15,412 bases of DNA from Thermofilales archaeon (lineage in GTDB: Archaea > Thermoproteota > Thermoprotei > Thermofilales > Thermofilaceae): assembly GCA_028275925.1 (NCBI GenBank), contig JAPWTS010000044.1, positions 1 to 15,412 on the forward strand. Direction: 5' to 3'. Below, one piece after another: positions 1 to 15,412 of the stretch; within the stretch, counting starts at the first letter, position 1, and every line of letters starts with the position of its first letter. The notes under the pieces were generated by a model, which did not search any database, was not told the DNA's origin, and was given only the letters and a program-made list of their open reading frames with translations. The position numbers were made by a program, and so were the translations under genes.

Positions 1-99
1 CTACCGCGGGGGTCACCACAAAGCTCCAGGAGGAGCCGGGCCCAAGCGTTCAACGGGACGAGACCCTCCGCAACGCGCTCTTGCACCGCGCTGCTCCGG
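1..99 (-). CDS. possible N-terminal fragment (~33 codons) of a minus-strand gene that runs off the left edge; candidate GTG start at 99..97
   Basis: The minus-strand frame from GTG (revcomp of cac at 97-99) is open to position 1 and has a high GC third-position bias. A palindromic TTTATAAA box at 133-141 lies about 35 nt upstream. The plus-strand frame through 1-231 has poorer GC3 and would have to read through the AT-rich promoter block. Product unknown. Confidence 0.2.
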
Positions 100-132
100 G
101 CGCGGCCCACACGCCTCCAAGCGAAGCGGAGG

Positions 133-141
133 TTTATAAAT
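133..141 (-). promoter_or_regulatory. TATA-box candidate (TTTATAAAT, palindromic core) in the AT-rich spacer
   Basis: This is the only TTTATA-type element in the AT-rich 130-215 island. It could serve the putative minus gene starting near 99, and a plus-strand reading is also possible. Confidence 0.25.
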
Positions 142-149
142 TCGATGTT

Positions 150-200
150 GAGAAGCCCGAAAGTAATCTTTTCTAAACGGAAAGTTAAAGAAAAGGATAG
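150..200 (-). terminator. oligo-T termination tract downstream of the 328..885 gene
   Basis: The minus strand here reads tccttttctttaactttccgtttagaaaag, a series of T-runs typical of archaeal intrinsic termination. It sits about 130-180 nt after the stop at 328. Confidence 0.3.
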
Positions 201-327
201 AGAAGCGCGCGAGCCATAAGCTCCCTAGCCCCCGGCCAAGTCGCCCCTACTTAGCCACGATGGCCAAAGCGTGAGGAATCGCGAATCGAAACCTAGCGCG
301 CGAGCGTAAACCCTCCCCGCTTTCCCT

Positions 328-885
328 TCAAGCCAGCAGTAGGAGACCGAAGAAGGTGGGCTTCTCCTCGTAGGACGTCACGACCTTGAGCTCGTAGCCC
401 GCGTTGCGGGCTGTCGCGTACACGTCGATCCCGCACGCCTCCATTGAGGGCCTCGCCCTCTCGGGGTGCCTGCAAACCCCCTCCTCCACGTTGCACTCCT
501 CGCAGTAGGGGCAGGGGCCGCACGCCAGCGCGAAAGCCGAGTAGACGCCGGAGAGGAAGGCTGCGCGCTCCAGCTGGAACATCACCTCGTGCACGTTGAC
601 GCCGCTCTCGTAGCCCGCTTCGACGCAGGGCCCGAACTTCACCAGGAGGCACGAGCCGTACTCGCCGAGCACCCTGCGCGTCTCCTCGGGCGTGGGGCTG
701 TAGGGCGGGCATGTGAGGCGGCGCCCGTACTCGCCGCAGCCGAACCTGCACTTCCAGCGGACCCAGTCCCTCACGACGACCGCGCTAGCCGGTAGCGGTC
801 TCGCGTCCTCCGCCCCCAGCTTGAGGGCGAGCTCCCTCAAAGCCTCCAGCAGGGGCCCGAGCTTAGCCCTCAAGTGCTCGGACAC
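328..885 (-). CDS. Cys-rich predicted metal-binding protein, DUF2284/COG5423-like
   Basis: The ORF is 185 aa and starts with GTG at 885. It contains clustered cysteines (CRFGCGEYG...C and CGPCPYCEEC). A TATTTATA box on the minus strand lies 21 nt upstream of the start. The family call comes from the cysteine pattern only. Confidence 0.7.
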   Translation of the reverse strand: MSEHLRAKLGPLLEALRELALKLGAEDARPLPASAVVVRDWVRWKCRFGCGEYGRRLTCPPYSPTPEETRRVLGEYGSCLLVKFGPCVEAGYESGVNVHEVMFQLERAAFLSGVYSAFALACGPCPYCEECNVEEGVCRHPERARPSMEACGIDVYATARNAGYELKVVTSYEEKPTFFGLLLLA

Positions 886-903
886 GCCTTTGCGCCGAGA
901 GCC

Positions 904-913
904 GCGTATAAAT
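904..913 (-). promoter_or_regulatory. TATA box (minus strand TATTTATA) for the 328..885 gene
   Basis: The minus strand reads ctcaccTATTTATAcgcggctctcggcgcaaaggcGTG. The 21-nt spacing from box to GTG fits a leaderless transcript. Confidence 0.5.
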
Positions 914-939
914 AGGTGAGCCCCGCCGAGGCCTGGCGC

Positions 940-2508
940 TCAGCCCCCCTTCCTCGCGGCGCTGGCTACGAGGTCGGCGAGGTTCGAGATGAACGCGTAG
1001 TTGTCGGCGACCCGGCAGTACGGCTCGCTGAACATCGTGATGTCGCCGACCGCGACCACCGTGCCGTTGCCCACGCTGGCGAGCGCGATTACCGCGTAGC
1101 GGCCTTGAACCTCGGCCGCGGAGAGGTAGGTGGTGTTCGAGACCCAGGCCGCGGCGTGGCGGGACCTCACGGCGGCGGCCGTGAAGAGGACGAGCTCCCT
1201 CACCCCCTTGAACAGGGTGGCGTTGGAGAAGTCCCTCACGCGCACGTTCCTGTAGATCCCGTAGTAGTCGCTCTCGCTGTACAGGAAGCCGTAGGAGAAG
1301 GTGACGCCGAACCTAGCCGCTAGCGAGTTGATGGGCGCGGTCACGTAGTTGGAGAGGCCCTGCGGGCCCACGTACTCGTAGGAGGGGTCGAAGAGGAGCA
1401 GCAGAACACCGCCCCTCCTCACGAACTCCTCGACGCGCTCCACCTCAGCCTCGCTGTACGGCCGCGTGGGGGCCGCGACCACGAGGCAAGCCGCGCTGTC
1501 CAGCGCCCTCTCCACCTCGCTCCACGAGCTGTAGAAGCTGGCCGTGACGTTGCGCTGCGCCAGCTCGGCGAGCAGCGCGTCCAAGCTCCACCACGAGACC
1601 ACGTTGCCGTGAGAGAGGTCGACGACAACCTTCCCGCCGCTGGCCACTGGCGCCGGCCACTGCCACGGCTGCCCGCTCGCTAGGGCGGTGGCCGGCACGT
1701 ACGCGTAGTAGAGGGCTGGGGGCGGGTGGAGGCTTTCGAGCAGGCTCGCGGTCACGTTGCTCCACGAGTAGTAGCTCCCCCGCGGGCCCTCCCCCTCGCC
1801 CAGCTCCACCACCCTGTAGACAGCTAACCCGGCCCTCCGCGCCGCCTCCTCCACCGCTTGGTCGAGGGTTCCGATCGCGTCCACGAGCCCCAGCTTCACC
1901 GCCTCGGTGCCCAGGTAGACGAGGCCGCGGCTGAGCTCCTCCCTCGAAGCCCTCAGCCTAGGCCCCCTCCCCTCCTCGATCGCGGAGAGGAAGGCGTCGA
2001 GCGCGTGGCTAAGGTTGCTGAAGAAGAGGAGCCTCGAGAAGCCCGTGTGCTTGTACGGGCCGGTCTCGAGGACCACCTCGGACGGCACGAGCAGGGGCGG
2101 CGCCGTGGAGATCACGCCCACGGCGCCGACGAAGGACGAGGGGTGGGCGAAGATGTAGCTCGCGGCGGCGCAGATGTAGTAGCCGCCGGACAGCGCGTTC
2201 ACGGCGACCGCGACGACCGGCTTCCTCCCGTTGAGGTGCTTGAGCGATAGGTACAGCTGCTCCACGTAGTTCGAGTAGCCCCCGAAGGAGTCGACCACCA
2301 CAACCACGGCCTTCACTCTACTGTTCTCCGAGGCGCTCTTGATCAGGGAGCGGTAGTAGTCTGCTGCATCGCTGGTAAGAATGTAGCCTTTGATCCTTAT
2401 GACCGCGACCAGGCCAACCTTCTGCTGCGCGTAGTAAACCGCAACCGCTACCAGCAGTAAGGCGACGACGCCAATCGCCAGGTAAACGTGAAACCCTCGC
2501 ATTTGCAT
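940..2508 (-). CDS. sppA: membrane-anchored signal peptide peptidase SppA (S49, Ser/Lys dyad) fused to a C-terminal ~270-aa GldG/DUF4350-like (ABC_transp_aux-like) domain
   Basis: The 522-aa ORF has an N-terminal TM helix (FHVYLAIGVVALLLVAVAVYY). The S49 core carries the nucleophile motif ALSGGYYICAAAS and the general-base motif GPYKHTG. The C-terminal half carries VVVDLSHGN, the segment CLVVAAPTRPYSEAEVERVEEFVRRGGVLLLLFDP, and the tail VAVGDITMFSEPY...DNYAFISNLADLV. Together these are reminiscent of GldG-type auxiliary domains. A second ATG lies at 2502, so the start may be either 2508 or 2502. Confidence 0.8.
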   Translation of the reverse strand: MQMRGFHVYLAIGVVALLLVAVAVYYAQQKVGLVAVIRIKGYILTSDAADYYRSLIKSASENSRVKAVVVVVDSFGGYSNYVEQLYLSLKHLNGRKPVVAVAVNALSGGYYICAAASYIFAHPSSFVGAVGVISTAPPLLVPSEVVLETGPYKHTGFSRLLFFSNLSHALDAFLSAIEEGRGPRLRASREELSRGLVYLGTEAVKLGLVDAIGTLDQAVEEAARRAGLAVYRVVELGEGEGPRGSYYSWSNVTASLLESLHPPPALYYAYVPATALASGQPWQWPAPVASGGKVVVDLSHGNVVSWWSLDALLAELAQRNVTASFYSSWSEVERALDSAACLVVAAPTRPYSEAEVERVEEFVRRGGVLLLLFDPSYEYVGPQGLSNYVTAPINSLAARFGVTFSYGFLYSESDYYGIYRNVRVRDFSNATLFKGVRELVLFTAAAVRSRHAAAWVSNTTYLSAAEVQGRYAVIALASVGNGTVVAVGDITMFSEPYCRVADNYAFISNLADLVASAARKGG

Positions 2509-2523
2509 CTCCCTCCAAAAGGT

Positions 2524-2530
2524 GCTATTT
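2524..2530 (-). promoter_or_regulatory. TATA box candidate (minus strand TTAAATA) upstream of sppA-like gene
   Basis: The minus strand reads gcgTTAAATAgcaccttttggagggagATG. The spacing is 17-23 nt to the two candidate ATGs, and a GGAGGG motif precedes the ATG. Confidence 0.35.
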
Positions 2531-2612
2531 AACGCTCGCGCGCAGCGAGCTGCAGCGAAGGGTATTTGAGATAACGATTATAAAAAAGACTGGAAAAGGA
2601 GTTCGTGAACCG

Positions 2613-3959
2613 CTAACGCTGTTTGGAAGCTGCCGCTATTGCTTGGAGCGCTGCGAGCTGAAGCGGGTACGTAAGCGGAGAGGCTGTGAGGAGCGGCTGC
2701 GTGGCGTAGTTCATTTTCACGATGTCGTAAGCTGTGAGGTGCTGCTGTATAGCTGCGGCAGCGTAGTTGATCGCTTCGCCCACCGCCTCGGGACCGGCCA
2801 TCTGGACGCCCACGAGCCTGAGGTCCCCCTTCGCGAACACCGCCTTCAGAGTGATCTTCGCGGCGCCGGGGAGGTTCGCCGGGTGCCGGTTGACGGCCTC
2901 GACCTTCACCGGCAGCACCTCCAGGCCGAGCTTCTTAGCCGCCGCCTCCGTCAGCCCAGCGGCCGCGAGCGCGAGACCCCCGATGACGGTCGAGAACGCC
3001 GGTAGCGCTCCCTCGAACCCTTTGCCGGGTGTTACGCCGGCGATGTGCATCGCCGCGACCCTCCCTTCGGCGACGGCGATGCTGGAGAAGTAGGCTCTCG
3101 CCGGCTTGCCGGTGAAGTAGTCCCTCTTCTGCGCTACGTCGCCGACAGCGTAGATGTCGGGGTCGCTCGTCCTCATGTACGCGTCAACGACAACGTGCCC
3201 GTACTCGTCCAAGGCTAAGCCGGCTTTCGCGGCCAGCTCCGAGTTCGGCCGAACGCCCACCGAGATTAGAACGGCGTCCGCCGGTACAACCTCGCCCGTC
3301 GAGAGGACCACCTCCTCCACCCTACCCCTACCCCGGATCTCCTTCACGCTCGCTTTCAAATGGAACTTCACACCCCTCTCCTCCAGCTTTTTCCTAGCGA
3401 TCTCCCCGAACTCCCTATCGAAAGCCAAAGCCAAAACCTCATCCAAAACCTCGACAACGTGAACCTCCCTGCCTTTAGCGAGGTCGTCCGCGAACTCGAG
3501 GCCCACGAAGCCCCCTCCCACGATCACGACGCGCTTCGCGTTCCGGAGCACCTCGTAAGCTTTCGCGAGCTGCTCGTACTCCTTGTAGACGAGCACCACG
3601 CCCTCAAGGTCGATGCCGGGTATGTTTAGCTTCACGGGTCCTGCGCCGGTCGCGAGCACGAGCTTCCCGTACTCGAACTCCCTGCCGCCCGCCGTCTTCA
3701 CCAGCTTCCTCGCCCTATCGATCTCAACAACCTCGTCGACGACCAGGTCGACCCCCGCGCTCTTCACCATCGCGTCGGGTATGAGGCAGCCGTCGACCGA
3801 GCCCACGGTTTCGGTGATGTAGGGCACCGAGCAGGGTATCGGCTGCAGCCTCGTCCTGCGCACGATGAGGACGCGGAGGTCGGGCCGCAGGCTCCTCAAG
3901 GCCAGCGCGACGGCCAAACCGCCAGCGCCCCCGCCCACGACCACAACATCGTACTTCAT
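2613..3959 (-). CDS. FAD-dependent pyridine nucleotide-disulfide oxidoreductase, NADH oxidase / CoA-disulfide reductase family (single redox Cys)
   Basis: The GxGxxG Rossmann motif (VVVVGGGAGG) sits 3 residues from the ATG at 3959. The ORF track's upstream TTG at 3980 would fall inside the promoter. A single active-site Cys lies in PIPCSVPY, in the position of Cys42 in Nox/CoADR. A second NAD(P) Rossmann motif (VVIVGGGFVG) and a C-terminal dimerisation domain follow, giving 448 aa. Confidence 0.85.
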   Translation of the reverse strand: MKYDVVVVGGGAGGLAVALALRSLRPDLRVLIVRRTRLQPIPCSVPYITETVGSVDGCLIPDAMVKSAGVDLVVDEVVEIDRARKLVKTAGGREFEYGKLVLATGAGPVKLNIPGIDLEGVVLVYKEYEQLAKAYEVLRNAKRVVIVGGGFVGLEFADDLAKGREVHVVEVLDEVLALAFDREFGEIARKKLEERGVKFHLKASVKEIRGRGRVEEVVLSTGEVVPADAVLISVGVRPNSELAAKAGLALDEYGHVVVDAYMRTSDPDIYAVGDVAQKRDYFTGKPARAYFSSIAVAEGRVAAMHIAGVTPGKGFEGALPAFSTVIGGLALAAAGLTEAAAKKLGLEVLPVKVEAVNRHPANLPGAAKITLKAVFAKGDLRLVGVQMAGPEAVGEAINYAAAAIQQHLTAYDIVKMNYATQPLLTASPLTYPLQLAALQAIAAASKQR

Positions 3960-3983
3960 ACGCGATGCGGTATGCCGCAATCG

Positions 3984-3991
3984 TATAAAAG
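3984..3991 (-). promoter_or_regulatory. TATA box (minus strand TTTTATAC) for the oxidoreductase gene
   Basis: The minus strand reads cTTTTATAcgattgcggcataccgcatcgcgtATG. There are 24 nt between the box and the ATG, which fits a leaderless transcript. Confidence 0.5.
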
Positions 3992-4085
3992 ATTTTCGTT
4001 AGGTTTACACACTAAAATTCGCTAGGATATTCGACTGATAATTGCAAATACCACCGATCGTTTTAGAAATTTAATTATATAGTGC

Positions 4086-4493
4086 TTAGGAGCTTTTGGG
4101 GAGGGTTTTGGTAAGGGCTTCCATATCGGCTTCGAACACGCTCACGACCTCGGGGAGCTGGGCTTTCGCCTCCTCTAAGCTGCCGCTCCACTCCTCCTCG
4201 AGGTTGCCCTTCTTCATGCTCAGCACGCGGATCACGGTGGCGCCCACCTCCCCCACGAAGACGCCGTTCTCGACCCGCTTCACCGGCACGACGGCGACAA
4301 CGGTCTTCTCTTTGGCGAACCTGCCCGGCTTGTACACGTAAGTGATCACGAGCTCGAGGTTCGAGCCAGCCTCGTCCAGCTTGCGCAGGTCGGCGCCGCC
4401 CCTCGACACGTTCTTAGCGGGAGCCGCCTCCTGAGCCACCCTACTGTAAATGTTCACGAGCGCCTCCGGATTTGTGAGCCTGAAGTTTTGCAT
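4086..4493 (-). CDS. hypothetical protein (135 aa), no recognisable family
   Basis: I chose the internal ATG at 4493 as the start (MQNFRLTNPEAL...). A TTTATAAGG box lies 22 nt upstream. The upstream part of the ORF-track version (from 4589) would overlap the neighbouring gene and its promoter. Coding-like GC3 is present. Confidence 0.6.
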   Translation of the reverse strand: MQNFRLTNPEALVNIYSRVAQEAAPAKNVSRGGADLRKLDEAGSNLELVITYVYKPGRFAKEKTVVAVVPVKRVENGVFVGEVGATVIRVLSMKKGNLEEEWSGSLEEAKAQLPEVVSVFEADMEALTKTLPKSS

Positions 4494-4514
4494 GGTGCGC
4501 TCTGCGCAGCATCC

Positions 4515-4523
4515 CTTATAAAC
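4515..4523 (-). promoter_or_regulatory. TATA box (minus strand TTTATAAGG) for the 4086..4493 gene
   Basis: The minus strand reads ggTTTATAAGGgatgctgcgcagagcgcaccATG. The box lies inside the 3' end of the upstream QueT-like gene. Confidence 0.4.
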
Positions 4524-4524
4524 C

Positions 4525-5046
4525 TTACTTAGGGGGCGCCCCTTCAAAGAACCTTTCGAGCGCCACCGCCAGGGAGGTCCCCAGGACACCTATCGCCAGC
4601 AAGGACCCCGGCACTACGCCGGTTATGCTCAGCCAGAGCGGTACTTCGGCGCCGAACGCCCACTCCAGCAGGAACTTCAGGTACGACCCCACGATGATCG
4701 AGACCACAGCGATCTCGCAGCCCGCGGCGAGGATCTTGCTCCTCAACCCTTTCCGGTAGGCGATCCTGTAGGCGAGGTAGCTGGCGAGGAAGTTGGCCGC
4801 GCTCCCCAGCACCGCGTCGATCGCGGCGAGCAGCGCCGAGCCCCAAGGCGCTGCCATCAGGTTCCCCAGGAAGCAGCCGAGAGTGACGCCGACGACCGCG
4901 GGCCACCCGAGCACCGTGCTCAGCATCAGGAGCGCGTCGGCCAGCCTCACCTGCCACAGGAGGAACGAGATCATGGGGAGAGCTGCCACGAGCGCAGCGT
5001 ACATCGCCGCCACCAGAGCCGCTACCGCGATCCCTCTCGCGTTCAC
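4525..5046 (-). CDS. small polytopic membrane protein, QueT / ECF-transporter S-component-like
   Basis: The protein is about 173 aa with 5-6 hydrophobic helices. It begins RGIAVAALVAAMYAALVAAL, typical of S-component-like substrate-capture proteins. I chose the GTG at 5046 as start because the minus-strand TTTTTAAG box at 5073-5080 lies 26 nt upstream. The ATG at 5067 from the ORF track is the alternative. The family call is tentative. Confidence 0.55.
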   Translation of the reverse strand: MNARGIAVAALVAAMYAALVAALPMISFLLWQVRLADALLMLSTVLGWPAVVGVTLGCFLGNLMAAPWGSALLAAIDAVLGSAANFLASYLAYRIAYRKGLRSKILAAGCEIAVVSIIVGSYLKFLLEWAFGAEVPLWLSITGVVPGSLLAIGVLGTSLAVALERFFEGAPPK

Positions 5047-5072
5047 GCGGTGCCCGAGAAACCCCACTTAAA

Positions 5073-5080
5073 AACGCGCG
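5073..5080 (-). promoter_or_regulatory. TATA box candidate (minus strand TTTTTAAG) for QueT-like gene; a divergent weak TTAAGTAG box at 5098-5105 on the plus strand may serve the 5134 gene
   Basis: The 86-bp divergent spacer between 5046 and 5134 contains both elements. Confidence 0.35.
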
Positions 5081-5133
5081 CTCGCTGCCGCGCGCCAAGC
5101 TTAAGTAGACACCGGCTTCCCGCTGCCGGAGGT

Positions 5134-6873
5134 ATGGCTGCGCGCAGCCCGAGCCTCCCGAGAGGCGTTGCGCGCCAGCGGAATGCTGGGAGAGAGGCGG
5201 GAGGTGGAGGGGGCCTCCTGAGGAGTATCGCGCTCCTGCTGGGGATCGCGCTCTCCCTTGCCACTATGCTCTCCTCCACCTGGCTCTCGCTGGTTCCTCT
5301 CCTGCTCCTCGCTGTAGGCGCCGGGCTGAAGTACCCGGGGCAGGGAAAATTCGGCGTGAAAGCCTTCCTCGCGGTTCTTGCTCTCGCAACAGTTCTCGTC
5401 CTCCTCTTCCTCTTCGCGACGGTGCCGCCCCTCTACCTCTCCTGGATCTCGCTCTTCGGCTTCCTCCTCCTGCTCTCGCTCGGGAGCCCTAAGCGCCTGC
5501 TGCTCTTCCTAGCCCTCCTCGTGGCTGTGCCGCTCCTCCTTGCGGCGCTGAAGGGCTACTTCACGGTGACCTCTTGCAATATAGTTAGGGTCGGGTCCCC
5601 CGAGGAGTTGAAGAGCCTCTTCAGCAACCCCGGCTCGGTTGTGCTTGTCGGTCACGCAATGGCGGACGCGATCGCGCACGCGCAGCTATCGCCGAACGAA
5701 AGGGTGGCGGAGTGGGAGGAGGTGGTCATCGACGGGGCCCCCTACTGGATCTTCGCCGTCACCCCCCTCAACACGATTGCGGAGAACTACGTGAGCAAGC
5801 TGATCCTAGTCCACGTCCAGACGGGAGAAGTGAGAGCGATCCCCGTGCGCATGCCCGTGGGCTCCGGCCTCTGGCTGGCGAACAACATCGAGATGAGAAC
5901 CCTTCTCGCGACGGCGCAGCCCGTGGGGAACACCTACCCCTTCCTCCACGACGGCAAGCCCTACTTCGCCGCTTGCGCGAACACCCTAGCGTACTTGGGG
6001 CTCGTTGAGTGCCCCGGCGAGGTTTACGTCTACGACGAGAGCGGGAACGTGAGGGTCTCCAGGCAGTTCAGCGGAGACGCGTCCATGCCGGAGAACTACG
6101 ATTGGGAGTACCTGGACTGGTACGTGAAGGAGTGGCTGTACTACCTTTCGGGCCTCTCCCCCGTCAGCTTCACGCTGTTCCCGAGGGGCTTCCTCTGGAT
6201 CCCCGCGAGCCCCTACAGCCAGGATCTGCTCAACATGACGCTCCTCCTGCCCGGGAGGTTGGGGGGTACGGTCAGGGTCTACTTCGGCGTCAGCCCCAAC
6301 AACCCCAACAGCGTAGTCTCGATCATCGTGGTGAACAACACCGGCGTCTACTACTACGACGTTAAGGGGCTCGGGATCTACAGCCCCTTCTACGTCCAAT
6401 CCCTCGTGCAGGCTAGGCTTCCGGCGATCAGCGGCGGGTACCTCTACGCGAGGTACGCTCAGCTGATCTACTCGAGCGGCTACCTCTGGGTTGTGCCGAT
6501 CTACGCCCGGACGAACGTGGTCTCCCTGTGGGGTCTCGCGGTGGTGAACGCCACGAACCCCTCTGAAATGAGCATCCACCAGTACTCCCCGAGCTACGGC
6601 TCTTACGCAGACTTCCTAACCGCGGCGATCGCCCCCGGCGCCGCGCAAGCGGGTCGGCAGCTCTGCGAAGTAATCCTGGGCAACGTGACGCGCACCCTGC
6701 AGTTCGTCTACAAGGGCGACACCTACCTCGTCCTCGAAGTTGACGGGAAGCTGCTCTACGCGACCCCGGATATCGGCTTCGAAGCCTTCGCGAAGCTTCT
6801 CACGGTGAGGAGCGGGGACCGCGTGAGGCTGTGCGTCAGCGGCGGCAGGATCGTCCAGGTCGCTGAGCCCTAG
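5134..6873 (+). CDS. polytopic membrane protein with a large (~430 aa) extracytoplasmic domain, function unknown
   Basis: The start is set at ATG 5134 (MAARSPSLPRG...), because the ORF-track start at 5050 would include the divergent promoter. A basic N-terminus precedes 4-5 TM helices (residues ~30-170). The Cys-poor ectodomain carries several N-x-S/T sequons (NMT, NNTG, NATN, NVTR) and aromatic-rich segments (YDWEYLDWYVKEWLYY). No family match is recognised by eye. Confidence 0.75.
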   Translation: MAARSPSLPRGVARQRNAGREAGGGGGLLRSIALLLGIALSLATMLSSTWLSLVPLLLLAVGAGLKYPGQGKFGVKAFLAVLALATVLVLLFLFATVPPLYLSWISLFGFLLLLSLGSPKRLLLFLALLVAVPLLLAALKGYFTVTSCNIVRVGSPEELKSLFSNPGSVVLVGHAMADAIAHAQLSPNERVAEWEEVVIDGAPYWIFAVTPLNTIAENYVSKLILVHVQTGEVRAIPVRMPVGSGLWLANNIEMRTLLATAQPVGNTYPFLHDGKPYFAACANTLAYLGLVECPGEVYVYDESGNVRVSRQFSGDASMPENYDWEYLDWYVKEWLYYLSGLSPVSFTLFPRGFLWIPASPYSQDLLNMTLLLPGRLGGTVRVYFGVSPNNPNSVVSIIVVNNTGVYYYDVKGLGIYSPFYVQSLVQARLPAISGGYLYARYAQLIYSSGYLWVVPIYARTNVVSLWGLAVVNATNPSEMSIHQYSPSYGSYADFLTAAIAPGAAQAGRQLCEVILGNVTRTLQFVYKGDTYLVLEVDGKLLYATPDIGFEAFAKLLTVRSGDRVRLCVSGGRIVQVAEP

Positions 6874-6905
6874 CTGGGTGGCTTCTCGCCGCCCCGCTTC
6901 TAAGG

Positions 6906-6923
6906 CTGCCTGCGCGCGGGCAG
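6906..6923. terminator. near-perfect palindrome / hairpin (ctgcctgcgcgcgggcag) between convergent genes
   Basis: The 18-nt inverted repeat lies in the 74-bp spacer between the stop at 6873 (plus strand) and the stop at 6948 (minus strand). It is a candidate bidirectional terminator or protein-binding palindrome. Confidence 0.25.
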
Positions 6924-6947
6924 TAGGGTGGACCGTCGGCTCGCTGC

Positions 6948-7592
6948 CTAGGAAACCTCTCTGGAGCTGGTGCCCGGTAGGGCTCGGAGGATCGCGGCTG
7001 CGCGGTCCAGCGCTCTGGCGGCTTCCGCGCCCAGCTTCGCGTCGCCGCTCAAGCGGACCAGCTCGGGGACGAAGGCGGCCACCTCCTCCTTCAACCTCGA
7101 AAGGTGCCTCAGCCTTGCCTCCTCGCTCGCGGGCTTCTCGCACTGGAGCTTCGGGCCGCCCTCCATGAAGCCCTCGGGGAAGTACCAATCCTTGAACCAC
7201 GTGAAGCCGAGCTGGAAGAGGAGGAAGCCCAGCCTCGTGGCAGCGGGCGGAGCGCCGAGCCTCAGGAGCTTCGAGGTCTCCGCGTCGTACGTGTACTCGA
7301 TGAAGAGCGACTCCCCACCCCCCAGCCTCTCCGCCAGAAGCCCGAGCAGGAGCGCCTCGAGCTCCGAGCCGGCGAAGGGGGTCCTGCGCCCTCCCACCTC
7401 GACCTCCGGCAGGACCGCGAACACCTCAACCCACCTGGCGTAGTAGGGCGGCCGCCCCGCGAAGCACTTCACGACGAGGAGCCGGGCGCCAGCCCCCGGG
7501 CCCAGGTAGAGCTCGTAGTTCGCCTCCTCCCGGAAGCGCCCCCTCCTCTTAACGACCCTCAGCTGGGGCTGCAGCCTCTCGAGGAAGGTCAA
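6948..7592 (-). CDS. conserved hypothetical protein (~214 aa from TTG 7592; ORF open up to 7706), co-transcribed with ferredoxin
   Basis: The ORF is open from 7706 but has no ATG or GTG there, and the first 62 nt overlap the ferredoxin gene. The first in-frame start after the ferredoxin stop is TTG at 7592, preceded by GAGGAG. The sequence contains an FIEYTYDAE...GFTWFKDWYFPEGF core and a C-terminal helical tail. The start codon is uncertain. Confidence 0.55.
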   Translation of the reverse strand: MTFLERLQPQLRVVKRRGRFREEANYELYLGPGAGARLLVVKCFAGRPPYYARWVEVFAVLPEVEVGGRRTPFAGSELEALLLGLLAERLGGGESLFIEYTYDAETSKLLRLGAPPAATRLGFLLFQLGFTWFKDWYFPEGFMEGGPKLQCEKPASEEARLRHLSRLKEEVAAFVPELVRLSGDAKLGAEAARALDRAAAILRALPGTSSREVS

Positions 7593-7644
7593 CGGCTCCT
7601 CGCAGAACGCGAGAGAAAAACCGCTTTGGAGCCCGCCTCCCCCG

Positions 7645-7875
7645 CTACTCAACCGTGATGGCCCCCGTCGGGCAGCCCTCGGCCGCGGTTTTCGCGTCGT
7701 TCGCAAGGTTGTCCGGTATCTCGCCGATCGACTCGCTCTCCGTGTCCACCTTCCTGTACGGCTCCTTGACCCTGCTCTTGAAGGTGTTCGGGTCCTCCTC
7801 GAAGACCTGAGGAGCTAGAGCCCAGCAGGCTCCGCAGCCGATGCACAGCGTTTTATCGACCCTCACCTTCGGCAT
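7645..7875 (-). CDS. fdx: ferredoxin, single [4Fe-4S]/[3Fe-4S] cluster type (Pyrococcus/Thermotoga Fd-like)
   Basis: The protein is 76 aa. It has the motif CIGCGAC near the N-terminus and a distal Cys in AEGCPTGAI. Its size and Cys spacing are typical of small single-cluster archaeal ferredoxins. Confidence 0.85.
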   Translation of the reverse strand: MPKVRVDKTLCIGCGACWALAPQVFEEDPNTFKSRVKEPYRKVDTESESIGEIPDNLANDAKTAAEGCPTGAITVE

Positions 7876-7904
7876 GCTTATCGAGCCCCCACCCCGCTCC
7901 CGCT

Positions 7905-7912
7905 ATAATAAT
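7905..7912 (-). promoter_or_regulatory. TATA box (minus strand TTATTATA) for the ferredoxin operon
   Basis: The minus strand reads aTTATTATAgcgggagcggggtgggggctcgataagcATG, with 28 nt between the box and the ATG. Confidence 0.45.
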
Positions 7913-7958
7913 GTTGCTGCCGCGCGGCCGCCCGCCGGTAAGCTTCAGGAGGTAAAAG

Positions 7959-7966
7959 TTTTATAC
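7959..7966 (+). promoter_or_regulatory. TATA box (TTTTATAC) for the ATPase gene
   Basis: There are 23 nt between the box and ATG 7990, which fits a leaderless transcript. Confidence 0.55.
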
Positions 7967-7989
7967 TTTTGAGTATTATACTTCGGAGC

Positions 7990-9378
7990 ATGCTATTCGT
8001 CGACAGGGAGGAGGAGCTCGGGGTCCTCGAGGAAGCCTACAGCAGTGGGAGGTCCCAGATGGTCTTGATCTACGGGAGGAGACGGATAGGGAAAACGTAC
8101 CTCATCGCGCGCTTCCTCAGGGAGAGGGGAGGGGTGTACCTCTGCGTCAACCACGAGGAGCGGGAGCTCGCCTTGAGGGATTTGGTGGAGCAGCTGCTGG
8201 CGCAGCTGCGGCTGCCCTACGCGCCGCGCGTGAGCAGCTTCAGGGACCTCTTCGAGCTCCTCGCGGCTGCGGGAGCGCGCGTGGTCGTTGTGGACGAGTT
8301 CCAGCGCCTGCTGAAGGCCGGAGGTTTGACGGAGCTCCAGCACGCGTGGGATCAGAGGTTGTCGAGGAGCGGGATCCTGCTCGTGCTCTCGGGCTCCGCG
8401 GTCGGCGCGGCAGAGAGGGTGGGCCTATCGCACGCTTCGCCGCTTTTCGGTAGGGTTACGAGGGTGCTGAAGGTCGGCGAGCTCGGCTACAAGGCCGTCC
8501 GAGCCTTCCTGCCCGGCTACCCGGAGGAAGATAGGGTGAGGGCGTACGGGGTCTTCGGCGGGGTTCCCGGCTACCTGGCACTCCTCAACCCGCGGCTGAC
8601 GTTGGAGGAGAACGTGGCGAAGCTCGCTCTGGAGCCGGGGGCGCCGCTGCGCGAGGAGCCCGTGATCCTGCTTAAGCTCGAGCTCAGGAACCCTTCGAGG
8701 TACGCCGAGATCCTGCGCGCGATAGCGGGCGGCGCAACCCAGTTCAGCGAAATCGCCGACAAATCCGGAGTGAAGGTGACGGAGCTGCCCAAGTACCTGA
8801 GGGTGCTGGAGGAGGACTTGGAGCTCGTGGAGCGCAGGTACCCCCTGCTAAGCGAGGGCTCGAGGAGGAGGGCCAGGTACTACGTGAGGGACCGCTTCAC
8901 GAGCTTCTGGTTCAGGTTCGTCTACCCGAACAGGGTTCTCCTCGAGCTAGGTCTCCACCGGGAGGTTGCCTCGCGGCTCCCGGAGGCCCTGGATCGGCAG
9001 GCCTCGGAGGCGTTCGAGGAGGTGGCGCGCCAGCACTTCGCGCTGCTGGCGAAGAGCGGGCGCGTGAGCTTCACGAGGATAGGCCGCTGGTGGTCGGGCG
9101 ACGTCGAGATCGATCTGGTCGCGATCGACGAGCGGCGGGGCGTCGCGTACTTCATCGAGGTGAAGTGGACCAGGCAGCCGGTCGGGAAGGAGGTGCTCCG
9201 GAAGTTGGAGAAGAAGGCGGAGGAGTTCCCGTGGAGGAGGGGGGAGAGGAGGGAGGTGTACGTGCTCTACAGCAGGTCCGGCTTCGCGTTCGAACCGGAG
9301 GAGGGCGTCCTGCTCTTCTCCCTCTCCGACGTTCAGCGCGACTTCGAGCGGGAAAGGCCGCTGGTGACCGAGCTGTGA
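7990..9378 (+). CDS. archaeal AAA+ ATPase (Arch_ATPase PF01637-like) with C-terminal DUF234 / PD-(D/E)xK-like domain
   Basis: I chose the ATG at 7990 (MLFVDREEELGVLEE). The ORF-track TTG at 7969 lies within the TATA box. The Walker A motif is GRRRIGKT and the Walker B motif is VVVVDEFQ. The N-terminal FVDREEEL motif is typical of this family. The C-terminal RIGRWWSGDVEIDLVAIDE...YFIEVKW segment is a DUF234-type nuclease-like fold. Confidence 0.85.
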   Translation: MLFVDREEELGVLEEAYSSGRSQMVLIYGRRRIGKTYLIARFLRERGGVYLCVNHEERELALRDLVEQLLAQLRLPYAPRVSSFRDLFELLAAAGARVVVVDEFQRLLKAGGLTELQHAWDQRLSRSGILLVLSGSAVGAAERVGLSHASPLFGRVTRVLKVGELGYKAVRAFLPGYPEEDRVRAYGVFGGVPGYLALLNPRLTLEENVAKLALEPGAPLREEPVILLKLELRNPSRYAEILRAIAGGATQFSEIADKSGVKVTELPKYLRVLEEDLELVERRYPLLSEGSRRRARYYVRDRFTSFWFRFVYPNRVLLELGLHREVASRLPEALDRQASEAFEEVARQHFALLAKSGRVSFTRIGRWWSGDVEIDLVAIDERRGVAYFIEVKWTRQPVGKEVLRKLEKKAEEFPWRRGERREVYVLYSRSGFAFEPEEGVLLFSLSDVQRDFERERPLVTEL

Positions 9379-9383
9379 GCTCT

Positions 9384-9845
9384 CTAGCTCAGCTTGAGGC
9401 TCAAGCGCTGCCTTCGAGCCGGCGGCACCTCCCCCCTCTTAATCCTCTCGATGAGATCGACGACCCTCCGCTTTATCTCGTCTCTAACCTTCCGAGCTTC
9501 CTCGAGGCTCATGCGGGCGGGGTCGGGGATCTCCCAGTGCTCCACGTACCTCGTGTACACCGTGGGGCACGTGCCCGACTCCGACTCCCCGCACACGACT
9601 ACGCCGATCTCGGCGATCCTCTGCAGCTCCGGGGTGAGCGGCTTCGGCTTCTTCCCCGAGATGTCGATGCCCTCCTCCAGCATCAGCTTGACCGCGTTGG
9701 GGTGAACCTCCTCCGCCGGCTTGCTGCCGGCGCTAACGGCCCGCCACCCGGGAGGGGCCATCGCGTTGAAGTACGCTTCCGCCATCTGGCTCCGGAACCT
9801 GTTCTCCGTGCAGACGAAAAGCACGATTCGCTCGGACCCGCCCAC
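9384..9845 (-). CDS. arsC: low-molecular-weight phosphatase-fold protein, thioredoxin-coupled arsenate reductase (ArsC)-like
   Basis: The P-loop is CX5R (VCTENRFRSQMAEA). The distal Cys pair (VVCGESESGTCP) matches the Cys82/Cys89 pair of Bacillus/Staphylococcus ArsC. A GTG start lies at 9845, with a minus-strand TTAAATA box 21 nt upstream. The stop is only 5 bp from the convergent ATPase stop. Confidence 0.75.
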   Translation of the reverse strand: MGGSERIVLFVCTENRFRSQMAEAYFNAMAPPGWRAVSAGSKPAEEVHPNAVKLMLEEGIDISGKKPKPLTPELQRIAEIGVVVCGESESGTCPTVYTRYVEHWEIPDPARMSLEEARKVRDEIKRRVVDLIERIKRGEVPPARRQRLSLKLS

Positions 9846-9866
9846 AGCGCGAGCTTCGACTGCCGG

Positions 9867-9873
9867 TATTTAA
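9867..9873 (-). promoter_or_regulatory. TATA box (minus strand TTAAATA) for arsC-like gene
   Basis: The minus strand reads gcTTAAATAccggcagtcgaagctcgcgctGTG. Confidence 0.45.
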
Positions 9874-9900
9874 GCTCTGCTCGACGGGCGTTGCCGGGTG

Positions 9901-10317
9901 CTAATCAGGCCAGTACTCCGGCGGCGCGCTCCTCCTGAGGGTGGGATCGCCGCTCAACCTCCAAAAGCCGGAGCGGGGCGCGACGATCTCGATCCCCAAG
10001 GCCTCAGCGAGCGCATCGCTAATCAGCACCTCGTGCTCTCCGGGCACGCTCACCGCCCGAGCAGTCAACCATGGGGTTTCGCGATCCTCGAGCAACAGCT
10101 TGACTTCCACTTGCCCCAGCACGTACGCCATGGTATCGGCTCCTACGACCCTGTACCTCTCGCCCTTTAGCGCCTCCAGGCTGAACGACAGCTTCTTCGC
10201 TAGCGCGAGGGGGATGTGCAGCTCCGGCTCGTCAGCCTCGTACCCGCTGTTAACCAGCGCGCTCGTCTTCGCCGCGCGCTCCCCCCTCTTTATGCTCAGC
10301 AGCACGTAAACTCCCAT
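9901..10317 (-). CDS. small retropepsin-like (clan AA aspartic-protease fold) protein with Asn in place of the catalytic Asp
   Basis: I chose the ATG at 10317 (138 aa). The ORF track also allows TTG at 10335. The segment TSALVNSGYE aligns with the hydrophobic-hydrophobic-D-T/S-G-A signature, with D changed to N. The C-terminal VLISDALAEALGIEIV segment resembles the retropepsin dimer-interface motif (hh-G-x-D-x-L). No TATA box lies directly upstream, so it may be co-transcribed with the IPCT/DIPPS-like genes. Confidence 0.5.
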   Translation of the reverse strand: MGVYVLLSIKRGERAAKTSALVNSGYEADEPELHIPLALAKKLSFSLEALKGERYRVVGADTMAYVLGQVEVKLLLEDRETPWLTARAVSVPGEHEVLISDALAEALGIEIVAPRSGFWRLSGDPTLRRSAPPEYWPD

Positions 10318-10330
10318 CGGACCCCACCCT

Positions 10331-10398
10331 GACAAGCCTGCCGAACCGCTTCCTAGCTCGCTTCAGAAGCACGCTCCTGCTGACGAGCCTGCCAAACC
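10331..10398. repeat. two imperfect 17-22 bp direct repeats (gacaagcctgccgaacc / gacgagcctgccaaacc) 51 bp apart
   Basis: Coordinates are 10331-10347 and 10382-10398, matching at 15 of 17 positions, and they lie at the start of a 222-bp non-coding spacer. Two copies are too few to call a CRISPR array. This is a candidate transcription-factor binding pair. Confidence 0.3.
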
Positions 10399-10557
10399 TC
10401 CCCATTCCACCCGCTCCGCGGTCAACGTTGCGGGGTCTTTTTAAGCTTTCAGCGGCACCGGCGCAGCGCGAAGCCAGACGCATAAGCCGAGCGAAGGCTT
10501 TCACTCGCGTCTTTTCCGCGCGTTTCGCAATTCCCGCGGGGTCAAGCAGCACTGGTG

Positions 10558-11736
10558 TTAAGCTTCCCGCGCTGAGCGTTTACGGGAGTGCGTTGAGAGG
10601 CGCATTAGCTGCGCGGTGCCCTCTCTTTCGTCCAGCTCCCTCAGGTGGCGGGTGGCTCTTACGAAGTACACGGCAGCGGTCAACGACGCGTGAATGAGGG
10701 CGGCGAGGAGCGCCAGCAGGGGGTGCCCCGCGGCAGAGAAGGCGATGGCGTAGATCAGGTAGACGTTCCTCCTCCCGTCGACAAAGGCGAAGGCCCTGTC
10801 GAAGGGGGTGTAGTGCTTCAGCGGTTTACCGGCGGTGAGCGCGAACTGGTTGTAGACGTGCCTTACGAAGCAGTCCACGACGAGGAGAGCCGTCCCCAGC
10901 GCGGCGGCGAGGAAGCCGTAGCCGTGAAGGGCGAGGCCGAGCGCGAAGGACGCGTAGAGCGCCTGCTCGTAGAGCGCGTCGAGGGAGTGCTCGAGGTGCC
11001 CGAACTTCGTGAGGACCCCCCGCACTCGCGCCAGCTTGCCGTCAACACCGTCGAGGATCCCGAGGAGGTACGAGAAGGCGGCTGCAGGCAGGAACTGCCC
11101 GTTGGCAAACAGCAACACAGCAAGCAGCGAGAGAGCGTTAACCGCGAGGGTCACGCGGTTCGGCGTAACAGCTCTGCAATCGCCGAGAAGCTTGACCAAC
11201 GCGTTCTCAAGGGGCGCGTTGAGGACCGAAGTGAAGTGGACGCCCTTCTGAGCCCAGCGCACCAGCGCGCGCCTAGCAGCTTCGAGATCGCCAGCGTAAA
11301 CGCACGCCGGCCTGTGGCGGGGCTCCGCCAGCTCGTCGAGCTCCACCGAGCGGCCGGCGCCGCGAGCGGGCTTCTCCAGCACGGGCTTTCCCGCGTGCAC
11401 CCCCCTCGCGTAATCCCCTTCGACGAACCGCCTCAGGGCGCCCGGCTCCACCAGGAAGTCGGCTTCGACGAGAAGCTCCGCGTCGGCTGGTAGCGGCGCA
11501 CCCGGTGCGAGGTACTCCACCTCTACACGCAGGGATACCCCTCGCAGCAAAGCCTCCACAGCGTCCAAAACTCCGCGCTCAGCGGCAACGACGAAGCTCG
11601 TGAAACCCAAGCTCTTCAGAGCCGAGATCCACCGAACCACCACCGGCGTCCCGAAGTGCTCGAGGAGGGCTACTGGCGTCGGCCCTCCCCGCCCGTTAAA
11701 GAAGCCTCGGAAGCGGAGGACGGCTTTACGCCTCAC
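10558..11736 (-). CDS. IPCT/DIPPS-like bifunctional-architecture protein: N-terminal degenerate nucleotidyltransferase-fold domain + C-terminal CDP-alcohol phosphotransferase membrane domain (candidate di-myo-inositol-phosphate phosphate synthase)
   Basis: The protein is 392 aa. The C-terminal domain carries the CDP-OH phosphotransferase core DGVDGKLARVRGVLTKFG...SLDALYE (D-G-x2-A-R-x8-G...D-x3-E) embedded in about 6 TM helices. The N-terminal ~165 aa align with the MobA/GlmU-like fold (PTPVALLEHFGTPVVVRWISALKSLGFTSFVV), but the glycine-rich NTP loop is atypical (GFFNGRGG). The GTG start overlaps the upstream gene stop by 11 nt (GTGAGGCGTAA). Confidence 0.75.
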   Translation of the reverse strand: MRRKAVLRFRGFFNGRGGPTPVALLEHFGTPVVVRWISALKSLGFTSFVVAAERGVLDAVEALLRGVSLRVEVEYLAPGAPLPADAELLVEADFLVEPGALRRFVEGDYARGVHAGKPVLEKPARGAGRSVELDELAEPRHRPACVYAGDLEAARRALVRWAQKGVHFTSVLNAPLENALVKLLGDCRAVTPNRVTLAVNALSLLAVLLFANGQFLPAAAFSYLLGILDGVDGKLARVRGVLTKFGHLEHSLDALYEQALYASFALGLALHGYGFLAAALGTALLVVDCFVRHVYNQFALTAGKPLKHYTPFDRAFAFVDGRRNVYLIYAIAFSAAGHPLLALLAALIHASLTAAVYFVRATRHLRELDEREGTAQLMRLSTHSRKRSAREA

Positions 11737-13564
11737 CTTCGCCCACCGCCTCAGTCACGCTCTTCAACGCGCGCTTGAAGGCGTCCTCGAACGTCGCGTA
11801 AACCACCTTGACGAGGTCGTAAAGGAGCACGACGACTATCGTTAGCAGCGCTAGAGCGGCCGCGCGCGACAGGACGCTCCCGAACACCGGCACGGGCTGC
11901 AGGGCTTTCGGTACGAAGGCCAGCGCCAGCCAGGCTGCAAGGAGGTACAGCGCGTCCAAGCCTATGTGCCTGGCTACGCTCTCCGTCACCCCGAGAGCCC
12001 TCACCACCTTCACAGCTAGCGCGTCCACGAGGACCTTCGCCCCGATCAGGACCCTGTACCCGTAGTACACGGTGACCACGAGCGCTAAAAGCGGCACCAC
12101 GTCCCCCACCTTCAGCTCCAGCCATTCGAGGTTGAGGAGGACCACGTCGCCGAGGTAGCTCTGCGCGTAGGAGAGCACCAGGAGGGCTAGCGCCAGCTTG
12201 AAACCGCTCGCTGCGGCCGCCCTCAGTTTACGCTCCGCGCGCTTCACCCCCGCTCCGAGCCTGGGGAACGCTTCACCGGCAGGCTTAGGCGGTGCAGCCA
12301 GCACCTCCCCGGGCCACGCGGCAGCTAGGTTGCTGCAAACCCAGTAAGCTAGGGCGGCCGGCCCGAAGCCCGCAAACGCGATCGCAGCCGTCGCGGCGTA
12401 CTTCAGGAGGGGGTCCGCAACCCACGCCGACCTGCCCGGTCTACCCCCTCCGCGCCCAAGGAAGATTGGTACCGCCGAGCTGGCCGCCGCGAGCGCGGTA
12501 AGCGCGTGAGGGACTCGCTCGCCTAGCGCGGTCGCGATTAGCGAGAGGACGCCCACCTCCGCGACCAGCTCGGTGAGCGCGACGACCCTCACCAAGCCCT
12601 CCCCCCTCCGCGCTAAAACGGCGGCGAGGTCGGCTAGGTCCCCGAGGAAAGCAACCGCGTATAAAAGCGCGAAAGCTAGAAGCGGTTGCAGGTGTGGGGT
12701 AGCGATCAGCGCTAGCGCTCCGAGCGCGAGAAGAAGCGCCGCTGCTAGGAGCGCCGCTCTAGCCCGAGCGTTGGGGGGTTCGAGAGAAGCGAGCCTTAGC
12801 GTCGCAGGTCGGATGAGCGCTAGCGTCAGCGGCCCCGAGCACCTCTTCCCGTAATCCCTGATGAGGATCTTCTTGAAAAGCGCCCTAGCTTTCGCTAGGT
12901 CTTCAACAGTGTCCACGTCCTTCCAGAGGAGGCCCGTTACGTCTACGTAATCCACTTCGCCATCCTTAGCCGCTAGGTCGAGCGCATCGCCGATCGACGC
13001 AGTGGGCCCCTTCTCCGAAATCACCCTTTCAACGTAAGCGTAAGCCTTCTCCCTAACGAGAATCAAGCCCGTGTCGATACCGTACCTCGATTCCAGGTTC
13101 TTCCCGACCGCGACCACGACACCCCCGGCGAGCTTCACTTTCAAGCCCTCCTGGGCCTCCGCGCGGGAGGGTTTCCTGTCGAGGCACACGGTGAAAGCCT
13201 TGCTCGAGCGGTGGGAGAGGACGCGCTTCAGCATCTCGTACTCGAAAACGTGGTCGGACATCGCGACGAGGAACGGGGGTTTCACGTGCTTGAGGGCCGT
13301 GTACACGCTGTACAGGTTGCCAAACTCTTCTCTATCCACAGTTAAGACCACCACCGAGGGGCCGAGCTTGGAGCGGAACGCTTCGACGAACTCCTTCCTC
13401 GTAACTAGGTAGACCGGCGAGAGCCCAGCTCTCCTGAACCTCTCTAGTATGAACTCGGCAATCGTGAGACCAGGCTCCAGCTCCATGAGGCTTTTCGGCC
13501 GCTCTTCCGAGTAGGGTCTCAGCCTGCTCGCAACACCGCCCGCGACGATGACGACGGGGAGCAT
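11726..13564 (-). CDS. nucleotidyltransferase (cytidylyltransferase-like, canonical G-loop) fused to a large ~370-aa polytopic membrane domain with only a degenerate CDP-alcohol-transferase-like motif
   Basis: The start is set at ATG 13564 (MLPVVIVAGGVASRLRPYSEERPKSLMELEPG), which carries the canonical NTP-transferase signature. The ORF-track TTG at 13675 lies in the AT-rich promoter. After about 240 aa come 10 or more hydrophobic helices. They contain the segment DLADLAAVLARRGEGLVRVVALTELVAE, which echoes D-x2-D-G-x2-A-R-x8-G-x3-D-x3-D with DG lost and the Asp residues changed to Glu. Confidence 0.75.
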   Translation of the reverse strand: MLPVVIVAGGVASRLRPYSEERPKSLMELEPGLTIAEFILERFRRAGLSPVYLVTRKEFVEAFRSKLGPSVVVLTVDREEFGNLYSVYTALKHVKPPFLVAMSDHVFEYEMLKRVLSHRSSKAFTVCLDRKPSRAEAQEGLKVKLAGGVVVAVGKNLESRYGIDTGLILVREKAYAYVERVISEKGPTASIGDALDLAAKDGEVDYVDVTGLLWKDVDTVEDLAKARALFKKILIRDYGKRCSGPLTLALIRPATLRLASLEPPNARARAALLAAALLLALGALALIATPHLQPLLAFALLYAVAFLGDLADLAAVLARRGEGLVRVVALTELVAEVGVLSLIATALGERVPHALTALAAASSAVPIFLGRGGGRPGRSAWVADPLLKYAATAAIAFAGFGPAALAYWVCSNLAAAWPGEVLAAPPKPAGEAFPRLGAGVKRAERKLRAAAASGFKLALALLVLSYAQSYLGDVVLLNLEWLELKVGDVVPLLALVVTVYYGYRVLIGAKVLVDALAVKVVRALGVTESVARHIGLDALYLLAAWLALAFVPKALQPVPVFGSVLSRAAALALLTIVVVLLYDLVKVVYATFEDAFKRALKSVTEAVGEGEA

Positions 13565-13594
13565 TTGGCGGCACAGAAAGCTCGCACCGTTCGC

Positions 13595-13606
13595 TAAAAA
13601 TTTTTC
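13595..13606 (-). promoter_or_regulatory. TATA-like box within the perfect palindrome AAAAATTTTT, serving the 13564 operon
   Basis: The minus strand reads gcggAAAAATTTTTAgcgaacggtgcgagctttctgtgccgccaaATG, with about 30 nt from box to ATG. It lies in a bidirectional AT-rich spacer shared with the encapsulin gene. Confidence 0.4.
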
Positions 13607-13714
13607 CGCTAGCGCACTAGGGTATACCGGAGGCATTAATACTCTAAAAATTCTTGCATATATTTCAAGTGCCAACCCCTTGAAAGCTTTCGCGCTAGGG
13701 GAAAGTGCTCGTAG

Positions 13715-13728
13715 AAAATCATATTAAC
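13715..13728 (+). promoter_or_regulatory. TATA-like box candidate (AAAATCATATTAAC) for the encapsulin operon
   Basis: It lies about 32 nt upstream of GTG 13760. Alternative AT-rich elements sit at 13634-13668. Confidence 0.3.
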
Positions 13729-13759
13729 CGACCTCCCTACCGCTCACCGGGGACGAGGC

Positions 13760-14809
13760 GTGCTGTCTAAGCACCCGCTGGATCTCCCTCCGGGCAGGAA
13801 GCTGTCTAGGGAGGAGGTTGCCGACGCGCTGAGGCTTTCCATAATCGCGGAGCTCGACGCCGTGAGCCTCTACCTCCAGCTTGCTCGGGCGATCGAGGAC
13901 GAGCGGATGAGGAGGGTGTTCGAGGACATCGCGCGCGAGGAGAAGACCCACATCGGCGAGTTCCTCGCGGTGCTGAAAAGCCTTGACCCCGAGCAGGTTG
14001 AGGAGCTGAAGGCTGGAGCGAGGGAGGTGGCGGAGCTCACCGGCGTCGCGGTCCCCGACCCGCCTCAAGCCGAGGCCCAAGCCGAGCCGTTGACGGCCGA
14101 AGAGTGGAGCTACCTTCTGAGCCAGTTCAGGTCCGCCGCCGACTCCGCTAGGGTGTTCAGGCGCCACCTCCCGGTCACCCGGGTCGGCAGGGGCGCTTAC
14201 GCGGTTCCTCTCGAGAAGCCGGGAGGTCAGGGCGAGGTTCTACCGCTGAAGGAGCTGGCGGTCAAGTTCCGCTTGAGCCAGCGGGCTATCGACTACGCGA
14301 GAGCGGCGAAGCAGCCGCCGGAGCTCGCGGACGCGCTTAGGGCCGCGGTGGAGCTCGGCTCCAGCGAGGACAGGGTGGTGCTGGAGGCGCTCGCGAACCT
14401 GAAGGAGGCCGTTAGGCTCCCGGCCACGAGCTGGGACGAGCCCGGGGCCGCTTTGAGCGAGATCGCCGCCGCTGTCGCCGAGCTGGTCAAAGCCCAGGCG
14501 ACCCCACCCTTCGTCGCCTTCGTCAGCTCCGGCAGGTACGCGAAGCTGCTCGCGGTGCACGAGAGGACCGGAGTCATGGAGCTGACTAGGGTCAAGGCGC
14601 TGGCCGAAGTGGTCGCGACCCCCTCGCTGCCCGACGACACCGTCTTCGTCGTCTCAGCCACCCCCAGGGTCCTCGACCTCGTGCTCGGCGCCGACACGGA
14701 GGTGGCTTACCTGGGCCCCGAGGACGGCTACCACGCGTTCAGGGCCTGGGAGACGGTAGCCGTGAGGGTCAGGTACGAGCGCGGCGTCGCCGTGCTCAAG
14801 CAGAGGTGA
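13760..14809 (+). CDS. Family-1 encapsulin shell protein with N-terminally fused ferritin-like (Flp) domain (Pyrococcus furiosus PfV-like)
   Basis: The protein is 349 aa with a GTG start. The N-terminal ~100 aa (LRLSIIAELDAVSLY...AREEKTHIGEFLAVLKSLDPEQVEELK) is a ferritin-like domain carrying E and ExxH iron ligands. The rest shows encapsulin/HK97-fold landmarks: HLPVTRVGRG, GRYAKLL...TGVMEL, ATPRVLDLVLGADTEVAYLGPEDG. It is collinear with PfV across the whole length. Confidence 0.88.
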   Translation: MLSKHPLDLPPGRKLSREEVADALRLSIIAELDAVSLYLQLARAIEDERMRRVFEDIAREEKTHIGEFLAVLKSLDPEQVEELKAGAREVAELTGVAVPDPPQAEAQAEPLTAEEWSYLLSQFRSAADSARVFRRHLPVTRVGRGAYAVPLEKPGGQGEVLPLKELAVKFRLSQRAIDYARAAKQPPELADALRAAVELGSSEDRVVLEALANLKEAVRLPATSWDEPGAALSEIAAAVAELVKAQATPPFVAFVSSGRYAKLLAVHERTGVMELTRVKALAEVVATPSLPDDTVFVVSATPRVLDLVLGADTEVAYLGPEDGYHAFRAWETVAVRVRYERGVAVLKQR

Positions 14810-15291
14810 GGGGCGTGGAGGCTGTAGCCCAGGCTCTGCGGAGGCTGGCCGAGGCGGAGCGCAAGTACGCGGAGGAGCTGAGGGGGCTCGCCGAGTCGGT
14901 GAAGTACGCCACGGTGATCGGCGCCGTGATCGAGGCGATCGCCAGCGACTCGGAGAAGCACGCCGGCCTCTACGAGGCGATGCTGAAGATCGTGGTCGGC
15001 TGGCACCAGCCGGGTCTCGTGCGCGAGGACCTGAAGCTCGTGGCCCAGGTCATCGACCGGCACATAGAAACTGAGAGGCGGATGATCGAGGAGACGAGGA
15101 AGCTGCTCGAGGAGGTCGCGGACCCCAGGATGCGACTGCTGCTCGCGGCGATCTACGAGGACGAGGTTAAGCACCACCGCGTGCTCACAGACATCAAGGG
15201 TAAGATCGCGAAAGCGGAAACGCTCTCGGAGGAGGAGTTCTGGGAAGCCGTTTGGAGGGACAGCCCCTGGCACGGTACGCCCGGAGGCTAA
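14806..15291 (+). CDS. stand-alone four-helix-bundle ferritin-like / rubrerythrin-like diiron protein, translationally coupled to the encapsulin
   Basis: The protein is 161 aa. The GTG at 14806 overlaps the encapsulin TGA (aGGTGAgg). Glu-rich helices (AEAERKYAEEL, ETERRMIEET) and the motifs SEKH and EDEVKHH match the E / ExxH ligand pattern of ferritin-like proteins. I see no obvious C-terminal encapsulin-targeting peptide. Confidence 0.7.
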   Translation: MRGVEAVAQALRRLAEAERKYAEELRGLAESVKYATVIGAVIEAIASDSEKHAGLYEAMLKIVVGWHQPGLVREDLKLVAQVIDRHIETERRMIEETRKLLEEVADPRMRLLLAAIYEDEVKHHRVLTDIKGKIAKAETLSEEEFWEAVWRDSPWHGTPGG

Positions 15292-15308
15292 CGCGCTAAA
15301 CCAACCTT

Positions 15309-15327
15309 ACCTCTTTTTACTTTCTGT
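15309..15327 (+). terminator. oligo-T terminator (cctctttttactttctg) after the encapsulin operon
   Basis: A T5 run and a T3 run lie 18-35 nt after the stop at 15291. This is typical archaeal intrinsic termination. Confidence 0.4.
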
Positions 15328-15332
15328 CGCGC

Positions 15333-15412
15333 TCAGTTCCCTCGCTGAGAGAGCAGCACGGCGATCTCGGCGAGCACTTCCTCTTCTCCCTTCCCGCTTT
15401 CGACCAGCTGGT
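15333..15412 (-). CDS. C-terminal fragment (~26 codons) of a convergent minus-strand gene entering from the right edge
   Basis: The minus frame reads QLVESGKGEEEVLAEIAVLLSQRGN, with a stop at 15335-15333 and good GC3. It is too short to assign a product. Confidence 0.3.
   Translation of the reverse strand, partial: QLVESGKGEEEVLAEIAVLLSQRGN

What the first reader, a model, noticed from the sequence alone, without database searches (positions are those of the whole stretch)
10558..13564. Tandem overlapping IPCT/DIPPS-like fusion paralogues with reciprocal motif degeneration
Both genes fuse a nucleotidyltransferase-fold N-domain to a membrane domain. This is the architecture of the bifunctional CTP:inositol-1-phosphate cytidylyltransferase / di-inositol-phosphate-phosphate synthase that makes the thermoprotective solute di-myo-inositol phosphate. 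The upstream 612-aa protein has a canonical cytidylyltransferase G-loop (GGVASRL...PKSL), but its membrane domain retains only a degenerate CDP-alcohol transferase echo (DLAD...AR...V-x3-E-x3-E). The downstream 392-aa protein has the reverse pattern: an atypical NTP loop (GFFNGRGG) but an intact DGxxAR...D-x3-E transferase core. The genes overlap by 11 nt (GTGAGGCGTAA), which suggests translational coupling. This looks like subfunctionalised duplicates that may work as a heteromer, each contributing one active site. The 612-aa protein also has a further ~200-aa membrane extension of unknown function. The alternative reading is a second CDP-alcohol pathway, for example a glycerophospho-inositol-type solute or a lipid head group.
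Basis: partly seen in the sequence, partly recalled or inferred. Interest (0 to 1): 0.7.

Follow-up and report, generated by a model that had tools for sequence, protein, structure and literature searches.

The report
Two half-dead enzymes that complement each other
Two overlapping archaeal (Thermofilum) genes each encode a cytidylyltransferase-like domain joined to a CDP-alcohol transferase membrane domain, but each keeps only one working active site, so together they probably rebuild one two-step CDP-inositol-type enzyme.

Summary
Gene A (13564-11726, minus strand, 612 aa) has a live IPCT-like cytidylyltransferase domain. Its six-helix CDP-alcohol phosphotransferase (CDP-AP) domain has lost at least 6 of the 8 signature residues. 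It also carries an uncharacterised 4-helix C-terminal extension. Gene B (11736-10558, 392 aa) has a truncated nucleotidyltransferase-derived domain with no G-loop or lysine, as in A. fulgidus AF2299. Its CDP-AP domain keeps 7 of 8 signature residues; D3 is Glu and the spacer is one residue shorter. This variant is conserved across a large family.

The 11-nt overlap is real. It is conserved in four Thermofilaceae lineages, with a GGTG ribosome-binding motif upstream.

New evidence comes from 49 related loci. A proteins with a decayed motif have a B-type gene beside them in 15 of 16 cases. A proteins with an intact motif have one in 0 of 33.

B belongs to a separate, widespread CDP-AP lineage, and A's site seems to have decayed several times after B was present.

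The product is unresolved: di-inositol-phosphate-type solute or inositol-phospholipid. This is a new variant of a known kind, of moderate interest.

The parts
11726..13564 (-). Gene A, 612 aa: live IPCT-like cytidylyltransferase, decayed CDP-AP membrane domain and a 4-helix C-terminal extension
   Evidence: ORF and translation. Homologues of 606-640 aa in Thermofilaceae, Bathyarchaeia, Brockarchaeota and Nitrososphaeria. AlphaFold pLDDT 85.9. Best fold match 4mnd.
12860..13555 (-). A residues 4-235: nucleotidyltransferase domain with the G-loop AGGVASRL, K24, MSDH, GIDTG and W..D.DT.EDL motifs
   Evidence: Pfam PF12804 and PF00483. NCBIfam IPCT/DIPPS model, N-half, 6.4e-31; the next family scores 8.5e-14. 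PDB sequence hits 4mnd and 2xme at about 1e-16. Invariant columns.
12320..12832 (-). A residues 245-415: six-helix CDP-AP-fold domain with a decayed active site (pseudo-enzyme domain)
   Evidence: Aligned to the intact D..DG..AR x8 G...D...D of relatives. Mean identity within Thermofilaceae is 25% here, against 63% for the NTP domain; in intact clades the two domains are about equally conserved. The acceptor-side TRDxR is also lost.
12530..12631 (-). A residues 312-345, the core of the region that aligns to the CDP-AP signature (full span 308-332; the first four positions, 308-311, lie just 5' of this range): G308/A311/D312/A315/V316/V325/V328/E332
11729..12271 (-). A residues 432-612: C-terminal extension of four predicted long hydrophobic helices, a beta-hairpin and a terminal amphipathic helix. 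Invariant P434, G502, Y503, Y582. No known family.
10558..11736 (-). Gene B, 392 aa: truncated dead cytidylyltransferase-like domain plus a B-type CDP-AP domain
   Evidence: ORF. 97% identical to a protein labelled 'Thermofilum sp.' MAG. AlphaFold pLDDT 91. Best fold match AF2299 4o6n_A, TM-score 0.64/0.74 over 388 columns.
11287..11736 (-). B residues 1-150: nucleotidyltransferase-derived domain lacking the G-loop and the lysine (PVAL in place of PKSL), with tens of residues (roughly 40-85) of the fold deleted
   Evidence: hhalign. Alignment to the Hadesarchaea bifunctional enzyme L067. HMM hits to stand-alone IPCT.
10621..11244 (-). B residues 165-372: CDP-alcohol phosphotransferase domain (juxtamembrane helix plus six transmembrane helices)
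   Evidence: Pfam PF01066 above its cut-off. Invariant columns D229 G230 D232 G233 K234 L235 A236 R237 G246 E249 D253 E257 G321 R322 R323 N324.
10978..11052 (-). B residues 229-253: signature DGVDGKLARVRGVLTKFGHLEHSLD, with 7 of 8 residues kept and D3 replaced by E249
11726..11755 (-). Junction: 11-nt overlap (GTG start of B inside the last codons of A) preceded by GGTGGG, a Shine-Dalgarno-like motif about 7 nt upstream
   Evidence: The same 11-nt overlap and GGTG occur in L006, L007 and L009.
13565..13759 (.). Intergenic region shared with the divergent encapsulin gene. It contains A/T-rich TATA-like stretches upstream of the ATG of A and is the likely promoter of the A-B operon (read by eye, not tested).
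   Evidence: Sequence. The same divergent arrangement occurs in a 93-96% identical metagenome contig.

Best explanation
A and B are a two-gene operon whose products together rebuild one IPCT/DIPPS-type two-step enzyme.

**Proposed mechanism**
1. The N-domain of A (a CTP:inositol-1-phosphate cytidylyltransferase-like domain) makes the CDP-alcohol, most likely CDP-inositol.
2. The membrane domain of B transfers the phospho-alcohol to an acceptor hydroxyl. It uses a di-metal site built from D229, D232, E249 and D253.
3. The dead CDP-AP domain of A and the dead cytidylyltransferase-like domain of B are kept as scaffolds.
   - A's dead domain anchors the soluble cytidylyltransferase and the 4-helix extension in the membrane. 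CDP-APs dimerise through TM3/TM4, so it probably pairs with B as a pseudo-heterodimer, placing CDP-inositol synthesis next to the only live transferase site.
   - B's dead domain packs on the TM2-3 loop, as in AF2299.
4. B is translated by coupling: a GGTG motif and an 11-nt overlap.

**Proposed history**
- B descends from a separate 'B-type' lineage of bifunctional enzymes whose cytidylyltransferase half decayed.
- Once B sat beside an A-type gene, A's own transferase site became redundant. It decayed in different ways in Thermofilaceae, in the Brockarchaeota-type clade and in one Bathyarchaeia lineage.

**Product (inferred, not shown)**
- Soluble inositol phosphodiester such as DIPP/DIP: about 0.4.
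- Inositol phospho-ether-lipid: about 0.3.
- Another CDP-polyol product: about 0.3.

**Shown versus inferred**
- Shown: domain homologies, motif states, co-occurrence, gene coupling.
- Inferred: physical heteromer, substrates, product.
For: **Domain identities**
-.

**Motif states**
- A has lost at least 6 of 8 signature residues and the acceptor-side TRDxR.
- B keeps 7 of 8. The E-for-D3 variant is invariant in its family.
- Roles of D1-D4 and the TM3/TM4 dimer interface come from PMC6506517.

**Relaxed constraint only on A's dead domain**
- Thermofilaceae mean identity is 63% (NTP domain), 25% (CDP-AP domain) and 37% (extension).
- Intact clades give 84/87/79 and 69/67/64.

**Co-occurrence**
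- 15 of 16 decayed-A loci have a B-type gene, against 0 of 33 intact-A loci. Fisher p = 1e-11, not corrected for phylogeny.
- One of these pairs is in convergent orientation (L028), which argues that linkage rather than mere operon inheritance is being kept.

**Fusions that link the two activities**
- P0127 (666 aa) is a live IPCT-like domain, a dead CT-like domain and a B-type CDP-AP in one chain.
- P0162, P0145, P0208, P0180 and L067 are bifunctional B-types with a live G-loop.

**Coupling and precedent**
- The 11-nt overlap and GGTG are conserved in four lineages at 47-55% protein identity.
- AF2299 is a precedent for a dead cytidylyltransferase-like scaffold domain (PMC4634129).
Against: - No physical interaction was tested; no multimer model was available.
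- B's D3 is Glu and the spacer is one residue shorter. No enzyme with this variant has been characterised to my knowledge, so 'active' rests on family-wide invariance alone.
- One decayed-A locus (L033) has no B-type gene within 5 kb, and one (L055) has a B that lacks the N-domain.
- Co-occurrence counts are not phylogenetically independent. They amount to perhaps 3 independent contrasts, and the NJ support for several separate decays is only 75-76%.
- The substrate of A's cytidylyltransferase is inferred from nearest-family similarity only (108 bits against a 580-bit equivalog cut-off).
- No inositol-1-phosphate synthase or phosphatase gene lies in the window.
- The function of the conserved 4-helix extension is unexplained by this model.
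Confidence: 0.6

Rival explanations
1. One reading: A and B are products of a local tandem duplication of one IPCT/DIPPS fusion gene, followed by classical subfunctionalisation.
For: The genes are adjacent and overlapping, they share a collinear two-domain architecture, and their losses are reciprocal.
Against: - The B HMM scores L067 at 278 bits, canonical IPCT/DIPPS at 60-91 bits and intact A-family proteins at only 17-47 bits.
- B shares its diagnostic DGxDGK[LQ]AR...EHxxD motif with hundreds of non-neighbouring proteins, including bacterial ones.
- Partner-B proteins nest inside that family as sister to live bifunctional B-types.
- A and B give no BLASTP signal against each other.
- B lacks A's C-terminal extension.
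Confidence: 0.08
2. Same split-enzyme mechanism, but the product is a membrane lipid. Phospho-inositol from CDP-inositol is transferred to a lipid alcohol (archaeol- or GDGT-type core lipid). This would be a Kennedy-type route like the Rhodothermus marinus IPCT/BEPIS pathway, and A's four extra helices would supply the lipid-acceptor site.
For: - CDP-APs with lipid acceptors typically carry 3-4 extra C-terminal transmembrane helices (PMC4634129). A has 6+4 predicted helices.
- The A family is spread through terrestrial and sediment Thermoproteota rather than marine hyperthermophiles.
- There is a precedent for CDP-inositol as a lipid head-group donor (Jorge et al. 2015, as cited in PMC9246714 and PMC4587543).
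- Thermofilum growth depends on an external polar lipid fraction (PMC4673724).
Against: - B, the subunit with the live site, has only the six-helix core typical of enzymes with soluble acceptors.
- B has an invariant GRRN where DIPPS and AF2299 have TRDxR and where PIP synthases use arginines to bind the acceptor phosphate (PMC4634129).
- The nearest solved relatives do not process lipids (PMC4634129).
- The extension shows no detectable similarity to anything.
- Homology to BEPIS could not be tested.
Confidence: 0.3
3. A and B are functionally independent. B is a self-sufficient AF2299-like transferase that uses a CDP-alcohol made elsewhere (for example CDP-glycerol). A is a membrane-tethered cytidylyltransferase whose extension has its own, unrelated function. 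The adjacency would be only operonic.
For: - AF2299 works without its own cytidylyltransferase and binds CDP-glycerol (PMC4634129).
- Most B-type proteins in the library are not known to sit next to an A gene, because the library carries no context.
- L033 has a decayed A without an adjacent B-type gene.
Against: - The 15/16 against 0/33 association between A's motif state and B's presence is hard to explain without functional replacement.
- The association persists in a convergent arrangement (L028).
- Live IPCT-like domains are repeatedly fused to B-type CDP-APs.
- The 11-nt coupling is conserved.
Confidence: 0.12

Closest known systems
Archaeoglobus fulgidus bifunctional IPCT/DIPPS (AF0263; PDB 4MND, IPCT domain 2XME)
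   Same: - Collinear architecture of a cytidylyltransferase domain, a juxtamembrane helix and a six-helix CDP-AP domain.
- It is the best fold match for A (441 columns) and the second best for B.
- It is the best characterised sequence relative of A's N-domain.
   Different: - One polypeptide carries both live sites there. Here each polypeptide keeps one.
- A adds a ~190-aa four-helix extension that is absent from all ~440-aa canonical enzymes.
- B has the E-for-D3 motif variant.
A. fulgidus AF2299 (PDB 4O6M/4O6N), a CDP-alcohol phosphotransferase with an N-terminal cytidylyltransferase-like domain
   Same: - It is the best structural match for B over its whole length (TM-score 0.64/0.74).
- The concept is the same: a catalytically dead nucleotidyltransferase-like scaffold on a live CDP-AP (PMC4634129).
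   Different: - AF2299 has the canonical GxxxDxxxD (alignment), while B has GxxEHxxD.
- Sequence similarity is weak (E 1e-4, 18% identity).
- AF2299 is not reported with a partner that carries the complementary live cytidylyltransferase and a dead CDP-AP domain.
Split IPCT and DIPPS genes, seen here in L071 and L084 (241-267-aa IPCT followed by a 251-264-aa CDP-AP); from my own recollection of the literature on DIP-pathway evolution, also in Thermotoga and some Crenarchaeota
   Same: Two adjacent genes each supply one of the two activities.
   Different: In true split systems each gene has lost the other domain entirely. Here both genes keep the full two-domain fold, with one dead half each.
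Rhodothermus marinus MIPS-IPCT-BEPIS pathway (CDP-inositol donated to dialkylether glycerol), as described in PMC4587543 and PMC9246714
   Same: An IPCT-like enzyme is coupled to a separate CDP-AP. It shows that CDP-inositol need not lead to DIP.
   Different: It is bacterial, and its operon includes the inositol-phosphate synthase. No such gene lies in this window. Sequence relationship to B was not testable here.
Pseudoenzyme partners in nucleotidyltransferase complexes, for example human GMPPA/GMPPB (PDB 7D72)
   Same: A dead paralogue is retained as a structural or regulatory partner of a live one. It appears among A's fold hits.
   Different: It is a soluble complex with a single domain type. 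There is no reciprocal arrangement of two different dead and live domains.

Membership tests
Bifunctional IPCT/DIPPS (NCBIfam NF041135; AF0263 type) | Live nucleotidyltransferase domain (G-loop GxGxR plus a Lys downstream) | tested here: met
   Met for A: AGGVASRL...PK24SL, with G10, R14 and K24 invariant or nearly invariant. Not met for B: the loop is replaced by RGFFNGRGG and the Lys by V.
Bifunctional IPCT/DIPPS (NCBIfam NF041135; AF0263 type) | Complete CDP-AP signature D1xxD2G1xxAR..G2xxxD3xxxD4 in the same polypeptide as the live cytidylyltransferase | tested here: not met
   A retains at most 2 of 8 residues in either register. B has 7 of 8 but no live cytidylyltransferase.
Bifunctional IPCT/DIPPS (NCBIfam NF041135; AF0263 type) | Score at or above the curated equivalog cut-off (580 bits) | tested here: not met
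   A scores 107.8 bits (N-half only). B scores 43.7 bits (C-half only). The model is specific to Thermococcales, so this failure is expected for distant lineages.
Bifunctional IPCT/DIPPS (NCBIfam NF041135; AF0263 type) | Makes CDP-inositol and DIPP from CTP and inositol-1-phosphate | not testable with these tools
   Requires an enzyme assay.
CDP-alcohol phosphatidyltransferase (Pfam PF01066) | Pfam gathering score reached | tested here: met
   B scores 36.5 bits against a cut-off of 22. A gives no hit, although A's relatives at 35-37% identity do.
CDP-alcohol phosphatidyltransferase (Pfam PF01066) | All four metal-binding or catalytic aspartates D1-D4 | tested here: inconclusive
   B has D229, D232, E249 and D253. 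Glu replaces D3 and the spacer is one residue shorter. This is invariant across the B-type family. No biochemical data exist for this variant.
AF2299-like (dead cytidylyltransferase-like domain plus CDP-AP) | N-terminal nucleotidyltransferase-like fold without catalytic loop, packed on a six-helix CDP-AP | tested here: met
   B: Foldseek 4o6n_A, E 2.9e-11, 388 columns, TM-score 0.64/0.74. The G-loop is absent.
AF2299-like (dead cytidylyltransferase-like domain plus CDP-AP) | Close sequence relationship or orthology to AF2299 | tested here: not met
   phmmer E 1e-4, about 18% identity. The motif class differs: canonical D3 in AF2299, Glu in B.
Split IPCT + DIPPS gene pairs | Each gene encodes only one of the two domains | tested here: not met
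   Both A and B retain both folds. True split pairs look like L071 and L084.
IPCT/BEPIS lipid pathway (R. marinus) | Operon with inositol-phosphate synthase | tested here: not met
   No such gene was found among the window ORFs scanned with Pfam, nor in the related contig L085.
IPCT/BEPIS lipid pathway (R. marinus) | Homology of the transferase to BEPIS; lipid acceptor | not testable with these tools

The most novel reading that the evidence does not exclude
A and B form an obligate pseudo-heterodimer. The dead CDP-AP domain of A and its four-helix extension have been repurposed as a lipid-acceptor module. The pair would then attach phospho-inositol from CDP-inositol directly onto pre-formed archaeal core lipids (archaeol or GDGT alcohols). 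This would be a Kennedy-type head-group pathway not yet known in archaea. It would let lipid-dependent Thermofilum re-head scavenged lipids, and the intact ~620-aa A family would do the same job alone in Bathyarchaeia and Nitrososphaeria.
Probability: 0.15. Interest if true: 0.85.

Novelty: new variant of a known kind. Interest (0 to 1): 0.55.

Why it matters
- **A natural experiment in redundancy.** This would be a clean case of a bifunctional membrane enzyme being taken apart by redundancy rather than by gene fission. Two full-length paralogues each keep one live and one dead domain. The dead domains persist, and decay follows the arrival of the partner in several lineages. That gives a concrete, testable pseudoenzyme-heteromer system in the CDP-alcohol phosphotransferase family, whose members are otherwise described as homodimers.

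- **Two uncharacterised groups.** One is a ~620-aa 'IPCT/DIPPS plus four helices' family spread across Thermoproteota. The other is a large CDP-AP lineage in which the third signature Asp is always Glu.

- **Annotation risk.** Automated sources already label such proteins as DIP synthases, and IPCT/DIPPS homologues have been read as DIP synthases in non-thermophilic archaea (PMC8397731). Knowing whether they make a thermoprotective solute or an inositol lipid would change those readings.

Tried and rejected
- **BLASTP of A against B.** No significant alignment. The homology needed profiles.
- **C-terminal extension.** Nothing informative came from any of these:
  - profile against PDB sequences;
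  - Pfam on 11 members, where the weak SieB and MscS_TM hits were judged compositional;
  - a word-indexed homologue search, which returned only three A-family fragments;
  - a local HMM search, which found it only in the A family;
- **Conserved neighbours of the A family.** No family-wide partner besides B was found. Only clade-specific synteny appeared, including an AP_endonuc_2 gene upstream in 16 loci.
- **Inositol-1-phosphate synthase.** A remembered-motif regex over all fetched loci found nothing. That is not conclusive, because the motif came from memory.
- **Source names for B-type proteins.** Only generic or automated names were found.
- **Literature.**
  - The primary IPCT/DIPPS and T. 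pendens genome papers are not held in the library.
  - No paper linking Thermofilum to inositol solutes was found.
  - One search was wasted on a badly set term threshold.
- **Window scans.** No tRNA or Rfam family matches.
- **Rejected idea: A's membrane domain uses an alternative conserved motif.** The aligned positions are not conserved even among Thermofilaceae.

Full report
**1. What is in the sequence**

The window has about 65% G+C. Two long minus-strand ORFs occupy 10558-13675.
- Gene A starts at the ATG at 13564 and ends at 11726 (612 aa). This start matches full-length homologues (P0001, 93% identity, 100% coverage).
- Gene B starts at the GTG at 11736 and ends at 10558 (392 aa).
- The two overlap by the 11 nt GTGAGGCGTAA.
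- B is 97% identical to a protein from a MAG labelled Thermofilum sp.. The same A-B pair follows a divergent encapsulin gene on a closely related (B 96% identical) metagenome contig.
- The window is therefore from a Thermofilaceae archaeon.

**2. Domain identities**

Gene A:
- Pfam sees only a nucleotidyltransferase domain, at residues 4-230.
- NCBIfam's best model is the IPCT half of the bifunctional IPCT/DIPPS (6.4e-31; the next family scores 8.5e-14).
- The best solved relatives are A. fulgidus IPCT/DIPPS 4mnd and 2xme, and the alignment runs on into the first membrane helix.

Gene B:
- Pfam sees only a CDP-alcohol phosphatidyltransferase domain.
- NCBIfam's best model is the DIPPS half of the same bifunctional family (1.8e-11).
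- The best solved relative is AF2299.

Direct BLASTP of A against B finds nothing.

At the profile level the two families align collinearly: B 11-346 with A 24-420, probability 98.8, E 4e-17.
- The N-domain of B alone aligns to the N-domain of A in register (PVAL with PKSL, ADF with SDH) at probability 84, E 7e-6.
- Control pairings score below 1%.
- An HMM of the B family hits a stand-alone IPCT (L074, E 9e-10) and the N-halves of canonical IPCT/DIPPS.

AlphaFold models are confident: A pLDDT 85.9 and B pLDDT 91.0.
- A's best PDB match is 4mnd over 441 columns.
- B's best is AF2299 over 388 columns (TM-score 0.64/0.74), followed by 4mnd.

**3. Active-site scoring**

The CDP-AP signature is D1xxD2G1xxAR...G2xxxD3xxxD4. 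The four Asp bind a di-metal site, D4 is the presumed base, and the enzymes dimerise through TM3/TM4 (PMC6506517).

| Signature position | Intact A-family relative | Window A | Window B |
|---|---|---|---|
| D1 | D | G308 | D229 |
| D2 | D | A311 | D232 |
| G1 | G | D312 | G233 |
| A | A | A315 | A236 |
| R | R | V316 | R237 |
| G2 | G | V325 | G246 |
| D3 | D | V328 | E249 |
| D4 | D | E332 | D253 |

- Intact members of A's family read, for example, DGVDGELARLYRKATPWGGYLDSVLD.
- Shifting A's register by one residue rescues only D309 and D312.
- The acceptor-side TRDxR of DIPPS-type enzymes is also gone in A.
- The aligned positions are not conserved among Thermofilaceae, so there is no replacement motif.
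- In B, Glu replaces D3 and the spacer is one residue shorter.
- This E-for-D3 pattern is invariant in B's family and is followed by an invariant GRRN.

For the nucleotidyltransferase site the pattern is the reverse.
- A has the G-loop, K24, MSDH, GIDTG and W..D.DT.EDL motifs, shared with A. fulgidus IPCT.
- B lacks the loop and the lysine, and tens of residues (roughly 40-85) of the fold are deleted.

The reciprocal pattern is real. Two corrections apply. B's core is a conserved variant rather than canonical. B's N-domain is a truncated scaffold of the AF2299 kind (PMC4634129).

**4. The families**

A belongs to a 606-690-aa family: live cytidylyltransferase, CDP-AP domain and a ~190-aa extension.
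- The family occurs in Thermofilaceae, Bathyarchaeia, Brockarchaeota, Nitrososphaeria/Caldarchaeales, Wolframiiraptor and other Thermoproteota.
- Canonical ~440-aa IPCT/DIPPS match only the first ~430 positions of its HMM.
- The extension is predicted as four long hydrophobic helices, a beta-hairpin and a terminal amphipathic helix.
- It has invariant P434, G502, Y503 and Y582.
- It matches no Pfam family or solved structure, and it occurs only in this family among all sequences held.

B belongs to a much larger lineage.
- An exhaustive profile search gave 279 clusters at E<=1e-30. Nearly all of the top 147 carry DGxDGK[LQ]AR...EHxxD and lack a G-loop.
- A few members keep a live G-loop (L067 Hadesarchaea, P0145, P0162, P0180, P0208).
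- P0127 (666 aa) is a live IPCT-like domain, a dead CT-like domain and a B-type CDP-AP in one chain.
- Some members are bacterial.

**5. Co-occurrence**

I scored every A-family locus that had at least 1.3 kb of downstream sequence.

| State of A's signature | Loci | With a B-type gene in the locus |
|---|---|---|
| Intact | 33 | 0 |
| Decayed | 16 | 15 |

- Fisher p = 1e-11, not corrected for phylogeny.
- In 14 of the 15 cases B lies immediately downstream on the same strand. In L028 it lies immediately downstream but convergent.
- In L055, B is a 231-aa membrane-only version.
- L033 is the one exception.
- The dead domain evolves under relaxed constraint:

| Clade | NTP domain identity | CDP-AP domain identity | Extension identity |
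|---|---|---|---|
| Thermofilaceae (decayed) | 63% | 25% | 37% |
| Bathyarchaeia (intact) | 84% | 87% | 79% |
| Nitrososphaeria-type (intact) | 69% | 67% | 64% |

**6. History**

- The B HMM scores L067 at 278 bits, canonical IPCT/DIPPS at 60-91 bits and intact A proteins at 17-47 bits.
- In an NJ tree of the CDP-AP domain, all partner-B proteins form one clade inside the B-type family. This clade is sister to the bifunctional B-types with a live G-loop.
- In an NJ tree of the A family, decayed A proteins fall into three groups: Thermofilaceae plus the L033 group (89%), L028, and the Brockarchaeota type (100%). These are interleaved with an intact Bathyarchaeia clade.
- Monophyly of all decayed A proteins was recovered in only 8 of 100 bootstraps.
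- The residues lost also differ between groups.
- The simplest reading has three steps:
  1. A B-type enzyme, with its cytidylyltransferase already or soon decayed, came to lie beside an A gene.
  2. A's transferase site became redundant.
  3. That site then decayed more than once.
- This is complementation between old paralogues, not tandem duplication. NJ with moderate support is not decisive on the number of events.

**7. Expression coupling**

- The 11-nt overlap, with a GTG or ATG start, recurs in L006 (Infirmifilum), L007 and L009. In each case GGTG lies 7-8 nt upstream, inside A.
- T. pendens has a gap of 2-8 nt.
- The Brockarchaeota-type pairs have gaps of 35-60 nt, again with GGTG.

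**8. Function**

Shown:
- One live cytidylyltransferase of the IPCT kind and one apparently live CDP-AP.
- They are encoded by coupled genes and are tightly co-inherited.

Inferred:
- A makes CDP-inositol and B transfers phospho-inositol.
- The dead CDP-AP fold of A pairs with B through the usual TM3/TM4 interface.

The product is open.

In favour of a soluble phosphorylated acceptor (DIPP-like):
- B has the six-helix core typical of soluble-acceptor enzymes.
- B has invariant arginines at the position of acceptor-phosphate ligands (PMC4634129).
- The organism is a hyperthermophile.

In favour of a lipid acceptor:
- A's 6+4 helices resemble the helix count of lipid-acceptor CDP-APs (PMC4634129).
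- The A family has a non-marine distribution.
- The R. marinus CDP-inositol lipid pathway is a precedent (PMC9246714, PMC4587543).
- Thermofilum requires an external polar lipid fraction (PMC4673724).

No inositol-phosphate synthase or phosphatase gene is in the window, and the genome could not be searched.

**9. Verdict**

Reciprocal decay, complementation and coupling hold. Tandem duplication does not. The heteromer and DIP remain untested.
- It is a new variant of a known kind. The parts (IPCT/DIPPS, an AF2299-like dead domain) are known. To my knowledge three things are not described:
  - the reciprocal pairing;
  - its strict co-occurrence rule;
  - the extension-bearing A family together with the E-for-D3 lineage.

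Noticed in passing
window 13760-14809 (+) and 14806-15291 (+): A rubrerythrin/EncFtn-like domain is fused to an encapsulin shell protein (Linocin_M18, 1.2e-29). It is followed, with a 4-nt overlap, by a second rubrerythrin-like gene. Both are transcribed divergently from gene A, and the same arrangement occurs in L085.
   Followed up: partly
window 5050-6873 (+): A 607-aa ORF has no Pfam or NCBIfam match at all. Whether it is a real gene was not checked.
   Followed up: partly
L004 8245-9078, L003 8272-9090 and 14 further loci: An AP_endonuc_2 (xylose-isomerase-like TIM barrel) gene sits immediately upstream of the A-family gene on the same strand, in 10 Brockarchaeota-type and 6 Bathyarchaeia loci. 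The Bathyarchaeia version is closest to the cobamide-remodelling phosphodiesterase CbiR (1e-18, below its cut-off). It could be a phosphodiesterase or phosphatase of the same pathway. It is absent from the window.
   Followed up: partly
P0127 / P0286 (666-669 aa, metagenomic): A three-part fusion: a live IPCT-like domain, a dead cytidylyltransferase-like domain and a B-type CDP-AP. In effect it is A's N-domain fused to a complete B.
   Followed up: partly
L083 5905-6741 and 6701-9172 (Acidobacteriaceae); L082 is similar: A stand-alone IPCT-like gene is followed by an 823-aa protein. That protein has a ~340-aa multi-helix N-terminal region (not scanned), then a dead cytidylyltransferase-like domain, then a canonical CDP-AP (DGCDGEVARL...WLDTICD).
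   Followed up: no
L055 7928-8623: In an uncultured Thermoproteales MAG, the partner downstream of a decayed-motif A is a 231-aa B-type CDP-AP with no N-terminal domain at all. The related L033 has no B-type gene within 5 kb.
   Followed up: partly
B-type family (P0123-P0269): A large CDP-alcohol phosphotransferase lineage has the third signature Asp always replaced by Glu-His and the spacer one residue shorter (DGxDGK[LQ]AR x7 G xx EH xx D). Most members have a G-loop-less N-domain. I found no characterised member.
   Followed up: partly
window 9384-9845 (-), 9901-10335 (-), 10250-10552 (-): A low-molecular-weight phosphatase (LMWPc, 4.3e-21) lies about 700 nt downstream of B on the same strand. 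Two small ORFs with no family match lie in between. This arrangement is not conserved in T. pendens.
   Followed up: partly
window 7969-9378 (+), 6948-7706 (-), 940-2508 (-): The window also holds an archaeal ATPase_2/DUF234 protein, a DUF1122 protein, and a Peptidase_S49 fused to ABC_transp_aux/DUF4350-like regions. They appear to be ordinary neighbours with no apparent link to the finding.
   Followed up: no

Follow-up and report, generated by a model that had tools for sequence, protein, structure and literature searches.

The window, the whole 15,412-nt stretch of DNA analysed here, carries two closely packed genes, which we refer to as ORF1 and ORF2. In the window the pair stands alone, with a divergent NTP-transferase/CDP-alcohol phosphatidyltransferase gene pair on one side and the window end on the other. 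The genes, their domains and the elements around them are as follows:

13714–13729, forward strand: TATA-like A/T-rich element gaaaatcatattaacc, a putative archaeal operon promoter about 31–46 nt 5′ of the ORF1 start, read in the sequence
13760–14809, forward strand: ORF1, Flp-fusion family 1 encapsulin shell protein, GTG start, 349 aa, assigned from HMM and PDB matches
13790–14095, forward strand: EncFtn-like (Flp) ferroxidase domain, N-terminal in ORF1 (aa 11–112), from matches to EncB_fam, Rubrerythrin, EncFtn-like and 5n5e
14084–14782, forward strand: HK97-fold encapsulin shell domain of ORF1 (aa 109–341), from matches to encap_f1, Linocin_M18 and solved encapsulins
14803–14809, forward strand: Shine-Dalgarno-like GAGGTGA that takes in the ORF1 stop codon TGA (14807–14809) and lies 5 nt before GTG 14815, read in the sequence and putative in function
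14815–15291, forward strand: ORF2, rubrerythrin-like four-helix-bundle protein, 158 aa (161 aa when counted from GTG 14806, which overlaps ORF1)
15241–15288, forward strand: nearly invariant C-terminal tail of ORF2, W146-EAV-W150-RDSPWHGTPGG-COOH, from the family alignment, modelled as a short helix with a low-pLDDT end
15312–15325, forward strand: T-rich stretch tcTTTTTacTTTcT, a putative archaeal oligo-T terminator 21 nt past the ORF2 stop, read in the sequence

The ORF1 protein is present in identical form, at 349 aa, on three public contigs, one in the NCBI MAG GCA_028276535.1 and two in Logan assemblies. Its C-terminal part matched Linocin_M18 (PF04454) in Pfam (E-value 1.2e-29, aa 110–334) and the NCBIfam family 1 encapsulin equivalog encap_f1 (NF041155, aa 109–341), in the latter case with 101.4 bits, barely exceeding the cutoff of 100. 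The N-terminal part matched EncB_fam in NCBIfam (E-value 3.6e-22, aa 11–112), and the Rubrerythrin (E-value 1.8e-09) and EncFtn-like (E-value 3.9e-05) models of Pfam, both within aa 22–94. The best PDB match was the Pyrococcus furiosus virus-like particle (PfV, 2e0z, E-value 1.6e-52), which aligned over the full length (residues 1–346 against 1–344), the second was the excised P. furiosus EncFtn domain (5n5e, E-value 1.2e-26), and many classical encapsulins followed, including 9i8e, 6nj8, 4pt2 and 7s20. This bears out the initial annotation, which had described a ferritin-like domain fused to an HK97-fold shell and collinear with PfV. The candidate ferroxidase ligands of the Flp domain are E31 and E61-K-T-H64, the latter inside D56xxxEExTH64, and DxxxEExTH is the signature given for archaeal fusion-FLPs in a recent review (PMC11202242). 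ORF1 thus combines the features by which a family 1 Flp-fusion is recognised, an HK97-fold shell domain, a fused EncFtn-like domain with the E...ExxH pattern and collinearity with PfV, and because the HMM, PDB and archaeal EncFtn-signature matches agree, we identify it from its sequence as a Flp-fusion family 1 encapsulin. It shares with PfV (2e0z, 5n5e) the two-domain architecture, the EncFtn ligand pattern, the DxxxEExTH signature and the family 1 HK97-fold shell, but differs in its host, a Thermofilaceae-type crenarchaeon rather than a member of the Thermococcales, and in its Pro/Ala/Glu-rich linker.

The second gene encodes a separate protein in the shell operon, and its earlier description as a four-helix ferritin-like protein is supported by an AF2 model with four long helices (residues 2–31, 36–63, 73–103 and 107–136, mean pLDDT 85, pTM 0.70; all ORF2 residues are numbered from GTG 14806). 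It is a four-helix-bundle protein of the ferritin superfamily, and 75 close homologues show the gene to be real and conserved. The HMM matches to ferritin-like models were clear for the Flp domain of ORF1 and marginal for ORF2, which passed the cutoff of Pfam Rubrerythrin (PF02915) with 24.7 bits against 22.8 and had no match in NCBIfam. No match to RUBY_RBDX, the C-terminal rubredoxin-like Cys4 domain that marks true rubrerythrins, was found in ORF2, nor did the HMM search detect any recognisable electron-transfer domain. De novo helical bundles are among its best structural matches in the PDB, as are BAR-like coiled coils, and the best natural match is 2fzf, an uncharacterised P. furiosus protein. 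All source names given for the 75 homologues point to Thermoproteota (Thermofilaceae, Thermofilum, Ignisphaera and Desulfurococcus mucosus are named), and their annotations read only ‘ferritin-like domain-containing’, ‘rubrerythrin’ or hypothetical. An exhaustive profile search recovered 748 cluster representatives at E ≤ 1e-3, 197 at E ≤ 1e-10 and 32 at E ≤ 1e-30, the family is therefore small. Among 45 aligned family members, 38 matched Rubrerythrin weakly (E ≤ 0.01) and 26 matched the di-iron helix of FA_desaturase_2, and the family profile matched designed di-iron bundles and bacterioferritin via its E...EDExxH half.

Conservation in the same 45-sequence alignment outlines a candidate metal site. 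E18, D48, S49, K51, H52, Y56, H86, E90, D119, E120, H123, H124 and P154 are invariant, and eight of these are acidic or histidine residues that could serve as metal ligands (E18, D48, H52, H86, E90, E120, H123 and H124), sitting at equal height across all four helices of the AF2 model. The initial annotation had given ORF2 both ExxH motifs, of which one stands: the second half is canonical, E90...E120-V-K-H123, the one true ExxH, but the equally invariant first half reads E18...D48-S49-x-K51-H52, with Ser in place of Glu three residues before the His. Rubrerythrin- and sulerythrin-type di-iron proteins (PF02915; 1nnq, 1j30, 2fzf) differ accordingly, as ORF2 lacks the rubredoxin domain, carries DSxKH for the first ExxH and adds the invariant H86xExE90 and H124, short inter-helix loops, a Trp-rich fifth helix and the HG[TA]PGG tail. 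ORF2 belongs to an uncharacterised rubrerythrin-like subfamily, seen so far only in Thermoproteota, which would bind metal at a non-canonical dimetal site formed by E18, D48/H52, H86/E90 and E120/H123.

Both reading frames and the 4 nt that they share (GTGA) were confirmed in the sequence, with ORF1 at 13760–14809 and the ORF2 reading at 14806–15291 in a different frame. Translational coupling through this overlap had been proposed earlier, and it is the close packing of the genes that holds, whilst the overlapping GTG 14806 is probably not the start in use. GTG 14806 and GTG 14815 are both in frame for ORF2, but in the linked relatives the second gene begins with ATG or GTG 3–6 nt past the shell stop, equivalent to GTG 14815, and in more distant linked relatives an ATG 3–6 nt beyond the shell stop codon is the sole available start. 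As the NCBI annotation of the identical contig also calls a 158-aa ORF2 starting at 14815, the agreement between this call and the start position in relatives suggests that GTG 14815 is probably the conserved start. Whichever start is used the two genes are tightly coupled, by a 5-nt gap (14815) or a 4-nt overlap (14806). The GAGGTGA upstream of GTG 14815 resembles a ribosome-binding site, and an AGGTG-type sequence recurs at the 3′ end of the shell gene at Thermofilaceae and Desulfurococcaceae junctions. The promoter scanner covers sigma-70-type sites only, and the TATA-like element, which lies in the short divergent intergenic region 5′ of ORF1, was read directly from the sequence. Downstream of ORF2, the T-rich stretch is one that we take, from general knowledge of archaeal termination, to be the terminator that ends the operon.

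To determine how regularly the two genes occur together, we counted from both sides. Anchoring on ORF2 gave 65 metagenome loci that extend 1.2 kb or more upstream, in 30 of which a fused shell lies directly upstream on the same strand, with a shell within 6 kb in five further loci and none within 6 kb in the other 30. Adjacent pairs occur in many Thermofilaceae/Thermofilum MAGs, in loci L179–L181 and on a 1.5-Mb contig, and linkage to the shell follows clades in the ORF2 tree. Across the 30 linked pairs, pairwise identities of the shell and of ORF2 are correlated (Pearson 0.87), the pair is therefore inherited as a unit. Anchoring on the shell gave 16 fused-shell loci of species-representative genomes with room downstream, and here ORF2 is adjacent in four and nearby in one more (5/16), whilst other fused shells adjoin true rubrerythrins or unrelated genes. 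Because 30 of 65 ORF2 loci are linked but only five of 16 shell loci carry ORF2, ORF2 is a frequent, lineage-specific accessory of fused shells and not an obligatory component.

No assembly accession was common to the unlinked ORF2 copies (P0040, P0019) and the shells (P0105, P0083, P0091, P0081). We also considered joining a shell-only locus (L004/L204) to an ORF2-only locus (L182) via a URO-D gene, but the URO-D genes proved unrelated by blastn, tblastx and translation, and a 153-aa gene following an Ignisphaera shell (L175/L010) was rejected as a divergent ORF2 on a negative hhalign result.

The closest genomic relatives are Thermofilaceae MAGs. In all we found 96 fused shells of 345–360 aa, nearly all those named coming from Thermoproteota, with Thermofilaceae, Desulfurococcaceae, Ignisphaera, Pyrobaculum, Vulcanisaeta, Thermoproteus, Pyrofollis, Sulfolobales and Korarchaeota among the lineages. 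The shells of Pyrobaculum, Vulcanisaeta, Thermoproteus, Pyrofollis and many MAGs already carry the NCBI name ‘family 1 encapsulin nanocompartment shell protein’. In line with this, published surveys (Giessen & Silver, 10.1101/085266; Andreas & Giessen, PMC8346489) assign Flp-fusion encapsulins chiefly to Crenarchaeota, ‘mostly in the phylum Crenarchaeota’ in the words of one paper, and often find a rubrerythrin or non-targeted Flp gene next to them. Two earlier expectations fall with these findings, namely that the locus is of phylogenetic interest because fused shells are best known from Thermococcales, and that a fused-Flp shell with a separate ferritin-like protein is an undescribed architecture, such pairing having been noted in the published surveys.

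The genes recurring beside shell–ORF2 pairs encode rubrerythrin, a rubredoxin-like protein, a ZIP metal transporter, NifU and cysteine desulfurase, a P-type ATPase with YHS, ferredoxin and peroxiredoxin, and ODP is also among the genes near ORF2-family loci; these neighbours are consistent with iron handling and oxidative stress. True rubrerythrins of 183–185 aa, with a rubredoxin domain (RUBY_RBDX match), are separate neighbours in some of the loci (L005, L013, L185 and L194) and distinct from ORF2. In D. mucosus, the gene upstream of ORF2 encodes a free 105-aa EncFtn-like protein without a shell domain, and the genes flanking this ORF2–Flp locus are one of ODP/metallo-beta-lactamase type and one for a peroxiredoxin. 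We considered whether unlinked ORF2 copies are generally preceded by a stand-alone Flp partner and rejected the idea, since D. mucosus is the only such case and the other upstream genes are heterogeneous.

Comparison with described systems places the locus more closely. Like the ‘non-targeted Flp’ and rubrerythrin neighbours in the accessible parts of the surveys (10.1101/085266; PMC8346489), ORF2 is a ferritin-superfamily gene without a targeting peptide directly beside a crenarchaeal Flp-fusion shell, and the ORF1–ORF2 locus is one more crenarchaeal case of this catalogued class, a Flp-fusion encapsulin with a non-targeted ferritin-like neighbour. The 158-aa subfamily, its HG[TA]PGG tail and the frequency of linkage are not described in those same parts of the surveys (10.1101/085266; PMC8346489). 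What appears to be new here is the ORF2 subfamily with a nearly invariant tail, linked to fused shells in several lineages and seen so far only in Thermoproteota. IMEF and encapsulated bacterioferritin are likewise full four-helix ferritin-like proteins encoded beside a family 1 shell, but they carry a canonical C-terminal targeting peptide (e.g. TVGSL), which ORF2 lacks, and their shells have no fused Flp. The anammox cEnc with NIR-HAO resembles ORF1–ORF2 in that the gene conserved downstream of a fusion encapsulin encodes a protein with no targeting peptide. It is, however, bacterial, its fused domain and partner are different, and partial co-purification was seen there by experiment.

Our preferred reading starts from what is directly observed, namely what the two genes are, that their linkage is conserved and that ORF2 carries no known targeting peptide. 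ORF1 and ORF2 would form a co-transcribed two-gene operon of a Thermofilaceae-type archaeon (Thermoproteota). By homology with P. furiosus PfV, ORF1 is predicted to self-assemble into an icosahedral shell (T=3, 180 subunits) with its N-terminal EncFtn-like domains facing the interior, where paired domains would form di-iron centres that oxidise Fe(II) to a ferric mineral for storage in the shell. For ORF2 we infer how it assembles, whether it binds metal, where it resides and what it does: most likely it is the ‘non-targeted Flp’ accessory already noted beside archaeal Flp-fusion encapsulins, a soluble protein that would not be obligatorily packaged and may serve in the same iron/oxidative-stress response, either scavenging peroxide or O2 or handling Fe(II). 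On balance we consider it fairly probable that the locus encodes a Flp-fusion encapsulin that oxidises and stores iron, together with a co-expressed rubrerythrin-like partner that is soluble and non-targeted.

The C-terminal tail of ORF2 bears most directly on whether the protein is packaged. In the subfamily it follows the nearly invariant consensus W...W[RK][DE]SPWHG[TA]PGG-COOH, and AF2 confidence collapses towards its end (pLDDT 57, 46 and 35 in the final blocks). In more remote members of the family the Trp-rich fifth helix is retained, but not the HGxPGG ending. The absence of an LxIGSL-type targeting peptide, noted from the start, extends to the family, with the known consensus ([LF]x[VI]xx[LI] or LxIGSL type) found in the last 25 residues of 0 of 45 members. 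Across the 1.44 Mb of related loci the tail motif occurs in no ORF outside the family, and it did not turn up in the literature searched. Its conservation is as high in the 30 loci without a shell within 6 kb as in linked copies, it is kept in Ignisphaera and Thermofilaceae ORF2 loci with no shell within 6–10 kb, and it is kept in the D. mucosus ORF2 beside a free Flp. Because the tail is equally conserved in loci without a nearby shell and beside a shell-less Flp, its conservation weighs, at the scale of the loci covered, against a purely shell-targeting role.

ORF2 could nevertheless be a second cargo of the fused shell, with the tail as a new docking peptide for the luminal face or the tethered Flp domains and two ferritin-like components in one compartment, a reading that we find doubtful. 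An extreme C-terminal position, near invariance and low pLDDT are what typical targeting peptides show, the genes are co-inherited and lie 5 nt apart or overlap, the anammox cEnc with NIR-HAO sets a precedent in which the gene downstream of a fusion encapsulin encodes a cargo that has no targeting peptide, and the pairing of the D. mucosus ORF2 with a free Flp hints at an interaction between the two. Against this, the tail matches no known targeting-peptide consensus, is found in no other protein across those 1.44 Mb, and is as conserved where no shell is near or where the Flp has no shell domain; most sampled fused shells have no ORF2 neighbour, and a T=3 lumen with 180 tethered Flp domains would leave scant room, as we judge from the review (PMC11202242). 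That the tail is an unrecognised docking signal to tethered EncFtn domains or the shell lumen, which would make the ORF2 subfamily a new class of encapsulin-associated protein, seems to us unlikely. As ORF2 lacks a canonical targeting peptide, keeps its tail without a nearby shell and accompanies only five of 16 shells, the evidence leans against obligatory packaging, in keeping with the preferred reading of a soluble, non-targeted partner.

Alternatively, ORF2 may act on the compartment from outside, in iron delivery or release while docking transiently at its pores or exterior, for example through Fe redox cycling at the dimetal site. Its operon coupling to the shell and the recurrence of a ZIP transporter and Fe–S assembly genes (NifU, cysteine desulfurase) beside the pair would fit such a role, as would the suggestion that encapsulated ferritins may depend on a cofactor or electron carrier yet to be identified to release their iron (PMC11202242), but ORF2 has no recognisable electron-transfer domain and unlinked copies are common, which makes this role distinctly improbable. 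That ORF2 is no metalloenzyme but a helical structural or regulatory protein with only residual di-iron resemblance would explain the marginal Rubrerythrin score (24.7 against 22.8), the lack of an NCBIfam match, the missing canonical first ExxH and the best PDB matches to de novo bundles and BAR-like coiled coils, but this is very improbable given eight acidic/His ligand-like residues invariant in 45 diverse sequences and level on four helices, a profile that matches designed di-iron proteins and bacterioferritin through its E...EDExxH half, and Rubrerythrin matches in 38 of 45 members.

With a soluble, rubrerythrin-like partner co-expressed with the shell as the favoured account, a single locus of this kind changes little in itself, and its value lies in pinning down the identity of the ferritin-like neighbour found here. 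Should the tail prove to be a docking signal, the rules of encapsulin cargo loading would extend to fused systems, hyperthermophilic archaea would possess a two-enzyme iron or peroxide compartment, and a thermostable two-component nanocompartment would become available for engineering. If the tail is not a docking signal, ORF2 is still a candidate member of the archaeal iron/oxidative-stress toolkit.

The pair formed by the gene for the Flp-fused encapsulin shell (the fused shell) and ORF2, the rubrerythrin-like four-helix-bundle protein gene directly downstream of it, recurred within larger gene clusters in the loci compared with the window (L-numbers).

L008 127-2839, four-gene cluster
L011 3601-6328, four-gene cluster
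L179-L181 4546-7289, four-gene cluster
L006 2300-6521, rubrerythrin-preceded pair
L185-L189 297-4521, rubrerythrin-preceded pair
L194-L203 1-4525, rubrerythrin-preceded pair

The four-gene cluster comprised a RUBY_RBDX rubredoxin-like protein (~111 aa), the fused shell, the ORF2 homologue and a ~250-aa protein, the last being a ZIP metal transporter in L008. In the second arrangement, found in Thermofilaceae/Thermofilum MAGs, the pair was preceded by a true rubrerythrin gene; in one lineage NifU, a 77-aa ORF and cysteine desulfurase lay between rubrerythrin and the pair (NifU and cysteine desulfurase function in Fe-S cluster assembly), and in another a divergent P-type ATPase, YHS and ferredoxin lay upstream.

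Further genes lie near the shell in the window, and near the shell or a lone ORF2 homologue in related loci.

Window 9384-9824 (-), LMWPc, low-molecular-weight phosphatase/arsenate-reductase type
L004 934-1395, LMWPc
L204 953-1414, LMWPc
L185-L189, left ends, LMWPc
Window 6948-7706 (-), DUF1122, ~6 kb upstream of the shell
L182-L184 5035-5679 (-), DUF1122, directly upstream of a lone ORF2 homologue, divergent
Window 10558-13675 (-), NTP_transferase-domain protein (649 aa) and CDP-alcohol phosphatidyltransferase (392 aa)
Window 5050-6873 (+), ORF without Pfam match
Window 4086-5098 (-), ORF(s) without Pfam match
Window 9901-10335 (-), ORF without Pfam match

As the LMWPc gene recurs within a few kb of the fused shell in the window and several Thermofilaceae loci, local synteny around the shell appears to be conserved. 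DUF1122 is common to the window's shell locus and the lone-ORF2 loci of other Thermofilaceae MAGs. The 649-aa protein carries its NTP_transferase domain at the N-terminus, followed by a long, hydrophobic C-terminal half, and its gene overlaps that of the 392-aa protein by 11 nt; this may be the IPCT/DIPPS pair, which yields the thermoprotective solute di-myo-inositol phosphate. The window's 607-aa ORF and several 140-185-aa ORFs had no Pfam match at E ≤ 0.001.

Other loci carried only part of the pair, or a different gene after the shell.

L140 5265-5955 and equivalent positions in L141, L144 and L155, genes preceding unlinked ORF2 (no fused shell nearby)
L175-L178 11161-11622, 153-aa protein gene 3' of the Ignisphaera shell
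L010 ~6160-6622, 153-aa protein gene 3' of the Ignisphaera shell
L164 9669-10477 (L164-L166, Desulfurococcus mucosus), free EncFtn-like gene and ORF2 homologue

Upstream of the unlinked ORF2 homologues of one clade are a gene for a conserved membrane protein of 122-125 aa and an ORF of 95 aa; both lack a Pfam match. The Ignisphaera shell is followed by a conserved 153-aa protein distinct from ORF2; it has no Pfam match, and hhalign detected no resemblance to the ORF2 family (probability 0.1). In D. mucosus, the ORF2 homologue lies 15 nt downstream of a gene for a stand-alone EncFtn-like protein of 105 aa. This protein closely resembles the Flp domain found in fused shells and has no shell domain, and the two genes are adjoined by ODP/metallo-beta-lactamase-type and peroxiredoxin genes; this pair looks like a fused operon after loss of its shell domain.
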